Source: Escherichia phage RB43
Strand: one strand, 5' to 3'
DNA: 64,000 bases
Sequence record: NC_007023.1
Part shown: in pieces, positions 1 through 64,000 of the stretch
Layout: each line of letters begins with the position of its first letter
Numbering within the stretch: position 1 is the stretch's first letter
The notes under the pieces: model-generated
The model's input: the letters and a program-made list of their open reading frames with translations, nothing else
What the model was told of the DNA's origin: nothing
The model's database searches: none
Position numbers and translations under genes: made by a program

Positions 1-495
1 AAAGTCGCTATCTGCTGATACAATCAGGACTCGCTTACCTTGCGCTACTGCGTTTTTTGTAACGACACCTATAATATCATCGGCTTCTGCGAAGTCAACC
101 CTCAAGCCTTTGTACGGAAGATTTTCGCGGATCTCGTCGTAAGTCGGGTGAAGGAAACCGTTCAAAAAATCCCAGTCCCATTCAGATTCCGCGTGTTCCA
201 TTTGTCGTTTCTTTTTGTAGTACCAGGCTTTACTTCTTCGCCAATACTTGTTATCATCAAAGGCTAAGACAATTTCTGGATACTCACCTTTGAATTTAAC
301 CACGTTGTACCGGATTGTGTCAAGAACAATGTGACGAATAATTTGTTGATTGATGTCTTTCTGGTCTTTCGGCTTGAAGTTGTTCATCAACGTCGCTACC
401 GAAAGGTTCGATATATCTACACACATCACATCAACAGGATCGTCGTCATTACTCATAAGACTGTTCAGATTGAACATGCTTGCAAATGAAGACAT
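1..495 (-). CDS. rnh: RNase H / 5'-3' exonuclease (FEN family), N-terminal 165 aa; gene continues beyond window start
   Basis: Minus-strand frame open from position 1 to ATG(rc) at 493-495; translation MSSFASMFNLNSL...WYYKKKR...RVLIVSADSDF resembles T4 RNase H N-terminal region. Confidence 0.7.
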   Translation of the reverse strand, partial: MSSFASMFNLNSLMSNDDDPVDVMCVDISNLSVATLMNNFKPKDQKDINQQIIRHIVLDTIRYNVVKFKGEYPEIVLAFDDNKYWRRSKAWYYKKKRQMEHAESEWDWDFLNGFLHPTYDEIRENLPYKGLRVDFAEADDIIGVVTKNAVAQGKRVLIVSADSDF

Positions 496-572
496 ATCAA
501 TACCTCTTGTTGTTGAATGGTGATGATTATAGTGATCACTTTTTCAAAGTCAATAGATCACTTCAAGATTCT

Positions 573-711
573 GAGCGAAGCGAAGGACACGAACGTAGTG
601 AGTGTCTAACTACAGAACTACACTTTTAAATTTTTATATTTTATATATAGAGAAAAATGTAGTTTTTGGTATGTTTTTTAACCAATATTACCTATCCGTT
701 TCGCTTCGCTC
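573..711. promoter_or_regulatory. Palindromic element in rnh/gp55 divergent intergenic region
   Basis: 12-bp perfect inverted repeat GAGCGAAGCGAA (573-584) / TTCGCTTCGCTC (700-711) flanking AT-rich core with nested imperfect repeat AACTACACTTTT (616-627) / AAAAATGTAGTT (653-664); third CGCTTCGCG copy at 719-727. Confidence 0.5.
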
Positions 712-816
712 ACGGAAACGCTTCGCGTTGTTTTTATTAAATAATATAGATTGGAAGTAGGTTTGAAACCCGTAATTCCATCAGCTATAATGAATGTATT
801 CAATTTGGAGAATATA

Positions 817-1332
817 ATGACTACTAAGATTTATGCAGATAATGATAAGCTGTATCCGGTAATGTGTAAGTGGAAACAGCAGATCCGTGAAACTGGTGAT
901 CGCAAAATGCCTGATGAACTGGGTATTGCAATCATGAACATCGCTCATGGTTTAGCCCGTCGATACAACTTCAACCGTTATTCCGAAGATTGGAAAATGG
1001 ATATGATCGATGATGGTATTTCCGCTACGATTTCCGGTTTACATAATTTTGATGAAACCAAATATACAAACGTTTATGGGTATATCAACAAGGCTTGCTG
1101 GCAAGCGTTTGTAACCCGCATTCTTTACGAGAAGAAAGAGAACGCGAAAAAATACAAATACTTCCTGGAACACGTTTACGATAGTGACGATACTGATATG
1201 ACCGCGATAGCTGATGAAACTTTCATTCAGGATATCCATGATAAACTTAATCAGTACGAAGAGTCTGCGAAAAAACCTAAAGATAAAATCGAGGTTGTGG
1301 ACGAATCGCCAACTTTGGAAATGTTTCTATGA
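817..1332 (+). CDS. 55: Late-transcription sigma factor gp55
   Basis: Translation from ATG 817 (GGAG 8 nt upstream) aligns with remembered T4 gp55 (GLAIMNIAHGLARRYNFN, GLHNFDETKY, ETFIQDI motifs). Confidence 0.9.
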   Translation: MTTKIYADNDKLYPVMCKWKQQIRETGDRKMPDELGIAIMNIAHGLARRYNFNRYSEDWKMDMIDDGISATISGLHNFDETKYTNVYGYINKACWQAFVTRILYEKKENAKKYKYFLEHVYDSDDTDMTAIADETFIQDIHDKLNQYEESAKKPKDKIEVVDESPTLEMFL

Positions 1333-1556
1333 AAATTAAAATTGACCTGAACAAAATTTTAGCAGATGCTGACAACGAAATTGATCTGCTTCCTTACCTT
1401 GTGAAATTAGAGTTGCAGAACGTAGGTGTTCCCGTTATCATCGACCCTACTGATGTACGAGATCCAGACTTCGCTATAGAAAGTGGACGTTTGGACTATG
1501 TAATAAATGCCGATACAATGATCATGGAGATCACTTACTATGAACAAGCAGCATGA
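1329..1556 (+). CDS. hypothetical protein (75 aa)
   Basis: ORF overlapping gp55 stop (ATGA), compact early-gene spacing. Confidence 0.45.
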   Translation: MKIKIDLNKILADADNEIDLLPYLVKLELQNVGVPVIIDPTDVRDPDFAIESGRLDYVINADTMIMEITYYEQAA

Positions 1557-1887
1557 AGTATTAGACGAAGTGGCGCACGAGAAAACAGCAACAGAACTTC
1601 GTGAAGAAGAACTGGAATCCCTGAAAGGTACGCGTGTTGAACAGGAAGCGCTACGCAAAGCACAGAAGTATATGCGTAAGAACCGCGCTGAATGGAAACG
1701 ACTTCACAACCACGCTGAAAATGCCCTGTTTGATGGTAACAAAGCACAGTATGTGTACGCTATCAAAAAGATGCGTGATATGCTCAAACAACCATACAAC
1801 GATGAACTGATTGAAACGATGTGGATCACTTCAAATCAACAGCTTAAAGATCTGTTCGTCATGGCTTCTGAAAAATACGGTAAATAA
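1540..1887 (+). CDS. hypothetical protein (115 aa)
   Basis: ORF followed by hairpin terminator at 1887-1905. Confidence 0.5.
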   Translation: MNKQHEVLDEVAHEKTATELREEELESLKGTRVEQEALRKAQKYMRKNRAEWKRLHNHAENALFDGNKAQYVYAIKKMRDMLKQPYNDELIETMWITSNQQLKDLFVMASEKYGK

Positions 1888-1905
1888 ACCCCTTCGGGGG
1901 TTTTT
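1887..1905 (+). terminator. Rho-independent terminator
   Basis: AAACCCCTTCGGGGGTTTTT hairpin plus T-run. Confidence 0.7.
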
Positions 1906-1914
1906 GAGGTTCTT

Positions 1915-2934
1915 ATGAATTATGTTTTAATTGGTGATACACATGCAGGACTTCGCCAGGATAACCCCTGGAACGAAGAAAACCTGTATGCGGTATTCAA
2001 ACAGATTGTAGAATATTGCAAAGAAAACGGGATCACTCGCGGTTTCCATGCTGGCGATTTCTTTGATGTTCGAAAAGCAACCACACAGACAACGATGAAC
2101 TTCGTTCGTGAAAAGCTGGTTCCTCTTCTGATTGAGGCGGGGATCACGCTGGATGTTCTGGTCGGCAACCACGATTGCCAGTTTAAAGACCGTATACGCC
2201 CCAACGCGCCACGCGAGATATTAAGTCAATACGAATGTTTCAATGTCATTGATGAACCGACTACGGTTGATTTAGGCAACGGGAATTCGATCGACCTGAT
2301 ACCGTGGATCTGTCAGGAAAACAGTCACAGGATTTTCGAGTTTATCAAACAGTCAAAATCGAATTACTGCCTGGGACACTTCGAACTGTCTGGTTATTAT
2401 TTCTACAAGAACAGCAAAGCCGATCATGGGCTAGAACCTGATTTCTTGAAGAAGTACGAGCGCGTTTATTCTGGACACTATCACCACGCTAACGAGGGTG
2501 ATAACGTGTTTTACATTGGTACGCCTCTGACTATGAGCGCGAACGATGAAGACGAAACACGGGGTTTCTATGAATTTACTGGTTCCCCTGAACTAACGTT
2601 CATTGCAAATCCAGTTTGCCACCATCGCCGGATCATGTATCCTTCACAAAAGGATGTCGATTTAGAACAGTTCCGTAATTGTTCTGTACGTCTGATTGTC
2701 AGTGAAGTTGACAGCGGTCTTGCCAAGTTCCAAACCAAGATCGAAGAAATTGCACATGAAATCAGCATCATCGACAAAATCCAGACTGATTCGAACGTCG
2801 ATACAGATTTTGAGATCAAGACCGTTCGTGGCCTGATCGGGGAATACATCGCTAACATGCAAATAAGCGACGACGAAAAAGAAGACGTTAACAAGCTGAT
2901 AAGTGAACTTTACGCGGAGGTGTCAAGTGCATGA
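1915..2934 (+). CDS. 47: Recombination nuclease subunit gp47 (Mre11/SbcD-like phosphoesterase)
   Basis: 339 aa; calcineurin-like motifs DTHAG, GDFFD, GNHD; length matches T4 gp47. Confidence 0.9.
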   Translation: MNYVLIGDTHAGLRQDNPWNEENLYAVFKQIVEYCKENGITRGFHAGDFFDVRKATTQTTMNFVREKLVPLLIEAGITLDVLVGNHDCQFKDRIRPNAPREILSQYECFNVIDEPTTVDLGNGNSIDLIPWICQENSHRIFEFIKQSKSNYCLGHFELSGYYFYKNSKADHGLEPDFLKKYERVYSGHYHHANEGDNVFYIGTPLTMSANDEDETRGFYEFTGSPELTFIANPVCHHRRIMYPSQKDVDLEQFRNCSVRLIVSEVDSGLAKFQTKIEEIAHEISIIDKIQTDSNVDTDFEIKTVRGLIGEYIANMQISDDEKEDVNKLISELYAEVSSA

Positions 2935-3202
2935 ACGATATGAAAAATATTTTGGGGAAACCCCATTATATTTGCCACTGCTTACAACGTTCGGTATTGA
3001 CCATATTGTAAGCAAAAGCGATGATAGTGTATGCTTGACGTTCGTTAAAGATAACTGGCATTCTTCAAGAACGTTTTCTATCCTGATGCTTGATGCGTTA
3101 GACGATGATACATTGTCATACGCTCTTGAGGTCGAACTCGTTAATATGGTTGCAGAACTTAGTGAAGGTATTTTAAGTGAAACTAAACTTCAAAAAAATT
3201 AA
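2926..3202 (+). CDS. hypothetical small protein between genes 47 and 46
   Basis: ORF with GGAGG before GTG 2926; overlaps 47 end and 46 start. Confidence 0.35.
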
Positions 3203-4880
3203 GTATCAGAATATTCTGTCGGTCGGGAATACCCCGATCGAACTCGAATTCGATACTGCAAAGAAAACCCTGATTACGGGTAAAAATGGTGGTGGTAAAT
3301 CCACACTGATCGAAGCGTTGACGTATGCTCTTTTTGGTAAGTCATTTCGTGATCTAAAAGTCGGGCAACTGGTAAACAGTGTCAACAAAAAGAAATGCCT
3401 TGTTGAACTCGAAATTGAATATGGCAAAGACTCGTACAAAATTGTACGTGGACAGAAGCCGAAGGTATTCGAGATCTGGAAAAACGGCGATAAGTTAGCA
3501 GAAGATTCGGCATCGGGTGATTATCAATCTCAGCTTGAATCCATGCTCAATATTAACCTGGTTGGATTCAAACAGGTAATCGTGTTGGGTACTGCTGGTT
3601 ATACTCCATTCATGGAACTGAGAACACCGGATCGCCGTAAACTGGTTGAAGACCTGTTGTCGCTATCGGTTATCAGTGAAATGGATAAGCTGAACAAATC
3701 ATATGTTCGTGGTGTTAATCAGCAGTTGGATACCCTGTCTATGCAGGTGAACCACATCCAGCAGCAGATCGCTACACACCAGCGCTTCATTGATGAACAG
3801 CGAGCTAAAGCGAACCAGAACAACGCACGATACAAAGAGATCTACGATAGTCACGTTGAAACCGCGAAGAACATCAAAGCACAGCTTATGCAGTTGCAAG
3901 CGGAGATCGCAGAAACGGTGATCACTGGTGCAGACCGAACGGAAGATATAAACAAACTCCGTGATGGTTATACGCGCCTCTCTATGACTGTAGAACAGTT
4001 TAAAAAGCTGGAAGTGATGTATCAGAAAGGTGGTGAGTGTCCGGCCTGTAAACAGGCGATTAAGCCCACTCCTGAACGCATGGAAGAGATCGCCAACAAT
4101 ATCAAAGCTGGTACACAACGATTAACGCTGATCAAAACCAAACAGGACGAGTTGCAAGGCATTATGAACGAGTTGCTTCAACAGCAACGCGCACTGAATG
4201 CTATGAAAACGAAATACGAAGCCCTGAAAGGTACTTTACAAAACGAAGTCGCCAACGCTAAACGCGCACAAGCTATTATGGAACAGGCAAGCGCGGAAGT
4301 CGTTATTGACGAAGAACCCGTTAAGCAGTTGCAGCAACAAGAAACAGAACTGAATGATAAACGTCAAGGATACGTGAAAGAAAAATATATCCGTGGTATC
4401 GTTACGGATATGTTAAAAGATTCAGGTGTGAAAGCCAGTATCGTAAAACGATATATTCCGTACTTCAATAAACAGATTGCGTATTATCTGAATCTGTTGG
4501 GTGCTGATTATCAATTTACACTGGATGATGAATTCAACGAATCGATCAAATCTCTGGGACGCGATGATTTTAGTTACGCATCATTCAGCCAGGGTGAACG
4601 CGCACGAATCAACCTATCAATTCTGTTTACATGGCGCGATGTAACAAGTAAAGTCTCCGGCGTGGATCTGTCTCTGCTGGTACTTGATGAAGTGTTTGAT
4701 GGGCCACTTGATAAAGAGGGTTCATTTGCGATTAAATCACTTCTGGATTCTGTCGATGGTAACGTTATTGTCATCAGTCATCAGGATCTTGATCCGCAAG
4801 ATTTCGATCGACACATCATCATGTCTAAGGTTGGACGGTTCACAAAACCATCAATCAAAGATATGGCGGTATCATGTTAG
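3177..4880 (+). CDS. 46: Recombination nuclease subunit gp46 (Rad50/SbcC-like ATPase)
   Basis: 567 aa; Walker A GKNGGGKST, long coiled coil, CPxC zinc hook, signature SFSQGERARINLS, D-loop LVLDEVFDG; start MKLNFKKIKYQNILSVG matches T4 gp46. Confidence 0.92.
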   Translation: MKLNFKKIKYQNILSVGNTPIELEFDTAKKTLITGKNGGGKSTLIEALTYALFGKSFRDLKVGQLVNSVNKKKCLVELEIEYGKDSYKIVRGQKPKVFEIWKNGDKLAEDSASGDYQSQLESMLNINLVGFKQVIVLGTAGYTPFMELRTPDRRKLVEDLLSLSVISEMDKLNKSYVRGVNQQLDTLSMQVNHIQQQIATHQRFIDEQRAKANQNNARYKEIYDSHVETAKNIKAQLMQLQAEIAETVITGADRTEDINKLRDGYTRLSMTVEQFKKLEVMYQKGGECPACKQAIKPTPERMEEIANNIKAGTQRLTLIKTKQDELQGIMNELLQQQRALNAMKTKYEALKGTLQNEVANAKRAQAIMEQASAEVVIDEEPVKQLQQQETELNDKRQGYVKEKYIRGIVTDMLKDSGVKASIVKRYIPYFNKQIAYYLNLLGADYQFTLDDEFNESIKSLGRDDFSYASFSQGERARINLSILFTWRDVTSKVSGVDLSLLVLDEVFDGPLDKEGSFAIKSLLDSVDGNVIVISHQDLDPQDFDRHIIMSKVGRFTKPSIKDMAVSC

Positions 4881-5065
4881 AACGTGAGTTCGATTTAAAG
4901 ACCTCTCCCGAAGTGGATAGGTATTATCTACACAACGAACTGTTGGAAGAAAAACACGTTGTTACTATGGAAGATGTCAAAGAAGCCTTTAAAGACAATC
5001 AGTTAGAGCTAACGCGAATACTGAATAACAAATCGTCTGTATGGTTTCTTGAAAAAATCTATTGA
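4874..5065 (+). CDS. hypothetical protein (63 aa)
   Basis: ORF overlapping gp46 stop; followed by terminator. Confidence 0.4.
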   Translation: MLEREFDLKTSPEVDRYYLHNELLEEKHVVTMEDVKEAFKDNQLELTRILNNKSSVWFLEKIY

Positions 5066-5091
5066 CACCTGAACATAAATACCTTAAAGTT

Positions 5092-5124
5092 GCCCGTGTA
5101 CTGAGTTGCACGGGCTTTTATTTT
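5092..5124 (+). terminator. Rho-independent terminator
   Basis: GCCCGTG...CACGGGC hairpin followed by TTTTATTTT. Confidence 0.65.
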
Positions 5125-5136
5125 GAGGAACGGAAA

Positions 5137-5850
5137 ATGATTAACGAAAAAATGACACATCGCGAAGCGTTGGAAATCTTAGGGGCTACTGGTACTGAAT
5201 CCAAAGCCGAAATGTCCAAACTCTTCAAACGTGCTTCTCTGCGTAATCACCCCGATCGTGGTGGTAGCACAGAACTCATGCAAAAAATTAACCAGGCATA
5301 TGACGTAGTAACGAGAACAAACAGTTCTGGCGAAACTATGATGGATATGCGAGCGCGTCACGCAGCGAATAAAAAAGCGTGGGAAGAAAAACTGGATGCG
5401 TATTTTGTTGTTGCTAAGAACTATTTCAGCACGAAATTTAACGCACAGGAATTCGCTGAATACTTCACCAAATACACCGGACAACCGACGACCTTCACAC
5501 AGGAAGTCAAGAAAGATACAATTTCCGTATCTGCTGTGTTCCGTTTCACTTCTGGTGATGCTCACTTTGATTTCGCTTTCTACTGCAAGCCGGAAGAAGG
5601 TAAAGGTTTGATGTCTCCTGATGCAAGCGCATTGGGTAGTGTTTCTGTCAATACTCTGGTATTGGTTGGAACCAAAAAACATAAAATGGCAAGCCGTGAA
5701 TATCAATGGGGCAAAAACCCAGATAAGATCACACCAGAAAGCCTGTTCCCGTCCAAGAAACTTGCATCAATTTTCAGCCCGACACAAAAGAACCTCAAGT
5801 TCAAACGTGCTGACTATATGACTTCTTTCCGCAAGCACTTAGACGCATAA
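5137..5850 (+). CDS. J-domain (DnaJ-like) protein
   Basis: N-terminal J domain with HPD motif (RNHPDRGGSTELMQKINQAYDVV); start ATG 5137 after terminator and GAGGAA RBS. Confidence 0.7.
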   Translation: MINEKMTHREALEILGATGTESKAEMSKLFKRASLRNHPDRGGSTELMQKINQAYDVVTRTNSSGETMMDMRARHAANKKAWEEKLDAYFVVAKNYFSTKFNAQEFAEYFTKYTGQPTTFTQEVKKDTISVSAVFRFTSGDAHFDFAFYCKPEEGKGLMSPDASALGSVSVNTLVLVGTKKHKMASREYQWGKNPDKITPESLFPSKKLASIFSPTQKNLKFKRADYMTSFRKHLDA

Positions 5851-5913
5851 ATTAGCGGTAATGATATCTATGTTCCTGTAGGCGACCTGAAAGTTCGTTT
5901 CTATCGTCATGTA

Positions 5914-6834
5914 ATGATGCGTAAAGGTGCGTATGTGTTTAGTGCGGTATACGACCCAGCGGTAAGTAAATTCCGTTCTGCTGCAAACCTTCGCGGTACT
6001 ATGTTTGAAGACGAAGACGGCGCATGTTTGGATATGATTATCGACACTTTCAAAGAAATGCAGAAAGCAAAACCGAACGTTAACGGTATTGTCGGTATCA
6101 TTGACAAGATGAACGCAGAATTCGCAGCGGGACACCGTTCAGCATCTTTCGTCAAACGTATGGCACAGCAAGCAGCAGCACCGAAGCCGGAAGAAAAGCC
6201 GAAACGCACTGTTAACCGTATCAGCAAAGATGATTATTTCAACGCATTGAAACAAGCGGGTGCAACATTCCGTAGCAACTACGGTGAGTTTGATAACGGC
6301 GCTGGATTGACTTTCCACTTCAAACGCGAGATCAGCAACCGTAAAGGCTTCTGGAGTTTCAGCAGTTTTAATTTCATGCACTCTGGTCAACGTCATGTTG
6401 AATGGTTGAAAGATATCGACATTGACGAAGACAGCAAAGGTGCAAGTATCGGTCTGATGGTTGATACTCTGAAACAGTTGCGTGGTGTTGCTGATTGGTA
6501 TACTGCAAGAAAGATCCTGGAAGCGATGCGCGACAACTTCAAAGCTGGTAAGTTCTCCGCACCACACGTTAAGAAAGAAGCCGAACAGAAACGCACTGAG
6601 GCGCAAGCTAAGGACGAGTTAGGCGCACAGCCTACCAAACCCCAGGAAGCAAAGAAAGAAGCCCCAGCAGTTGATAAGGCTCATGAGGCGCAAATGGCTA
6701 AAGAGAAAGCACAGATGAATGCAACCATTCGTTCTATGCTCTCCGCTCTGGTTAAAGCTGGACGCAAAGACACGCCGGAAGAAATTAAAAAAGCAGTTGA
6801 TGAAGCAATCGCTCTCTGGCGCTTGAAACACTAA
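5914..6834 (+). CDS. hypothetical protein (306 aa), charged Lys/Ala/Glu-rich C-terminus
   Basis: Long ORF in same frame as the J-domain gene, separated only by one TAA stop. Confidence 0.55.
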   Translation: MMRKGAYVFSAVYDPAVSKFRSAANLRGTMFEDEDGACLDMIIDTFKEMQKAKPNVNGIVGIIDKMNAEFAAGHRSASFVKRMAQQAAAPKPEEKPKRTVNRISKDDYFNALKQAGATFRSNYGEFDNGAGLTFHFKREISNRKGFWSFSSFNFMHSGQRHVEWLKDIDIDEDSKGASIGLMVDTLKQLRGVADWYTARKILEAMRDNFKAGKFSAPHVKKEAEQKRTEAQAKDELGAQPTKPQEAKKEAPAVDKAHEAQMAKEKAQMNATIRSMLSALVKAGRKDTPEEIKKAVDEAIALWRLKH

Positions 6835-6850
6835 CTGATTGTGTTATACT

Positions 6851-6880
6851 GGGAACTGTTGAAAAGCAGTTCCCTTTTTT
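6851..6880 (+). terminator. Rho-independent terminator
   Basis: GGGAACTG...CAGTTCCC hairpin followed by TTTTTT. Confidence 0.65.
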
Positions 6881-6894
6881 ATGAGGAAAATACT

Positions 6895-7221
6895 ATGAGT
6901 TGTCCAACATGGGCGCATTTTGAAAATTTGAAAGAAGGTACGCAGAAACGCGTGTATATCAATCTGGGTTGGATTCCTCCAAGTGATTTTGAATTATCCG
7001 TAATTCTGGTCAATGCCAGCAAAGAGATCAACGAAACTTTCGAATGGGAAAGACTTACTTTGCCTGTTCATCCAGGGTTCTTTATGTCCCGTGAAAAGTT
7101 CGAAGAAATGAAACGAGCGGTAGAATGTATCAATGGGTTTACTACGCCATCTCTACGTATGCACTACCGGAACCTATTCACCCTGAAAAAAGCATGGGAA
7201 ATCGCGGAGGTTGAATTATGA
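6895..7221 (+). CDS. hypothetical protein (108 aa)
   Basis: ATG 6895 with AGGAAAA RBS. Confidence 0.5.
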   Translation: MSCPTWAHFENLKEGTQKRVYINLGWIPPSDFELSVILVNASKEINETFEWERLTLPVHPGFFMSREKFEEMKRAVECINGFTTPSLRMHYRNLFTLKKAWEIAEVEL

Positions 7222-7499
7222 TTATTCAGGTATCCGTACAGGGTAACACTCTGACAGTAACCAATTCCATTATGACCGCTATGGCTGCATGTCGTGATCA
7301 TGTATTGACAACGCCGCCTGTGACTGAAATTTTGGAAATTGATATATGGCACGGTGGTGTAATTTCTGGATCTTATGGATTCACACCACTGGAAGAAAAT
7401 TTAAACACAATGGAAGAATGGTTATATGGGAAATTGTACACCAATGAAACTACCAAAGCATACGACGCTGTTAACTCGCGAAAAACTACATTCTGTTGA
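7218..7499 (+). CDS. hypothetical protein (93 aa)
   Basis: ORF with ATGA overlap to upstream gene. Confidence 0.45.
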   Translation: MIIQVSVQGNTLTVTNSIMTAMAACRDHVLTTPPVTEILEIDIWHGGVISGSYGFTPLEENLNTMEEWLYGKLYTNETTKAYDAVNSRKTTFC

Positions 7500-7701
7500 A
7501 TGGAGTCCCTTAGACGTGATGATCTTTGATATCGAATCACGGATCATCAATGCTCGTATGAACGGATTAGGAATCTTTTCTGTTGAATTCGAAAAGATTC
7601 GCGGTTATAATGCTGAATGTAAAAACAAGTTACGCGTCATGGTGGAAGCAATGGGCTACATCGTGGATATTGAAGACAATAAAATGTGGATCGGATTATG
7701 A
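7426..7701 (+). CDS. hypothetical protein (about 85-91 aa)
   Basis: ORF overlapping neighbours; start uncertain (7426 or 7444). Confidence 0.35.
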   Translation: MGNCTPMKLPKHTTLLTREKLHSVEWSPLDVMIFDIESRIINARMNGLGIFSVEFEKIRGYNAECKNKLRVMVEAMGYIVDIEDNKMWIGL

Positions 7702-8279
7702 GCAAAGTAAAAGCAGTTTTCGCAGTCGGTAATGACGCATATGACGAAGATTTTGCGTTTGGCTACCAGCAGGGTTTACCGTGGGGACACTGCAAAGAGG
7801 ATTTGCAGAACTTCAAAGCAGAAACCGCAAATAGTGTCCTGATCATGGGTGCAAACACTTTTACTTCTCTGCCTGGTAAATTGCCAGGGAGAGTTCATTG
7901 CGTTCTGTCTGCATCCGGTCAACGTTTGGTAACGAAGAACGGGAATACCGCTGATTACATTATTCACTGTGGCGGGTTGTCTGCTGCAATCGACGTGATG
8001 AAAGCAACGCATCCAGATAGTGATGTGTGTATCATTGGTGGTAAGGGGTTGCTTCTGGAAGCAATCAATAATACACTGGTTGATGAATTAGTCATAACTC
8101 ACGTTTATGGACATCGTGTGTATAATGCACCAGCGTTTAAACGTGATGTTTCGTTTAGCGTCAAAGAATTCTATGATGCAGTCTTGAAGTACGGATATTG
8201 TGATTTTGAAACTATCCATATTCACGACAACGAACGCGTTGCAAAACTCGTAATTGATCGATATACGAAAAAGGCATGA
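7698..8279 (+). CDS. frd: Dihydrofolate reductase
   Basis: MSKVKAVFAVGND...GLPWG...LIMGANTF aligns with T4 Frd/DHFR motifs. Confidence 0.85.
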   Translation: MSKVKAVFAVGNDAYDEDFAFGYQQGLPWGHCKEDLQNFKAETANSVLIMGANTFTSLPGKLPGRVHCVLSASGQRLVTKNGNTADYIIHCGGLSAAIDVMKATHPDSDVCIIGGKGLLLEAINNTLVDELVITHVYGHRVYNAPAFKRDVSFSVKEFYDAVLKYGYCDFETIHIHDNERVAKLVIDRYTKKA

Positions 8280-8280
8280 A

Positions 8281-9138
8281 ATGAAACAGTATCTTGATAT
8301 TATCAGGTTGGTTCTGGCAAATGGTGTTGAATCAACCGACCGCACTGGTGTAGGTACTATCCGTATCTTTGGTGCGCAAACCCGCTGGAACCTCGCAGAA
8401 GGTTTCCCAGCAACGACCAGCAAACAGCTATTCTTCAAACCGTGTAAGCATGAATTGCAATGGTTCCTGTCCGGTTCTACTAACGTTGATGAACTACGTG
8501 AAATGACCTGGGGAATAGGAAGCGATAAACGCACTATTTGGGACGATAACTACGAAAATCAGGCTAAATCGCTGGGATACTCTCATGGTTATCTGGGGCC
8601 AATCTACGGTCATCAATGGCGTTCGTTCGGTGGTGATTTGTATGGAAATCACAGCGTTGACCAGATTGCTCGGATCGTCAACGAACTGAAAACCACACCA
8701 GACGATCGCGGGATCATCGTTTCCGCATGGAACCCTGTTGATCTGGATAAAATGGCATTGCGTCCGTGTCACTGTTTCTTCCAGTTCGTCGTAATCAACG
8801 GTAAACTGTCTCTACAGTGGTATCAGCGTTCGGTTGATGTCTTCTTAGGGTTGCCGTTCAATATCGCCTCCTACGCTCTCCTGACGCATATTATCGCTGA
8901 TATTTGCGGGTACGAAGTAGGTGATCTGGTTTGGACAGGTGGTGATGTCCATATCTACAAAAACGCAATCGAGCAAGCGAAAGAACTATTGAAGCCGGAA
9001 CGTGAACCGTTACCGCTTCCGACCCTCTACATGCCGAAGGTAAATAGCTTACTTGATTTGGATCAAGAATTCTTTGACTCCATCCATTTGAAAGATTATA
9101 ATCATCACGGCTCGCTAAAAGCAGCTATGGCAGTATAA
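8281..9138 (+). CDS. td: Thymidylate synthase (intronless)
   Basis: MKQYLDII...DRTGVGT...LRPCHCFFQFVV...QRSVDVFLGLPFNIASYALL nearly collinear with T4 Td; single uninterrupted ORF. Confidence 0.95.
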   Translation: MKQYLDIIRLVLANGVESTDRTGVGTIRIFGAQTRWNLAEGFPATTSKQLFFKPCKHELQWFLSGSTNVDELREMTWGIGSDKRTIWDDNYENQAKSLGYSHGYLGPIYGHQWRSFGGDLYGNHSVDQIARIVNELKTTPDDRGIIVSAWNPVDLDKMALRPCHCFFQFVVINGKLSLQWYQRSVDVFLGLPFNIASYALLTHIIADICGYEVGDLVWTGGDVHIYKNAIEQAKELLKPEREPLPLPTLYMPKVNSLLDLDQEFFDSIHLKDYNHHGSLKAAMAV

Positions 9139-9144
9139 ACAAAA

Positions 9145-9164
9145 GGGGCGAAAGCCCCTTTCTT
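9145..9164 (+). terminator. Rho-independent terminator
   Basis: GGGGCGAAAGCCCC hairpin plus T-rich tract. Confidence 0.6.
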
Positions 9165-9178
9165 AACAAGGTAAGATA

Positions 9179-11434
9179 ATGAGTGAAATTAAGACAGTAA
9201 TTAAATCTTCTGGTGTAAGTCAGCCGTTCGAAAAAGAAAAACTGTTTAAAGTCCTGAATTGGGCCAGTGTTGGAAAGAATATTGATGTTAACGCATTCCT
9301 TGAAAGTGTCGTTGACCTGCTTCGTGATGGTATGACTACCAAACAGATCCAGGGCGTAGCTATCAAATATGCAGCGGATCGTATTTCCGTAAAAGAACCA
9401 GATTGGCAGTATGTAGCGGCGAACCTCGAAATGTTCGCACTTCGTAAAACCGTTTACGGGCAATTCGACCCGATTCCATTTTACGAACACATCACTAAAC
9501 TGGTTGATGCTGGGAAGTACGACAAAGAAATCTTAACCAAATGGACTAAAGCGGATATCGAATATTTCGAAGAGAATATTAAGCACGATAAAGATTTTGA
9601 ATTCTCTTACGCTGGCGTACAGCAGTTGATCGGGAAATATCTGTTGCAGGATCGCACCAACGGTGACATCTACGAAACACCGCAATATGCGTTTATGCTG
9701 ATTGCTATGTGTCTGCATCAGGACGAACCGCGAACCCTGAGCGCATTTAATCATGTTGTCGATTTCTACAACGCAATTTCGGATCGTAAGCTGTCGTTAC
9801 CTACGCCTATTATGGCTGGTGTGCGTACTCCTACGCGTCAGTTTTCCAGTTGCGTAGTGATTGAATCAGGTGATTCACTGGGTTCTCTGAATGCTGTAAC
9901 CTCTGCGATCGTGAAGTATATTTCACAACGCGCGGGTATCGGTGTTAATGCTGGACACATTCGCGCAATGGGTTCTAAAATCCGTGGTGGTGAAGCAGTA
10001 CATACAGGCGTGATCCCGTTCTGGAAACATATTCAGACAGCGGTTAAATCCTGTTCACAAGGTGGCGTTCGTGGTGGTGCTGCAACGTTGTATTATCCGA
10101 TCTGGCATTTGGAAGTTGAAAACCTGCTGGTTCTGAAAAACAACAAAGGTGTTGAGAATAACCGTATTCGTCACCTGGATTATGGCGTTCAGCTTAACGA
10201 TTTGATGTATAAGCGTTTAATCAATAACGATTACATCACACTGTTCAGCCCTGACGTTGCAAATGATCGCCTGTATGATGCTTTCTATCAAGCTGATCAG
10301 ACTGAGTTCGAAGAACTCTATACCAGTTTGGAAAAAGACCCAACGGTACGCAAGAAACGCATTAAAGCAGCAGACTTATTCCAGTTGCTTGTTCAGGAAC
10401 GCGCACAGACCGGACGCAAATATATTTTCAACAGTCATCACGTCAACCAGCAGGGCAGTTTCTCCGTTCCTGTTCGTATGTCGAACCTTTGCTGTGAAAT
10501 TGCGATCCCAACGTCACCTCTGGATGATGACGACAAGTTAGCAGGTGAAATCGGACTGTGTACGCTTATGGCTATCGTTCTCGATAACGCTGATGTAAGC
10601 GAATTCCCAGCCCTTACACGTATTGCAGTACGCGCACTGGATAACCTGTTGGATTACCAGAACTACCCTGTTGCGGCGGCTCTGAAAGCTAAACAGCGTC
10701 GTTCTCTGGGCGTTGGTATCACCAACTATGCTTCGTGGTTGGCAAGTAACTATTGCGACTACTCAGAAGCATACGCCGGAAACGTTCATGAACTGATGGA
10801 AGCGTTTCAATATAACCTGTTGGTTGCCTCTATGGAACTGGCGAAAGAACGCGGTGCATGTGGACTGTTCCATGAAACAAAATATGCACAAGGGCTGTTA
10901 CCGATCGATTGGTACTGCAAAACCGTGGATGAACTCGCGTTACCTGTGTATAATTGCGATTGGGAATGGTTGCGCGGCGAAATCAAAAAATATGGCTTGC
11001 GTAACTCAACTCTTTCCGCTTTAATGCCATGTGAGAGTAGTTCTCAAGTAAGCAACTCAACAAACGGGATTGAACCGCCTCGCGGTCCTGTGAGTGTGAA
11101 ATCTTCGAAAGAAGGTTCATTCAACCAGGTAGTACCGAACCAGAACGATCAGATTGATTTCTATGATTATCTCTGGACAATGGCAAAACGCGGTAATAAA
11201 GGTTATCTGTCTCATGTTGCTGTTATGCAGAAGTTTGTTGATCAAGCGATCTCTGCAAACACCAACTATGATCCGGCTAACTTCCCAGATGGTAAAGTGA
11301 AATCTGAAACCATCATTGATGACCTGCTTTATGCGAACTACTACGGCGTGAAAACTCTGTATTATCACAACACCCGCGACGGTGCAGGTGAAGACGAAGC
11401 AGAAGCCGATGATTGCGTAGGCTGTAAGATTTGA
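9179..11434 (+). CDS. nrdA: Ribonucleotide reductase large subunit (class Ia)
   Basis: 751 aa; ATP-cone N-terminus, active-site NLCCEI, C-terminal CxxC tail; length near T4 NrdA. Confidence 0.95.
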   Translation: MSEIKTVIKSSGVSQPFEKEKLFKVLNWASVGKNIDVNAFLESVVDLLRDGMTTKQIQGVAIKYAADRISVKEPDWQYVAANLEMFALRKTVYGQFDPIPFYEHITKLVDAGKYDKEILTKWTKADIEYFEENIKHDKDFEFSYAGVQQLIGKYLLQDRTNGDIYETPQYAFMLIAMCLHQDEPRTLSAFNHVVDFYNAISDRKLSLPTPIMAGVRTPTRQFSSCVVIESGDSLGSLNAVTSAIVKYISQRAGIGVNAGHIRAMGSKIRGGEAVHTGVIPFWKHIQTAVKSCSQGGVRGGAATLYYPIWHLEVENLLVLKNNKGVENNRIRHLDYGVQLNDLMYKRLINNDYITLFSPDVANDRLYDAFYQADQTEFEELYTSLEKDPTVRKKRIKAADLFQLLVQERAQTGRKYIFNSHHVNQQGSFSVPVRMSNLCCEIAIPTSPLDDDDKLAGEIGLCTLMAIVLDNADVSEFPALTRIAVRALDNLLDYQNYPVAAALKAKQRRSLGVGITNYASWLASNYCDYSEAYAGNVHELMEAFQYNLLVASMELAKERGACGLFHETKYAQGLLPIDWYCKTVDELALPVYNCDWEWLRGEIKKYGLRNSTLSALMPCESSSQVSNSTNGIEPPRGPVSVKSSKEGSFNQVVPNQNDQIDFYDYLWTMAKRGNKGYLSHVAVMQKFVDQAISANTNYDPANFPDGKVKSETIIDDLLYANYYGVKTLYYHNTRDGAGEDEAEADDCVGCKI

Positions 11435-11438
11435 TAAT

Positions 11439-11457
11439 GCCCCTTCGGGGGCTTTTT
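11439..11457 (+). terminator. Rho-independent terminator
   Basis: GCCCCTTCGGGGGC hairpin followed by TTTTT. Confidence 0.65.
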
Positions 11458-11470
11458 ATAAGGTAAACTC

Positions 11471-12646
11471 ATGTTAACAGTAATGAACACAAACCCCGAT
11501 CACAAACACTTAGAACAGCCAATGTTCTTCGGTGAAGATACTGGGGTTGCCCGATATGAAGAACAAAAACATCGCGTATTCGAAACTTTGACTGAAAAAC
11601 AACTGTCATTCTTCTGGCGACCGGAAGAAGTGGATCTGTCGATCGACCGTATGCAGTATGCAAAAATGCCGGAACACGAGAAAATCATTTTTGATTCTAA
11701 CCTGCAATATCAAACCCTGTTAGATACCATTCAGGGACGTGGCCCTAACCTGGCGTTTCTCCCGATTGCCTCTGATGTTTCAATGGAAACGTGGATCGAA
11801 ACATGGGCTTTCAGTGAAACAATTCATAGCCGCAGTTATACACACATTCAGCGTAACTTGCATATCGACCCGGCTAAAGAGTTCGACAAAATCCTTCGTA
11901 ACGAAGCGATTATGAAACGTTCGGCTTCAATGACAAAATATTACGATGACCTGATCGCAGAATGTCATGAACTGAAAAACATCGTTCTCAAGATCGAAAT
12001 GATGACATCCCACGGATACCCAGACGAATCGATCGCTGAATACGAACAGAAACGCAAAGAGCAAATGCGCAAATGTAAGGTTGCTCTTTATCTGTGTATG
12101 CACGCTGTCAACGCTCTGGAAGCGATTCGTTTCTATGTCTCGTTTACCTTTACGTTCAACTTTGCCGAACAGGGCAAGATGGAAGGTAACGCAAAGATCA
12201 TGCGTCTGATTGCCCGTGATGAAGCACTTCATCAGAAAGGTACTCAAAGCAAGATCCGACTCTGGCAGATGGGTAAAGATGACCCAGAAATGGCAGAAAT
12301 CGCGTATCAGTACGAAGAAGAAGCAACACAGATTTTCCTCGAAGTTTACGAGCAGGAAAAAGAATGGGCTGAACACTTATTCAGTATTGGTGATGTTGAC
12401 GGCGTGACACTGAAAAGTACAATCGCCTATATCGAACACTTAACCGACCAACGTATGCGAGCGGTTGGGTTACAGTCTCCGTTTAAACCGAGTCCTAACC
12501 CGTATCCGTGGATGAACAAATGGTTGAAGTCTGACAACGTTCAGGTAGCCCCGCAAGAGGTTGAAGTAAGTTCTTACCTGGTTGGCAACCTCAACACCGA
12601 GATCAGCGACGAAGCCTATGCAAAATGGCGACAAAAATACGCGTAA
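11471..12646 (+). CDS. nrdB: Ribonucleotide reductase small subunit (intronless)
   Basis: 391 aa; diiron/tyrosyl radical R2 fold features; uninterrupted ORF. Confidence 0.9.
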   Translation: MLTVMNTNPDHKHLEQPMFFGEDTGVARYEEQKHRVFETLTEKQLSFFWRPEEVDLSIDRMQYAKMPEHEKIIFDSNLQYQTLLDTIQGRGPNLAFLPIASDVSMETWIETWAFSETIHSRSYTHIQRNLHIDPAKEFDKILRNEAIMKRSASMTKYYDDLIAECHELKNIVLKIEMMTSHGYPDESIAEYEQKRKEQMRKCKVALYLCMHAVNALEAIRFYVSFTFTFNFAEQGKMEGNAKIMRLIARDEALHQKGTQSKIRLWQMGKDDPEMAEIAYQYEEEATQIFLEVYEQEKEWAEHLFSIGDVDGVTLKSTIAYIEHLTDQRMRAVGLQSPFKPSPNPYPWMNKWLKSDNVQVAPQEVEVSSYLVGNLNTEISDEAYAKWRQKYA

Positions 12647-12655
12647 GGACATAAC

Positions 12656-13213
12656 ATGATTGATGCGATTCCCGTTTATACGGGAGTCCATCACAATCTA
12701 TACGCATACCTGGCGGGTTGTGTTGATTGTGATGGATGGATTAGTGAAAAAGGAAAGAATGGTTATCTGGTTGGGCTTACACAGCATATTCAACTATGGG
12801 ATGATATGGTTAGCATTCAATCTGATTTGATTAACGATGGTGTTGATGCAAAATTATATGAAAGAACCAGTAGAACAGGATTAGGTAATACGTTGATGTG
12901 CAACCTAATTATTCAAAAATCATCGGATCTCTTGATTCTGTTACCGAGAATCATTCCATACCTTCGATTTAAAAAGCAAAAAGCAGTTGACGCATATTTT
13001 AATTTGTGTAAACATTCAGATCTTAATGCAAGTTCATCCGATAATGATATGAAAGGAAGTAAACGAAAGTATTGGAAGCCGGAAGAAATATCCGAACTAA
13101 TTCGTTTACATTCGGAGGGTTACAACAACCCAGCGATAGGGATTAAAATGAATCGTTCTACCGATTCAATAAGTCATAAGTTGCATCGGTTGGGTATCAT
13201 GAGAAACGAATGA
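12656..13213 (+). CDS. Free-standing LAGLIDADG-type homing endonuclease with C-terminal HTH-like region
   Basis: Single LAGLIDADG motif YAYLAGCVDCDGWI near N-terminus; I-CreI-like size. Confidence 0.65.
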   Translation: MIDAIPVYTGVHHNLYAYLAGCVDCDGWISEKGKNGYLVGLTQHIQLWDDMVSIQSDLINDGVDAKLYERTSRTGLGNTLMCNLIIQKSSDLLILLPRIIPYLRFKKQKAVDAYFNLCKHSDLNASSSDNDMKGSKRKYWKPEEISELIRLHSEGYNNPAIGIKMNRSTDSISHKLHRLGIMRNE

Positions 13214-13620
13214 TGGAATCGAAAGTTTATAGAATGTCTCTTGACAAATGCGGTCGAATAGACCGCAGTTTTATCAAGTGTGGTGAGTTAAGAAATTGCG
13301 TTTACTGTATTGAAATCGACGGCGTGATCGTGTATGTTGGTAAAGCAAAAGACATGTGGAAGCGATTAGATACGTACAGGAATTCAAAATACTGGAGGGA
13401 AGCAAACCCCAGCAACATTTTGAAAACCGCACGTCTGGAAATGGCAATCAAAAAACGTAAGCGTGTGAATCTCATTGTGACAACACACGATGAAGAGACA
13501 TATCATGATTATGAAATCAACATGATCCGAAAAATCAATCCTGAATGGAACAAACAGCATTATGACAAAGCTAACAAAAAACCAGAAAACACTCTTCAAC
13601 CAATTGATGAAGCTGTGTAA
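13210..13620 (+). CDS. denA: Endonuclease II (GIY-YIG family)
   Basis: 136 aa, same length as T4 DenA; GIY-YIG-like VYCIEIDGVIVYVGKAKDMWKRLDTYRNS. Confidence 0.8.
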   Translation: MMESKVYRMSLDKCGRIDRSFIKCGELRNCVYCIEIDGVIVYVGKAKDMWKRLDTYRNSKYWREANPSNILKTARLEMAIKKRKRVNLIVTTHDEETYHDYEINMIRKINPEWNKQHYDKANKKPENTLQPIDEAV

Positions 13621-14719
13621 CGAAACCGAATGCTTTTACTTTATTGATCAAAAAACCGTAATGCAGACCCACGTTCGCATTTTCAACTATCGTATGGCGA
13701 GTTATTCCGATTGGTTGAAACCTGGTGCGCTGGAATGTCGCGGCATTATGTTTGCAATGGATGGGGATACCCCCGTAAAACTCGTCAGCCGTCCTATGGA
13801 GAAGTTTTTCAACTACGCCGAGGTAAAGGCATGGGAAGCACTTAAAGAGGCTCCTGTGACGATTGGCGACACCGTAGTTGATGTGATGATTAAGGAAGAT
13901 GGTTCCCTGATCTCTACATTCTGTGATTCCGGCTATCTGGGCGTTAAGTCAAAAGCGTCTGTACAGTCTGAACAGGCTATGGACGCAATGAGCGTGATCC
14001 AAACTAACCGCGCATTGTTCGAACGCCTTACAGAACTGGTTCGCGATGGATTCACCGTCAACATGGAATACGTCGCACCAACTAACCGTATTGTAATTGG
14101 TTATCAAGACCCTGCTGTTGTGATTCTGAACATTCGCAACAACGATACAGGTGAATACGTACCGTATCAGGATATTTTTGCTGATGCTGTGTTGCGTCCT
14201 TACCTGGTTGAACGTGAGAAAATCGAAATCACCGATCTGGATGCGTTTATTGCAGATGCGTACACGAAAGAAGGTTTCGAGGGATACGTAATCAAGACGA
14301 ACAAAGGTTTTGTGAAAGCAAAAACAAACTGGTACGTGAATCTTCACCGCACGAAGGATAGCATCACCAATAACAAAGATTTGTTCTTAAATATTGTTGA
14401 TAACACAGTTGATGACCTGAAACAATTATTCCTGGATGATACATATTCACTCAAGAAAATTGATGCGTTTGAAACTATGTTCCTCGATAGTCTGAATCGC
14501 CTGTCTGCAAAAGCATTCAAGGCGATTGAAGATACTAAAGGATTGTCCCGTAAGGATTACGCAATCAAACTGAGTTCGGATTTAACCCCAGATGGGCGCA
14601 TTATCTTTGGCCCGATGATGCGATATTTCGATGATACCGATAAACAAAAATTGGTTGATAACATCGTTTCTCTGATGGTTAAAAATTACGAACAGTTCAT
14701 ACCGGAAGAGTATAAATGA
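13562..14719 (+). CDS. rnlA: RNA ligase 1 / tail fibre attachment protein gp63
   Basis: KEDGSL adenylation motif; N-terminus LFNQLMKLC...YSDWLKPGALECRGIMF aligns with T4 RnlA; start ambiguous (13562 or 13607). Confidence 0.85.
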   Translation: MTKLTKNQKTLFNQLMKLCNETECFYFIDQKTVMQTHVRIFNYRMASYSDWLKPGALECRGIMFAMDGDTPVKLVSRPMEKFFNYAEVKAWEALKEAPVTIGDTVVDVMIKEDGSLISTFCDSGYLGVKSKASVQSEQAMDAMSVIQTNRALFERLTELVRDGFTVNMEYVAPTNRIVIGYQDPAVVILNIRNNDTGEYVPYQDIFADAVLRPYLVEREKIEITDLDAFIADAYTKEGFEGYVIKTNKGFVKAKTNWYVNLHRTKDSITNNKDLFLNIVDNTVDDLKQLFLDDTYSLKKIDAFETMFLDSLNRLSAKAFKAIEDTKGLSRKDYAIKLSSDLTPDGRIIFGPMMRYFDDTDKQKLVDNIVSLMVKNYEQFIPEEYK

Positions 14720-15042
14720 ACATACCAGCTTTACCAAAGTTAAGTTCTTTGGTATGGCCTGTGATTGTGGGGCTATCTTTGATAGCCCTTTTTTATATTG
14801 CAGTCGATACCAAAATAGAAAACAGACAATTGTCTAATGATATCAAAGCATTACAAGCTGATATCAAGAAAGTCAAAGAGACAAACAACACCAACACAGT
14901 GATATACGTAGAGCAAAAGGCGAAGGATCAGCAACTGGTGAAAGATGCGGGACGTAAAGATCTGTTATTCAAAAAGCCAGGACTGATTGAAATCAAGATC
15001 AACAAATCATTCGAAGAGTATATGGAGGAATTCGATAAATGA
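14716..15042 (+). CDS. i-spanin (Rz-like; T4 PseT.3 equivalent)
   Basis: N-terminal TM helix then coiled-coil periplasmic domain; position upstream of o-spanin and pseT as in T4. Confidence 0.65.
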   Translation: MNIPALPKLSSLVWPVIVGLSLIALFYIAVDTKIENRQLSNDIKALQADIKKVKETNNTNTVIYVEQKAKDQQLVKDAGRKDLLFKKPGLIEIKINKSFEEYMEEFDK

Positions 15043-15365
15043 AAATCTCCGTGTTAGTCCTTATCATCGGCGCTCTGTTGGTTGGGTGTGCTGAAAAGCC
15101 CCCAGAAAAGGTTTTACCGACCTTACCTGCTAAAGTGAATCCGGTTGATGTTAAATGGAAAGTGATCGCAGAAGTACGGGAAATCGACGGGAAGAAATAT
15201 CTCGTTATGCCGTTTGACGGAAACCCATATGTTGCGCTATCATATCCAGACTCATTGGTTTTTCGTAGCTGGATGAATGATGTCAAGCGACAGAAAGATC
15301 AAACCGATAATATCCTATGTACAGTGGGATACCCAGAAAAATGTAAGTTGAGAAATTTAAAATGA
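15039..15365 (+). CDS. o-spanin lipoprotein (Rz1-like; T4 PseT.2 equivalent)
   Basis: Signal peptide with lipobox LLVGC. Confidence 0.65.
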   Translation: MKISVLVLIIGALLVGCAEKPPEKVLPTLPAKVNPVDVKWKVIAEVREIDGKKYLVMPFDGNPYVALSYPDSLVFRSWMNDVKRQKDQTDNILCTVGYPEKCKLRNLK

Positions 15366-16249
15366 ATCTGATTATTACTGTAGGCGTACCAGGTAGCGGT
15401 AAAACTACTTGGGCGAAAGAGAAAGCGCGTGAAATGGGGAACACGTTGACTGTTTCCCGTGATGACATCCGTCGAACCCTTTACTGTGCTGGCGGCGATC
15501 TCACAGGATACCGCTTCACCGAAGAGAAAGAAAACCTGGTCACTAAGTTACAGGCAGACATCGTGTTAAACGCTCTTGCTTCTGGTAAGAATGTGATTGT
15601 GCATAACACGCACCTGAAAAAAGGCGACCATGTTTACTGGAAAGAAATCGCGAAGTATACGAAAGTAGATTTTCACATCGAATGGATGGATGCTGATATC
15701 GTTGAACTTCTGAAACGCAACCATAAACGCGGTGTAAATGCTTTACCTGTTTCCCGCTTATGGGAAATGTTCGAACAGTACCGTAAATTACGCGGTTGGG
15801 TTCCGGCTATGCAGTTTGCAGATCCGAGCAAACCGAAATGCGTTATCTTTGATGTTGACGGTACTCTGACCAAAGTCGGACAGCGTAGCCCGTATGACTT
15901 CACGAAGGTAATCGACGATCCTGCTAACCCTCCGGTTCAGGAACTGTTCAGGATGTATAAAGCCGCTGGTTATGCCTGTGTTGTTGTATCGGGGCGTGAA
16001 GGTACGGAACAATGCGCACATGATACCAAAGCAAGCCTTACTGCGTATGATGTTGACCTGAGTGATGGTATTTTCATGCGTGAAGAAGGTGATCATCGTC
16101 ACGATTTTTACGTAAAAGAGCAAATACTTGTTGAAAAGATTCTCGATAAGTATTATCCTGTTCTTGCAGTGGACGACCGAGACACCCCAGTAGGGATGTG
16201 GAGAATGAACGGAATTCCGTGCTTCCAGGTTGATTACGGCGACTTTTAA
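15362..16249 (+). CDS. pseT: Polynucleotide 5'-kinase / 3'-phosphatase
   Basis: P-loop GVPGSGKTT kinase domain plus HAD phosphatase DVDGT; collinear with T4 Pnk. Confidence 0.9.
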   Translation: MNLIITVGVPGSGKTTWAKEKAREMGNTLTVSRDDIRRTLYCAGGDLTGYRFTEEKENLVTKLQADIVLNALASGKNVIVHNTHLKKGDHVYWKEIAKYTKVDFHIEWMDADIVELLKRNHKRGVNALPVSRLWEMFEQYRKLRGWVPAMQFADPSKPKCVIFDVDGTLTKVGQRSPYDFTKVIDDPANPPVQELFRMYKAAGYACVVVSGREGTEQCAHDTKASLTAYDVDLSDGIFMREEGDHRHDFYVKEQILVEKILDKYYPVLAVDDRDTPVGMWRMNGIPCFQVDYGDF

Positions 16250-16256
16250 AAAACAG

Positions 16257-16290
16257 TTGACAGTGAGTGCGGGTATGATAAGATACTCGC
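16257..16290 (+). promoter_or_regulatory. Sigma70-type promoter with overlapping inverted repeat
   Basis: TTGACA then about 16-17 nt then TAAGAT-like -10; GTGCGGGTA / TACTCGCAC imperfect inverted repeat. Confidence 0.45.
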
Positions 16291-16309
16291 ACACAAAAGG
16301 AGATATATT

Positions 16310-16574
16310 ATGATCGAACGTGAAAATGTAAATGTTATGGTTGAACTGGGTGATCGTGTTAAAGTTGACAATCCTGTAGATTTGCAACTAAATTAACCAG
16401 TTAGGCCAACGTCTTGTTGATCGGCTTCCTGCTGGTTATAATGTGAAACTTGTCCGTGACGGTCAGTTCTCCTTCCTGTTGGGGATCATTAGTCAACGTG
16501 GTATCGTTGAACAACAGTTCGGAATCCAATGGAATCCGGTATCTAAATTTGTTACTTGGGCTGGTGTCCTATGA
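16310..16574 (+). CDS. hypothetical protein, apparently split by a 1-nt indel at an AAA run (about 87 aa if fused)
   Basis: Strong RBS AAAGGAG before ATG 16310; 28-codon ORF then protein-like reading continues in +1 frame to TGA 16572-16574. Confidence 0.4.
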
Positions 16575-16840
16575 ATGAAACAAAAAATCCGAGTGATATA
16601 GTTGAGGTTCATGAAGCATGGATTCTCACTGATAAAGATAAGGTTCGGTATGGCTGTCTGTTCGGTTTAGTGTGTTTAGACCCAGAAGTAGACATAATGA
16701 CTAGCCCGATTGTATCTTATAGTCATCCAGCGAACACGGAATTTGTTGAAGTGATTACGCGATCTGGTAGCACGTATCGCGTAGTAAATCCAGATTCTGA
16801 TTTCATGAAGCAGTTATTAACCGTGATGGATGACAAATGA
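16571..16840 (+). CDS. hypothetical protein (89 aa)
   Basis: ATG 16571 overlapping upstream stop (ATGA). Confidence 0.5.
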   Translation: MNETKNPSDIVEVHEAWILTDKDKVRYGCLFGLVCLDPEVDIMTSPIVSYSHPANTEFVEVITRSGSTYRVVNPDSDFMKQLLTVMDDK

Positions 16841-17037
16841 AAAATGTTATCGTAGCGGCAGTGATAATGTGCATCATATCCATTATACTTGTTATAATGA
16901 GCACACCAAACAAACCGACTTCTAAGATAACACCATATCAGTCGAGCAAGACAGAAGAAAGCTCTTGCTCGATGCCAATGTGTGAATCGTTGGGTGGTCA
17001 TGATGCAATTGCTTTACAAGTTATGTTTGGAGATTAA
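16837..17037 (+). CDS. small membrane protein (66 aa)
   Basis: Hydrophobic N-terminal helix VIVAAVIMCIISIILVIM. Confidence 0.5.
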   Translation: MKNVIVAAVIMCIISIILVIMSTPNKPTSKITPYQSSKTEESSCSMPMCESLGGHDAIALQVMFGD

Positions 17038-17562
17038 ATGAAATTACTTCATATGATCCGCGCCATAAAGCAAAGTCAGGGTTCTCGATGTATATCGAAC
17101 CGTGTAGGCGCTGTTATTGTAATGAATGGGCGTGTGGTTTCACAGGGTACGAATAATACGGTTGATTCTGATTGTCGATGCGCCGATCATAACAATCATA
17201 TGCTGAATGATGAAGGTAAGTTGAAAGCAATTCATCGACCAGAACATTCAGCATGGTCGAACGATAACGAAATTCACGCTGAAATGAAAGCGTTGCTAAG
17301 TGCTCATACTAATGGTATCATGCTTAATAACGCAGAGTTATACACAACCGCTTCACCGTGTCCGAACTGTGCAAAACACATCGAATGGTATGTTGCGATT
17401 GGTGCAATAACTTCTGTATATTTCCTCGATAAATACGATCGTGGTAATGATGAATGGATTTCGCGTTTGCAAAAATATGGTTGCAAAGTGGAACAAATTA
17501 AACGGGAAAAGTTGGAACCTCATATCAACTTTTCTAATGTAGTGTTTAACAACAATGAGTAA
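17038..17562 (+). CDS. cd: dCMP deaminase
   Basis: Cytidine/deoxycytidylate deaminase zinc motifs HAEMKAL and PCPNCAKHI. Confidence 0.9.
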   Translation: MKLLHMIRAIKQSQGSRCISNRVGAVIVMNGRVVSQGTNNTVDSDCRCADHNNHMLNDEGKLKAIHRPEHSAWSNDNEIHAEMKALLSAHTNGIMLNNAELYTTASPCPNCAKHIEWYVAIGAITSVYFLDKYDRGNDEWISRLQKYGCKVEQIKREKLEPHINFSNVVFNNNE

Positions 17563-17566
17563 CAAA

Positions 17567-17911
17567 ATGTCTGAACTGAAAGTAAAAGCATCTTTTGAAT
17601 ATGTGATTATCGAAACTGTCGCGCGTCCTGCTGGTTCCGAAATCGTTTCAGAATCTGGATTCCTTATTGGAATTCGTCAGCAAGGCGAAGAACCGATTTC
17701 TGGTAAAATCGTTTCTGTAGGGCCGGATGTACCGGAAGAAAAAGCAAAAGAACTGTTGGGTAAAATGGTTCCTCTTCCGAAAGGTCATATGGCAAATGTT
17801 CCTGATCCAGATTTGGTGAAGGGTGTTATTAGCGCGGAAGATGCACGTACCAAAGAAGTAAAATACGTTTCCGCACATTATAAAGCTGTTCAAGCAATTT
17901 ACGAGATCTAA
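17567..17911 (+). CDS. 31: Co-chaperonin gp31 (GroES-like)
   Basis: MSELKVKASFEYVII...VSVGPDVPEE...YVSAHYKAVQAIYEI aligns with T4 gp31. Confidence 0.85.
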   Translation: MSELKVKASFEYVIIETVARPAGSEIVSESGFLIGIRQQGEEPISGKIVSVGPDVPEEKAKELLGKMVPLPKGHMANVPDPDLVKGVISAEDARTKEVKYVSAHYKAVQAIYEI

Positions 17912-17913
17912 TC

Positions 17914-18165
17914 ATGGCTAAATCTATTCAAGCAATTATCGCTGATACTGTCAGCAAGTCTAAAAAACTGTTTGACAAAGGCGATATCCTGGAAGCCCCC
18001 GCGCGTATTGACGTGATGACAGCAATGATCATCGATGCGCATCAGGGTAAACTTAAATCCCGTGCCGATGAAGTCATGGCATACATCGTCCAGTTCGAAG
18101 ACGTATGTAAGTATGCGAAAGGTGTAGATCCGCTGGTACAAGAAATTTACCGTAAGCAGTTCTAA
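17914..18165 (+). CDS. rIII: putative rIII lysis-inhibition accessory protein
   Basis: 83-aa ORF immediately after gene 31 as in T4 (rIII 82 aa); called from size and synteny. Confidence 0.5.
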   Translation: MAKSIQAIIADTVSKSKKLFDKGDILEAPARIDVMTAMIIDAHQGKLKSRADEVMAYIVQFEDVCKYAKGVDPLVQEIYRKQF

Positions 18166-18171
18166 AAATTT

Positions 18172-18248
18172 GGCCCTTTAGCTCAATTGGTAGAGCGAAC
18201 CCCTCATAAGGGTGTGGTTTCCGGTTCGAGTCACGGAAGGGGCCACCA
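18172..18248 (+). tRNA. tRNA with anticodon CAU (Met or Ile2), atypical T-arm
   Basis: 7-bp acceptor stem GGCCCTT/AAGGGCC, D-arm GCTC-AATTGGTA-GAGC, anticodon loop CTCATAA, T-loop TTCGAGT, 3' CCA; T-stem needs removal of A18233 to be canonical. Confidence 0.65.
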
Positions 18249-18407
18249 AATTAGGGTGCTGGCGCAATGCCGTTAAATGGTTCCGAATATGCAACCGTAT
18301 CTTATGGGATCGGCTCTGTTGGTATCGGGTAATAGGTTCCCTGGAATGCAGGGTGAAGTAAAGAAACTCCCAGCCCACAAATTAAATTAAACTTAAAGAG
18401 AAATGAA

Positions 18408-18836
18408 ATGAATACATCTGGTCTGATTACCCTGTTTAAACTGGCTCCGAAAATGCGTGATATTCTTGTGCATCCTCATGGACACTATAACGAAGAACTC
18501 ATGCGACTATTTCAAGAAGAAATTCCTGATTTTGAACGCGTGTTTGGTGATGCGCTTACCGCATATTCTACACAGGGTTATCTTGCAGCACCGTTAGTAA
18601 ACAACCCCGAAGAATATCGACGGACTTATTTCAACTGGCAGATTATTACACTGATTAAGCGTAGCGGCATTACCCCGACAAACTACAAGCTTTTAACAGT
18701 TGACGCGTCGAAATTTTTGATCCAATATATGATCACGGGTGGATTCAAAAACGAACTCGTACCAGTTGATAATGATGCGTTGCTGGAAGAATTCGACGAC
18801 GCAAAACATTTAATCGATGCAATGAAATCTATGTGA
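18408..18836 (+). CDS. hypothetical protein (142 aa)
   Basis: ORF with AGAGAAATGAAATG start context. Confidence 0.55.
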   Translation: MNTSGLITLFKLAPKMRDILVHPHGHYNEELMRLFQEEIPDFERVFGDALTAYSTQGYLAAPLVNNPEEYRRTYFNWQIITLIKRSGITPTNYKLLTVDASKFLIQYMITGGFKNELVPVDNDALLEEFDDAKHLIDAMKSM

Positions 18837-18843
18837 GGTTTAT

Positions 18844-19125
18844 ATGCAGTTTCGTGAAAAGATGCTATATCATCCAGACGGACATTTTGAGCAAGTATTT
18901 GTTCCGATGTCTCCGGTTAAATTCAAAGAACCCTACGGCGTTACTTTTAAAGAGTGGAAATCAAACCTCCATAAAGACGACTACCGGAAGAAATTCAAAT
19001 TTAATGAATGCTACGTTGAAGATGATCCCTATGATCAGGACGTGTGCGGGGAAACAAACCCAATCATTGAACGAACACCGGAAGAACTTTACGAATCTGT
19101 AATAACCGCAGCATACGAAATTTAA
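18844..19125 (+). CDS. hypothetical protein (93 aa)
   Basis: ORF with GAGG RBS. Confidence 0.55.
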   Translation: MQFREKMLYHPDGHFEQVFVPMSPVKFKEPYGVTFKEWKSNLHKDDYRKKFKFNECYVEDDPYDQDVCGETNPIIERTPEELYESVITAAYEI

Positions 19126-19166
19126 TCAACAGGCTATCTTCGGATAGCCTTTTTTCTGGAGAAACT

Positions 19167-19733
19167 ATGCGCTATTTAAAATACGCAAGCTGGATCTTAC
19201 TGGTTCCGGTAGACATTATCACAGGTGTTCTTGCTATCCTGTTAGCCCCCTTTGTGGTTCCGTTCTATGATGAAAAAGTAGGACATCTGCCTAAAGGGTT
19301 CCGATGGATGGAAACCTATGATAACCCGATTGATGGTGACGGTGGACACATCGAACGCTGGAAAGATATTCGCAAATGGGGCGCTGTCGGTGTCTATGCT
19401 CAACGTGTGGCGTGGCTATGGCGTAACAAGGCGTATAACTTCGCGTATCATGTGTTGGGGCGTGAGTCTATATCACACACCTACTGGAAAGGAAACAAAC
19501 TGGTAGACAGCAGTTCAAGCGATCCTAAACATCATGGCTTCCTGGTGATGTGGAACGAATCTGCGTGGGGTGTATTCGGTTTCGTGCCGTGGCTACGTAT
19601 CCATAACATTCAATTCTGTCTGCGTGTCTATTGCGGGTGGAAACTGAAATCGGAAGTAAACAACCCAGACAACAAAGACCGTGTGATGCTGGCATTCCAC
19701 ATCAACCCGTTCCGGTTCTATAAAATCAAGTAA
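19167..19733 (+). CDS. membrane-anchored hypothetical protein (188 aa)
   Basis: N-terminal TM segment WILLVPVDIITGVLAILLAPFVV then Trp-rich soluble domain. Confidence 0.55.
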   Translation: MRYLKYASWILLVPVDIITGVLAILLAPFVVPFYDEKVGHLPKGFRWMETYDNPIDGDGGHIERWKDIRKWGAVGVYAQRVAWLWRNKAYNFAYHVLGRESISHTYWKGNKLVDSSSSDPKHHGFLVMWNESAWGVFGFVPWLRIHNIQFCLRVYCGWKLKSEVNNPDNKDRVMLAFHINPFRFYKIK

Positions 19734-19742
19734 AGGTAATAT

Positions 19743-20105
19743 ATGAAAGCGTATCAAATTTTAGAAGGTTTACATACTGGTACTATCTATCTGGAAGAAG
19801 GAAACGATGTTCGGATCGTAGTATCAAAAACTCTCGAAGTGGATTCAGTGATCGGAAAATCTCGCGTTGTACCATTCGCAAAACGTGAAGTTGATATTGA
19901 GTTTCAACCGACTGTTAAAGTTGAAGGTGGACAGCACCTAAACGTGAATGTGCTACGTCGCGAAACCCTGGAAGATGCTGTGAAACATCCTGAGAAGTAC
20001 CCACAGTTAACGATCCGCGTTTCAGGTTATGCAGTTCGCTTTAATGCACTGACTCCAGAACAACAGCGCGACGTTATCGCCAGAACCTTTACGGAAAGCA
20101 TGTAA
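19743..20105 (+). CDS. Autonomous glycyl-radical cofactor (GrcA/YfiD-like)
   Basis: C-terminal [58 protein letters not shown] with RVSGY glycyl-radical motif; closely resembles enterobacterial GrcA from memory. Confidence 0.8.
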
Positions 20106-20329
20106 TGTCTATTGAAGATATCAAGGGGTATAAACCCCATACTGATGAAAAAATTACGATCGTGAATCGTATCAAAGCAGCAGAAAATGAACTGGGTGCT
20201 ATCCTGGATGATCTTGATAAACGATATTCAGGTGATTACGCCTGTTCAGATCTGGAATCACACACAGAAAAAGAACTTGATGAAATGCTCGAACGTACAC
20301 ATCAAATTCAATGGCAAAAGACCGACTGA
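20105..20329 (+). CDS. hypothetical acidic protein (74 aa)
   Basis: ORF overlapping GrcA-like stop (ATGTAATG context). Confidence 0.5.
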   Translation: MSIEDIKGYKPHTDEKITIVNRIKAAENELGAILDDLDKRYSGDYACSDLESHTEKELDEMLERTHQIQWQKTD

Positions 20330-20391
20330 AAGAAGCCTCTATGTGGGCGTGTCGTGCGGTGTTCCAGCCAGAAGAAAACTATTAAAATCAA

Positions 20392-20419
20392 GCCGTTGCC
20401 GAAAGGTGACGGCTTTTTT
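20392..20419 (+). terminator. Rho-independent terminator
   Basis: GCCGT...ACGGC hairpin followed by TTTTTT. Confidence 0.6.
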
Positions 20420-20440
20420 CGTTTATATCGAAAATAATGC

Positions 20441-20469
20441 TTGCGTTGAATCCGGCTTTCTTGTATCTT
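20441..20469 (+). promoter_or_regulatory. Conserved promoter cassette (TTGCGT-N17-TATCTT)
   Basis: Same -35/17-nt/-10 architecture as six other copies; spacer contains CCGGCTTT. Confidence 0.5.
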
Positions 20470-20487
20470 TAACCACGTAGGCAAGAC

Positions 20488-20545
20488 AACTTAACTTTGA
20501 GGATGACATTATGAACAACTTAACTTTGAGGATGACATTATGAAA
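20488..20545 (+). repeat. 29-bp tandem duplication spanning RBS and start codon
   Basis: AACTTAACTTTGAGGATGACATTATGAAC (20488-20516) repeated at 20517-20545 with one mismatch; first copy creates a 10-codon mini-ORF whose TGA overlaps the second ATG. Confidence 0.85.
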
Positions 20546-20829
20546 ACTTACAACATGAAAGACCTGGTTGCTTCAAAACTCGTCGTGAAGCCCGTGCGTA
20601 TGTTCTGGCGGCTGGTAAAAATACCTCTGCTGTAATCGACCTGGGTACTGATAAAGAGGTTGGTGCTCGTTGGGCCGCTGTTGTGGTTATCGCTGTCCCT
20701 GTTACCCCTGCTAAAACTCTGGTTCTGGGTGCTCGCAATAGCGAAACTTTGAACACCAGCACTTGCAATAACAGAGGAGTTCATAGTGTCAAAGTGTTCA
20801 AACGTCGCAGCATTGGTGCGAGGGCTTAA
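20540..20829 (+). CDS. hypothetical protein, apparently frameshifted (about 96 aa if one A is added to the AAAA run near 20575)
   Basis: ATG 20540 gives 31 codons; protein-like reading continues in the -1 frame to TAA 20827-20829 with no in-frame start of its own. Confidence 0.4.
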
Positions 20830-21038
20830 TGATGGTAAATTTCAAAGCAGGTGATCTTATTTCACCAAAGAACCGAGAATGCATTAAAGAGTTCCCATAT
20901 TGGGAAAATCTGGAGATTGTATCTTTCTGCTCTGATTTGTGTGAAGCGGTAGTACGTCAAAAGGATGGTTGGATGTGTAATCATTTTAACCTCGACCCAG
21001 AATTTGGTGAAGAGTTCGAAGTTGTTGGGAGTGTATGA
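20829..21038 (+). CDS. hypothetical Cys-containing protein (69 aa)
   Basis: ATG overlapping upstream stop (TAATGATG). Confidence 0.5.
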   Translation: MMVNFKAGDLISPKNRECIKEFPYWENLEIVSFCSDLCEAVVRQKDGWMCNHFNLDPEFGEEFEVVGSV

Positions 21039-21039
21039 A

Positions 21040-21244
21040 ATGAGCAAAACCAAAGAATTAGAACAGAAAGTATTGGGGTTCATGAGTAACAGCGAAGATC
21101 GCTATGCGAAACACCTCATTGTTGAACTGATCACCGAGTACGCCGCCGTGACAAAGAGATAAAGATCTGAAAGATGAAAAGCGTGTGGTTCGCGAGGTTG
21201 TTGTAGAACCAGTTGAATACAACTTTGGCCCTGGTGGTGCATGA
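21040..21244 (+). CDS. hypothetical protein, apparently split at an AAA run near 21155 (about 67 aa if fused)
   Basis: ATG 21040; stop at 21160-21162 but protein-like reading continues in +1 frame to TGA 21242-21244. Confidence 0.4.
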
Positions 21245-21471
21245 TGCGATATGGTAAAAAAGACTATGTTCTTATAGTCGGTCAGCAATACGTAAAGCGT
21301 GATTTCTTCGGCGAACTGTTCCTTTCGAACAATCCTGAATTGATGTACTCATTCGAAACGGAAGAAGACGCGTATATTGCTAAGAACAACAGCAGAAATG
21401 CAGATATTCGTAACTTTGCTCGCGTATACGAGCGCAACACTTTAATAACTTACGAGGCATGTGATCAATGA
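21241..21471 (+). CDS. hypothetical protein (76 aa)
   Basis: ORF with ATGA overlaps on both sides. Confidence 0.5.
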   Translation: MMRYGKKDYVLIVGQQYVKRDFFGELFLSNNPELMYSFETEEDAYIAKNNSRNADIRNFARVYERNTLITYEACDQ

Positions 21472-21698
21472 AATACGTTTTAGAATATTGCGAACATGAG
21501 TTCACCGAAGACATGATGAACAAAATGCGGGTGTATAACCAAAATATTACCAGCATCACCCCTGTTACAGCTTGTCGTGAATTCGTGGGTTATTCGTTTA
21601 CGATTTACACAAATTCAGAAGATGACGCAACCGCATATCTGAAAAGCATTAATGCAATCTTCGACAAATTCGAAAAAGTATGGAAGGTAGGTTACTAA
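21468..21698 (+). CDS. hypothetical protein (76 aa)
   Basis: ORF MKYVLEYCEHEF... Confidence 0.5.
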   Translation: MKYVLEYCEHEFTEDMMNKMRVYNQNITSITPVTACREFVGYSFTIYTNSEDDATAYLKSINAIFDKFEKVWKVGY

Positions 21699-21861
21699 TG
21701 AATTTTATCAACGCAGCATACAAGAAATTTTCGACGCGCTGGAAGCCTGGAAGACACGCACAGACGTTTCTATCACTTCGGCATCCAACGGTACTACATA
21801 CGACCGTTACGACCCTTCTCGTGGCTTACACAAGCCGTATGAGACTAAGGAATCAAAATGA
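21698..21861 (+). CDS. hypothetical protein, apparently frameshifted near AAATTTT at about 21690-21710 (about 54 aa if fused)
   Basis: ATG 21698 (MNFINAAYKK) then protein-like -1 frame EIFDALEAWKTRTDVSITSASNGTTYDRYDPSRGLHKPYETKESK ending TGA 21859-21861. Confidence 0.35.
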
Positions 21862-22010
21862 AGTATTACGGGTTTAAAACGAGTCATTACGGTAAAGCGT
21901 ACCGAACTGATAACATCGATCGCAAACGTCCGTATTATGATTCTCTGGTACGTGCAGGTCGTAAACGTGCTCGCCAGGAAGGGAAGAAGGAAGGAGAAGA
22001 CCGTGGTTGA
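21858..22010 (+). CDS. small basic protein (50 aa)
   Basis: AAGGAA RBS before ATG 21858. Confidence 0.5.
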   Translation: MKYYGFKTSHYGKAYRTDNIDRKRPYYDSLVRAGRKRARQEGKKEGEDRG

Positions 22011-22155
22011 TAATTCAGATCTGAATGAAGCACTTCGTTCTATTACTGCGAATACTAAACCGAAAAAGAGAACAGGAGAAATCATCTTTTTATGTGTATG
22101 GTATTTTGTGTTTAGCTTTGTTGTTGGCGCTGCATTTGCGAAATGGTTCTTATAA
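22003..22155 (+). CDS. small membrane protein (about 50 aa, GTG start)
   Basis: AGGAGA RBS before GTG 22003; hydrophobic C-terminal helix IIFLCVWYFVFSFVVGAAFA. Confidence 0.4.
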   Translation: MVDNSDLNEALRSITANTKPKKRTGEIIFLCVWYFVFSFVVGAAFAKWFL

Positions 22156-22595
22156 TGGATATCGGATCAGGTAGTCAATACCCATCATGCGCATTGAGCA
22201 ACTTTGCACCGCATCCGTTTACATTCGACGGGGTAGAATGTGCATCAATGGAGGGCTTTTTACAAAGTCTGAAATTTAGCAATCCAGATATGCAAGCGCA
22301 TGTGTGTACTCTGGTCGGTAAAGCCGCGAAGTTCAAAGGCAAAAAGAAAAAATGGTGGACAACTCAAACCCTGTATTGGAAGGGTATTCCGATACATCGT
22401 GAATCCGAAGCCTATCAGATCCTTATCGAAAACGCGTACAATGCGTTGTTCCTGAATGAAGGGTTTCGCCGTGCGCTGAAAGCAACCGGAAAAAGTACCT
22501 TGACTCATTCAATGGGAAAGAATAAGATGAATGAAACGGTGCTCACTGAACGTGAGTTTGTGCGAAATTTAACCCGACTAAGGGATCTGTTATGA
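22143..22595 (+). CDS. NADAR-domain (YbiA-like) protein
   Basis: N-terminal NADAR signature LSNFAPHPFTFDGVECASMEGFLQSLKF; about 150 aa typical of the family. Confidence 0.7.
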   Translation: MVLIMDIGSGSQYPSCALSNFAPHPFTFDGVECASMEGFLQSLKFSNPDMQAHVCTLVGKAAKFKGKKKKWWTTQTLYWKGIPIHRESEAYQILIENAYNALFLNEGFRRALKATGKSTLTHSMGKNKMNETVLTEREFVRNLTRLRDLL

Positions 22596-22856
22596 GTGAA
22601 AAAGAAAGAGTAGAATGCGTGTTCCTGTTCAAAGGCGCGATTAATCCATTAGCGTTACTGTATGCACAACATGCATTACGTTCAACGTTGATTCAGAGTG
22701 TTATCTATAAAGGCAGGTGTGTATTATGTTACCATCGGCGCAAATAACATGGTTGTTATTGAATCCTATGTTAAGGAATGCGCATCAAACGGCGTTGTCT
22801 TTGATAAAGTCGATTTTGATGCTGGGGTAGATGCTGTTTATATGTATAAGGGTTGA
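22592..22856 (+). CDS. hypothetical protein, apparently split at an AAA run near 22709 (about 88 aa if fused)
   Basis: ATG 22592 overlapping NADAR stop; reading continues in +1 frame to TGA 22854-22856. Confidence 0.4.
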
Positions 22857-22857
22857 T

Positions 22858-23055
22858 ATGAGTTACGTAGTTTATTTTGATTGTTCGGATCTCGATCCGT
22901 TCGTTCTTCAACAGGCAAAGAAATATCATCAAGATGTCGTTGGCATTGGTGTAACAAATGATGATATGTTGTGCATCGAATTTGAATATTATCGGACATT
23001 TGAGCGTGAACAATTCCTGGGTGAATTGAATGCATTCAAAAGTACCCTTTCTTGA
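22858..23055 (+). CDS. hypothetical protein (65 aa)
   Basis: ATG 22858 (MSYVVYFDCSDLDPF...). Confidence 0.5.
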   Translation: MSYVVYFDCSDLDPFVLQQAKKYHQDVVGIGVTNDDMLCIEFEYYRTFEREQFLGELNAFKSTLS

Positions 23056-23073
23056 TCGTTATGAGGTTATATC

Positions 23074-23586
23074 TTGACAGAACTTGATGAACTCATTGAC
23101 AGTTTACGAATAGATTTCGAAGCTGGTAAGTGTTTCTGGGCTAAGAAGATAACCAAAAAGACTGTTGTTGGAGAAGAAGCGGGTTCCGTCCGTCCCGATG
23201 GTTATTGTAGAATCCGGTTCAAAGGAAAATATTACTACCGTCATCGAGTCATCTTTTATGCACGGAATAGGTTTCTTCCTGACGTTGTTGACCACATAAA
23301 AGAGGTTGACAATGGCGACGGTGTAGGTAATATTCAGGCAGCAACTCATCAACAGAATATGATGAAACAAAATATCAATTCGTTGAATAAATCTGGTTGC
23401 CCTGGTGTATCATGGGATACACAAAGAAACAAATGGCTTTCCACTATTAAAAAGGATGGAAAGAATATCTATATAGGTCGGTTTGCGTCTTATGATGACG
23501 CGGTTACTGCCCGAATTAACAAAGAAAAAGAACTATTTGGAAACTTTTATAATGAGCACAAACGCAAAGCCTGTAATTCTGACTGA
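23074..23586 (+). CDS. HNH homing endonuclease with C-terminal AP2 DNA-binding domain
   Basis: HNH motif region GYCRIRFKGKYYYRHRVIFYA...DHI...N...THQQN; AP2 domain GVSWDTQRNKWLSTIKKDGKNIYIGRFASYDDAVTARINKEKELFG; TTG start. Confidence 0.8.
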   Translation: MTELDELIDSLRIDFEAGKCFWAKKITKKTVVGEEAGSVRPDGYCRIRFKGKYYYRHRVIFYARNRFLPDVVDHIKEVDNGDGVGNIQAATHQQNMMKQNINSLNKSGCPGVSWDTQRNKWLSTIKKDGKNIYIGRFASYDDAVTARINKEKELFGNFYNEHKRKACNSD

Positions 23587-24181
23587 TATTGACGGGATCG
23601 CCGTAAAATGGCAGTCGGGGTTGCCGTTCTTTTTGTCTAAACACAATATGCCTACTGATATTGCTCTGGACATGGTCACCGATGAAAGATTTCGTGATAT
23701 GACCGAAATATTCGGGTGTGATCACCAACTGGCTAAAATCCTGATGGAAGAATATAACAACAGTTCGTTTATTCGCTATCTAAGCGCGTATGACGATGCG
23801 TTAGTTGTGATCAACCGTCTGAAAGCCAAATATGATTTCGTCGCTGTCACGGCGCTGGGAACCACTCCTACGGCAAGTCTGAACCGTATTGCAAACCTGA
23901 ACACATTGTTCCCGTCTGCATTTCGTGAAGTGATGGTCGTCGGGCATGGTGAAACAAAAACACATCGTTACCTGGAAGCGAAAGCCAAATACGGATCGCG
24001 GTTGGTTTGCTTTGTTGATGACCTTGCGGTAAACTTAAACGAGTGTCATAACGTTATCAGTCAGTTGCCGTTATTTCACATGTTGCGTGGTGAACGTGAA
24101 CAACCAAATGTTCCGCACAGTATCGTAAAATCATGGTTTGAAATTGAAGAGAAATTAGATGATCTTATCAATATTGAATGA
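23552..24181 (+). CDS. HAD-superfamily hydrolase (putative 5'-nucleotidase/phosphatase)
   Basis: N-terminal DxDG motif ILTDIDGIA; about 210 aa. Confidence 0.5.
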   Translation: MSTNAKPVILTDIDGIAVKWQSGLPFFLSKHNMPTDIALDMVTDERFRDMTEIFGCDHQLAKILMEEYNNSSFIRYLSAYDDALVVINRLKAKYDFVAVTALGTTPTASLNRIANLNTLFPSAFREVMVVGHGETKTHRYLEAKAKYGSRLVCFVDDLAVNLNECHNVISQLPLFHMLRGEREQPNVPHSIVKSWFEIEEKLDDLINIE

Positions 24182-25682
24182 ACTTGCATCGACTCTGAAA
24201 ACCTCAGAGAAGGAAGCAATTTTAAAACGTAATGCAAACAACCTATTGTTGAAAGAGATTTTCCGAATTACGTACACAAAACAGATTATGTTCTATGTGC
24301 GTAAGTTTCCCCAGGTGGACGGCAAACCAGGAACAACCCCGCTATCAAATGCAATCGCGGACCTGATGTCCGATTTAGCATCGCGGAAGTATACAGGTAA
24401 TGCAGCCCGCGATCGCCTGATGGATATTGTGTCATCAGTAAACGAGAACGATCGCGAAGTGTTGCGCCGTATCATTAACCGCGATCTTGAATGTGGTGCG
24501 GGTACAACTCTGCCAAACCGCGTATGGAAGAAACTTATTCCAGAACAGCCTCAATGCCTCGCTACGCCGTTTAGTGAAAAAGCCTTAAAACGTATTCGCT
24601 TCCCTGCTTACTCTCAGCTTAAAGCCGATGGTGCGCGTTGTATGTCGGATCTGTTAGAAGACCAGATTCGCAAAGCAACCCGCGCTGGAAATGAGTATAC
24701 AGGTTTGGTTGATCTGGATAAGGATTTGAAAAAGATCCGCGAATATCTGGGTTATGATGTTGTGCTGGATGGAGAATTGATTTATGTCCCTACTGAAAAA
24801 GCTGTTATCGAACCTGCAAGCGGGATTCCTTTTAGTCTTGCTGGGTTTATGGATGATGACGACGATGATATTTCTGGTCTTGTGGCAGATGTTCGACGGG
24901 AAACTACCGAGAACGAAACACTGGAAGAAGCGAAACGCGAAGAGGGCAACGGGATTGTAAACAAATCCCTGAAAGGCACTATTAGCGACGAAGAACAGCG
25001 CAACATTGTATATGTTGTCTGGGACATCATACCGTATGAAGTTTATTATGGCGATGCTCCGAGTGTTCAACCGTATTGCGATCGTTTGTCTATCCTGGAT
25101 GGTGCTCTGGCTGGTTCTGGGGTATCGTGTGTTAAGTTAATCCCTTCTCGCGTTGTGTATAACATTGCAGAAGCAAAACTGGATTACAACAACTATCGAA
25201 ATGACGGTAAAGAGGGTTCTATCCTGAAAAATACCGATTTCGTCTGGAAGGATTCACGCGTTGCGGACCAGGTTAAGTTGAAGAACAAAACCCCGATTGA
25301 ACTACGGATCATCGACGTATACGCGCATACCAAAGAACCCCATAAAGTAGGTGGTTTTGTGGTTGAAGACTTATCAGGCGAAGCCAGGACAAACACAGGT
25401 TCCGGTCTGACTGATACAGACTACCGCTATGATGAAGATGGTATTACGCGTGTGTATATCCCGTTAGAAGAACGCGGAGAACTGGATCGCGAATACATCA
25501 TGGCGAACAAAGATGACTATATCGGCGCTATCGTCGAAATGGAAGTTGACGGACTCCAGAAGTCTAAGACGCGTAAGAAGGGCGAACCTGAATACAGTTT
25601 CTTCTTACCAATCATCAAGAAGATTCGACGCGACAAGACCGAACCGGATGACATTCACGTTATCTTTGCAGATTTGTTTTAA
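24159..25682 (+). CDS. 30: ATP-dependent DNA ligase gp30
   Basis: MILSILNELAS...KADGARC (adenylation KxDG)...collinear with T4 DNA ligase; 507 aa. Confidence 0.92.
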   Translation: MILSILNELASTLKTSEKEAILKRNANNLLLKEIFRITYTKQIMFYVRKFPQVDGKPGTTPLSNAIADLMSDLASRKYTGNAARDRLMDIVSSVNENDREVLRRIINRDLECGAGTTLPNRVWKKLIPEQPQCLATPFSEKALKRIRFPAYSQLKADGARCMSDLLEDQIRKATRAGNEYTGLVDLDKDLKKIREYLGYDVVLDGELIYVPTEKAVIEPASGIPFSLAGFMDDDDDDISGLVADVRRETTENETLEEAKREEGNGIVNKSLKGTISDEEQRNIVYVVWDIIPYEVYYGDAPSVQPYCDRLSILDGALAGSGVSCVKLIPSRVVYNIAEAKLDYNNYRNDGKEGSILKNTDFVWKDSRVADQVKLKNKTPIELRIIDVYAHTKEPHKVGGFVVEDLSGEARTNTGSGLTDTDYRYDEDGITRVYIPLEERGELDREYIMANKDDYIGAIVEMEVDGLQKSKTRKKGEPEYSFFLPIIKKIRRDKTEPDDIHVIFADLF

Positions 25683-25708
25683 ATAGCACTTTTTGTTAAA
25701 GAAGCCCC

Positions 25709-25737
25709 TTGCGTAAGTGAGGGGCTTTTGTTATTGT
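25709..25737 (+). promoter_or_regulatory. Conserved promoter cassette (TTGCGT-N17-TATTGT) embedded in terminator hairpin
   Basis: CCCCTTGCGTAAGTGAGGGGCTTTTGTTATTGT followed by leader CATCGAAACGAAACAGACAAAAGGAAC. Confidence 0.55.
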
Positions 25738-25774
25738 ACACACATCGAAACGAAACAGACAAAAGGAACATCCC

Positions 25775-26044
25775 ATGAACATCAATAAAGAACTCGAAGG
25801 CAAAGTAATCAACCTGGCAGACCGTGCGCGGTTTGAAAAGCTGGCTAATGGTGGTGAATCTCTGGGTGATGCAGTAGCATTATTCGAAAGACTTCGTGTT
25901 AAACGTGTTGTAGATGGCTGGGTTATCGCTCTCCCTGTTGCAGACGAAGACAAAGCGGTTTACGATCCTGTTGCCGATTCATGGGATATTGAAATCTGTC
26001 TGGTTAATATTGAAGTAGAACTTTGCTTCGAGGAAGAAAAATAA
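25775..26044 (+). CDS. hypothetical acidic protein (89 aa)
   Basis: ORF downstream of conserved promoter/leader. Confidence 0.55.
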   Translation: MNINKELEGKVINLADRARFEKLANGGESLGDAVALFERLRVKRVVDGWVIALPVADEDKAVYDPVADSWDIEICLVNIEVELCFEEEK

Positions 26045-26057
26045 TTAATTAAACCAC

Positions 26058-26086
26058 TTGCACATCGCGAGGGGTTTTGATACATT
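26058..26086 (+). promoter_or_regulatory. Conserved promoter cassette (TTGCAC-N17-TACATT)
   Basis: TTGCACATCGCGAGGGGTTTTGATACATT followed by leader ATATCGAAACGAAAGGAG. Confidence 0.55.
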
Positions 26087-26115
26087 ACCCATATCGAAAC
26101 GAAAGGAGAAACATC

Positions 26116-26295
26116 ATGAAAGTTATGCACACTGCGAACCAACTTCAAAACGGCAACTACGCGATCCACGATGCTATCGGTGCGCTGGTTGGGGTTTATC
26201 TTCCTGGTAGCAAATACCTTGAAGTTAGTGGGAATACCTTTACTGATGTTGAAAACATCGAAGCAGCAATGGAAATCATTGGTGAACTGAAATGA
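26116..26295 (+). CDS. hypothetical protein (59 aa)
   Basis: ATG 26116 with AAAGGAG RBS. Confidence 0.55.
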   Translation: MKVMHTANQLQNGNYAIHDAIGALVGVYLPGSKYLEVSGNTFTDVENIEAAMEIIGELK

Positions 26296-26483
26296 GCAAG
26301 AAACTCGAAACATGGGAAACCATCAGCGAAGATCCGAATCTTCGTTGGTGTTGTGCGAAAACTGGTTTTGATGCTGCATGGGGTGCTACTCCAGAACAGG
26401 CGCGAGAAAACTGGGAACATCAGCAAATGTTCTTTGCGCATAAAACCCCATTCAATTATGACGGGAGTCACATAGCAGCATGA
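26292..26483 (+). CDS. hypothetical protein (63 aa)
   Basis: ORF with ATGA overlap. Confidence 0.45.
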   Translation: MSKKLETWETISEDPNLRWCCAKTGFDAAWGATPEQARENWEHQQMFFAHKTPFNYDGSHIAA

Positions 26484-26788
26484 AAGAGCTAAATCTATCA
26501 AAAGAAGAAGTTGAAAAGCGGATTGCCGAAGGACTTGAAGTGATCAAGTCTATCGACTGGGGAAAAGTGATTGATTCAATGCCTGATATCCCTGATACGA
26601 TTTGCCTTAATTGTGGGCGATCCGTAATGGTTGGAAAGTGCTGTGATAATCAGAATATCGTTATCATGGAAAGGAAAGAAGTTTCACCGGAAGTGTGGGA
26701 TCAGATTCAAGAAATCATCAAAAACCCACCAAAACCGACGAAACGTTTACGCGAACTTATGAGCAGGACACCACGTTATGAAAAATGA
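26480..26788 (+). CDS. hypothetical protein with CxxC...CC cysteine cluster (102 aa)
   Basis: ORF; ICLNCGRSVMVGKCCDN. Confidence 0.45.
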   Translation: MKELNLSKEEVEKRIAEGLEVIKSIDWGKVIDSMPDIPDTICLNCGRSVMVGKCCDNQNIVIMERKEVSPEVWDQIQEIIKNPPKPTKRLRELMSRTPRYEK

Positions 26789-27155
26789 ACCAAGCAAAAC
26801 TGTGCGCCTTATCCGTTGGGAAGGTAACGAACTCCGTTATGAAGACGGCGATCGTGAATTCGTTCATGAAATGCTGGCGCACAATCTGGGATTGAAAAAC
26901 GCTAACCTGGTGCAGATGCAGCAGACAGCAGATCCCGACACATGGCAATGTGTTATTGTCGAACTGAACCCTAACAAGGAATACACAGAAGATGAACTCT
27001 TTGTGCTTGTTCAGGACGTTCCAGCGCGTCAGAAATGCTTTATGATCGACATGCCACGGGAAAACTATGAGAACATCAAGAAAGCCCGTCAGAAGCCCAT
27101 ACACAACGTATTTGATTTGTTTATGGGCTATCATGAGGAACCGGAAACGGCCTAA
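26778..27155 (+). CDS. hypothetical protein (125 aa)
   Basis: ORF converging on gp27. Confidence 0.45.
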   Translation: MKNEPSKTVRLIRWEGNELRYEDGDREFVHEMLAHNLGLKNANLVQMQQTADPDTWQCVIVELNPNKEYTEDELFVLVQDVPARQKCFMIDMPRENYENIKKARQKPIHNVFDLFMGYHEEPETA

Positions 27156-28255
27156 GCCTCGCTTGTTTTGCTGTCGTCGTTAGTCGATGCCGCCACCTGT
27201 ACACATTCTAATGTTTGCAGGTGGAAATCTTTTGATACGTCACGAATACATTCAACAATCAAATATTTTCCCGCGTATTCGTCGCCTAATACTTCAATTA
27301 ATGCCCCCACTTTTACATCCATTCGACCTTGATTAATATCAAACTTAATCCGTTTTTCATAGCTGGACAGCAACTGACATTTAACCGCCTGGAATGGCTG
27401 GCCTTGTTTGTCTGGGTTCTGAAAGTTGGTATCATATACCGCGTTTCGGTTCATGGTGATCCACGCGTTCTCTATGTCTGTACTTGCGAGGATATCGCTA
27501 TACAGCTTTTTATCTGTCATTGAGAAGCTAAAGAAACTTGCATCACCTAATAATGTGGTGTTATCCTTATACGTAATGTATTCGCCTTTGGTAAACACCA
27601 GCGAATCACCTAAAAACGGGTTGCTCACGTTATACTTGTAAGCCTTGATCGGGGTTTGTGCAAGGATCTCCGTATTACTTTTCATAAAGATACCGGAACC
27701 ATCTTCCCACAAATAACAGAAGTCGGACGAATCAACGCTCTGACCATTATCCCTGATGTAATCAAACACGGTTTCATATGTCCCGCTTAAACATGCCGGA
27801 GGTATACGCACGTTTGATGCGTCAATCGTTGGGGTGATCAGTTTCTTATCGTTGTATAGTGCCGTCATGCACTCTGTAATCGTCTGTACGGCGTTATTAC
27901 TGAATGAACGGGAAAACTTACGACGAAACACCGTATGCACCGGAGAAAGGTTTAGGCGCAATATAGAGCGGTTCATATCATCCGTTTCTACGTTCGAATA
28001 CAGAACACCATAGTAATGCTGTTCCAACGTCTGATTATACTGGAAGGATACCTGTATGATCGGTTTCTCTGTCAACTGATAGATTAACTGGTTATCATAT
28101 ATCTGCATCAATGTTTCAGAAGTCCCGTTGATTATGGTCTTCTCACTCATTGAGACAAGGGCAGGTAGCAATTCAAGATAGACGTTATCAGCAAACTTTT
28201 CATATGTTGGATATAATTTAACCGATACGACACGGTTTATAACTTTATTGGACAT
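27152..28255 (-). CDS. 27: Baseplate hub subunit gp27
   Basis: 367 aa; pattern resembles T4 gp27; divergent from gp28 across TAAATA-containing late-promoter region. Confidence 0.65.
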   Translation of the reverse strand: MSNKVINRVVSVKLYPTYEKFADNVYLELLPALVSMSEKTIINGTSETLMQIYDNQLIYQLTEKPIIQVSFQYNQTLEQHYYGVLYSNVETDDMNRSILRLNLSPVHTVFRRKFSRSFSNNAVQTITECMTALYNDKKLITPTIDASNVRIPPACLSGTYETVFDYIRDNGQSVDSSDFCYLWEDGSGIFMKSNTEILAQTPIKAYKYNVSNPFLGDSLVFTKGEYITYKDNTTLLGDASFFSFSMTDKKLYSDILASTDIENAWITMNRNAVYDTNFQNPDKQGQPFQAVKCQLLSSYEKRIKFDINQGRMDVKVGALIEVLGDEYAGKYLIVECIRDVSKDFHLQTLECVQVAASTNDDSKTSEA

Positions 28256-28315
28256 TAGACATCCTCCCTTTATTCTATTTACTAAATAGTAAATATCGGG
28301 ATACTTGAGGCGATT

Positions 28316-28891
28316 ATGAAAAGAAAGAACACACTTGATAAATTTATGGTTACTCGTTTAAACATCAAGAACAGCAAGAACAAAACTGTTACCTTGCCTA
28401 CTGGTGAAGAAGTCACGATCCCGCGTCTGGGTTATCGTCATTTCACCCAGATTAAAGCAATGAAAGACCCTATGCAGTTACTTGATTATATCATCAACGA
28501 GATTAAACCACGCGATCTAACAGCAGCAGAAACCGAATTCCTTTTGATTCATTTGCACTATCATAACGATGATAAAGCAATGGAAGCATTGAAAGAGATC
28601 GGCATTAATCTTGATGATATGAAAATCAGTGAGGCTAAGTATGAATACACTTTCGATAACATCAAATTGGTATTCAATAAACCGACCCTGATGCTGGATG
28701 AACTTTCATTACTAATTAAAGAAGCATACGACAACGGGCAACCGATCGAGCTTACGGACGAAAACCGGATTCAATTAATTAACAGCCTGTATCGTTATGA
28801 ATATGACGAGGTAAAACGTGGCGTACTCCAGGAAGTATATATTGTGCATGAGGGGAAAACCATCAAAGGGCTTAACATCATCGGTGAATGA
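28316..28891 (+). CDS. 28: Baseplate hub distal subunit gp28 (putative)
   Basis: 191 aa ORF heading hub operon; called from size and synteny. Confidence 0.5.
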   Translation: MKRKNTLDKFMVTRLNIKNSKNKTVTLPTGEEVTIPRLGYRHFTQIKAMKDPMQLLDYIINEIKPRDLTAAETEFLLIHLHYHNDDKAMEALKEIGINLDDMKISEAKYEYTFDNIKLVFNKPTLMLDELSLLIKEAYDNGQPIELTDENRIQLINSLYRYEYDEVKRGVLQEVYIVHEGKTIKGLNIIGE

Positions 28892-30625
28892 TAATGGCTA
28901 AAAACCCATATTACAGCGACGAACAACGTCGCAGGATGCAAAATCCACAACAGCCACAACCCACCGTTCGTAAGATTAACGCAACGTTGGATAAGGCTTC
29001 AATGAACGAATTGAAGGACATCAACAATAACACTCTTGAAACCGCGCTGAATACGCTGGATATCAAAGAGGGTATGAAGTCCTTTGAAGATAGATTTAAA
29101 GACAAATTTGCAGGGTTTAAAGAGCAATTCGAACAGGATCAGGAACCTCTTGCAGAACAGTTACCTGATTTTGTCGGCCCCGCACGACCTGCATCACTGA
29201 CAGACAACAGCACAACCACTGTTGACAATTCCGTTAGTGTAAGAAACCATCCGTTTAGCAAGCTGGAAGAACATACAGGCACTATTGCAGAAGCGATAAC
29301 ATCGTTTATCGCTCTTGCAAGCAAGAAGCCGGAACCAGCACCTGAACCGGAACCCGTGCCGGAAGAAGAACCAGAAGTTGATAAGACGAAGAAGAAAATT
29401 CGTGATAAAGACAAAGACGAGAAGAAATTCAGTAAACGTGTATTAGCATTGCTTGATTCAATCAAAAACAATACATCAGGGATACTGTCTCGCTTTATTG
29501 GTTATTCACTCGAAGCACTGGCTAAATTCGCTAAGTGGACATTGATTATTGGTAGCATTGTATTCGCGATCGACGTTCTGGCTAAGGTTGTTCAGAAGTG
29601 GTTCCAGGATATTCTAAGCGAGGGTGAAGCCTCGAAAGAATTGTTCGGATCATATTTCAAGAACATCAAAACACTTGCTGAAAAAATCAATGATGGTCTG
29701 GAAAACTTCGATATGAGCAATCTGGGCGACTCACTGAAAAATCTCTTTTTGGAACCGTTCAAAGTTCTGGGTGATACGATTAAAACCGCTATCACTGAGG
29801 GTATCGGTAATCTGATTTACGCACTGGGTGAATATACCGGATCGGAAACCATTACTGATGCAGGGCGCGGAATGAAAGTATCTGCGTTGCGTGATAAACA
29901 GAAATATGGTTTAGAGATTGATCAGGATGACCTGATTATGCTCAAAGAGCAAGAAATTCAGGATCAGAAAGATAAGATTGTTGAAGCCCGTTCTCAACTT
30001 ACGGATCAGGTTAAAGCGACACAGGGCGCGTTCTCCTATAGTTTCGGGAAGCAGACAGACGCACAGAAAGCATTGTCTAAGCAACTCGAAGAAATGCGCG
30101 ATCGTGTTTCTCTGGAAGAACAGATCACGAAGGAGAAAGAAAAGGAACTCCAGATGCTGAAAGACAACCCTACTCTGTTAAAAGAGCAGGTGCAGAAGGA
30201 GAACACCGAGAACCGGAAACGTGTTGATGATTCTAAGCAGATCGAAGCAGCACAGCAGACAAGCTAAACCAAAAGCCGAAAGCGAGTTTGATCGAGGTGA
30301 AGAAATTTTGGGTAAAGACGATATCACCGCGAAAGATAAAGAGTTGATGGATAAGATCATGGAATCTCTTGAAGAGAAAAATGCTACCCAAAAACTCGAC
30401 GAAGACGATCGCGAAAAATATCGTGCGATGCTGGAACAATGGCAGAACAAGATTGCAGTAGTACCGGAAAGCAGCGCACCAATTGACAAGCAACCGGAAC
30501 CTGTGAGAGCACCAGTTGATGCAGTTGCTTCTAACAACGTCCAGGTAAACCAAAAAACAGTTAATAACATGGTACAACATTCAGTACAACGCACTGAACG
30601 TAAGCCATTGATTGCATTAGCATAA
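28888..30625 (+). CDS. 29: Baseplate hub / tail-length determinator gp29, apparently split into two overlapping frames
   Basis: 459-aa ORF (28888-30267) plus 134-aa continuation in +1 frame (30221-30625); sum about 590 aa equals T4 gp29; removing one A near 30258 fuses frames. Confidence 0.6.
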
Positions 30626-30636
30626 GGGAAATTTAC

Positions 30637-31722
30637 ATGAAAATCAAAGTATTACAAGACACTGTGCAATCATTTGCTGAAATAAAAAATGCTGGCATCC
30701 CCTCTGGGGGTGCTACAACCACGAAAAACGCATTGAGTCAACCTATTGTAACAGCGGAATTTCCTTCCCAACGTGCAGCAGGTATTGATAACGCGTACAA
30801 CGCATCAAGCCTGTATAATAACGGCTTGCTGTTTACTGCATATGATTTCACTGGTGGTCTTGCACCAGGTAGCAAAGATAACTATCGTTCATTACGTCAA
30901 GCAGCACAGAACGCAAAACAGATATTAAGCGCTAACACAGGTAATGTTCGATATAAACAGGTTTTGAATACCCGTACTATGGGTACATTGAACCCGATTT
31001 GTCAAATACTTTTACCTCGAAGCCTTAACGACAACGAAGTAAACAGCCACCGTTACCAGGATGCAACCGATAGTATCGTTGCTAAAGGTTTGTCCCGTGC
31101 GGTGTCTAACGTTATCTGGGGTGCTGTAGAATCGGTTTCTGGTGGTATTCTGGCAGACCGTAGGGAAGCGATCGATATTGGTACGAAAGCAGCGTTTCAA
31201 GGCTCCGATAAACGTACAAAGATGTATTACAATACATTCGTAATCGAAAGCCGTTATGATCTGCTTGAACTGATTAAAATCTATTACCTGTTTACTGTTC
31301 TGGGTTATGGTACTACGTCAGGTGGTACACCTGCTGAACTGGCTGGCCTTGTTAAAACGGCGTATAACAATACAGCGTCTAAAGTGGCTAACGTGTTTGC
31401 ACCATCCAGCAACCAGACAACAGCAAGCGATTTCAATGACAGTATCGGTGATCAGATTGTTGACTTCGTATCGAACGTTGAGGTTATTAAATCGCCTCCA
31501 GTATGGTTTATTCGTGATTTCCAGACAGGTGACAGTCTACGCTTCCCGCATTCTACATTCGGGCCAGCAGGTATTACCAGCGTTCGTTTCGGGCGTACTA
31601 TGGATAATATCGTAAATACATTAAGAGAGTCACCCAATACACCGATATCCGTTGAAATCGAAATTCAGTTTATGGAATTGATCGACATGCGTCAAGATTC
31701 TATTTTCGATGTTCAATACTAG
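30637..31722 (+). CDS. 48: Baseplate tail-tube junction protein gp48
   Basis: 361 aa (T4 gp48 364 aa); position between 29 and 54. Confidence 0.7.
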   Translation: MKIKVLQDTVQSFAEIKNAGIPSGGATTTKNALSQPIVTAEFPSQRAAGIDNAYNASSLYNNGLLFTAYDFTGGLAPGSKDNYRSLRQAAQNAKQILSANTGNVRYKQVLNTRTMGTLNPICQILLPRSLNDNEVNSHRYQDATDSIVAKGLSRAVSNVIWGAVESVSGGILADRREAIDIGTKAAFQGSDKRTKMYYNTFVIESRYDLLELIKIYYLFTVLGYGTTSGGTPAELAGLVKTAYNNTASKVANVFAPSSNQTTASDFNDSIGDQIVDFVSNVEVIKSPPVWFIRDFQTGDSLRFPHSTFGPAGITSVRFGRTMDNIVNTLRESPNTPISVEIEIQFMELIDMRQDSIFDVQY

Positions 31723-31730
31723 GGGGAATA

Positions 31731-32594
31731 ATGTTTTATAGCGTAGATGAATTCTTATCTGGAATGGCAAACAAAGATTTTCAACGCAGCAACTTGTTTA
31801 GCGTTGTGTTCGCCACGAGTCCAGCATCACGCATTCTTGATAGCACGATCGGAAGTATTCGAGATACGTTGATTGACGGCACAATGAGTTCAATCAACGC
31901 GAACAACCCGAACGAGTTCATGAACGCTATCACAGGGGGTGTAAGCAAATTATTCAGCTATACAGTTGATAAAGCGATTATGTCCCTCAACAAAACAGGA
32001 TTCAGTAAAATTATGGGGGCGTTAAGCCCTCGCCTTGTTACTTCCCTGTTTGGTGATAGCGTTTACGGACAACTGTTGACAGAATTCCGTGATAAAATGA
32101 TGTACAATATGGGGTTGAGTATCGTCGGTGTTCAGTTGCCCGGTAAAACACTGGGATATGAATATGTTTATAACGGCGGTGTACCCCAGATCCGATTTAC
32201 CCGACCGGAGAATGGAGAGCTATCTCTTACATTCCGTGTTGATTCAGAAGCACGTAACCTGAAAGTGTTTAACGAATGGATATCCGCTATTCGTGATGAC
32301 ATTACAGGGCAGTTTGCTTTCATTGATGAAGTATCCAGCGCGATCCAGGTTAACTTACATAACCGTGATGGTGTTCCGCATAGCACATACATATTCCAGA
32401 AGTGTTTACCTGTTAAGGTCAGCAGCCCTGAATTAAGCTATGAAACAAACAACGAAATCTGGACATTTACGGTTGACTTCGCATATAAAACTGCGTGGAT
32501 CGTAGAAGCAGACAAAGAAGGTTGGGACGGATTCAAACAATCAATGATTGAAGGTGCAGCGGTTGCCCTTCGTGGTGTGGTATCAGGACAATAA
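31731..32594 (+). CDS. 54: Baseplate tail-tube initiator gp54
   Basis: FQRSNLFSVVFATSP..., LSLTFRVDSEARN, VNLHNRDGVPHS, SSPELSYE align with T4 gp54. Confidence 0.85.
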   Translation: MFYSVDEFLSGMANKDFQRSNLFSVVFATSPASRILDSTIGSIRDTLIDGTMSSINANNPNEFMNAITGGVSKLFSYTVDKAIMSLNKTGFSKIMGALSPRLVTSLFGDSVYGQLLTEFRDKMMYNMGLSIVGVQLPGKTLGYEYVYNGGVPQIRFTRPENGELSLTFRVDSEARNLKVFNEWISAIRDDITGQFAFIDEVSSAIQVNLHNRDGVPHSTYIFQKCLPVKVSSPELSYETNNEIWTFTVDFAYKTAWIVEADKEGWDGFKQSMIEGAAVALRGVVSGQ

Positions 32595-32612
32595 GGGGCG
32601 TAAGCCCCTTTT
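32595..32612 (+). terminator. Rho-independent terminator
   Basis: GGGGCGTAAGCCCC hairpin followed by TTTT. Confidence 0.6.
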
Positions 32613-32621
32613 GAGGTTAAT

Positions 32622-33365
32622 ATGATTGATGTAATTCGCGTCAAACTCCCTTGTGGGGTAAAACGTTTTCCGATGTTCACTGTACGCGATCAGTTGAGTT
32701 TCTTGCTCACCAGCGCGGATATGGAAGGGAAAACATTAACAGAACAGCAGCAGATCCTTGATGAAATTTTAGATATTCTTTATCCGGGTTATTCAAAAAC
32801 CGAACAGGAAAATATATTCACTAAGGTTTATTGTGTATCGTTTGGTAAGAACGTCATTAAGATCCGAATCAAAAACAAAGACAGTTACGCAGAAACATTC
32901 ATGCAGGTCAAAGACTATGAATTGCAGAATGAATATGCTCTTGATGATTCTCTGACCCTGGGGTTCCGGTTCCCAAAACACAGAAAGAGCAGTGAAGAAT
33001 TGTTCCTTGAATGTATCCAGTATGTCAAGCAAAATGATACCCGTTATGAATGGGAATCACTCGACGAAGACACGAAGAATGCTATACTTGATTTGGTATC
33101 TATCACCGATATGGAAAACATTGTGAAGATGTTACGTAAATCCTGTCATGTTGTCGTTCGCGACCTTGAATTCAGTGATTTGCTTACCCTTTACAAGATC
33201 CTGTTTAACAAATCAGAATTGAATGAGTTCTTCAAGACAAACTATTTGTTAAATAAGAATGAAGTACATATTGAACCTATCATGAATGCAAGCCCGATGG
33301 AACGGTCAATTTACGTTGCAATACTGGCAGAAGATTTAAAACAGAGACAAAATACAAATGCGTAA
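32622..33365 (+). CDS. 51: Baseplate hub assembly protein gp51 (putative)
   Basis: 247 aa (T4 gp51 249 aa); called from size and neighbourhood. Confidence 0.45.
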   Translation: MIDVIRVKLPCGVKRFPMFTVRDQLSFLLTSADMEGKTLTEQQQILDEILDILYPGYSKTEQENIFTKVYCVSFGKNVIKIRIKNKDSYAETFMQVKDYELQNEYALDDSLTLGFRFPKHRKSSEELFLECIQYVKQNDTRYEWESLDEDTKNAILDLVSITDMENIVKMLRKSCHVVVRDLEFSDLLTLYKILFNKSELNEFFKTNYLLNKNEVHIEPIMNASPMERSIYVAILAEDLKQRQNTNA

Positions 33366-33915
33366 ACATACTCCAAAGCATATCCAAAAATATAATGTGA
33401 CTTATCGCCCGTTGACTATTGGTGATGTGAATGACACGGATAACTTCATTTTAGAAGGGAAGGTGTTTAAGCATCAACGCGATTATGTGTATCTTATGGC
33501 CTTGTTTGATTCAATCAATAAAGATACTGTCGACCTACAAATCAAGTGTCCTGATTGCGGTGAACTGATTAAGTTCACGTTAAACCGTCATCATATCATG
33601 ATTGACGAGTTCGAAGAAAAACTCTTCGGTAATGAAATTAAAATTGCGGTCAGCCCGTATGTTACCGGAAAAGAAGAATTACCGGATCTGATTAAGTTTG
33701 TTGTCATCGACGGCGAACAAATCTTATGGGAAGACTGCAAAGAGTCAGAAAAGGAAGCGGTGTTAGATAGCATCGACTATCCGGTCTTTAAATCGATAAA
33801 TACCGCGCTGGAATCCCCAGCAATGGTCGCAAACATTCCGGTCGGGTGTTCGTGTGGCTATAAACACATAGTCTCTCTGCGTGGCTTAGAGGCGTTTTTA
33901 AAGGTGGTTGGATAA
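33358..33915 (+). CDS. 26: Baseplate hub subunit gp26 (putative), zinc-ribbon containing
   Basis: 185 aa with CPDCG...CSCGYKH cysteine pairs; adjacent to gp25. Confidence 0.45.
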   Translation: MRKHTPKHIQKYNVTYRPLTIGDVNDTDNFILEGKVFKHQRDYVYLMALFDSINKDTVDLQIKCPDCGELIKFTLNRHHIMIDEFEEKLFGNEIKIAVSPYVTGKEELPDLIKFVVIDGEQILWEDCKESEKEAVLDSIDYPVFKSINTALESPAMVANIPVGCSCGYKHIVSLRGLEAFLKVVG

Positions 33916-34308
33916 ATGGCTGTTAACCTTCGCTTACTATACAGCGATATCGATCCGAACCTTACGAAAGATTGGAATAAAGATGTTGCCGCCTCGAAAG
34001 GGGCGGCAGCAGTAAAGAACAGTCTGATCGGTATCGTTACTACCCAGAAAGGCACACGTCCTTTCGATAGCAATTTTGGATGTGAGATCGGGGAACAGAT
34101 ATTCGAAAACATGAACCCGCTAACAGCGGAATCAGTACGAACTTCGATTACCTCCGCAATACGAACCTACGAACCCCGCGTTTATAACCTTAATGTTGAA
34201 GTGATCCCGCAGTATGACGAAAACGCGATTACTGTTACGATTTACTACAGCATCATTGATGAACCGGAAGAAGTAGAAAAAATCAAACTCCAGCTTTCAT
34301 CCTCATAA
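33916..34308 (+). CDS. 25: Baseplate wedge subunit gp25
   Basis: LYSDIDPNLTKDWNKDV...GTRPFDSNFGCEIGEQIFENMNPLTAESV...YEPRV...IKLQLSSS near-collinear with T4 gp25. Confidence 0.9.
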   Translation: MAVNLRLLYSDIDPNLTKDWNKDVAASKGAAAVKNSLIGIVTTQKGTRPFDSNFGCEIGEQIFENMNPLTAESVRTSITSAIRTYEPRVYNLNVEVIPQYDENAITVTIYYSIIDEPEEVEKIKLQLSSS

Positions 34309-34310
34309 CA

Positions 34311-34333
34311 AAAAGCCCCTTTCGGGGCTTTTC
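34311..34333. terminator. Bidirectional terminator at strand switch
   Basis: AAAAAGCCCCTTTCGGGGCTTTT flanked by A-run and T-run between convergent genes. Confidence 0.7.
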
Positions 34334-34831
34334 TTATTCCATCACGATCCAGCCCATTAGCTGTTGATATCGCAATTCGAACGGGGTGATGAAAGAGCGG
34401 TTATTGATAACCTTCGTCCCGTTGTAGGACTTAATCACTTCCTCACCACGAAGCACATATTCGTATACTTCGTCCATAGTGTCGTAACGCACTTCTTCGA
34501 CTTCGAAGCAGAAGTTGGAATACTCAATCATCCCAATCTTGTTCGCGTAACGGCGTTCGATACAACCCTGTTTTTCAACCAGAGTGATCGCAGTATCAAT
34601 GAACTGCGCAAGTGCTTGCATGAAATTACCACATTCGACTTCACGCCCCCCGCTTGAGATAGCCAGATAAACGCGGCTCAATCCATCATTGCCGATGTAA
34701 CCGATGCAATCACCACCAATGTTAACAGACCACACTTTGCCAATCGGCCCCATACCCATTCTGTTTTCACTGCGAGAAACACCTTTCAGTAACAGTGCCA
34801 TGATGCCGCCGCGAACGTAATTCATTTTCAT
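34334..34831 (-). CDS. hypothetical protein (165 aa)
   Basis: First ORF of the minus-strand block. Confidence 0.55.
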   Translation of the reverse strand: MKMNYVRGGIMALLLKGVSRSENRMGMGPIGKVWSVNIGGDCIGYIGNDGLSRVYLAISSGGREVECGNFMQALAQFIDTAITLVEKQGCIERRYANKIGMIEYSNFCFEVEEVRYDTMDEVYEYVLRGEEVIKSYNGTKVINNRSFITPFELRYQQLMGWIVME

Positions 34832-34841
34832 GATAAGCCCC

Positions 34842-35072
34842 TTATTTTTTCAGGTTGATTAACCAAGACGGTTGGGTTTCTAAACTAACCTCTTTCCAAG
34901 CATATGCAACACTATAACCGGAATACGTCTGACATACAACAGCATTTTCATTTAAATATTTCACTTTGTGATCTGCCTCTTGTTCATTCAGGGCAGCACA
35001 TACGATATTCTTTTCATACACTCCGCCGTTTGGCTGGATAATTGTTTCTTCAATCAGATAAACGCTGTTCAT
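34842..35072 (-). CDS. hypothetical protein (76 aa)
   Basis: ORF. Confidence 0.5.
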   Translation of the reverse strand: MNSVYLIEETIIQPNGGVYEKNIVCAALNEQEADHKVKYLNENAVVCQTYSGYSVAYAWKEVSLETQPSWLINLKK

Positions 35073-35281
35073 GCTAATTCCTTCTCGATTGCTTCGATGA
35101 TGTGGAGAACATAACCATTCAATCTTTCGGCTTGTTCAGCGGCTTCGATCATACCGTAACGAGGAACTTCTAAAACGTCGAAACCTTCGATCGGGTTGCT
35201 TTCGATATCAACGATGATATAGCTTTCACCGATCACAGCACCTTTTCTCCAGTCTTTTACGAATTTCATTTTAGCGTTCAT
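35069..35281 (-). CDS. hypothetical acidic protein (70 aa)
   Basis: ORF downstream of conserved promoter cassette. Confidence 0.5.
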   Translation of the reverse strand: MNAKMKFVKDWRKGAVIGESYIIVDIESNPIEGFDVLEVPRYGMIEAAEQAERLNGYVLHIIEAIEKELA

Positions 35282-35319
35282 TTTCTCGTTCCTTTTGTCT
35301 GTTCCGTTTCAACACCCCT

Positions 35320-35348
35320 AATATACAAAAACCCCTCGCGATATGCAA
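35320..35348 (-). promoter_or_regulatory. Conserved promoter cassette (TTGCAT-N17-TATATT)
   Basis: Minus-strand CCCCCTTGCATATCGCGAGGGGTTTTTGTATATT then leader GTTGAAACGGAACAGACAAAAGGAAC. Confidence 0.55.
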
Positions 35349-35360
35349 GGGGGTTTTCGA

Positions 35361-35753
35361 TTAATTAAACTTATTGTACAGCATGAAGTTTACACCGATT
35401 GAACTTAGGGAGGTACAAGCTCGTTCCAGGTCGTCCGCTTCAATTTCGATAACGAATTTCGTTCGTATTAAAGCTGGCGCGACTTCTTCGACAGAAGGTG
35501 TAGTGACTTCTACGACAGGTTTATATACGTTCTTATCATGATCAGGAACATCATCGAGATACTTCAACATTTGATTGATGTATCGTTTATCTGAGTATAC
35601 AAACCGCTTCGCATTCGTCAGAAGAGAACGCATTTTAGAGCGGGTTGTAACTTTTGTACTTTCTTTGTATCCGCTACTTTCGGTGTTAAGAAAGTTTGGA
35701 TTGCTATCCAGCATAATGATAGACGCTAGATTGTTTTTGTGGAAGTATCCCAC
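35361..35753 (-). CDS. hypothetical protein (130 aa)
   Basis: ORF. Confidence 0.5.
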   Translation of the reverse strand: MGYFHKNNLASIIMLDSNPNFLNTESSGYKESTKVTTRSKMRSLLTNAKRFVYSDKRYINQMLKYLDDVPDHDKNVYKPVVEVTTPSVEEVAPALIRTKFVIEIEADDLERACTSLSSIGVNFMLYNKFN

Positions 35754-36004
35754 GAGTTCATTACGAGACTGAGAGAAACAAGCACATAAGCCTCTTCACC
35801 TACCAGATACATTTGTATATGTACTGGCGCTGTAAACATTTTGTTTATGATTTTATGGAATCGAGTGTTTTCCGATAAACTGCGTTGTCTTGTATAACTT
35901 TTGAAAATGTTATCTTTGACAATGGTCGCCATCGTTTCGATGTGGTTTAGCGATTTCCCAAGTAACGGGTTCAGAAAAACTTCTTTTTTCGGTACATAAG
36001 CCAT
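35726..36004 (-). CDS. hypothetical protein (92 aa)
   Basis: ORF. Confidence 0.45.
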   Translation of the reverse strand: MAYVPKKEVFLNPLLGKSLNHIETMATIVKDNIFKSYTRQRSLSENTRFHKIINKMFTAPVHIQMYLVGEEAYVLVSLSLVMNSWDTSTKTI

Positions 36005-36020
36005 ATTTCAAATTCTCTTT

Positions 36021-36311
36021 TTAGTGCATGAAAGATTTAACGTACTTCAATATTTCTTCACGACATGTGTCAACGCTTGTGTTTTCGGCAATCATAGCAT
36101 GACAAAGTATCTCACCGTCAAGCCAAAACGTCAGCATGTATTGAATATCACGACCTTCTGTTGCTTCCTGATGATACTTGATTTTCGCGAAAGCAGTTTC
36201 GATACTTTCGGTTACTGTCAACATTTCGGAATCACCATCTACAGCAGCCATTTCCCCAGCTTCTTCGCTGAATTCGCTTTCCAGTTCTTCCCAGTATACT
36301 ATCGTTATCAT
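36021..36311 (-). CDS. hypothetical acidic protein (96 aa)
   Basis: ORF. Confidence 0.5.
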   Translation of the reverse strand: MITIVYWEELESEFSEEAGEMAAVDGDSEMLTVTESIETAFAKIKYHQEATEGRDIQYMLTFWLDGEILCHAMIAENTSVDTCREEILKYVKSFMH

Positions 36312-36444
36312 TGATTACCCCAAACATACTTTACATTTGCATAAAGGGCATTCAGCCTCTTTGATGCGTAGACGTTTCGTTGTTGTCTTCTTCTCCGTAT
36401 TGTGATCATATACATGAAGACAACGGAAGCAGATCACCCAACGT

Positions 36445-36912
36445 TTATCCGTCATAACCGCCACCGCACTTAACCTCACCTTCAATGAACAGTTCGCGGT
36501 TGTCTCTCAAAAGATTGTATTTCTTTTCGAGTTCCGGCCCGAATGCGTCAGCGTCTTCATAATAGCTATAATTATAACAACCGCATTCATCATCCCATTC
36601 AGGTTCATCACCGCGTTCGTTGAAGTGTACGACTTTGAGATCGTCAACTCCAGACTCTTTCATTTTATCCCAGATATACCGGATGTCAACGCTATGGTAA
36701 CTGAATGCTTCAAGGGTGATGTTATCACCATCGATTTGAGGGATACCCCATTTAGGACGTTGGTCATCGGTGATGATATCAAGCAAAGATTCTACGTTTT
36801 CGTGTCCGTAAATCTTCGCGACCTCTTCCTCTTTACCAGGACGAACAAGCCCGATCCCGATAATAAAGCTACTGCTTGAACTGTTACTTACAAAACCAGA
36901 ACGGATCTTCAT
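36445..36912 (-). CDS. Acidic protein, paralog A of MKIRSGFVSNSSSSSF family (155 aa)
   Basis: First 16 residues identical to ORF 40362-40844; Glu/Asp/Tyr/Cys-rich remainder. Confidence 0.6.
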   Translation of the reverse strand: MKIRSGFVSNSSSSSFIIGIGLVRPGKEEEVAKIYGHENVESLLDIITDDQRPKWGIPQIDGDNITLEAFSYHSVDIRYIWDKMKESGVDDLKVVHFNERGDEPEWDDECGCYNYSYYEDADAFGPELEKKYNLLRDNRELFIEGEVKCGGGYDG

Positions 36913-37100
36913 CGTCTTGCCTCATATTTCGCGTTCTCCGCGATTTTTTCTTGATAGATGTTATATGACATTACCAGAGGCGCAATCGCCACGATAAGCC
37001 CTATAAAGCACACAGAGAACTCACGTTTATTGAAAGCCAGGAACGCAATTGCGCTCCCGACTACAAACACACCTAATGCCAGTAAGAAGAATAGCGTCAT
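36909..37100 (-). CDS. small membrane protein (63 aa)
   Basis: Two hydrophobic helices. Confidence 0.45.
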   Translation of the reverse strand: MTLFFLLALGVFVVGSAIAFLAFNKREFSVCFIGLIVAIAPLVMSYNIYQEKIAENAKYEARR

Positions 37101-37714
37101 TTCGGCAACGTGTCCATTTTGCGTGATTTTTCCAACAGGGTGTTGATTACCGTATCCATCGCCTGTTCTGTATCACCATCATGATAGATGATCGCGGTTT
37201 GATGCAAACCTTTCACCAGACGATTAATAATGTACGCCATTTCGGTCGGTAACAGTTTACCCGTTTCGTTGAATTTTTCAAACAGTTTGAACAGTTCTTC
37301 ATTATTCCCTTTCTTACTGAAATTGAAATCGTGCATACCAGACAGAAGACCATCCAGATACAGAACTGTTTTGTTATCAGAGCGGAGGTGTCCACCGATT
37401 TTGTAGTAGTTGCTGAAAACGTATGGCGCTTCACGAACATCATTGATTTCGAAACCAGCATCATCGATATTGCCTACGTGGGAGAAGAAATCCGCATCGT
37501 TATCGAACAGGTTGATCGCGCCTTTCTTGTACGGGAAGCCAGCCAGGTTAATGACTCCCTTTTCATACGCATCATCGTTATCAACGACAACGTATTCAGG
37601 AAGCATAGGGGCATACGGTTTGTTTTTGTCGTGGTTTTCGCGATACGCTAAAGGTTCAGCCAGATAGAGGATATCGCCTTGTTTGACTTCATCCCAAAAG
37701 ATATTACGTGACAT
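37097..37714 (-). CDS. hypothetical protein (about 205 aa)
   Basis: ATG(rc) 37714 with GAGGAA RBS just after hairpin following vWA gene. Confidence 0.5.
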   Translation of the reverse strand: MSRNIFWDEVKQGDILYLAEPLAYRENHDKNKPYAPMLPEYVVVDNDDAYEKGVINLAGFPYKKGAINLFDNDADFFSHVGNIDDAGFEINDVREAPYVFSNYYKIGGHLRSDNKTVLYLDGLLSGMHDFNFSKKGNNEELFKLFEKFNETGKLLPTEMAYIINRLVKGLHQTAIIYHDGDTEQAMDTVINTLLEKSRKMDTLPK

Positions 37715-37754
37715 ATTAAATTCCTCAATATGCCCCCTTTCGGGGGCTATTTCA

Positions 37755-39974
37755 TTACAGTTTAACTTCTTTTTCTTCCAGAACGATTTCGCAATCGAAT
37801 GTTGCACCTTCCCAGAATTTATGCGGGATAATGTCAGTCGCTTTAACCGATACTTTGGTTTCTTCAAAATCCAGATCCGCAAACCAGGCGTGGCCTACAA
37901 CGATACCATACATTACACGGCTCAGGCGCTTGTTCAGTGCGCGTACTTCGTTGATGGTTGCCTTTGTTTCTTTATCAAGGTACTCGATTACCTTATCCTT
38001 GTCAAGCGCTGCGAGTTCAGCTTTAACAGAATCGTAAGCCCACAGGATGATCAGGTCGCCGTTGTTCAGTTTCTTCTTACCTTCGGCACGTTTCGCAACG
38101 GTTGCCGCTACAGCAGGAAGGGAGGAAACACCCTTGATTTTCAGATTCAGTTCTTTCGACATATAAACATCAGTCGAATCGGTACTGGTTACTTTCGGGG
38201 AGAATCCATAATCACGAATACCCTGTTCAGATAACCATTCACCAGCGGCTTCACCGTATTTCTGTTTCAGACCTTCGGCATTACGTAAACCGATCGCGTC
38301 GTCACGGAAGAACTTCATCACCTTCTGGCGACCTTTCAGGATTTCCAGACGGATAGAGTCGTTTACATACTCTTTACCGGAGATCCCGCGAGTCATCGCA
38401 CGGTTAACCAGGGGCAGACTGGTAAAGTCAACCAGTACCGACATGCGGTCTTCACCGATTTTTGCCAGCGGCTTGATAGTCAAACCAGAAGCGCGAAGGT
38501 TTTTCAGTGTCGGAATATCAGTTTCCAGCGGCAGAACCTTAACGTTTACGATACCGTCTTTAACGATGGTAAAGTTACGTACCTGCTTAGTTTCGATCTG
38601 TTCAGGCAGTTTCAGTTCTTTCTGTTTGCTTTCTGGGATAGTTACGTAACCCATCAGATCCGTGTTAATGGAAATGTTAGGACGTGAACTGTTACCGACC
38701 AGGTGCTTAACCGATACTTTGGTTGTAGTCTGGGTAAATTTCGGTGTCCAGATTTCATGCGTTACCATTTGCGCCGCAAGTGCTTTGCGTTCTTCCGGTG
38801 TTTTCGCGTTTGCAATCTGTTCAGACAGTTGATCCAGAGTATCATCTTCTTTCTGTACCGTCTGACGGCCTGTGCGGTTGTACGCCCAGTGTTCAGAGGA
38901 CAGGTCGATCACAGTGTCGGTTTCTGCCAGCAGTTCGAGAGCGTCAACCAGAGTGAACGCGTTTTCGTCTGGAACCATGTTGTAATCAACACCATCGAGC
39001 AGACGTTTAGCCGGATCAACTACCGCTTCCGCGATCAGGTCTTTCGCGTTGGAATAGTCCTGTTTGGTAAAGCAGTTATCATACGCCTTAATCAGACGAA
39101 CATCACCCAGCTTTTTCAGCACTTTCCATGCAAGGTCAGGGTTCATTGTGTGTAGCGCATGATACAGCACGACATACAGAACCTGTTCACCTTCCAGAGT
39201 AGCCGGATCGAAACCGTCGATGTCGTTGATTGCGTTATCACCCAGCGCCCAGATGTTTTTGATGTGCTCAGGAACCAGAACAACACCGTTTGCAGCGTTC
39301 AGGACATACACACGCCCTTCGTCCAGGTAGATAGCATGGGTTGCGTCAGCAACTTTAACTTCGACGCGAGCGGAGGTTTGCGCGGTGATGATTTCAGCAA
39401 ATGCTGGCTCGTATGCGTCGAAACCTTCAACGAATTTATGCAATGCGTTGGTTGCTTCTGCCATTTTTTCCAGCAGAGGACGGTTAACATAATAGCCGTA
39501 TTCCAGGAATGCAATGCTGTTAAACGTCAGCGGGAGAACCGCACACGCTTTCAGGATGTCATCGGTACGCCAGCAGTTATCATAACCATCAGTCAGGAAG
39601 ATCAGGCTGTTCAGGTTGCCGTTTTCGGATTGCAGGTCGGTTGCGATTTCAGCAGCCAGATTCAGTGGTTCAACAAAACCAGTACAACCAGTAGGTTTCA
39701 GATAACGGTCGATCGCGGTACAGATATTGGTCAGATCCGATACGTTGCTAACCTTCTCACCACGGAACACAGTACCGTAATCGCCTTTGCTGGAGAAGTA
39801 CAGGATCGAAACGGTGTCATCCTGTTTAACCAGACTCGCCAGGTTTGCTTTCAGGTGCTTACGGATCTTCGGCAGTTCGTTATACATTGAACCGGAAACG
39901 TCGCAAACGAAAACGTGGTTGGTCGGAGTCGGCTTAGATACTGCGTTTTTGAATTCGATATTTGTAATTGACAT
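37755..39974 (-). CDS. Large vWA (MIDAS-containing) domain protein, 739 aa
   Basis: N-terminal vWA with DxSxS MIDAS motif (HVFVCDVSGSMYNELPKIRKHL...ILYFSS...FLTDGYDN); about 530-aa C-terminal region unrecognised. Confidence 0.7.
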   Translation of the reverse strand: MSITNIEFKNAVSKPTPTNHVFVCDVSGSMYNELPKIRKHLKANLASLVKQDDTVSILYFSSKGDYGTVFRGEKVSNVSDLTNICTAIDRYLKPTGCTGFVEPLNLAAEIATDLQSENGNLNSLIFLTDGYDNCWRTDDILKACAVLPLTFNSIAFLEYGYYVNRPLLEKMAEATNALHKFVEGFDAYEPAFAEIITAQTSARVEVKVADATHAIYLDEGRVYVLNAANGVVLVPEHIKNIWALGDNAINDIDGFDPATLEGEQVLYVVLYHALHTMNPDLAWKVLKKLGDVRLIKAYDNCFTKQDYSNAKDLIAEAVVDPAKRLLDGVDYNMVPDENAFTLVDALELLAETDTVIDLSSEHWAYNRTGRQTVQKEDDTLDQLSEQIANAKTPEERKALAAQMVTHEIWTPKFTQTTTKVSVKHLVGNSSRPNISINTDLMGYVTIPESKQKELKLPEQIETKQVRNFTIVKDGIVNVKVLPLETDIPTLKNLRASGLTIKPLAKIGEDRMSVLVDFTSLPLVNRAMTRGISGKEYVNDSIRLEILKGRQKVMKFFRDDAIGLRNAEGLKQKYGEAAGEWLSEQGIRDYGFSPKVTSTDSTDVYMSKELNLKIKGVSSLPAVAATVAKRAEGKKKLNNGDLIILWAYDSVKAELAALDKDKVIEYLDKETKATINEVRALNKRLSRVMYGIVVGHAWFADLDFEETKVSVKATDIIPHKFWEGATFDCEIVLEEKEVKL

Positions 39975-39984
39975 TTAGTTTTTC

Positions 39985-40221
39985 TCAGTATTTGGATTTG
40001 GTTGTTTTGTGTACATTTAAAATGCTTTGGATTTTTTCGGAAATCGTTTGCTGGTCTGGTTCACATCCCAACTTACCGCCAATCGCCTTGTAAAAATCTT
40101 CAACAGAGCTTACGTTGAAATCCGGCATATGGAAACCTAACGAGTACATATGCGGATTGTGGAATTCGTAAACATCCACATTGTATTCGTTAAGATCGAA
40201 ACGTTCAAGATATTTCTTCAA
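39985..40221 (-). CDS. hypothetical protein (78 aa)
   Basis: ORF immediately upstream of vWA gene. Confidence 0.5.
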   Translation of the reverse strand: MKKYLERFDLNEYNVDVYEFHNPHMYSLGFHMPDFNVSSVEDFYKAIGGKLGCEPDQQTISEKIQSILNVHKTTKSKY

Positions 40222-40361
40222 AGAAAATAAATCGAACGGTAATGGGAGGTGCTGTTCAATCGTTACAGGTTCCCCCAGCTTGTGCGCTTTCAGGGGTTGC
40301 CCCTTTCGCGTATGTCAGTTCTGTTTTCATCAGTGGTGACTCTTTTGATGTATATTCAAGG

Positions 40362-40844
40362 TTACGGAAAGATGTTTCCATGTTCCAGTTGGGTTCCAAT
40401 CGGGCCGCACTCGTCAGAGTACGTAAACTCGTAGATAAACACGCCGTTTTGATTCCCGTACTTCGTGTTGTATTCTTCATACAGCCACATCTTGATCAGA
40501 GCGTCTTTCTCTTCGGTTTCTAAATCGTACCAATCCCGACCATCATATGCAAGCGCAATTTGCGGATTTGAACGATAACGGGTTTCGGCGCTGTCTTCGG
40601 TTTCCCAATCATAACGCTTATCATCATAATACGATTCAAAGCTATTACCCATGTGACCGCCTAAGTCACGGTGAACGTGTTGAACAACTTCTTCGGATGT
40701 CAGCGGAGGATTATAATAACCGCAATTGGGAGAACAATCACCCATCATTTCGCGAAGGTTGTCGATATCAATCGGATCTTTCGGGAACCGGACGATAAAA
40801 CTACTTGATGAACTATTGCTCACAAAACCAGAACGAATTTTCAT
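40362..40844 (-). CDS. Acidic protein, paralog B of MKIRSGFVSNSSSSSF family (160 aa)
   Basis: Identical 16-aa N-terminus to ORF 36445-36912; acidic, Tyr/Cys-rich. Confidence 0.6.
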   Translation of the reverse strand: MKIRSGFVSNSSSSSFIVRFPKDPIDIDNLREMMGDCSPNCGYYNPPLTSEEVVQHVHRDLGGHMGNSFESYYDDKRYDWETEDSAETRYRSNPQIALAYDGRDWYDLETEEKDALIKMWLYEEYNTKYGNQNGVFIYEFTYSDECGPIGTQLEHGNIFP

Positions 40845-41086
40845 TTTAACGCCTCGAATTTGATTTCTTTCAGTGATTGTGTGTGATTATAACAAACCAC
40901 TCCGCGATGTGTTTTCTTTCCGGTAAATCCGTCGAATATGGTGACATAATAATGATAGCAACAATCATCAAGAGGATTGTTTCTGATATAGTCTAACACA
41001 ACGTCCAACGATACGGTAGAGCATACGCAATCAGATTCATTGTCACGACCATCATAGAAATCTTTTTCAATACTATAAATTTTCAC
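40841..41086 (-). CDS. hypothetical Cys-rich protein (81 aa)
   Basis: ORF. Confidence 0.45.
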   Translation of the reverse strand: MKIYSIEKDFYDGRDNESDCVCSTVSLDVVLDYIRNNPLDDCCYHYYVTIFDGFTGKKTHRGVVCYNHTQSLKEIKFEALK

Positions 41087-41356
41087 GATACTTGCCTCAT
41101 GTTAGACATAATTTCTTCAAAAGTCACGGGGAATTCTTTGGGTTCGCAATCGTCATCCCATTCTTCTCGATATCCGTTAATTTTGCTAACCGCGATCATC
41201 TTATCGTTTTTCCCATACAGTCACTTCAATACGATCACCAAGATAGGGAAAGCTGGGGTGCTTGTTGATTACATCAACACACGTTTGAAGAGATTCAGAT
41301 ACTTGAATTACTTCACCAAAATCATAATCGCCGTGACGCGACAGAACATAAATCAT
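41083..41356 (-). CDS. hypothetical protein, apparently split at an A5 run (sense) near 41215 (about 89 aa if fused)
   Basis: ATG(rc) 41356; two consecutive protein-like frames joined by removing one A from GAAAAACG. Confidence 0.35.
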
Positions 41357-41544
41357 AAAACCCTCGCCCACCAAATAATGTCAGTAATTACGTCATAGAT
41401 CATGAGAGGGAACACTGTAAGAGCAATACACAAAATAAACACAGTTGCCCACAACCCCAAAACTTTACGACCCGATAAAACACATCCAATAACAGCAATC
41501 ATTCCTACTACTGCAATGATCAACATAATGATAGATGCAACCAT
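41353..41544 (-). CDS. small membrane protein (63 aa)
   Basis: Two TM helices. Confidence 0.5.
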   Translation of the reverse strand: MVASIIMLIIAVVGMIAVIGCVLSGRKVLGLWATVFILCIALTVFPLMIYDVITDIIWWARVL

Positions 41545-41585
41545 AATAAAACCCTCACGAAAAGCCCCTTTCGGGGCTTGATTAA

Positions 41586-41873
41586 TCAGTGTCCGAAGAT
41601 GTGTTTAACAGACTCAGCGAAAGCGTAAAACACCGGATTGTTTTCTTTTAGCATCGCTTCTGATTTCAGAAGATACTCGCTTTTGAACTTAGCACCGAAC
41701 AGGCAGTAAGAAAACGATTTGTCCCAGTAAAAGCAGTTGTAACCACCATCAACAAATCTCACTTCAACCAACAGATAACCCACATCTTCCGGTTTGGTAT
41801 TCGAATAATCTTTCAGAAGATTCGCGCTTACTACTTCGTATGCTTTGCCAGCAACCAAATCGTTATAAGTCAT
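41586..41873 (-). CDS. hypothetical protein (95 aa)
   Basis: ORF following hairpin 41558-41577. Confidence 0.5.
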   Translation of the reverse strand: MTYNDLVAGKAYEVVSANLLKDYSNTKPEDVGYLLVEVRFVDGGYNCFYWDKSFSYCLFGAKFKSEYLLKSEAMLKENNPVFYAFAESVKHIFGH

Positions 41874-41887
41874 GATGTGGTTCCTTT

Positions 41888-42358
41888 TCAGTTTCGTTTC
41901 GATAAAGTTAAGGTATCACTGTTCTTACGAAGATGCAAACACTTTTTTGAAGAATTTGTTTCCGGTCTTTCTTTGTATGGGCGCATGGTCAACCGCTTAC
42001 CGTCCAATACTGTTGGTTTTCCATCCAGTTCAATCAGGATAAAGTTGCCTTTGCGATACTTCAACACGCCCTGGCTTGCCGACCATTCATCGTTATCCCA
42101 GTGGTTGTAATGCCATTCAACAACGGTATCGATTGGTATTTCTGGTTGATTTCTCATATTTGCTTTCCTTCGTTCTGATGCTTCTTTCAATTGTCGTATT
42201 TGTGGTATCAACTGTTGTGGTGGAACAGTATCTTCCCGTTTCAATGCCTTTCGAACTTGATCAACAAACCATTCGTATTTCGGACGGCGGTTAAGTTCTT
42301 CCCTTAGTCGGGCATTCTCTTGTTCGGCAATGCTTGCGCGTTTTCTGTAATCGGTCAT
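41888..42358 (-). CDS. hypothetical protein with N-terminal coiled coil (156 aa)
   Basis: ORF overlapping methyltransferase stop by 4 nt (likely co-translated). Confidence 0.5.
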   Translation of the reverse strand: MTDYRKRASIAEQENARLREELNRRPKYEWFVDQVRKALKREDTVPPQQLIPQIRQLKEASERRKANMRNQPEIPIDTVVEWHYNHWDNDEWSASQGVLKYRKGNFILIELDGKPTVLDGKRLTMRPYKERPETNSSKKCLHLRKNSDTLTLSKRN

Positions 42359-43263
42359 AGAACTTTCCTTATCTGTTTGGCTATTGCCTCGATAACTGGC
42401 ACGGAAACGGAGTTACCCGCTTGCTTGTATGCTTGTTTTTTACTCGATGGAATAATAAACGAATCTGGGAAGCCCTGCAAGCGAAAACATTCACGCGGGG
42501 TTAATCGTCGTGGGTTCTTCCCATCCTGTAACACCAGACACTGAACGCCGTCCTTGTAGTATTGCGCTGTGATGGTTCCTGTGTGCGTAGAATCGGCTGT
42601 GACGGCCTGATAACCAAACCCCTTACCGTTTGCCTTATTTCGTTCCTTACGCTCTCTAAAGCCTTTCCACGCGTTATCTGATAGGGTGTACGAATCATCA
42701 ACATCTTCGAGGATATCACCTACGCGCGTAGGGGTGCGCGGGGGAACCGGAAACGAAAAGAATACATCATCCAGGAAGCAGACAATAAACACACGTTCAC
42801 GTCGCTGGGGTAATCCGAAATCTTTCGTATTCAGTCGTTGATAGAATACGTTGTATCCTTCGGCCTCCAGAAGCCCGTAAATCGTTTTAAACGTCTTTCC
42901 CTTGTCATGGGTTAGCAATTCAGGCACATTCTCAAAGAACAGCACACGGGGCTTTTTAGCGCGTATAATGCGGAGGATTTCAAAGAACACCGTACCGCGA
43001 ACATCATCGAAGCCCAGTTTTAATCCGGCTTTACTGAATGCCTGACACGGGAACCCAGCCAACAGGATATCGTGATCAGGTACTTTGTTTTCATCAATGG
43101 CGAACAAGTCACCTTCGAGATTATCACCGCCCCAGTTAGCGGCGTATGTTTGCTGTGCGAATTTGTCGATCTCAGCAGTAAGCACACATTCAACACCGTC
43201 AAATGCGCGATCAAAGCCCATACGAACGCCACCAACGCCAGCGCATAAATCAATCAGTTTCAT
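42355..43263 (-). CDS. DNA (cytosine-5)-methyltransferase (Dcm-like)
   Basis: Canonical m5C MTase motifs: I DLCAGVGG, IV GFPCQAFS, VI ENV, VIII QRRERVF, X GNSVSVPV. Confidence 0.9.
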   Translation of the reverse strand: MKLIDLCAGVGGVRMGFDRAFDGVECVLTAEIDKFAQQTYAANWGGDNLEGDLFAIDENKVPDHDILLAGFPCQAFSKAGLKLGFDDVRGTVFFEILRIIRAKKPRVLFFENVPELLTHDKGKTFKTIYGLLEAEGYNVFYQRLNTKDFGLPQRRERVFIVCFLDDVFFSFPVPPRTPTRVGDILEDVDDSYTLSDNAWKGFRERKERNKANGKGFGYQAVTADSTHTGTITAQYYKDGVQCLVLQDGKNPRRLTPRECFRLQGFPDSFIIPSSKKQAYKQAGNSVSVPVIEAIAKQIRKVL

Positions 43264-43290
43264 AAATATACCTAAAAAGAGGGTAATAAC

Positions 43291-43992
43291 ATGCTAATAT
43301 CAGCAAGCAGTGTAGACGAATTGAACAGCAAGGTCAACGAAATGCTGTCACAAGGGATGTACTTATGGGGAAGCCCGTTCGTTGTCCCATCCGATTATCT
43401 GAACCAAACACGATTCTTTCAACAGGTTTCAAACGTAAATCCTTCGAGCGGCGGAACCGATGGAAAGAGTGCGTATCAACTATGGGTTGAACAACCAGGC
43501 AATGAAGGGAAAACACTAGATGATTTCTTTGATTCCATTGCAGGGGTTCGCAAAAAATCAGAGGTGTTCTGGACGGGGCTTAGTCTGGTGATCCCAGAGG
43601 ATACGCCGACCAACTTCATCAACCTGATTAAAGGGACCATTCCGACTACCGGAACATTAGAACCGTTCTTCAAAATTACAGACAATAAGTTACACCCGTT
43701 TAACGAAAACTCAACATTAACGTTTAAGCTGAACCTGAAAGGTACTTTCACAGGGGCAACAACCGCACAGCGTAGCGTTACACTTGATTTTGTCGGTACA
43801 CAGGGCAACACCCTCACTCTGAACCGCAGCCAATCGGTAACTACTAGCACCCTTTCTTTCGTCACGTTCTTTAGTGTCGATAAAAACGGAAATATGGTTA
43901 CTAATGGTACTGCATTCAACATTTTCGCAAACGGTAGCCCGTTTACTGTATCCGAAGTTCTTTTAGTCGCCGAACAGCGTACTACTCAATAA
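43291..43992 (+). CDS. Lone plus-strand gene: beta-rich Thr/Asn/Gly-rich protein with tail-fibre-like motif (233 aa)
   Basis: AGAGGG RBS; motif GKSAYQLWVEQPGNEGKTLDDFFDSIAG resembles conserved tail-fibre segments; bounded by bidirectional terminator. Confidence 0.6.
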   Translation: MLISASSVDELNSKVNEMLSQGMYLWGSPFVVPSDYLNQTRFFQQVSNVNPSSGGTDGKSAYQLWVEQPGNEGKTLDDFFDSIAGVRKKSEVFWTGLSLVIPEDTPTNFINLIKGTIPTTGTLEPFFKITDNKLHPFNENSTLTFKLNLKGTFTGATTAQRSVTLDFVGTQGNTLTLNRSQSVTTSTLSFVTFFSVDKNGNMVTNGTAFNIFANGSPFTVSEVLLVAEQRTTQ

Positions 43993-44012
43993 CAAAAAAG
44001 CCCCGAAAGGGG
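43985..44012. terminator. Bidirectional terminator
   Basis: AAAAAAGCCCCGAAAGGGGCTTTTC. Confidence 0.7.
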
Positions 44013-44019
44013 CTTTTCT

Positions 44020-44283
44020 TTATGCTTCAAAATCAATTTCGTCGATCTTGTAAGACTCTTCATCGATATCAGCCCACAGAGTGACTTTAACCGTTTTACG
44101 GTCTTCGTACATGTCACGACCATCATAGCCGCCCGTGTACTCGCTGTGCGTCTGTTCATCCACTTCTAAACGCAGACTATCGCGCATGATTGGACAACAG
44201 CCTGTCCAGCGTAACAGAATCTGGGTGCTGTTCTGTGCCACCAACTCGAACATCTTTCAGGTGTAAAATAATATCGCTCATTA
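44020..44283 (-). CDS. one or two small hypothetical proteins (34 aa + 57 aa, or a fused form)
   Basis: Two overlapping protein-like frames (MSDIILHLKDVRVGG... and ...MRDSLRLEVDEQTHSEYTGGYDGRD...). Confidence 0.35.
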
Positions 44284-44559
44284 GTAGAACTTTCCATATG
44301 TGTTGAAATTGATACTTTCGTGGTTACGTTCATTGATCGTGATTTCATAATCGTAATCTTCATTAGTAACCGCGCGGTCGTGTTTGATAACGTTCACGTC
44401 ATAAACGCGGGATAACGCATGATACAAAGAATCACGGATCTTTTCAGCAATCTTCGCGGGTTCGCTATACATATTGAGCATATCAGCAACAATACCTTCT
44501 ACTCGCTGAATATCTCGCTGTTCGATGTATCCTACGTACAGGCTTACGTCTTTAATCAT
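44281..44559 (-). CDS. hypothetical protein (92 aa)
   Basis: ORF overlapping nucleotidyltransferase gene stop. Confidence 0.5.
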   Translation of the reverse strand: MIKDVSLYVGYIEQRDIQRVEGIVADMLNMYSEPAKIAEKIRDSLYHALSRVYDVNVIKHDRAVTNEDYDYEITINERNHESINFNTYGKFY

Positions 44560-45554
44560 TTGTAATACCCCAGAACATGATCTTTGTATACCTGTTCGAT
44601 AAAGTCATTCCAGAATTCCCGATCGACTTCTTTCGGATAGGTAGAGATTGCAGCAAGGCGTTCAACTTCGCCCATCACTTCCTCCAGTTTTTCCTGTACT
44701 TCGGCAAACGGGACATTACCAGCTTTAACCGATTTCAACAGGTCACTCTCAGGAAGAGGGTACACGATATCGCCGTGTTTGTAAATCTGTACTAACTGCA
44801 TACCACCGCGCAATGCGTGACTTAATGCTTTCCAATCGATCCCGTTGTTGGCTTCTGCTTGTCGTGCGCGTTCGCCATATTCATCCCAGAGCTTGTACAC
44901 GGATTTCTTCATTTCCGCTACGGTGATCGTGAACTGGAATTTACGACCCAATACTTCATAGAAATTCTGCATACCGCCTTTTTCGCTATAATGCAAAATA
45001 GAACGACAGAATTCATTGGTCGGTAGTTGGTCTTTGATGTCGCCAACTTTGATGTTTTCTATTGCATCACCCAGATTGGAAGGCATACGCACAACGCGAG
45101 TATTTGGGGTGTCTTGTAACACGTCATACACTTCACGCAGTGCAGCCAGGCGAGAACCTTTCACACCATATTTCGCGGCTTGCTTACGGACATAACCGAA
45201 CAGGCCAGTTAACTCCGTAGTGTAGAAACGCCAACGGTTAGCGCGGATATACTGCCAGATTTCAGAGTTAGCGATCAGCTTGCTATCATCAGCATGAAGC
45301 ATATCGAGCGCTACGGTATCACCATCACACGCAAGGCTGATGAACTTAGGCAGACTATACAACTGACGGTCTACGTCATCAACGGTGTTTTTAGAGTTCT
45401 TATCGCCCGTGCTCGTGTCGATAGTCTTCGGGGCTTTACCTAGCAAGATATCGCGTGGATGCGGGAGGAAGATCCCTTTATAATCTTTGTCGCTTGTCGG
45501 GGTGTTCAGCCCGTACAGGTGAGAACCGAACACAGTTTCCATTACAATTTTCAC
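44556..45554 (-). CDS. Pol-beta superfamily nucleotidyltransferase-like protein (332 aa)
   Basis: N-terminal minimal NTase motif VFGSHLYGLNTPTSDKDYKGIF (GS...hDhD) with later acidic residues; helical C-terminal domain. Confidence 0.55.
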   Translation of the reverse strand: MKIVMETVFGSHLYGLNTPTSDKDYKGIFLPHPRDILLGKAPKTIDTSTGDKNSKNTVDDVDRQLYSLPKFISLACDGDTVALDMLHADDSKLIANSEIWQYIRANRWRFYTTELTGLFGYVRKQAAKYGVKGSRLAALREVYDVLQDTPNTRVVRMPSNLGDAIENIKVGDIKDQLPTNEFCRSILHYSEKGGMQNFYEVLGRKFQFTITVAEMKKSVYKLWDEYGERARQAEANNGIDWKALSHALRGGMQLVQIYKHGDIVYPLPESDLLKSVKAGNVPFAEVQEKLEEVMGEVERLAAISTYPKEVDREFWNDFIEQVYKDHVLGYYK

Positions 45555-45943
45555 AATTCAACTCCCAGAGTTTTTGCAATTTCTTTCAATTGGTCAGTTG
45601 TGATATCAGGAACAGTCACACCGTAACTATGTCCAAACACGTATTTGATCTTAGCGGATAATTCCTCGCGATACAACTTTTCTTTGTACGCCTCTTCGCT
45701 GCGATAAACCTTAATACCGTTCCAATCGTTAGAACTTCCGGTTTTGCGGTCCAGCTTTTCGACGCAATATGATTTAAGATCTGTTTCTGTAGGGTTAGGC
45801 GATGCGTACAGATACTGACGCGCAACCTTATGAACATACAGAATACGCGGTTTTACACGGCAACGGTTATCATATCCACGTTCACCAGGATCATATAAGG
45901 TATCGCCTACTTTAACATCTGTTAAACTCATTTCATTTTCCAA
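45551..45943 (-). CDS. hypothetical protein (130 aa)
   Basis: ORF overlapping NTase start by 4 nt. Confidence 0.5.
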   Translation of the reverse strand: MENEMSLTDVKVGDTLYDPGERGYDNRCRVKPRILYVHKVARQYLYASPNPTETDLKSYCVEKLDRKTGSSNDWNGIKVYRSEEAYKEKLYREELSAKIKYVFGHSYGVTVPDITTDQLKEIAKTLGVEL

Positions 45944-46179
45944 CGTTTTGTTTTATCACAATAGAATACTGGCAATTTGGACAGGACAGGAGTCACCACA
46001 TCTTCACCAGTTTTCGTGTTATGCGTCATTTCGATTGTCAGCGAACGACCAGGCACGGGTTTCACAATATCCAGTTCCATGATCTCCCGATTACCTTTTG
46101 TGTTGATTTCTGCAACATAGTAATCGTTCCCGTTGATGTTAACAACATCACCCATAATTACGCTTCTGCTGTGTTTCAT
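45928..46179 (-). CDS. hypothetical protein (83 aa)
   Basis: ORF. Confidence 0.45.
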   Translation of the reverse strand: MKHSRSVIMGDVVNINGNDYYVAEINTKGNREIMELDIVKPVPGRSLTIEMTHNTKTGEDVVTPVLSKLPVFYCDKTKRWKMK

Positions 46180-46565
46180 TTGTTAATAAACCTTAACGTA
46201 ACGTGCAGGGATTCTAACACTCGTGCGTCAGTACCGTCAATAATCATCATTCCGATAAATTCTTTAGAGCTAACGGAATACATGCGACATAACAGGGAAC
46301 CATCTTTCGCGATATATTCAACGATATACTCACGGCGTGATGATTTGAACGAATCACCGACCATGACCGGACGTTCGACATTCTGGCGTTTTTTGGCTGT
46401 ATAACACAACTCGTTTTCGCCGTTTGGTGCGCAATCTTTACTTCCGATCGACATATCCGTTACAGTAACAGAATTCACAGAACCGCCGATCAGTAAGCTG
46501 GGTTCGCCAGCACCTACTTTCATGATTAGTGTCGAACGGTTTGCAACGGTTTCAGTCACAAACAC
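46176..46565 (-). CDS. hypothetical protein (129 aa)
   Basis: ORF; start uncertain. Confidence 0.45.
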   Translation of the reverse strand: MFVTETVANRSTLIMKVGAGEPSLLIGGSVNSVTVTDMSIGSKDCAPNGENELCYTAKKRQNVERPVMVGDSFKSSRREYIVEYIAKDGSLLCRMYSVSSKEFIGMMIIDGTDARVLESLHVTLRFINK

Positions 46566-46716
46566 GTAGCACTGTGGATTCGTTTTCTTTGGCGATTGAC
46601 TGCAAAATGAATTTGGTCTTCTCAGGCGTTCTCGAATGTCCGATTTAAAACACGATCACCGATCGTCAATGTTGTGGTTGAATCGACATCTTCGGTAGTA
46701 CGAATAATTGCTGTTT

Positions 46717-46986
46717 TCATGATAATTTCCTCTCAAATTCTTCATCAGATTTCCAGTACACGTTAAAGTTACGGCAATCGTGATCAGAAGTCAACGTATA
46801 TTTTTCATTTGTTTTTTCATCGGTGATAACCATCGTTTCATTCTCGATCGAGTCAACACCGTACACAAACACTTTGTCACCGCGTTTATTCAGGAACGCA
46901 TCACCTGTTTCAATCAACTGCCAGCAACTAACTGGCAACCCGCCCGAACAGATCGGACGGTTTACTAAACAGTAAGGATGTTTCAT
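46717..46986 (-). CDS. hypothetical Cys-containing protein (89 aa)
   Basis: ORF. Confidence 0.45.
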   Translation of the reverse strand: MKHPYCLVNRPICSGGLPVSCWQLIETGDAFLNKRGDKVFVYGVDSIENETMVITDEKTNEKYTLTSDHDCRNFNVYWKSDEEFERKLS

Positions 46987-47171
46987 TAATCAGCAAGCCT
47001 TATATTGTTCGGATCGGGAACGAAAGTATCCTTTTGAGTAACCATAAACACCAGGAAAGTAGCGATTTCAGGATCATCAATCACGTTGAATTTACGCTTA
47101 CCTTTCCAACGCACAGCGAGTTTGCCATTGTCCAGTTTCTTGATTGCTGCGACTTCTGATTTCGTAGTCAT
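46986..47171 (-). CDS. hypothetical protein (61 aa)
   Basis: ATG(rc) 47171 with AAAGGAG RBS downstream of conserved promoter. Confidence 0.5.
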   Translation of the reverse strand: MTTKSEVAAIKKLDNGKLAVRWKGKRKFNVIDDPEIATFLVFMVTQKDTFVPDPNNIRLAD

Positions 47172-47199
47172 GATTATCTCCTTTCGTTTCAGTACCCCT

Positions 47200-47228
47200 A
47201 ATATAACAAAAGCCCTACACGAATGCAA
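47200..47228 (-). promoter_or_regulatory. Conserved promoter cassette (TTGCAT-N17-TATATT)
   Basis: Minus-strand GCCCTTGCATTCGTGTAGGGCTTTTGTTATATT then leader ACTGAAACGAAAGGAG. Confidence 0.55.
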
Positions 47229-47333
47229 GGGCTTTTTCAACTTATCGACAGAAAGGACAACTAAAAGAGTCGCCGCTTCCACCATGTTTACGACACGCCG
47301 ATTTCTCGATCGGTGTCATTGTTAAAATTTTCA

Positions 47334-48392
47334 TTAGATACCTGTAAATGCTACGACAATCTGATAGTGGTCATCGAAGAATTCCCCTTGTCGTTGTACG
47401 ACCTCATGTAAGGGCATCCAGAACGCGTCTAACGCATCGTCAGAACCGCCCATAATACGTGGTAAACTTCCATCATTGTTAGGTTCTAACTTGATGTATT
47501 GCGCCACAGTCGGTTTTGAGAAGTGTACAGAACGCTTCGGATGATCGAACAGCATCGAATTGCGGATTGAACCACGAATAACCTTTTCAGGAACCTTGAT
47601 CCGAACCTCTTCGAGCAGTTCGCGGATCGCACAATCCAGGAACGTTTCATTTGCGTTTTTGTGTCCACCTGGCAGGGCTAGTGCGCCTTTTCCTGGTGCA
47701 AACTTACGACGAATTACCAGCAGGTGATTGTTGCACACAACCACGTTATCACCCGTGCAGCAGTTTAGCGCTTCTGGGTATGGGTAATTTTTGAATTTCT
47801 CCAATTCACTTTCCCATTTTTCGAATTCGTAGTACAGTCGCCAAAATGTATCCGTCATCATCCATGAATTGATATAACTCACAGTAGACGGAGGAACATA
47901 ACGAGATAGTTTCTTGTCCCATCCATTCTTATGCAAAAAGGATGGTTGGTCGTAAATCGGTCGCAGATAAATCTTCCCATCAACCTTAACCGGATCTACC
48001 GGAACATGAGTCCATCCAAACGCTTTCAGCCAGTATGAATCAGCATCTTTTTCGTAACCATAGATCGCGATGTTATCGCCTTTGGTTTCGTTGATTGCTG
48101 TACGAACAGAAGTTTTCCATTTTTCTTCGTTGTAAAGATAATCAGGAATATGAGCAAACTTAACACGACAAACATCTTCGTATTTGTATTCAGTCATCAG
48201 CCACGAAAAGATCATTCTTTCGCGTTCGTTCGCGGTCAGAGGATTTAAAACGTTGGGGTATGCGTAGGCAGAACCCAGGAGGATGTAAACGGTCTCCGAC
48301 TCTTCCAGTGCTTTACGCACCATCGCCGCATGACCATTATGGAAAGGTTGGAATCTGCCAATCACGACAGCTTTATCAAATTTGTGTTTCAT
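47334..48392 (-). CDS. Bifunctional NMN adenylyltransferase / Nudix hydrolase (NadM-Nudix type)
   Basis: N-terminal HxGH motif GRFQPFHNGH; C-terminal Nudix box GGHKNANETFLDCAIRELLEEV; GGAG RBS before ATG(rc) 48392. Confidence 0.85.
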   Translation of the reverse strand: MKHKFDKAVVIGRFQPFHNGHAAMVRKALEESETVYILLGSAYAYPNVLNPLTANERERMIFSWLMTEYKYEDVCRVKFAHIPDYLYNEEKWKTSVRTAINETKGDNIAIYGYEKDADSYWLKAFGWTHVPVDPVKVDGKIYLRPIYDQPSFLHKNGWDKKLSRYVPPSTVSYINSWMMTDTFWRLYYEFEKWESELEKFKNYPYPEALNCCTGDNVVVCNNHLLVIRRKFAPGKGALALPGGHKNANETFLDCAIRELLEEVRIKVPEKVIRGSIRNSMLFDHPKRSVHFSKPTVAQYIKLEPNNDGSLPRIMGGSDDALDAFWMPLHEVVQRQGEFFDDHYQIVVAFTGI

Positions 48393-48588
48393 AACGTGCT
48401 CCACGTTTAAAGGGTAATCATAAAACAGACGCAATAATCAATACACCAAGCAAACCGCCAATAAAGCCGAAGAATGACGAAATGAAGATAGACAATATAA
48501 TCTGTTTTATGTTCATTGTAGTATTCTCGTTTTAAGAGTCAAGCCCCCAGAACGGGGGCTTTAAAATCTTATTTACGAGAATCGAAAA

Positions 48589-49494
48589 TCACTTTGCCAG
48601 CGTAATCAGAACCCATGACAGTTTGAGGTACACCACCTTGTAGCGGGTAGAGTAGTTCATCTGTACATCCAGTTCTTTCCAGCGGATCATTTCTGGTGTA
48701 ATGGTGCGCTGCAACACGGCGTTCGCTTCTGCTTCTTTACGGGCCGCATACAGTTTAGCATCAGCATCACGTTCGTTTGCGAGTGCTTCATTTTCACGCG
48801 CCTGACGATTTGCTTCTGCCTGTTTTACCTGTTGTTGAGAAGTTTGCTCAACCTTCGCCAGTTCAGCACGAGCGGCGTTAACCTGTTCTTCACGGATCTT
48901 CGTGTTAGTTACCTGTTCCATGATAACATCTGGCAGGGTAATATCCTGCAAGAATACCTGTTTCACGGTGTAACCATACGGTCGCGCATACTCTTCAACT
49001 TCCTGCTGAATCGCAGTTTGCAACTGGTTCTGGATCTTTGCGTCGAACAGATCCTGTGCTTTCGGAACTGATTTACCGAATTCGCGAACAGTGGACAGCA
49101 ATTTTTCGGTTACGTATTTATCCAGAGCTTGTTCCTGGTCGCCAGCGTTGATACGGTTAATCGGTGCTTTGTTACCGTCGAATTGCAACATCACGGTCAT
49201 GTCAACAGTCGATTTAAATTTATCCTGGGACGGAACCTGCAACTTGTCGAATTTCTTCGCGATATCTTTCGTACTGAAAGTATCGAAGTCAGCCAGTGGG
49301 TTTACGATATGGAAACCAGGCATGACAGGTTTCGGAGAAACTTTACCCATAAAGGTCTGGGTTTTGACCGTACCGTCCTGTACGATGGTAAAGGAGTTCG
49401 GAACCAGCCACAGTGCAGCAACTACGCCCAGAGCGATCAGAGTGGTTTTCTTCGGGTTGTCACGGATAGTATTAATATTCATAGTATGTCTCAT
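48589..49494 (-). CDS. SPFH/band-7 (prohibitin-like) membrane protein
   Basis: N-terminal TM helix then SPFH-like core and long Ala/Glu/Gln-rich coiled coil. Confidence 0.6.
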   Translation of the reverse strand: MRHTMNINTIRDNPKKTTLIALGVVAALWLVPNSFTIVQDGTVKTQTFMGKVSPKPVMPGFHIVNPLADFDTFSTKDIAKKFDKLQVPSQDKFKSTVDMTVMLQFDGNKAPINRINAGDQEQALDKYVTEKLLSTVREFGKSVPKAQDLFDAKIQNQLQTAIQQEVEEYARPYGYTVKQVFLQDITLPDVIMEQVTNTKIREEQVNAARAELAKVEQTSQQQVKQAEANRQARENEALANERDADAKLYAARKEAEANAVLQRTITPEMIRWKELDVQMNYSTRYKVVYLKLSWVLITLAK

Positions 49495-49713
49495 TTGATT
49501 AAAGTTTATGTTTCAATTCGATAGTTATTCTATCATCACCATTTCGCTTGTCAAATACTTTTTTAAGAAAGTTTTGTCAGCTTGTAAATCGTTTGATAGC
49601 ACAAGCCTTTGATCTCGTCCAGTATGTTCTTCAATGAACTGTCTACTGATTCGTAGATATCGTTGGCTTCGGTGGCTATTTTACGGAGATACGCTACCGT
49701 GTCAAGCACATTT

Positions 49714-49947
49714 TCAACTTTTAATACGGGGTTTATAACGTCCTGTAATGCCTATATGGATTTCGGTGAATTTGTCTACCAAATCCTGCATATCTTCGTA
49801 AAAACCCTCGTATGCCTTATGTTGCGAATATGACCCCGTCATAAAATGTGCGCTGTGCATATACGTAACAGACATCAGGCATGTGCCAATAAAGGCATCT
49901 ATTTTACTTGTATTATCGCGCTCGACGATTTCGTTAAACGTTTGCAT
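49714..49947 (-). CDS. hypothetical protein (77 aa)
   Basis: ORF. Confidence 0.45.
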   Translation of the reverse strand: MQTFNEIVERDNTSKIDAFIGTCLMSVTYMHSAHFMTGSYSQHKAYEGFYEDMQDLVDKFTEIHIGITGRYKPRIKS

Positions 49948-49957
49948 CTTTCATCCC

Positions 49958-50242
49958 TTATGAACGGTGAATAGAAGCAAATTCAGTTGCTACCCTAAGC
50001 CCTAAGCGTTTGCATTCAGGTTCAGATTTACACTGCTTCTGCTGCCATTTTCGTTCCATGTAATTATAGAATAGTTCACTGGTATTTACGCTGGGAGGGA
50101 TGGTGTCTAGATACACCTGTAGCGCTGCATTGATGTAATAGTCGAACTCTTTTGCGACCACAGAACGGTCGTCTGCTTGCGATGCTGGAGACAAAATTAA
50201 CAAACCAAACATCAGCGCTTTTGATATGCGTTTAATGTTCAT
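49958..50242 (-). CDS. secreted small protein with signal peptide (94 aa)
   Basis: Signal peptide MNIKRISKALMFGLLILSPASQA; Cys pairs. Confidence 0.55.
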   Translation of the reverse strand: MNIKRISKALMFGLLILSPASQADDRSVVAKEFDYYINAALQVYLDTIPPSVNTSELFYNYMERKWQQKQCKSEPECKRLGLRVATEFASIHRS

Positions 50243-50347
50243 AGCAATTCTCTAAGTGCTTACGGATCAACAATAGACCCGTTCCTGTATATATTTATAG
50301 CAAAAAAGGGGCTAAAAGCCCCTTATGTTAAATTAATCTAAAAATAC

Positions 50348-50741
50348 TTATGTTATATCGTACCAGCATAAACCACGTTCATAAGCACGGATCTTATTGG
50401 CATTGTGAATGTTTTCATCCCATCCAATCACACCCGCTTTCATGCGTTTCAGTTCCTGGCGCATTTTAACGCGTACTTTTGAATCAATCTTTTTCTTTGC
50501 GATCGAAAGCATCGCGGGAGATATCACCATGCGCCTTGTTGCCGTCACGATTCAAATTGTTATCGAACCGGATATATGCGCAACCTGATTTATGTTTCCA
50601 GTTGGTTGTGTACCAACGAAGACCATCAGGATCGCGCCCGTGTTGTGCATAATACTCAGAATATGCCTTTGTCTCTTCGATCTGTTCCAGAGAAGAAAGG
50701 TCACGGATAGGAACATATTTGTTACGGTAAGTACGGCTCAT
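50348..50741 (-). CDS. hypothetical protein, apparently split at an A5 run (sense) near 50500 (about 129 aa if fused)
   Basis: Two overlapping protein-like frames joined by removing one A from GAAAAAG. Confidence 0.35.
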
Positions 50742-50771
50742 AGATATCTCCTTTTGTTTTCTAATTGCAGA

Positions 50772-51353
50772 TTAGCAATCTACGCCAACTTTATCAAGCA
50801 CTTTTTCATGATAATGTTTCCGGCATAACGAAACATATTTGTCTTCGGCTCCGATTTCGACTTGCTCCCCTTCGGTTACGAAGTTGCCTTGTGCGTCGAT
50901 ACGCGCGACCGTGGTTGCTTTGCGCCCACAGTGACACATTCCCCGTAGTTCTCGGATCTCGTCAGCCCATGCGAGCAACCAGTAAGAACCCTCGAACAGA
51001 TTCAACTGAAAGTCGGTACGCAGCCCGTAACACATTACAGGAATTTCGAGTTCATCAACAACGCGACACAGATCGAAAACGTTTTTCTTCGAAAGGAACT
51101 GTGCTTCGTCAACAAAAATACAGGAAATATTATTCCGGCGTTGAATGTCCCAGAACAGATCCATGCTGGGTGAAATCAGTTCACATGATGCGCTTAACCC
51201 TACGCGAGAAGACACCGTATGTGAACGAGTATCAAGCATAGGCTTGTAAATCACTACGTTCATACCACGTTCTTTGTAGTTGTATGCGTCGGTCAGCAGT
51301 CGTGCGCTTTTACCAGCATTCATTGATGCGTAATGATAATACAGTTTAGCCAT
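50772..51353 (-). CDS. tk: Thymidine kinase
   Basis: 193 aa; P-loop SMNAGKSARLL, VDEAQFL, zinc ribbon CHCGRKA...SLCRKH; collinear with T4 Tk. Confidence 0.92.
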   Translation of the reverse strand: MAKLYYHYASMNAGKSARLLTDAYNYKERGMNVVIYKPMLDTRSHTVSSRVGLSASCELISPSMDLFWDIQRRNNISCIFVDEAQFLSKKNVFDLCRVVDELEIPVMCYGLRTDFQLNLFEGSYWLLAWADEIRELRGMCHCGRKATTVARIDAQGNFVTEGEQVEIGAEDKYVSLCRKHYHEKVLDKVGVDC

Positions 51354-51529
51354 TTGCAGCGTCCTTGATCTCTTTCTTCACGAACAGAATGATATCTTCG
51401 ATTTTGTTTTCGATGTAGCACATGTTTGACATTACGCGCTTCTGTATCATCATCGGTCGCGTAGTCCATGTATAATTCACCCAGTTCTTTCAGTTTGTGC
51501 GTCAACAGCTTTTCTTCTTGCGGTCTCAT
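51320..51529 (-). CDS. hypothetical protein (69 aa)
   Basis: ORF. Confidence 0.4.
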   Translation of the reverse strand: MRPQEEKLLTHKLKELGELYMDYATDDDTEARNVKHVLHRKQNRRYHSVREERDQGRCKWLNCIIITHQ

Positions 51530-51711
51530 TCGCGAGATTCCCTTCTTTCATCGTCGATTAGCTGGTCGATGAAATCAACGATGTCATCAAACCAATCTAC
51601 GGCTTCTTGAGCAGAAACCGAACCTTTCCCACTACCACTCATAAAGCGTTCGCGAGCGTCAGCAAACTTTTCGAGTTTTGAATACAGCTTTTCTTTATGT
51701 TCCTGGATCAT
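51526..51711 (-). CDS. hypothetical acidic protein (61 aa)
   Basis: ORF. Confidence 0.45.
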   Translation of the reverse strand: MIQEHKEKLYSKLEKFADARERFMSGSGKGSVSAQEAVDWFDDIVDFIDQLIDDERRESRE

Positions 51712-52200
51712 GATAAATCTACCGTTTTCATGTTAACGTAGGGATCGAAATGTACCACGATGATTGGATAGTCGCCAGTGGCCTTATCAATGATGTCATA
51801 GATGCGCATCCAATCGCCCCCAGCAAGCCCCGCACCAATAAGAGGGGTAACGATAGGCAATTGAACAGGACACGCCTTAGCGCGTTCTACAGCAGATTTG
51901 AAGCATGATTCAATCGCATCATAATCGACTTGTGGGCCTTCACCCCAAAATTTGTATTGGGTGTACGCGTTAAACAGAAGTTTGTTTCCGTCCTGATAAA
52001 CGGAGTTACGCCCCAACTTAGATTGATTGCCCTTCATCGTCATTGCGTCTTCTTTAAACGCACCAGGGATCTTTTTCTTCACTTCTTTGGCGATACCCGC
52101 GCCCATGTTACCAGAAACCAGTTACCACCCCATGAATTAGGTGTACATCGCGATTAAGGAACAGTTCAACCGCGTTACCTTTGATTTCTTTAATGATCAT
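51708..52200 (-). CDS. TARG1/OARD1-like macrodomain protein, interrupted by a frameshift
   Basis: N-terminal 30-codon ORF (MIIKEIKGNAVELFLNRDVHLIHGVV...) then +1 frame MGAGIAKEVKKKIPGAF... resembling the TARG1 CRMGAGIAVLFKKKFG core; frames join if one T is removed from sense GGTTTC or a 7-nt unit from GTTACCA-GAAACCA-GTTACCA. Confidence 0.6.
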
Positions 52201-52434
52201 TGTTTATTACCCATTCGATAGCCGATCCCAATAACCAGCCCCATTATAATCACAACAGTGATCAGTATTGCAAATTGCATACCTATGCTCATTTGAATTG
52301 ATCATCCCATATTTGCCACGCTTCCAGTTCATCATTGTATTCAGGTAATGAACGTTCGCCAGGCTTCATTAAACAGTACCATATGATAATTGCAACAGCA
52401 ATAACCATTCCATAGAAAATAATTAGTCCTATCA

Positions 52435-52758
52435 TCAATATAATCCTATTCCGGCGTTGTACTCGTCAACCAAGTAGGTACGCAACTTTTCACAACGTTC
52501 CTTATTTGGTGCGCTAGTACATAGTTTCATCATCGGTTCAGACTGCAAAAACTCACGCTGTTTAGCCAGCTTTTGACGCTTAACCAGGTGCGCGTTTTCT
52601 TCGCCCCACACATAAGCAGCGTCCAGTTGTTCCGCGATCACCTGATAACATACAGCAGTATCTTTAATGTCGCGATGGTCGCAGAGTTCAGAAAGACGGT
52701 TGTCGTCTGCATACGCGAAACCAGAAACCAGAGTCAATAAAAGCGCAAGTTTTTTCAT
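52435..52758 (-). CDS. secreted small protein with signal peptide (107 aa)
   Basis: Signal peptide MKKLALLLTLVSGFAYA; four Cys. Confidence 0.55.
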   Translation of the reverse strand: MKKLALLLTLVSGFAYADDNRLSELCDHRDIKDTAVCYQVIAEQLDAAYVWGEENAHLVKRQKLAKQREFLQSEPMMKLCTSAPNKERCEKLRTYLVDEYNAGIGLY

Positions 52759-52759
52759 G

Positions 52760-53425
52760 TTAACCTCGATATGTCACGTCTTCGATAGGGTTATAGTAAT
52801 GATTCTTGCAAATATACGCAAGTGTTTTTCGTAGGCTTGCGCTGGCAAACAGAGGATCGCGGTTGTACGTCATAGAACGATAGGTGTGTACTTCCCAGAC
52901 TTCCCGATCAGTATCATACACGAAGCAATAGCTTTCATATTCAGACAGCATATGATCCATGATGTCGAAATACAGTTGTTTGTTTTCGTTCATCTTAACA
53001 AACGGCTTGATCAACTTGATTGCTTCATAAACCTGGTCAAGATTGCTATGGTCTTCATTCATCGCAACACGAATAACTGATTGATTCGTGTCTGGATTAT
53101 ATGTGTTGGTTGCAACACCAAGTTCATAAAAGAAGTTAGCAGCATCGCGATATGTTTCACCACCAGTGCGGGGAGAATTCAGGTAATACTCAATACGTTT
53201 TTCTACAGAGGAACTCCGCATAATGACGGCCTTTATGTCATCAATTCGTTCCTGCAAGTCAATACGCTTTTTGTTTAGTTCCGTAGCACGTTTTTGGAGT
53301 GGTTCAAGCTGGGTTCTTACTTCGTCAAACTCACTTGTAATGGCTGTCAACTGCTTTTCTAAGGTTTGGCTCAACATAGAAGTTGCGTTTTCGTTTACCT
53401 TATTCATAGCTTCTGCGTATGTCAT
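52760..53425 (-). CDS. hypothetical protein with N-terminal coiled coil (221 aa)
   Basis: ORF. Confidence 0.5.
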   Translation of the reverse strand: MTYAEAMNKVNENATSMLSQTLEKQLTAITSEFDEVRTQLEPLQKRATELNKKRIDLQERIDDIKAVIMRSSSVEKRIEYYLNSPRTGGETYRDAANFFYELGVATNTYNPDTNQSVIRVAMNEDHSNLDQVYEAIKLIKPFVKMNENKQLYFDIMDHMLSEYESYCFVYDTDREVWEVHTYRSMTYNRDPLFASASLRKTLAYICKNHYYNPIEDVTYRG

Positions 53426-53427
53426 GA

Positions 53428-53829
53428 TTATTCCCCTAATACATATTCAAAACGATGTTCCAGCGCATCATTAACGCTTTCGTAAACTCCCCCAATACGT
53501 GTAGCCTTACGAATGCCGGACTTGACAATATTCATGATCTCGACGTTACTACCCCAAACATTCAGGTTGAAATACAATTCGCAATCGATCGGATGGTCGT
53601 TTGTGTCGTAATACATGTCACAACCTTCGCAAACAAACAGTGTACGCTTTTCGTCGCCATACTGGAAGTGAATGTTAAACGCAGACATACTATCTTTATC
53701 AACAGTAATGTCAATGATGCGAACCTTTGGGTTGCTTTTCAGTTCGGTAAGAACACTTTGGATAACATGCAGAGTGTTCAGCTTGACAATCCCTACTCTG
53801 CCTACAATGACTCGATGTGATGTACTCAT
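53428..53829 (-). CDS. hypothetical protein (133 aa)
   Basis: ORF downstream of conserved promoter. Confidence 0.5.
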   Translation of the reverse strand: MSTSHRVIVGRVGIVKLNTLHVIQSVLTELKSNPKVRIIDITVDKDSMSAFNIHFQYGDEKRTLFVCEGCDMYYDTNDHPIDCELYFNLNVWGSNVEIMNIVKSGIRKATRIGGVYESVNDALEHRFEYVLGE

Positions 53830-53857
53830 AATTTAATCCTCAATGGTTGATGCACAC

Positions 53858-53886
53858 ATAATAAAAAAGCCCCTGCAAAAATGCAA
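53858..53886 (-). promoter_or_regulatory. Conserved promoter cassette (TTGCAT-N17-TATTAT)
   Basis: Minus-strand GCCCTTGCATTTTTGCAGGGGCTTTTTTATTAT. Confidence 0.55.
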
Positions 53887-53896
53887 GGGCTTTTGA

Positions 53897-54532
53897 TCAA
53901 ATAATTTGCTTTTCTTCTAACAGTTTCGCGGTATGGTTAACCATGCGAGCATATTCACGGGCTTCTTTCTTTCCATACTTAAAGCCAGCGTTATAACTCG
54001 CGAGCGCCTTTTTCAAGTCGCCTTTGTGGTAATCAAGCCAGTATTCCAGTTCATGAATAGCGTACTTAGAACCGCCCCGAAGGGTTTCAAGCGTTTTGAT
54101 TACTACGCGTTTGGAATATGATTTATCCATCCGTGCTAAAGCACTATTTGCGGTTACTTGCCAGCACCCGTAAGCGTGATGACCTTTCTTACCCTTTCCG
54201 GTGTTCTCACATGCGCGAGACTCGATCCAGGCAATAGCCGCTAAATGATATCCCAAACGTTTCGATTGTTCCGTTTCAACAGGTTTTGCAGTTTTGAGAT
54301 CATACTCGTTTCCGATCCTGAAAGCATACTCCAAAACCTTTTTCTGCTTTGGTGTAATTTCGTCCAGTTCCTTCACATATGATGGTGCTTTCTTGATCAC
54401 TGTTGCTTGTTGAAGCGGTAATGTTGACTGATAAGCCGGAAGTTTTTCGATGAATTCCCCAAGCGGATCTGTCTTTGCGTGACCAGAAAAAGAGCATAAG
54501 AAAATGCTGGTCGCTAAAATAATTTTCTTCAT
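53897..54532 (-). CDS. Secreted lytic transglycosylase (SLT domain; T4 Vs.1-like)
   Basis: Signal peptide MKKIILATSIFLCSFSGHA; SLT motifs AIAWIESRA and YGCWQVT. Confidence 0.65.
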   Translation of the reverse strand: MKKIILATSIFLCSFSGHAKTDPLGEFIEKLPAYQSTLPLQQATVIKKAPSYVKELDEITPKQKKVLEYAFRIGNEYDLKTAKPVETEQSKRLGYHLAAIAWIESRACENTGKGKKGHHAYGCWQVTANSALARMDKSYSKRVVIKTLETLRGGSKYAIHELEYWLDYHKGDLKKALASYNAGFKYGKKEAREYARMVNHTAKLLEEKQII

Positions 54533-54584
54533 TGATTAATACCTTTTGTAACAAGAGAGGGCAATGATACCCTCGCCTTATTAT

Positions 54585-55145
54585 TTATGCAAGTACAATC
54601 TTGCATTCCACCAGTTGATTTTGAATGAATTCAGCAACGTTATAGTTCATAATAGAACGGTTTGCATCATACAAAGCAACCAGGTCTTCAAAAGAAACCT
54701 GAACCACTTTTTCGAAGTGTGTACCCCAGTTAGTAGCAAGGATCTCTTTGTTGTCAAATCCACAGTCAGGACTGAATATGGCACGATATTTGTAACCAGA
54801 ATAATCCCGAAGACGGTTAACATTATGCGCGTTGCTGGTAATCAAAAACTGACCATGTTTAGTTTGAACAACGAAGAAATAACCAAAGAGTTCCTCACTA
54901 CCAAACATATTTTCGAACTTATTGATTTTGTCTTCTTTATCAACACGGGTTTCGATCATCTTCCAGACCTGTTCATATTCAGGCCAATCGTGTTCAACAA
55001 CAACCGCTTTCAGTGGTTCCTTTCCGCGTTTAACGCGAGATTTTTCTAATTTGCGCAACAGCGCACGAAGTTTCAGTTGATCATCATAATCCATATGATC
55101 CGTATCTGAAAGTTTGATTACAGCATAACGATTTTCACGATTCAT
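54585..55145 (-). CDS. hypothetical protein (186 aa)
   Basis: ORF. Confidence 0.5.
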   Translation of the reverse strand: MNRENRYAVIKLSDTDHMDYDDQLKLRALLRKLEKSRVKRGKEPLKAVVVEHDWPEYEQVWKMIETRVDKEDKINKFENMFGSEELFGYFFVVQTKHGQFLITSNAHNVNRLRDYSGYKYRAIFSPDCGFDNKEILATNWGTHFEKVVQVSFEDLVALYDANRSIMNYNVAEFIQNQLVECKIVLA

Positions 55146-55152
55146 TTCACAA

Positions 55153-55320
55153 TCACCTTATTAGAACAAACCGGACAAGTGATCACGCGGTAGGTGTCTC
55201 GACCACCAGTGTAATCGGTATGAACTTCTTCACGCACATCAGATGCGACGTAAGACAAACGAGATTCACATTTGCGGCAAGTAACCTCTTTTGGCTTCAT
55301 TTCAATGACTTGTACCATAA
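55153..55320 (-). CDS. small zinc-ribbon protein (about 55 aa)
   Basis: CxxC...CxxC (TCRKCES...ITCPVCS). Confidence 0.4.
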
Positions 55321-55325
55321 TAACC

Positions 55326-55523
55326 TCAGTTCAATTTTAATTTAACTTCACTACCGCATTTCGGGCAGGTAATGAACTTTATCACTTTGTAGTCAGCAGC
55401 ACGATAGAAACCATTGTAGATAGGTTTCGTCCTGCCTTGAATGTCTTCAAGTTCGTATTCTAACCCACTTTTGCAGGATTCGCAAACAGTAATTAGCTTT
55501 GGTGATACAATAACGTTAATCAT
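55326..55523 (-). CDS. small zinc-ribbon protein (about 65 aa)
   Basis: CxxC...CxxC (VCESCKS...ITCPKCGS); paralogous pattern to neighbour. Confidence 0.4.
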   Translation of the reverse strand: MINVIVSPKLITVCESCKSGLEYELEDIQGRTKPIYNGFYRAADYKVIKFITCPKCGSEVKLKLN

Positions 55524-55560
55524 ATATTCCTCACGAAAAAAGGGGCCGAAGCCCCCTTTG

Positions 55561-56910
55561 TTAAAAGTTATCTTCGACGAATGCAGCGAGTCGCCCACGA
55601 TATACGGTATCCAGGATCACATGACTTGAATGACCGTACTCTTTAAGTTTTTCAACCGCATACACAAAACCGTTGTTTACGGCAGTGTTGCGCGGGTTGT
55701 CAATCTGTTTAATGTTCCCGCATAGTATCAGAAGTGTGTTCTCACCGCAACGGGAAATGATGGATTTAATTTCGTGATTGCTCAAGTTTTGACATTCATC
55801 AACAATCAGAACGGAACCTTTACCCGGATCAGGATGCCCGATTGAGCGCCCACGGAAGTAATACAGGCTGGGGAACTGTACAACGCCTTTCTCTAACAGC
55901 CCTTCGACGTACTTATCAACTTCCGGTTGATCTTTAAACAGAATGTTCAGGCTTGTAATACATGGTTCAATAGACGGTCGTAATTTTTCTCCCAGTGTAC
56001 CAGGTAAGAACCCGATTTCGCCCGACAGTGGGCTATCCGATTTTACATACATCACATTAGCAAAATGACCAGCATTTACCAGGTGCATAGCACCAGCAAC
56101 CGCCAGCATTGTTTTACCGGAACCAGCCGCGCCCATAATGGTCACTGCATCAATGTTTTTATCCAGAATGGAATCAACGAAAGACGCTTGCAACGCATCG
56201 CGAGGTTGAATTGTTTTCATCAGCTTGCGTTTCATCAGGTGTTCGTGTTTCAACGGCAACACTTCAAGCTGAAACTCTCCAGCATCCACCACACGCCCGA
56301 CAACCTCACCATAGGACAGGATGTATTGGTTAGGGTAGAAATCTACCTTGTAGTCGGCAAACGACGCATAGCTAATCAACGCAATATCGCCATTGTACCC
56401 AACAACATCAACGATGTTCCAGAAGTCGGTCAGTTCAATATAACCGGAATACAGAACATCACTATCTTTCAGTGTGTCATCGCCCGTGTACTGTTCAACA
56501 GGACAACCCTTAGACATTGCGATCAACAACATATTGATATCGCGGGTTACTAAGGTCGCTTTCTCCTGCAAACAGGTAGCGATAATGCGAGCATCTTGCT
56601 TATCAAGCGGGAACTCTTCACCACCGACATAATCGACGATACGCAGAGTAACGCTATCGGGTAAAGCTGGGTTTGTTTGGCCCAACGAAACCCCAGTTTG
56701 GGTAATTGCTTCATACTTCTGTCCCAGGACAATTTTAGACAGAAGTCGGATCACTAAACGTGCTTCGCGGGAAGTGTGTTCCTTTGATTTCAGGTGATCC
56801 AGTTCTTCCATTGTTGCAGCGGTAATGATGATCTCAGTACCAGGGGCAACATAAGAATAGATTGAATATGGGTTCGAGATTAAAACGTTGGTATCTAGAA
56901 CATATTTCAT
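55561..56910 (-). CDS. PIN-PhoH fusion ATPase (PhoH2/YlaK-like)
   Basis: N-terminal PIN domain (MKYVLDTNVLISNP...) and C-terminal PhoH P-loop GAAGSGKT with DE box LIVDECQN; AGGAAAA RBS. Confidence 0.85.
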   Translation of the reverse strand: MKYVLDTNVLISNPYSIYSYVAPGTEIIITAATMEELDHLKSKEHTSREARLVIRLLSKIVLGQKYEAITQTGVSLGQTNPALPDSVTLRIVDYVGGEEFPLDKQDARIIATCLQEKATLVTRDINMLLIAMSKGCPVEQYTGDDTLKDSDVLYSGYIELTDFWNIVDVVGYNGDIALISYASFADYKVDFYPNQYILSYGEVVGRVVDAGEFQLEVLPLKHEHLMKRKLMKTIQPRDALQASFVDSILDKNIDAVTIMGAAGSGKTMLAVAGAMHLVNAGHFANVMYVKSDSPLSGEIGFLPGTLGEKLRPSIEPCITSLNILFKDQPEVDKYVEGLLEKGVVQFPSLYYFRGRSIGHPDPGKGSVLIVDECQNLSNHEIKSIISRCGENTLLILCGNIKQIDNPRNTAVNNGFVYAVEKLKEYGHSSHVILDTVYRGRLAAFVEDNF

Positions 56911-57029
56911 AGAAGTTTTCCTGTTAATTGCGAGGTACGCGGATTCGCACCCCGCGTACTGCAATTACATACCCAAACGGATAATGTGAATGTATGGGAA
57001 AGGATGCAGGTTACTATTTCTCATGCAGA

Positions 57030-57422
57030 TCATGAGTGTTTGAACCAGTTCCCAACGGTCATCAAATTTTGTATTACATTCATCAAAATCAGATTGATCG
57101 CCTGATGCTTGATACTTCTACCACGAAAGATTGTGGTTAAATCCTGTCTAGCAGACAGCAGCATCAGATTTTCACAGTCGGCTTCATATCGTTGGGCTTC
57201 ACCTACTGCAAGTTGCTTTGTCGGGGCAACATAGATGTTCAGTGTACCTTTCGACTGTCTGATAATTTCAAACGCCGCTTTCGTTTTACCAGATCGACGG
57301 CCCATATCAAGCGCCGTTTCAAACGCCGCAACGCCCGTTGTATCTGCTTGTCCTTCCATTACGCGCATCAGGTGCATATTGCGCGATTGCTTAACAGCAT
57401 CAACGTAAAATTTTGAAAACAT
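57030..57422 (-). CDS. small P-loop-containing protein (130 aa)
   Basis: Walker A-like GRRSGKT. Confidence 0.4.
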   Translation of the reverse strand: MFSKFYVDAVKQSRNMHLMRVMEGQADTTGVAAFETALDMGRRSGKTKAAFEIIRQSKGTLNIYVAPTKQLAVGEAQRYEADCENLMLLSARQDLTTIFRGRSIKHQAINLILMNVIQNLMTVGNWFKHS

Positions 57423-57431
57423 GGTGAGTCC

Positions 57432-57827
57432 TTATGCAAGTTCAATATGCGGTGCGTCGATGAATTTTGTTTCGATCGGAAGATTAGGATCATTCTTCCA
57501 GTTGATACCGAAACGCAGTTTCACACCGAGTTCATCACCAGCTTTTTTCATTGCATTCAGAACAGGCAACCACACTTTCGGGTTTTTCTGCCAACCTTCC
57601 GGCAGTTTGCTAGGATACAGATCCACAGCATCGCCTGTAATGTGTTTTGAATTCATGGTTTGTGACGCGCCAGTGCGAACGTATTCGCGTTGCTGTTCGA
57701 CGGTACGCAATCCTTCACGTACACCGAAATCTTCTGGGGATAGCTCCAGAGCGCGTTGTACAACCTTAACCAGTTCAGGTTTAACACCTTTCAGGTTATT
57801 GATACTTTTTTTGGCTAATTTAAACAT
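57432..57827 (-). CDS. Endolysin, peptidase M15 family (L-alanyl-D-glutamate peptidase-like)
   Basis: 131 aa; zinc-binding pattern SKHITGDAVDL ... DAPHIE typical of M15/VanY-like phage endolysins. Confidence 0.6.
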   Translation of the reverse strand: MFKLAKKSINNLKGVKPELVKVVQRALELSPEDFGVREGLRTVEQQREYVRTGASQTMNSKHITGDAVDLYPSKLPEGWQKNPKVWLPVLNAMKKAGDELGVKLRFGINWKNDPNLPIETKFIDAPHIELA

Positions 57828-57893
57828 ACATACCTCTTTATGAAAATACCCTATGGGTTACACAGGGTATTTACGGTTTAAGAGGCGCAACGA

Positions 57894-58316
57894 TTACATG
57901 TCGTACAGAGCATCTTCCGCACGACGAACGATCCATTCACGGTGCATTTTACGGCTAGTCTCTCTCAGTTCGGGAGGGAGTTGGTCGTTGTTGATTTGGT
58001 CAACATATTCCTGTGCATCTTTTTTACTCAGGAAAAGTGCGTGGAAGTTATAATTATTGCGCCCTATTACATTGTGGTCCATTAAAGACATATGTTGACG
58101 ACCTTCCCAATCATCATAAACGGTGATCGCGTCAACGAACAACCCTATACTCAAGTGCTGGAAAGGTAATCCAGTGATAATTTTTTTGGGACCCATTTCA
58201 GCTTTAACACCATTGATGCTAAAAACTTCATACAGGATAGCGCCAGGTTTGATGTCTTTAAGTTGAGCACGTTTTTCAAAAGCATTCATAATATATTCCT
58301 CACAATTAGTTTTCAT
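57894..58316 (-). CDS. hypothetical protein (about 130-140 aa)
   Basis: ORF. Confidence 0.45.
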   Translation of the reverse strand: MKTNCEEYIMNAFEKRAQLKDIKPGAILYEVFSINGVKAEMGPKKIITGLPFQHLSIGLFVDAITVYDDWEGRQHMSLMDHNVIGRNNYNFHALFLSKKDAQEYVDQINNDQLPPELRETSRKMHREWIVRRAEDALYDM

Positions 58317-58344
58317 ATACAGATTATCATAATCTGTTTTGGTG

Positions 58345-58665
58345 TCAACAAGGTTTATCGTTTTTTGATGGAAAAGTTAACTGGAACAGGCGATCATGTA
58401 GTGCGTCGATGCGTTCACATGCCTGTTTCAGTATGACTTTATCACCCGCGCTTGTTGTCTCAATGCAGCCTAATTCGTCTGCGTCGATCGCTATAACGTC
58501 ATCCATCAGGGAAGCAAAAACGTTAGCGTCAGGGTGTGTCAGTTCCTGTATCTCCGCTTGCATCCCGTCATGTTGGGATAACAGTTCAATGATATCTCTT
58601 TGCAGATCTCCCTGGTACGGGAAGCCTGTTTGAAGATGGTTAATGATTCTCTCTGCTTTGGTCAT
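58345..58665 (-). CDS. hypothetical acidic protein (106 aa)
   Basis: ORF. Confidence 0.45.
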   Translation of the reverse strand: MTKAERIINHLQTGFPYQGDLQRDIIELLSQHDGMQAEIQELTHPDANVFASLMDDVIAIDADELGCIETTSAGDKVILKQACERIDALHDRLFQLTFPSKNDKPC

Positions 58666-58702
58666 ATTTCACCTACAAAAAAGCCCCTTTCGGGGCTGGG
58701 AA

Positions 58703-58966
58703 TTAAAGGTCTTTACACTGACAAACACCGTATTTGCTGAAAGGCTTTTCACCGCTCAGGTAAGACCAGAAGTCGCAAGCCTGTTCAGCGGTTTCGAAGA
58801 TTGCAGCATCATAGAAGCCGTGTTCTTCGTTACCTTGTTCATTGAGGAACACAGGAAGCCAGCTTTGAGGTTTGTAGCAGTCAGTAACAACTACCCAACC
58901 TTCTTTCGCTTTCATCGCTTCTTTGTTCGCTTCAACCATTTCCAGCATTTCGTTCAGTAAGTTCAT
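58703..58966 (-). CDS. hypothetical protein (87 aa)
   Basis: ORF. Confidence 0.45.
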   Translation of the reverse strand: MNLLNEMLEMVEANKEAMKAKEGWVVVTDCYKPQSWLPVFLNEQGNEEHGFYDAAIFETAEQACDFWSYLSGEKPFSKYGVCQCKDL

Positions 58967-59040
58967 TTTTAATCCCCTTTGTTAATCCGTTTCGTTGTCT
59001 ACGAGAGAGATATTATCACAACGGGGATCTATGTCAACAC

Positions 59041-59310
59041 CTATTCGAAACGAATCGTGCTATTTTTGAAAAATAATCCAGAGCATACCGCACCAGCGAT
59101 CGGCTTACCGTTTACACCTGTTGCGGTGAATCCGGTTGCGTATGTATCCTTTTCAGAACAGGAAAACCAGCTATATCCTGTGAACTGAATATTCGAATAC
59201 CCTTGCGCTTCCAGGATACGTTGTGCTTCTCGTTCATCGGTACAGCCTGATTGCAATAAAACGAGAACCACAACCAGTAATACACATCCAATAACTTTAA
59301 ACATAATCAC
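59041..59310 (-). CDS. lipoprotein-like secreted protein (89 aa)
   Basis: Signal peptide with lipobox LLQSGC. Confidence 0.5.
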   Translation of the reverse strand: MIMFKVIGCVLLVVVLVLLQSGCTDEREAQRILEAQGYSNIQFTGYSWFSCSEKDTYATGFTATGVNGKPIAGAVCSGLFFKNSTIRFE

Positions 59311-59783
59311 ACTCTTTTTAAGTTGGTTTTACTTGCTTGAACCCAGCTAACACCTAACGGACCACCACGGAAACCGCTGATAGCACCGAGACATACAGTT
59401 GTATGGCTAAACGTGTTAGGTAAATCGACCTGGTTATCGGGAGAGATACCCAAATCGTGTACGCTTACATCAGTTGCATACAGATAACCACCAGACACAT
59501 ACAGGGAATTGATTGAACCGTAAGCATCGTTAGGCCATTTAAAACGGTATTTGTCGCCCCATAGTTCAACTTCATACACCTGATATTCATCGAACAGAGG
59601 ATCATTACCCTTTGTTGCTGTATAAAGAGCACTACGCCATTCATACAACTTTGCTTCAATGTCACTGACATTGATTTCTTTGCCAGCGCTTAAATCATCA
59701 AGCACCTGTTCAAGTTTGCGGATTGCCCCGCTTAATTCATGAGAAAGATTCATACAATACCCTCTTCTTCTAGCACTTCCCAA
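59307..59783 (-). CDS. hypothetical protein (about 150 aa)
   Basis: ORF. Confidence 0.45.
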   Translation of the reverse strand: MGSARRRGYCMNLSHELSGAIRKLEQVLDDLSAGKEINVSDIEAKLYEWRSALYTATKGNDPLFDEYQVYEVELWGDKYRFKWPNDAYGSINSLYVSGGYLYATDVSVHDLGISPDNQVDLPNTFSHTTVCLGAISGFRGGPLGVSWVQASKTNLKRV

Positions 59784-60109
59784 ATAAGTTTATCCATGTG
59801 CATTAGGTTCCACATAACAGAGTCATACGAACCCAGTGAGCGGGAGTAAATTACACCCCAGGAACGATACGCTTTTTGAAACTCTTCCGCGCTGTTTGTA
59901 TCGCACGGCATATCATCACCAGAAGCGATCAGAAGTTTCAGAACCATCAGACTATTGAGCAGTTTTGAACTTGCGTCCTGTTCTCTCAGTTTAGACCAAT
60001 ATCTTTCGATAATCGCTTTTGCTTTCGGTTCAGTAATACGTCCGTTGTTACAACGTTCACGATACGCATACATCAGTTCATCGAGTATTTCGGTCATAAC
60101 ACACCCCAT
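59750..60109 (-). CDS. hypothetical protein (119 aa)
   Basis: ORF. Confidence 0.45.
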   Translation of the reverse strand: MGCVMTEILDELMYAYRERCNNGRITEPKAKAIIERYWSKLREQDASSKLLNSLMVLKLLIASGDDMPCDTNSAEEFQKAYRSWGVIYSRSLGSYDSVMWNLMHMDKLIWEVLEEEGIV

Positions 60110-60432
60110 TTACTTTTGATTCTGCTGCATTCTTCCTCACACTCTTTTTCCGCAAGGATTTTGCGAACAACAGTATTTCTGATTTTCCAGAGATAATCAA
60201 TCATCTGCATATCTTCGGGAGTGTGATAACCTTTCATATCACATTCAAATACGATAGCATCGCGTTCTGACATTGCCATTATCGCGGTAGCAGAACAAAT
60301 GGTCATCCCACTATATTTTTCAATCAACGATTCCAGTGTACGCTTTTCTGCCGGAAGGTCAATAGTTATCGGAACAGGACGGATTCTTGTAGTTGAATCG
60401 TCAAAGGATTGATAAATCATATCATCCACCAT
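60094..60432 (-). CDS. hypothetical protein (112 aa)
   Basis: ORF. Confidence 0.45.
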   Translation of the reverse strand: MVDDMIYQSFDDSTTRIRPVPITIDLPAEKRTLESLIEKYSGMTICSATAIMAMSERDAIVFECDMKGYHTPEDMQMIDYLWKIRNTVVRKILAEKECEEECSRIKSKWGVL

Positions 60433-60715
60433 ATTTGAGAGTATTCATATAACCGATGATGTATTCAACAACAGCATCGCGTTCTTCTTCACATTCATAT
60501 CCACCCCACGTTACCGACTGATTATGTGCTAAATGAAACGTAATCGCAGGTTTCCATGTTTTGTTAATACAAGGAATTTTAGCGTCGGTCTGAATCCATA
60601 AAACGTGCTCTACGTTAACAGGATAGTTAACACATTCCACCTCTGCGTTACTATTGTATACAAAATGGTCTGCGTATAAACGTTTATACGATTTAATTTC
60701 TGACACAATAATCAT
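60422..60715 (-). CDS. hypothetical protein (97 aa)
   Basis: ORF. Confidence 0.45.
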   Translation of the reverse strand: MIIVSEIKSYKRLYADHFVYNSNAEVECVNYPVNVEHVLWIQTDAKIPCINKTWKPAITFHLAHNQSVTWGGYECEEERDAVVEYIIGYMNTLKYGG

Positions 60716-60835
60716 TTTAACTCCACTGCATAAACATCGGTTTCAGGGGCTTTGTGTACGCGCATATCTTTACCACATACCGCATAAGCCGGACAGTTGC
60801 GACAACCGTTATGATCCGTGTTGCCTGTCAGTTCT

Positions 60836-61870
60836 TTACGGAACTGTTTTGTTCGCGGGTGTTCCCAGATATCTTTGATAAAAATCATCTGCTTCCAGAA
60901 CGTTCAAACCTTCGCCCCAGCCACCTTCAACCCAACGTTCGGTAAACGAGCAAGGGAAGAATTCGCCTTTTTCGTTGATGTAAGAGCTAAACATCGTCGC
61001 TTCGCAATCTTCCGCATACTGCTTGTATTGTTCGAAGTTCGGGTGTCCCTCCATCGCTTCAACGAAAGCGGGTGCTGAACAACTATCGAATCCAAATCCT
61101 ACACCAGAATCGAGGCAATATTCAACAAGTTTTTTGTATTGTTCGCGGGTGACGGTATCCCAGTTCTTACCGCGTCCCTTTTGTTTCAGACCCAGGAACA
61201 CGATCGCATTGACTTGTTTCAGGCGTGGATCGTTACGCACGGCATCAACAACGGTAAACGCATCATCATAGGTCTTTGAGCTAACCATGAAATGTAGGTT
61301 GATTTGCTGTTGTCCTGCTTCTGCCAGGTTCGCTACGGAATCGAAAGCAACATCGAAGCCAGCATGTTTATACACCGATACCGCAACAGCCCCAGCAACC
61401 GCCGCTAAACGCGCTGCAACGTCTTTTGATACATCAGCAATGGTAAGGTTCGGCACAATGCCTTTAGAACGCGCATAGGCCATCATATCAAACATATCAG
61501 GGTTTGTTTGTCCCTGTGCATCAGCACCGAGTGCGCATTGGGTTAACCAGGGCATTTTATCAATGATGGATTTGAAAGAAGCGAGATCCATATTGTAGCC
61601 GTTCGGGTTATTGGACTTGTAACAGAACCCACACAGCTTACCAGCAGGACCGTTGCATTTGGTAGTGACCTCAATATCGAGAATCTCAGGGAATGGGGCA
61701 TAAGTCGGATCGTTGTCAAAGGTTGTACCCCAACGAGCAAACTGACCAGTTTTAACGTTGAAATCGTAATTGTACCATTTGGATCTAGCGTGGCGCATAT
61801 CTCCAGCCTGGTAGATAAACAACGTAGGCGCTTTCATAACAGTATGTGCATTATTCATAATATTTCTCAA
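60836..61870 (-). CDS. Cys-rich candidate Fe-S / radical-SAM-like enzyme (344 aa)
   Basis: Cx8CxxC cluster in IEVTTKCNGPAGKLCGFCY plus C-terminal Cys cluster (GFDSCSAP...DCEATMF...FFPCSF); assignment tentative. Confidence 0.4.
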   Translation of the reverse strand: MRNIMNNAHTVMKAPTLFIYQAGDMRHARSKWYNYDFNVKTGQFARWGTTFDNDPTYAPFPEILDIEVTTKCNGPAGKLCGFCYKSNNPNGYNMDLASFKSIIDKMPWLTQCALGADAQGQTNPDMFDMMAYARSKGIVPNLTIADVSKDVAARLAAVAGAVAVSVYKHAGFDVAFDSVANLAEAGQQQINLHFMVSSKTYDDAFTVVDAVRNDPRLKQVNAIVFLGLKQKGRGKNWDTVTREQYKKLVEYCLDSGVGFGFDSCSAPAFVEAMEGHPNFEQYKQYAEDCEATMFSSYINEKGEFFPCSFTERWVEGGWGEGLNVLEADDFYQRYLGTPANKTVP

Positions 61871-62314
61871 AATTGAATGTGTGAACGGAATACAGCACGA
61901 GCGGTTACTTCATTATCAAACGGCATTGAAGTACCGGATTTTTCGTTTTCCACGTTAACGCGCCAGAAAGAAGAAATGTCGTTACCTTCAACATACTGAA
62001 ACAGCGTTACAGTTTTGTTTGGTAATTCGCGTTTGTCGATTTCATACTTTTTCATTTTTGCCACCAAAGCGGGATTGACGTTCTGCCATGAGTTCACGGC
62101 GATAATGTTTAACGTAAACCCCGTTGAGTTTACGCAGTTGTCCGAATACTTTGTTAAACAGGGCTTTCTTCGCCTTGTATTCGTCGGTCATGCGGATAGA
62201 CTCGATGGTCATCCCCATTTCATTTTTCGGATATGCTCTAAGTTCACTTCCTATATCAGAGCACCAGGATTCAAGATAGTCACGCTGGGTTTTGTATTGT
62301 TCAAACGTTAACAT
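61867..62314 (-). CDS. hypothetical protein, apparently split at an A5 run (sense) near 62060 (about 145 aa if fused)
   Basis: Two overlapping protein-like frames joined by removing one A from GAAAAAG. Confidence 0.35.
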
Positions 62315-62545
62315 AGTTCACCTCTCCGTTTCTGTATGGGTGTAAGATAACATCATCAAACACCCAGCGCAAGCATTATTTGTTGTATTCAAGGAAGAAT
62401 TTAATTGCTTCTTCCGGTGTCATATCATCGGAGAACAAACCAAAGAAAGTACGATGATGATCATTATAGGAAATGTTCAGAGGTTGCAATAAATCCCGAA
62501 CCTGTTCAGCCCATTGGCGATATTTTTTACTAAATGGTTGATTTC

Positions 62546-62746
62546 TCATTCTTCCTCTCCTTCCTGTGCGAAGTATTCACACACCGCATCTTCGGGGGTA
62601 CAACCATCAGAGTAAAGGGCATACATGAAATCTTCATCATATGCAGAACTACCCAGCATGTTTTCAACAGAGCGTTTCCATTTGTTGTAATTCTTTTCGC
62701 CCTGGGTTACTTCGTTTTCTGCTTTACACATTTCATACATGTTCAT
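62546..62746 (-). CDS. hypothetical acidic protein (66 aa)
   Basis: ORF. Confidence 0.4.
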   Translation of the reverse strand: MNMYEMCKAENEVTQGEKNYNKWKRSVENMLGSSAYDEDFMYALYSDGCTPEDAVCEYFAQEGEEE

Positions 62747-63060
62747 AAAAATCTCCCAAAATCTTTTGCTACATCTTTCGGATCGGCTTCCAGTTCGTAC
62801 AGTTCACGGGCTAAGGAACTGGGTTTTATATCACGCCCTAAATGGGTGCTAACGTTACGTAACCACTGAATATAGGGATCGAACTTGCTCATAACACCAC
62901 CGCATTACCAGACTTTATTGAACGCTCCAGGGATTCAGCAGTGACAGTAAATTCAGGGAACCACACACCGAGATTACTTGACCACCACCAGACATTACCA
63001 CCATCAGTTTTAAATTCAAGATTCAGGTAGTTACTGAAAATGCGTTTCATATTATTCCCC

Positions 63061-63339
63061 TTATGCCATTTTCTTAGCGAGTTTCCAGGCGGCTTTGAAC
63101 GCCGGAACATCGTCAATTTCAATCCAGAAACCAGAACCGAAACCATCATTGTAGCAAGGGCAACCGTCGCAGTAGTTTTCCCAGGTCATCACTTCGCCAC
63201 CAACAGAAGCACCAGTTTCCATCGCACGTAACGCATCTTCAACTTTTTCCAGTTTTTCCGCGTTGTCGTCATAAATGATGAAGTACCATTTGCCGTTGTA
63301 TTCGTTACCCAGTTTGATTGCTTCGCGAACAAGTTTCAT
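63061..63339 (-). CDS. hypothetical Cys-containing protein (about 92 aa)
   Basis: ATG(rc) 63339 with AAAGGAA RBS downstream of conserved promoter. Confidence 0.5.
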   Translation of the reverse strand: MKLVREAIKLGNEYNGKWYFIIYDDNAEKLEKVEDALRAMETGASVGGEVMTWENYCDGCPCYNDGFGSGFWIEIDDVPAFKAAWKLAKKMA

Positions 63340-63376
63340 GATGATTTCCTTTTGTCTGTTTCGTTTCGATGTGTGT

Positions 63377-63405
63377 AATATAACAAAACCCCTCACCATA
63401 GGCAA
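63377..63405 (-). promoter_or_regulatory. Conserved promoter cassette (TTGCCT-N17-TATATT)
   Basis: Minus-strand CCCCTTGCCTATGGTGAGGGGTTTTGTTATATT then leader CACACATCGAAACGAAACAGACAAAAGGAA. Confidence 0.55.
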
Positions 63406-63430
63406 GGGGTTTCTTTAACAAAAAGTGCTA

Positions 63431-63961
63431 TTACCATCCGTTAGGGTTGCGGAAATGTGTCTGCCAGTAACGCAGTTGTTCGCGGCTCATTTGCTGGGTG
63501 TCAATTACCATGCTATGAATCATTTCTAACATAACACGGGTTTGTGCGACATCCTCCAGGCTCGCTATACGCTGTTTTAAGGCTTCGTTCTCTTTCTCCA
63601 ACTCAACCATACGGTCGTATGCTTTGATGCGCTCCAGTGGCATATCAGGGCGCTCTTTGAGGACACGGGCGCGGGACACTTCACATTCATGATTCGCTTT
63701 CCAGTGTTCAGCCTCTTTGACGGCTTTTTGTTCGTTATGACGTGACATAGAAAGGTCACTAACCAGATCCATAACAGTTTGCGGATCTACGGTTTCAAGG
63801 TAATTCCCCAGATCCGTTTCCCATCCTTTAACCTGTGTCGGACTATCACCATAAGGAACTACATACTGAAATACACGTTTATATTCTTTCCCACTGAATC
63901 CGTAATCTTGATTACCGCGAATAGAACCATTATCAGCAGCAGTCCATTTAGAACCCATCAT
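63431..63961 (-). CDS. hypothetical protein with C-terminal coiled coil (176 aa)
   Basis: ORF. Confidence 0.5.
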   Translation of the reverse strand: MMGSKWTAADNGSIRGNQDYGFSGKEYKRVFQYVVPYGDSPTQVKGWETDLGNYLETVDPQTVMDLVSDLSMSRHNEQKAVKEAEHWKANHECEVSRARVLKERPDMPLERIKAYDRMVELEKENEALKQRIASLEDVAQTRVMLEMIHSMVIDTQQMSREQLRYWQTHFRNPNGW

Positions 63962-64000
63962 GTAAGAGACTTTACGCGCCGCCTCAGCAATAGCGCCAAT

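Follow-up and report, generated by a model that had tools for sequence, protein, structure and literature searches.

The split tk.4 (adfM) macrodomain gene of Escherichia phage RB43 is probably an error of the 2005 genome record

The macrodomain locus in the RB43 record

The DNA analysed here (the window) is the whole of a 64,000-nucleotide (64-kb) stretch of the Escherichia phage RB43 record NC_007023.1. On its minus strand, between the genes of a vs-like valyl-tRNA synthetase modifier and thymidine kinase, lies a macrodomain gene that is out of frame as it stands (Table 1). A preliminary description had reported a frameshifted macrodomain gene at this place, and both of its ORFs and its heptamers were found where it had put them. 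Residues 1-24 of the shorter ORF are authentic, and residues 25-30 are frameshift read-through up to the TAA codon. The two frames overlap briefly (ACT GGT TTC TGG TAA in the sense strand), and the plus strand reads GTTACCA GAAACCA GTTACCA at 52107-52127.

Table 1. Coordinates of the macrodomain gene, its parts and its neighbours in the window
Feature	Position	Strand	Remarks
tk.4/adfM-like macrodomain gene	51708..52200	-	493 nt, out of frame; split into 30-aa and 132-aa ORFs
N-terminal 30-aa ORF	52200..52108	-	MIIKEIKGNAVELFLNRDVHLIHGVVTGFW; ATG at 52200, TAA at 52108-52110
C-terminal 132-aa ORF	52106..51708	-	starts MGAGIAKEVKKKIPGAF; one frame over from the 30-aa ORF
Four-insertion stretch, 25 nt	52107..52131	-	codons G24-C25-N26-C27-F28-C29
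vs-like valyl-tRNA synthetase modifier, 107 aa	52435..52758	-	upstream neighbour; synteny marker
Thymidine kinase (tk), 193 aa	50772..51353	-	downstream neighbour; synteny marker

The RB43 gene has been named Tk.4 since 2005, in truncated form: by exact-sequence look-up, the Tk.4 protein of the source record (AAX78669.1 / YP_239123.1) is the 132-aa ORF itself. An exact look-up of this ORF in the contig collection gave no match. One tk.4 orthologue has been listed with a "partial alignment" to the A1pp domain (PMC1524935), and we infer that the listed orthologue is that of RB43.

Rfam, run over the whole window, gave nothing at the macrodomain locus. It found one tRNA in the window, at 18172-18244 (+), where Buttiauxella phage GuL6 is annotated with two adjacent tRNAs (Met, Gly). 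An intergenic cassette of ~95 nt occurs twice in opposite orientation, at 25682-25779 (+) and 63335-63432 (-), with ~90% identity between the copies. It contains a GC-rich hairpin and a T-run; where one arm of the hairpin has a G-to-A change, the opposite arm has C-to-T. After these comes an exactly conserved 32-nt leader, TACACACATCGAAACGAAACAGACAAAAGGAA, immediately upstream of the ATG of the following gene; the cassette may be a shared terminator with a regulatory 5' leader. The stretch at 5145-5846 is the only one in the window without a megablast match to record HE981739. HE981739 is an orf057::gfp record by its description, so the unmatched stretch presumably corresponds to orf057w (rki; the J-domain protein described in PMC3486835), whose place gfp has taken there.

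Family, fold and active site of the protein

The intact gene is 489 nt long and encodes 162 aa. It is present in this form in the two records of RB43-GVA (HE858210 and HE981739), in GuL6 and in a Logan contig (SRR25571669; locus L009, 98% identical). The intact protein scored 34.3 bits against Pfam Macro (PF01661; cut-off 22), and the 132-aa ORF alone, with 26.1 bits, was also above the threshold, which bears out the identification as a macrodomain. The intact protein also matched phrog_335 (annotated "phosphatase") with an E-value of 4.6e-59. The protein collection held 3,488 homologues, and those listed were nearly all single-domain proteins of ~145-170 aa. By tblastn the family is present in 2,915 phage records, including the "tk.4" of RB69. 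A 189-aa homologue (P0023), which is 64% identical to the macrodomain query over 77% of the query's length, also matches a thymidine-kinase Pfam family. In that other phage, tk.4 and tk may be fused, or a gene running from tk.4 into tk may have been called wrongly.

The closest comparison is with T4. T4 Tk.4 has 35% identity to the RB43 protein over the full length (BLASTP, 157 columns, E 6e-29). Both are of the same single-domain size and contain HGCNC...MG.G.A, YTQ (Gln at the catalytic position) and IGAG..G.W. The gene order is also alike, with vs-like, macrodomain and tk genes in RB43 and vs - tk.4 - tk.3/2/1 - tk in T4. The equivalent of the vs-like gene matches PF26829 (ValRS_modifier) in L009 and is annotated as such in phage Lw1. 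Judged by sequence and synteny, the locus is the RB43 orthologue of T4 tk.4 (adfM).

An AlphaFold model was built from the family alignment, the first sequence of which (P0001) is 99% identical to the RB43 protein. The model (pLDDT 96.1, pTM 0.91) has the three-layer alpha/beta/alpha macro fold. When it was compared with the PDB by Foldseek, the top match was TARG1 (4J5S; E 3.3e-9, TM 0.71/0.81), followed by BT1257, Poa1p and DarG; the TARG1-like fold proposed in the preliminary description was therefore recovered, with DarG also among the matches. There were 175 PDB matches at E <= 0.001, and the best 50 of the 175 are macrodomains or designed hydrolases. The latter we take to be built on a macrodomain scaffold. 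In a profile search of solved structures the order was BT1257 (8.8e-18), SCO6735 (4.8e-16), DarG (~2e-10), TARG1 (~1e-9) and then Poa1p.

The DarG macrodomains of Thermus aquaticus (5M31/5M3E) and Mycobacterium tuberculosis (5M3I) have the same fold as the RB43 protein. However, the RB43 protein lacks the C-terminal DarT-binding domain of DarG (162 aa against a model of ~330 positions), has Gln in place of Lys80, and its gene has typical phage early genes as immediate neighbours. Among the ORFs read near the locus, none stood out as a DarT gene. The PADLOC DarG model matched with its macrodomain half only (E 3.4e-11). The score against NCBIfam antitoxin_DarG was 33.8 bits, far below the cut-off of 250, with model positions 15-153 of 338 matched, and the protein is not an antitoxin DarG by this model.

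TARG1/OARD1 aligned to the RB43 protein with an hhalign probability of 97% at ~21% identity, and the two share the phosphate-binding loop ..C.MGAGIA..FKKK.., to which the preliminary description had pointed. The numbering of the TARG1 query sequence agrees with K84/D125 of PMC9411070. In this alignment T83-K84 of TARG1 pairs with T79-Q80, and Q80 is invariant in 40 family members. GCGLD125RLQW aligns with GAGLA125GGDW, in which A125 is nearly invariant. Both catalytic residues of TARG1, Lys84 and Asp125, are thus absent (Gln80/Ala125), an outcome that the preliminary description had named as counting against its proposal. By profile alignment, the family Gln takes the place of the first K of PTKKHW in each of the two DarG structures, so that DarG Lys80 is absent as well. 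The fold is therefore TARG1-like, without the catalytic residues of TARG1 or DarG.

The residues present are instead those of another subclass. The family Gln lies opposite the Q of NMIGQHG in 2AFC and 5E3B (BT1257 and SCO6735), and hGCn aligns with HxCN; the Gln together with H-x-C-N, which characterizes the SCO6735/BT1257 subclass, is present in the RB43 family. Asn26 matches the active-site Asn22 of DarG by motif position. The Asn at this place is an active-site residue in DarG (N22) and PhiKZ AdfM (N23) and has been mutated in SCO6735 (N27S) (PMC9411070, PMC13309987), and roles for Q85, H24 and N27 have been described in SCO6735 (PMC9411070). SCO6735 of Streptomyces coelicolor and BT1257 of Bacteroides, the best profile matches, are bacterial chromosomal genes, whereas the RB43 protein is from a phage. 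An elongated "mobile loop" after the Gln is described as typical of the SCO6735 subclass (PMC9411070); in the profile alignment, the phage family has ~3 residues fewer at this place than BT1257 and SCO6735. We conclude that the RB43 protein is a single-domain macrodomain of the TARG1/DarG (ALC1-like) class and belongs to the Gln-type subgroup with SCO6735 and BT1257.

Four extra bases and the errors of the record

Alignment of the gene in the window with those of RB43-GVA, GuL6 and Lw1 showed that the break consists of four single G's inserted in the sense strand inside 17 nt, with a net gain of 4 nt. On the plus strand the extra C's are at 52112, 52119, 52126 and one place within the run 52128-52131. 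Where the relatives have CAT GGG TGT AAC TGT TTC TGT AAC, the window has CAT GGGG TGGT AAC TGGT TTC TGGT AAC. All four G's are absent from HE858210, HE981739, GuL6 and the L009 contig, and the macrodomain gene is uninterrupted in the annotation of Lw1. The megablast identity of the locus is 99.5% to both RB43-GVA records and 98.1% to GuL6, and the only other in-gene difference from RB43-GVA is one synonymous Leu change at 52016.

The peptide actually encoded here is H23-G24-C25-N26-C27-F28-C29-N30. In the 40-sequence family alignment, which extends down to ~40% identity, G24, C25 and N26 are invariant and H23, C27 and C29 nearly so. H-G-C-N-C-F-C is the most conserved motif of the family, and all four insertions land there. 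The N-terminal peptide given in the preliminary description was right through H23-G24, but the VV that followed should read C-N. The one-step repairs that it offered, removal of one T from GGTTTC or of one heptamer, do rejoin the frames, but neither is the real difference; they would give HGVVTG(S/F)GNMG against the invariant HGCNCFCNMG. The opposite case, that the Illumina and other assemblies are wrong, was considered and rejected, because the HGCNCFC motif of thousands of homologues is encoded only by their version.

The short overlap of the frames and the imperfect 3 x 7-nt repeat at the site might point to a programmed +1 ribosomal frameshift or to a slippage-prone repeat that turns the gene on and off, the latter having been put forward in the preliminary description. 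This idea is almost certainly wrong. Read directly, the sequence of the overlap contains none of the known +1-type slippery motifs, and any product would be without the invariant C25-N26-C27. All of the relatives are in frame and have three 6-nt units each, a 3 x 6-nt coding repeat whose unit number is constant; the 3 x 7-nt repeat of the window is made of the same Cys-Asn, Cys-Phe and Cys-Asn coding units with one base added to each. The change is one base per unit, not an altered number of units, and neither a conserved frameshift site nor a variable repeat number was found in the relatives. The heptamer triplet, at 21 nt, is too short for a repeat array, and Tandem Repeats Finder gave no array in 51900-52300, even at a score of 30.

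The whole window was also aligned to RB43-GVA, with the engineered gfp replacement left out (58,171 aligned columns, 58 kb). The two differ by 37 one-base indels (20 bases extra in the window and 17 missing) against 6-7 substitutions. At all 30 of the indels that could be judged, GuL6 agrees with the GVA version (<=3 mismatches), and it agrees with the window version at none of the 37; at the remaining 7, GuL6 is too diverged to judge. L009 has none of the 7 indels that fall within its range. The real divergence in this comparison amounts to 106 substitutions, an in-frame indel of 12 nt and an indel of 1 nt at 50319, in a gap between listed ORFs of the window. Of the 23 GVA genes touched by window-private indels, 21 are frameshifted. 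They are also clustered, with 14 pairs <=30 nt apart against 0.7 expected at random, and 8 such pairs are still present when the macrodomain cluster is left out. This clustering fits local low-quality stretches.

Outside the macrodomain locus, 33 private indels lie at 16392-60880 and break 20 other genes. The gp29-like baseplate hub/tail-length gene at 28894-30625 (+), the product of which is 576 aa long in RB43-GVA and matches phrog_7361 (E = 0), carries a single uncompensated extra C at 30260, in codon 458. By established T4 genetics this gene is essential. Its frameshift would be lethal if real. Two of the affected genes are close to the macrodomain gene. Counting downstream from the macrodomain gene, the second gene (60 aa, at 51346-51529 (-)), which overlaps the start of tk, contains one T too many at 51425, and the 130-aa gene just beyond tk, at 50348-50741 (-), has an extra G at 50516 that leaves ORFs of 85 and 66 aa. 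Pairs of +1 and -1 indels occur at 47940 and 47973 and at 57812 and 57816. Each pair preserves the gene length and disturbs the frame only over the short distance between its two indels; a NadR-like adenylyltransferase/Nudix gene contains one pair and an endolysin gene the other. Taken together, the indel pattern, the broken genes and the clustering make a viable phage with the sequence of the window implausible.

It could be argued that the gene is a genuine pseudogene, and that laboratory passage on DarTG2-free hosts had truly cost the sequenced stock a dispensable anti-defence gene. Since tk.4 is non-essential in T4 except on DarTG2 hosts, such a loss would be tolerable in the laboratory. 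For ~20 years the Geneva stock (RB43-GVA) was propagated separately from the stock that gave the published sequence, and the two have different host ranges (PMC3157838), so that some of the differences between the records should be real. Re-sequencing of RB43 by Illumina gave at least 107 nucleotide differences from the published sequence, which were not called errors (PMC3486835). Nevertheless, a pseudogene is quite improbable. It needs four independent +G events in 17 nt of a gene that otherwise shows no degeneration, and the same record breaks a hub gene needed for viability. In addition, the indel-to-substitution ratio of 37:7 is the reverse of real divergence, as seen with L009 (106 substitutions and no frameshifts).

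That the same base should be inserted four times, each time in a T-G-T context, is odd and was counted against a record error. The four G's could be real if they came from one multi-site event, a templated or misaligned repair in the TGTAAC/TGTTTC/TGTAAC repeat that inactivated an anti-DarT macrodomain in the course of decades of growth on hosts lacking DarTG2. The stock would then have carried a natural allele that had lost a counter-defence function and bore an unusual mutational signature; we consider it highly improbable. A search of the 64-kb window for a donor copy of the 25-nt frameshifted stretch (<=3 mismatches) matched only the locus itself, which gives no hint of a templated conversion from a source inside the window. 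A scan of IMG/VR found neither the exact frameshifted 33-mer nor the intact 29-mer and is uninformative about the alleles.

We therefore return to an error of the record. The RB43 genome was obtained from plasmid shotgun libraries that covered regions of novel ORFs poorly; PCR was used to close these regions, and the authors suspected toxicity (PMC1524935). This history would suit one sub-type of artefact, in which the insertions were real in a plasmid clone or PCR product and not in the phage. That sub-type is unlikely, as a toxic insert would already be inactivated by one frameshift, so that four insertions of one type are unexpected, and there is no indication of toxicity for this macrodomain. 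More generally, we infer from the sequence comparisons that the insertions arose in sequencing, assembly or cloning. The four spurious bases would then belong to a record-wide scatter of clustered one-base indel errors, and the gene would be intact in phage RB43 itself. With the gene intact in four independent assemblies and indels throughout the record, a sequencing indel is the favoured one among the three explanations that the preliminary description had offered for the break. We put the probability that the frameshift is an artefact of the 2005 RB43 record NC_007023, and not biology, at about 90%.

Predicted function and meaning for RB43 and the Tk.4 family

In T4, tk.4 is the single gene needed on a DarTG2 host; a clean knockout is sensitive, and the gene has been named adfM (preprint, bioRxiv 10.1101/2025.11.20.689424). 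The anti-DarT role suggested in the preliminary description agrees with this sensitivity. SCO6735 cleaves DarT-made thymidine-ADP-ribose on DNA and rescues DarT toxicity, and either Q85A or Q85E kills its activity (PMC9411070). PhiKZ gp104 (AdfM) of the chimalliviruses, by description a phage single-domain DarG2-like macrodomain, has been shown to clear DNA of DarT2 ADP-ribose in vitro and to protect the phage (PMC13309987; 2026). It is of the Lys type (N23/K78) and is imported into the phage nucleus, whereas the RB43 protein is of the Gln type.

By analogy with these systems, the RB43 protein would hydrolyse the thymidine-linked ADP-ribose that DarT2-type toxins put on phage ssDNA, and this removal would neutralise the DarTG2 defence and protect the phage. 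Given an intact gene, we consider this activity likely. An enzymatic role is plausible because SCO6735, also of the Gln type, is an active hydrolase although the TARG1 residues are absent. On the other hand, the anti-DarTG2 phenotype is that of T4 only, reported in a preprint, and an identity of 35% separates the RB43 protein from T4 Tk.4. Regulation of the phage's own ADP-ribosyltransferases, the other role mentioned in the preliminary description, is less well supported, since an alt orthologue is apparently missing from RB43.

Neither the gene nor its likely role is new, and the RB43 gene is an ordinary member of the Tk.4/AdfM family. The record NC_007023 truncates Tk.4 to 132 aa, and 21 genes in these 64 kb are split or cut short by ~37 one-base indels. 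Gene calls taken from this old record between 16392 and 60880 are unreliable, and the Illumina records HE858210/HE981739 should be used in its place for RB43 gene calls, pseudogene claims and counts of novel ORFs. For the family, these results indicate that T4-type Tk.4 proteins belong to the Gln type together with SCO6735, as opposed to the Lys type of DarG, TARG1 and PhiKZ AdfM.

What the first reader, a model, noticed from the sequence alone, without database searches (positions are those of the whole stretch)
60836..61870. Cys-rich 344-aa protein with candidate 4Fe-4S / radical-SAM-like motifs
The protein has an N-terminal Cx8CxxC cluster (TTKCNGPAGKLCGFCY) plus a C-terminal Cys cluster reminiscent of auxiliary Fe-S (SPASM/twitch-like) domains. 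If it is a radical enzyme, candidate roles include nucleic-acid base modification, antiviral-nucleotide countermeasures or cofactor maturation. The spacing is not the canonical CxxxCxxC, so this is tentative.
Basis: inference. Interest (0 to 1): 0.5.

Follow-up and report, generated by a model that had tools for sequence, protein, structure and literature searches.

The report
Phage radical-SAM enzyme with tagged partners
The flagged gene is a real but frameshift-truncated radical-SAM iron-sulfur enzyme of phage RB43, and across many large phages and some bacterial defence islands it sits beside small proteins that all begin with the same 16-residue serine-rich tag, which is probably what it chemically modifies.

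The parts
60712..61858 (-). Full radical-SAM/SPASM-derived gene (381 aa once one T is removed). It equals RB43ORF169c plus the downstream 58-aa ORF.
   Evidence: PHROG 7293 spans both ORFs. An intact 1146-nt CDS is present in RB43-GVA, GuL6 and Miller.
60836..61870 (-).
60880..60884 (-). T5 homopolymer (A5 on the + strand) holding one extra base. It causes the +1 frame change after ...EADDF.
   Evidence: The alignment with RB43-GVA and GuL6 shows T4 there. It is one of 27 single-base indels against 4 substitutions in 31.6 kb.
61679..61858 (-). N-terminal all-beta extension (about residues 1-60, motif YNYxFNxxTGxFxRWG). It is conserved in phage and cellular homologs and is a candidate substrate-binding domain.
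   Evidence: DSSP strands E9-46 in the model. F33 and G38 are invariant in A4.
61622..61657 (-). Cx7Cx2C (C68, C76, C79 in RB43-GVA numbering): predicted ligands of the SAM-binding [4Fe-4S] cluster.
   Evidence: Invariant in A1 and A4. Coordinates. Spacing variation.
60950..61081 (-). Three invariant auxiliary-cluster cysteines (C260 in GFDSC, C285, C303 in PCSF).
60775..60804 (-). Cx2Cx5C remnant of the SPASM motif, encoded in the shifted frame. The middle Cys (60793-60795) is the fourth invariant auxiliary Cys.
36445..36912 (-). Tag protein A (155 aa), beginning MKIRSGFVSNSSSSSF. Candidate substrate.
   Evidence: no Pfam or NCBIfam match
40331..40844 (-). Tag protein B (170 aa in RB43-GVA). 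In the window the ORF stops early at 40362 because of indels at 40343 and 40368. It begins MKIRSGFVSNSSSSSF. Candidate substrate.
   Evidence: phrog_7397, unknown function. In the AF2 model the tag is flexible.

Best explanation
The gene encodes a radical-SAM enzyme of the SPASM/twitch clade. C68/C76/C79 would hold the [4Fe-4S] cluster that reductively cleaves SAM to a 5'-deoxyadenosyl radical. C260/C285/C303/C355 would hold an auxiliary cluster. The radical would abstract a hydrogen from a residue in the exposed N-terminal tag M-K-x-R-x-G-F-V-S-N-S-S-S-S-S-F carried by a family of small, acidic, otherwise hypervariable proteins, two of them in RB43. The result would be a covalent post-translational modification, most likely a C-C or C-O cross-link or a serine side-chain oxidation. 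The conserved all-beta N-terminal extension of the enzyme probably docks the tag in place of a RiPP recognition element. The enzyme-tag pair also occurs in bacteria, in several cases next to an Avs2-like STAND NTPase or SIR2-HerA, so it probably belongs to phage-host conflict, with the phages having multiplied the tagged proteins. Shown: the fold, the conserved cysteines, the frameshift, the tag family and its tight gene linkage. Inferred: Fe-S and SAM chemistry, the tag as substrate, the type of modification and the biological role. The 344-aa form in this window is an artefact of a one-base insertion.
Confidence: 0.6

Rival explanations
1. The enzyme acts on a small molecule, nucleotide or DNA base (the first reader's ideas: base modification, antiviral-nucleotide countermeasure, cofactor maturation), and the tag proteins are functionally unrelated neighbours.
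Against: The best structural and profile neighbours are peptide- or protein-modifying SPASM enzymes. The only conserved neighbour across 66 lineages is the tag family. KP15 DNA is restriction-sensitive although KP15 carries the gene, and the authors found no DNA-hypermodification genes. No nucleotide-metabolism partner is conserved.
Confidence: 0.15
2. The enzyme modifies some other protein (host or phage), and the tag is an unrelated signal, for example a targeting, packaging or stability signal shared by early proteins that cluster in the same hyperplastic genome region.
For: Constant N-terminal tags on variable phage proteins are known as capsid-targeting sequences in T4 internal proteins (own knowledge). 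In RB43 the tag genes are 20-24 kb away. Phage early regions are co-oriented and gene-dense.
Against: A one-to-one, abutting tag-gene/enzyme-gene pair is conserved in bacterial chromosomes of several phyla, outside any phage early region. Tag density decays with distance from the enzyme gene on both sides. Only 93 tag-bearing stretches exist in 185,579 genomes, and 49 of them hold the enzyme within 8 kb.
Confidence: 0.15
3. The RB43 copy is a genuine pseudogene, or uses programmed +1 frameshifting at UUU-U, rather than being mis-sequenced.
For: The window sequence as given has T5 and two overlapping ORFs. UUU U is a slippery context.
Against: RB43-GVA and GuL6 have T4 and an in-frame 1146-nt CDS, and phage Miller and the other relatives are annotated or aligned as one intact gene. 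The window shows 27 single-base indels, mostly in homopolymers, against only 4 substitutions relative to RB43-GVA. In both genes examined the GVA version restores the family-wide protein. No relative conserves the shift site, so it is not programmed.
Confidence: 0.05
4. The enzyme is an activase that installs a glycyl radical on Gly6 of the tag (R-x-G-F resembles the RVxG[FYW] glycyl-radical motif).
For: R4, G6 and F7 are invariant. The resemblance to the glycyl-radical fingerprint is from own knowledge only.
Confidence: 0.03

Closest known systems
SPASM/twitch radical-SAM peptide and protein maturases (SuiB, SkfB, PqqE, CteB, anSME)
   Different: No curated model is passed; all NCBIfam equivalogs score far below cut-off. 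The N-terminal domain is all-beta, not a winged-helix RRE. The phage lineage has Cx7Cx2C, GAD instead of GGE and an eroded SPASM. The presumed substrates are 70-220-aa folded proteins with an N-terminal tag, not short leader-core peptides.
HXS antiphage system (HxsA/B/C/D; Nat Commun 2026, PMC13128918)
   Same: Radical-SAM enzymes mature a protein effector through a modification inside a Ser-containing motif, in a phage-defence context.
   Different: HXS has two paired radical-SAM enzymes plus HxsD, and the motif is a His-Xaa-Ser repeat. Here there is one enzyme and a single N-terminal tag. The HxsC model scores 22.7 bits against a cut-off of 267.9. This family is found mainly in phages.
FxSxx-COOH peptide / FxsB radical-SAM-SPASM module of STAND-linked conflict systems (Kaur et al., eLife 2020, PMC7159879)
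   Same: An F-x-S-containing motif, a SPASM radical-SAM enzyme and an adjacent STAND NTPase. The tag contains F-V-S, and the cellular cassette has an Avs2-like NACHT protein.
   Different: The Fxs motif is at the C-terminus and is released by a peptidase. The FxsB model scores 12.3 bits against a cut-off of 370. No vWA-MoxR ternary components are present in the cellular cassette.
[quoted passage not shown]
   Same: This is the same gene. The window is the original RB43 record.
   Different: Those annotations rest on similarity only. None mentions the frameshift, the tag family or the cellular cassette.

Membership tests
Radical SAM superfamily | Three-cysteine motif (CX3CX2C or a variant) for the SAM-binding [4Fe-4S] cluster | tested here: met
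   Cx7Cx2C in RB43. The three Cys are invariant. Family spacings are x3, x6, x7, x8 and x11-15, with canonical x3 in cellular homologs. Variant spacings are documented for the superfamily (PMC9477430).
Radical SAM superfamily | Partial (beta/alpha)6 TIM-barrel core | tested here: met
   [not shown]
Radical SAM superfamily | GGE-type SAM-binding motif | tested here: inconclusive
   The aligned position reads ALGADA (G-A-D) in phage enzymes and ALGGGNP in cellular ones. The Gly is invariant.
Radical SAM superfamily | Pfam PF04055 gathering score (29.5 bits) | tested here: not met
   The RB43 ORF scores 11.9 bits. The cellular homolog L212 scores 57.3 bits, so the family belongs but the phage branch is too derived for the model.
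Radical SAM superfamily | Reductive cleavage of SAM to 5'-deoxyadenosine | not testable with these tools
   Needs anaerobic reconstitution.
SPASM domain | Seven-Cys signature including Cx2Cx5Cx3C plus a final Cys (two auxiliary clusters) | tested here: not met
   RB43 has Cx2Cx5C only, and most other phage members keep only a Cx2C pair or a single Cys. Cellular homologs have the complete signature. TIGR04085 scores 24.7 bits against a cut-off of 27 for the intact RB43-GVA protein. The relatives P0001 and P0003 carry precomputed PF13186 hits.
Twitch domain (single auxiliary cluster) | Three or four conserved Cys after the barrel, with a beta-hairpin, binding one [4Fe-4S] cluster | tested here: inconclusive
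   Exactly four C-terminal Cys are invariant family-wide (C260, C285, C303, C355). The profile's best PDB sequence hit is BtrN at E 0.004. Cluster stoichiometry cannot be computed.
RiPP maturase with RiPP recognition element | N-terminal winged-helix RRE domain | tested here: not met
   Residues 1-60 are five beta-strands with no helix.
RiPP maturase with RiPP recognition element | Adjacent gene(s) for a precursor with a conserved recognition segment and a variable remainder | tested here: met
   The tag family is adjacent in 60 of 66 lineages. However, the products are 70-220-aa proteins with a folded body, so this is protein maturation rather than a classical RiPP.
HXS system | HxsB/HxsC paired enzymes, HxsD, and HxS repeats in the effector | tested here: not met
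   There is a single enzyme and no HxS repeats. HxsC model: 22.7 bits against 267.9.
Viperin / pVip | Viperin-specific C-terminal extension and a score above the curated cut-off | tested here: not met
   NF038283: 47 bits against a cut-off of 180, core region only. The PADLOC pVip hit covers only residues 47-191. The protein has a SPASM-type C-terminus instead.
Anaerobic sulfatase-maturating enzymes (anSME/AtsB) | Substrate motif (C/S)-x-(P/A)-x-R | tested here: not met
   [not shown]

The most novel reading that the evidence does not exclude
A previously undescribed, widespread phage-host conflict module. A dedicated SPASM-type radical-SAM maturase installs a covalent modification on a universal 16-residue N-terminal handle (MKxRxGFV[S/T]NSSS[S/T]SF) shared by hundreds of hypervariable acidic small proteins. 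Bacteria carry it as a one-enzyme, one-substrate cassette, coupled in several genomes to an Avs2-like STAND NTPase (a candidate new defence system). Large phages have captured it and multiplied the tagged proteins, up to nine per locus, as effectors, decoys or anti-defence proteins.
Probability: 0.4. Interest if true: 0.85.

Novelty: new variant of a known kind. Interest (0 to 1): 0.65.

Why it matters
If the tag is the substrate, this would be the first case, as far as these searches show, of a virus-encoded radical-SAM enzyme maturing a whole battery of its own proteins through a shared N-terminal handle. It would give a function-defining clue for hundreds of 'hypothetical' early proteins in T4-like and jumbo phages. 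The bacterial version, next to an Avs2-like sensor or SIR2-HerA, would be a candidate new defence system and a second example, after HXS, of radical-SAM-matured protein effectors in immunity. The invariant, exposed 16-mer makes the question directly testable with co-expression and mass spectrometry. It could also yield a portable enzymatic protein-tagging chemistry. Practically, the result shows that the reference RB43 record carries many homopolymer indels that truncate or split genes.

Tried and rejected
- Single-sequence and profile searches of PDB sequences gave only a weak BtrN hit.
- Pfam and NCBIfam on the window ORFs were sub-threshold.
- Pfam-annotated neighbours in five divergent contigs (PNKP, Rnl1, Thg1, ligase, methyltransferases and others) were not conserved between loci, so they were dropped as functional partners.
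The 44-aa profile search returned only short fragments and gave no usable family size.
- The first DNA pattern had too few fixed bases.
- The ~140-aa cellular partner is not a paralog of the tag protein.
- Ophion, a radical-SAM defence system, is a different three-gene system.
- The KP15/KP27 'unknown DNA modification' does not correlate with the gene.
- Programmed frameshifting was rejected.
- Co-occurrence in the phage database (171, 172 and 173 records) is real but reflects one clade, so it carries little independent weight.

Full report
**1. The observation**

- The ORF listing finds a 344-codon ORF at 60836..61870 on the minus strand, starting at TTG. Its translation contains TTKCNGPAGKLCGFCY.
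- The spacing is C-x7-C-x2-C, not x8. The ORF has 8 cysteines.
- The TTG overlaps the stop of the upstream gene. The annotated start is the ATG at 61858, which gives the 340-aa RB43ORF169c of the public RB43 record.
- The window is the original phage RB43 (Pseudotevenvirus) sequence: it is 99.8% identical to the two RB43-GVA records.

**2. The ORF is truncated by a one-base insertion**

- PHROG 7293 has a 384-position profile. It matches this ORF at positions 2-341 (E 8e-232) and the next 58-aa ORF, 60712..60888 in another frame, at positions 329-384 (E 5e-33).
- The 1251-nt query aligned to 1250 nt of RB43-GVA. The difference is an extra T in a T-run at 60880-60884: T5 in the window, T4 in RB43-GVA and GuL6.
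- RB43-GVA, GuL6 and Miller annotate one CDS of 381-384 aa. Its C-terminus reads ...EADDFIKDIWEHPRTKQFRKELTGNTDHNGCRNCPAYAVCG...
- Over the 31.6 kb shared with RB43-GVA, the window has 27 single-base indels, nearly all in homopolymers, against only 4 substitutions.
- Three of these indels lie at or just beyond the 3' end of a second gene discussed below. There too the GVA version restores the family-wide protein.
- This is a sequencing-error signature, not programmed frameshifting or a clade-wide pseudogene.
- The truncation removes the fourth conserved auxiliary cysteine. It also hides the SPASM signal: the intact relatives P0001 and P0003 carry a precomputed Pfam SPASM hit, and the truncated RB43 entry does not.

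**3. What the protein is**

- The RB43 ORF fails Pfam Radical_SAM (11.9 bits against 29.5). The downstream fragment narrowly fails SPASM (18.2 against 21.5).
- An AlphaFold2 model of the 384-aa relative P0003, built from a 31-sequence alignment, has pLDDT 93 and pTM 0.90.
- Across 31 phage-type homologs, the three N-terminal Cys and four C-terminal Cys are invariant.
- Adding five cellular homologs (22-30% identity) keeps the same seven Cys invariant. These cellular homologs show the ancestral state: CxxxCxxC, ALGGGNP and a complete Cx2Cx5Cx3C...C SPASM signature. They pass Pfam Radical_SAM (57 bits) and SPASM (34 bits).
- The phage branch is derived. It has a loop inserted between the first two Cys (x6, x7, x8 or x11-15, against x3 in most cellular members), GAD in place of GGE, and an eroded SPASM (Cx2Cx5C in the RB43 clade, and only a Cx2C pair or a single Cys in most other phage members).
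- Variant first motifs, including CX7CX2C, are documented in the superfamily (PMC9477430).
- NCBIfam's nearest models for the cellular homologs are peptide maturases (MftC, WgkB, GeoRSP, ScmE, PqqE). All score far below their cut-offs. Only the generic SPASM domain model is passed, and only by two of the three cellular homologs.
- This is therefore a distinct, uncurated family of the SPASM clade. It has a conserved all-beta N-terminal extension (YNYxFNxxTGxFxRWG) rather than a winged-helix RRE.

**4. Distribution**

- There are 2,532 homologs at E<=1e-3, mostly on metagenomic contigs of phage size.
- Among 50,697 sequenced phages, 171 records carry the gene. Apart from Vibrio phage D479 and one other record, they are RB43/KP15/Miller-type phages of Enterobacteriaceae.
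- Annotations there range from 'hypothetical' to 'radical SAM protein', 'SPASM domain-containing protein' and 'Fe-S oxidoreductase'. [quoted passage not shown]

**5. The conserved neighbour: an N-terminal tag family**

- I clustered same-strand ORFs around the gene in 92 loci. The only neighbours conserved outside the RB43 clade were small proteins sharing one N-terminus.
- The consensus is M-K-[I/T/V]-R-x-G-F-V-S-N-S-S-S-S-S-F.
- Of 243 regex hits, 216 have a start codon exactly six codons upstream. R4, G6, F7, V8, S15 and F16 are near-invariant although the regex did not require them. The Ser positions use both AGY and TCN codons, so selection acts on the peptide.
- Using only loci retrieved through the enzyme, and dereplicating at 70% enzyme identity, 60 of 66 lineages have at least one tag gene within 5 kb.
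- Tag-gene density per lineage is 0.83 and 0.80 per kb at 0-1 and 1-2 kb downstream, falling to 0.28 at 4-5 kb. Upstream it is 0.23 per kb at 0-1 kb and 0.05 or less beyond 2 kb.
- All 332 tag genes in 137 loci are co-oriented with the enzyme gene, and 60 start within 500 nt of its stop. Up to nine occur in tandem.
- Reciprocal test in viruses: a DNA pattern for the tag retrieved 119 viral stretches (capped; median 7.7 kb held), and 45 of them contain the enzyme gene.
- Reciprocal test in prokaryotes: in 185,579 prokaryotic genomes the pattern occurs in only 93 stretches, and 49 of them contain the enzyme gene within 8 kb.
- Cultured Vibrio phage D479 has five tag genes within 12 kb upstream of its enzyme gene.
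- RB43 has two tag genes on the same strand, 20-24 kb away: 36445..36912 (155 aa) and 40331..40844 (170 aa in RB43-GVA; truncated in the window). They flank a 739-aa vWA protein.
- In the phage database these two proteins occur in 172 and 173 records of the same genera as the enzyme. That is a single clade, so this point adds little.

**6. Properties of the tag proteins**

- 577 unique sequences were collected. Their median length is about 132 aa.
- The parts after residue 20 fall into 200 BLAST clusters (152 singletons) among 558 proteins. They are acidic, with a median net charge of -11.
- They have no Pfam, NCBIfam or PADLOC match. PHROGs lists only families of unknown function.
- No paper contains the motif.
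- The cellular 137-aa subfamily has 140 clusters; every named member is called 'hypothetical' or 'uncharacterized'.
- phmmer with RB43 tag protein B finds 837 representatives at E<=1e-3 among 1.84 billion.
- The AF2 model of tag protein B is confident overall (pLDDT 88). Residues 1-10, the most conserved part, have a mean pLDDT of 47. The fold begins with a strand at residues 13-20. This is the behaviour of an exposed linear motif read by a partner.

**7. The cellular cassette**

- The cassette is found in Acetatifactor muris, Veillonella parvula, Lachnobacterium bovis, a Lachnospiraceae MAG, Verrucomicrobiota and Sulfuricurvum.
- A single tag gene (MKIRNGFVTNSSSTSF...) lies immediately upstream of, and overlapping, the enzyme gene.
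- In the isolates and several other genomes it is preceded by a ~140-aa protein and a ~950-aa protein with a trypsin-like domain plus NACHT (PADLOC Avs2, E 9e-16).
- In the Firmicutes examples it is followed by a ~310-aa protein. In Sulfuricurvum, SIR2 and HerA follow instead.
- This is a defence-island context.
- Precedents exist. The HXS antiphage system uses radical-SAM enzymes to mature a protein effector within a Ser-containing motif (PMC13128918). FxSxx peptides with a SPASM enzyme occur in STAND-linked conflict systems (PMC7159879). Membership in either is excluded by motif, gene content and model scores.

**8. Mechanism and rivals**

- Most likely (confidence about 0.6): a radical-SAM protein maturase whose substrate is the exposed N-terminal tag. 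The chemistry is not determinable here. Candidates are a cyclophane-type or other cross-link involving F7-V8-S9 or S15-F16, or serine oxidation as in AtsB/anSME.
- Small-molecule, nucleotide or DNA targets are less likely. No such partner gene is conserved. KP15 (restriction-sensitive DNA) and KP27 (resistant DNA) both carry the gene.
- The reading of the tag as an unrelated signal is weakened by the one-to-one cellular pairing.
- A glycyl-radical activase role is unlikely on spacing, exposure and fold grounds.

**9. Limits**

- There is no biochemistry.
- The scans were capped and only flanks were held, so genome-wide co-occurrence is not quantified.
- The co-orientation statistic is weak in phage early regions.
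- In the RB43 clade the genes are not adjacent.

**10. Verdict**

- The length, the spacing and the suggested roles are not.
- The gene itself is already annotated as radical SAM in relatives.
- The enzyme-tag module and its bacterial counterpart appear undescribed. They make this a new variant of a known kind and an experimentally tractable lead.

Noticed in passing
window 32394-64000 (e.g. 35775, 40293, 40343, 40368, 41207, 52112-52128, 57812-57837, 60880): Relative to resequenced RB43-GVA, the window has 27 single-base indels (mostly homopolymers) and only 4 substitutions in 31.6 kb. Several other ORFs in this window are probably artificially split or truncated.
   Followed up: partly
window 37755-39974 (-): A 739-aa von Willebrand factor A protein (Pfam VWA, VWA_2 and VWA_3 just above threshold; phrog_2426, unknown function) lies between the two RB43 tag genes. 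vWA proteins recur in conflict systems, but homologs were seen in only a few other loci (L106, L123, L187).
   Followed up: partly
[not shown]
   Followed up: partly
window 36445-36912 (-): The C-terminal half of tag protein A hits phrog_132, labelled 'head-tail adaptor' (E 3e-10), and some GenBank records copy that name. The label looks doubtful for a tagged, acidic early-region protein.
   Followed up: no
L212, L228, L242, L245, L253, L268, L275 (Firmicutes); L240 (Verrucomicrobiota); L260, L267 (Sulfuricurvum): A conserved bacterial cassette: an Avs2-like trypsin-NACHT protein, a ~140-aa protein, the tag protein, the radical-SAM/SPASM enzyme and a ~310-aa protein with an M1E1E6-like domain. 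In Sulfuricurvum it is followed instead by SIR2 and HerA. It matches no complete PADLOC system and may be an undescribed defence system.
   Followed up: partly
L221 (NZ_JBHSCL010000010.1, 'Flagellimonas marina', 178,077-bp contig): This contig encodes near-identical copies of both RB43 tag proteins and has the size of an RB43-like genome. It is probably a phage contaminant or carried phage in a marine Bacteroidota assembly.
   Followed up: no
H47 (Cronobacter phage leB), Klebsiella phage Kpn35c1 (PMC9960720), L306 21124-21852 (Vibrio phage D479): The enzyme gene is a recurrent target or neighbour of homing endonucleases. It is split in two pieces in leB, split by a GIY-YIG gene in Kpn35c1, and has an HNH-type homing endonuclease immediately downstream on the opposite strand in D479.
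   Followed up: no
L007 3924-6007; L004/L005 2294-3127; L306 3008-6661: In several divergent phages the module lies near RNA-repair genes (PNKP, T4-type RNA ligase 1, Thg1-like). These are not conserved across loci, so this is probably just early-region neighbourhood.
   Followed up: partly
tag proteins, all loci: Several tag-protein clusters also share short C-terminal endings (…GTRxC, …AGRNG/EGRDG/GGYDG, …SHH). This hints that the N- and C-termini meet in the fold or that a second recognition element exists.
   Followed up: no
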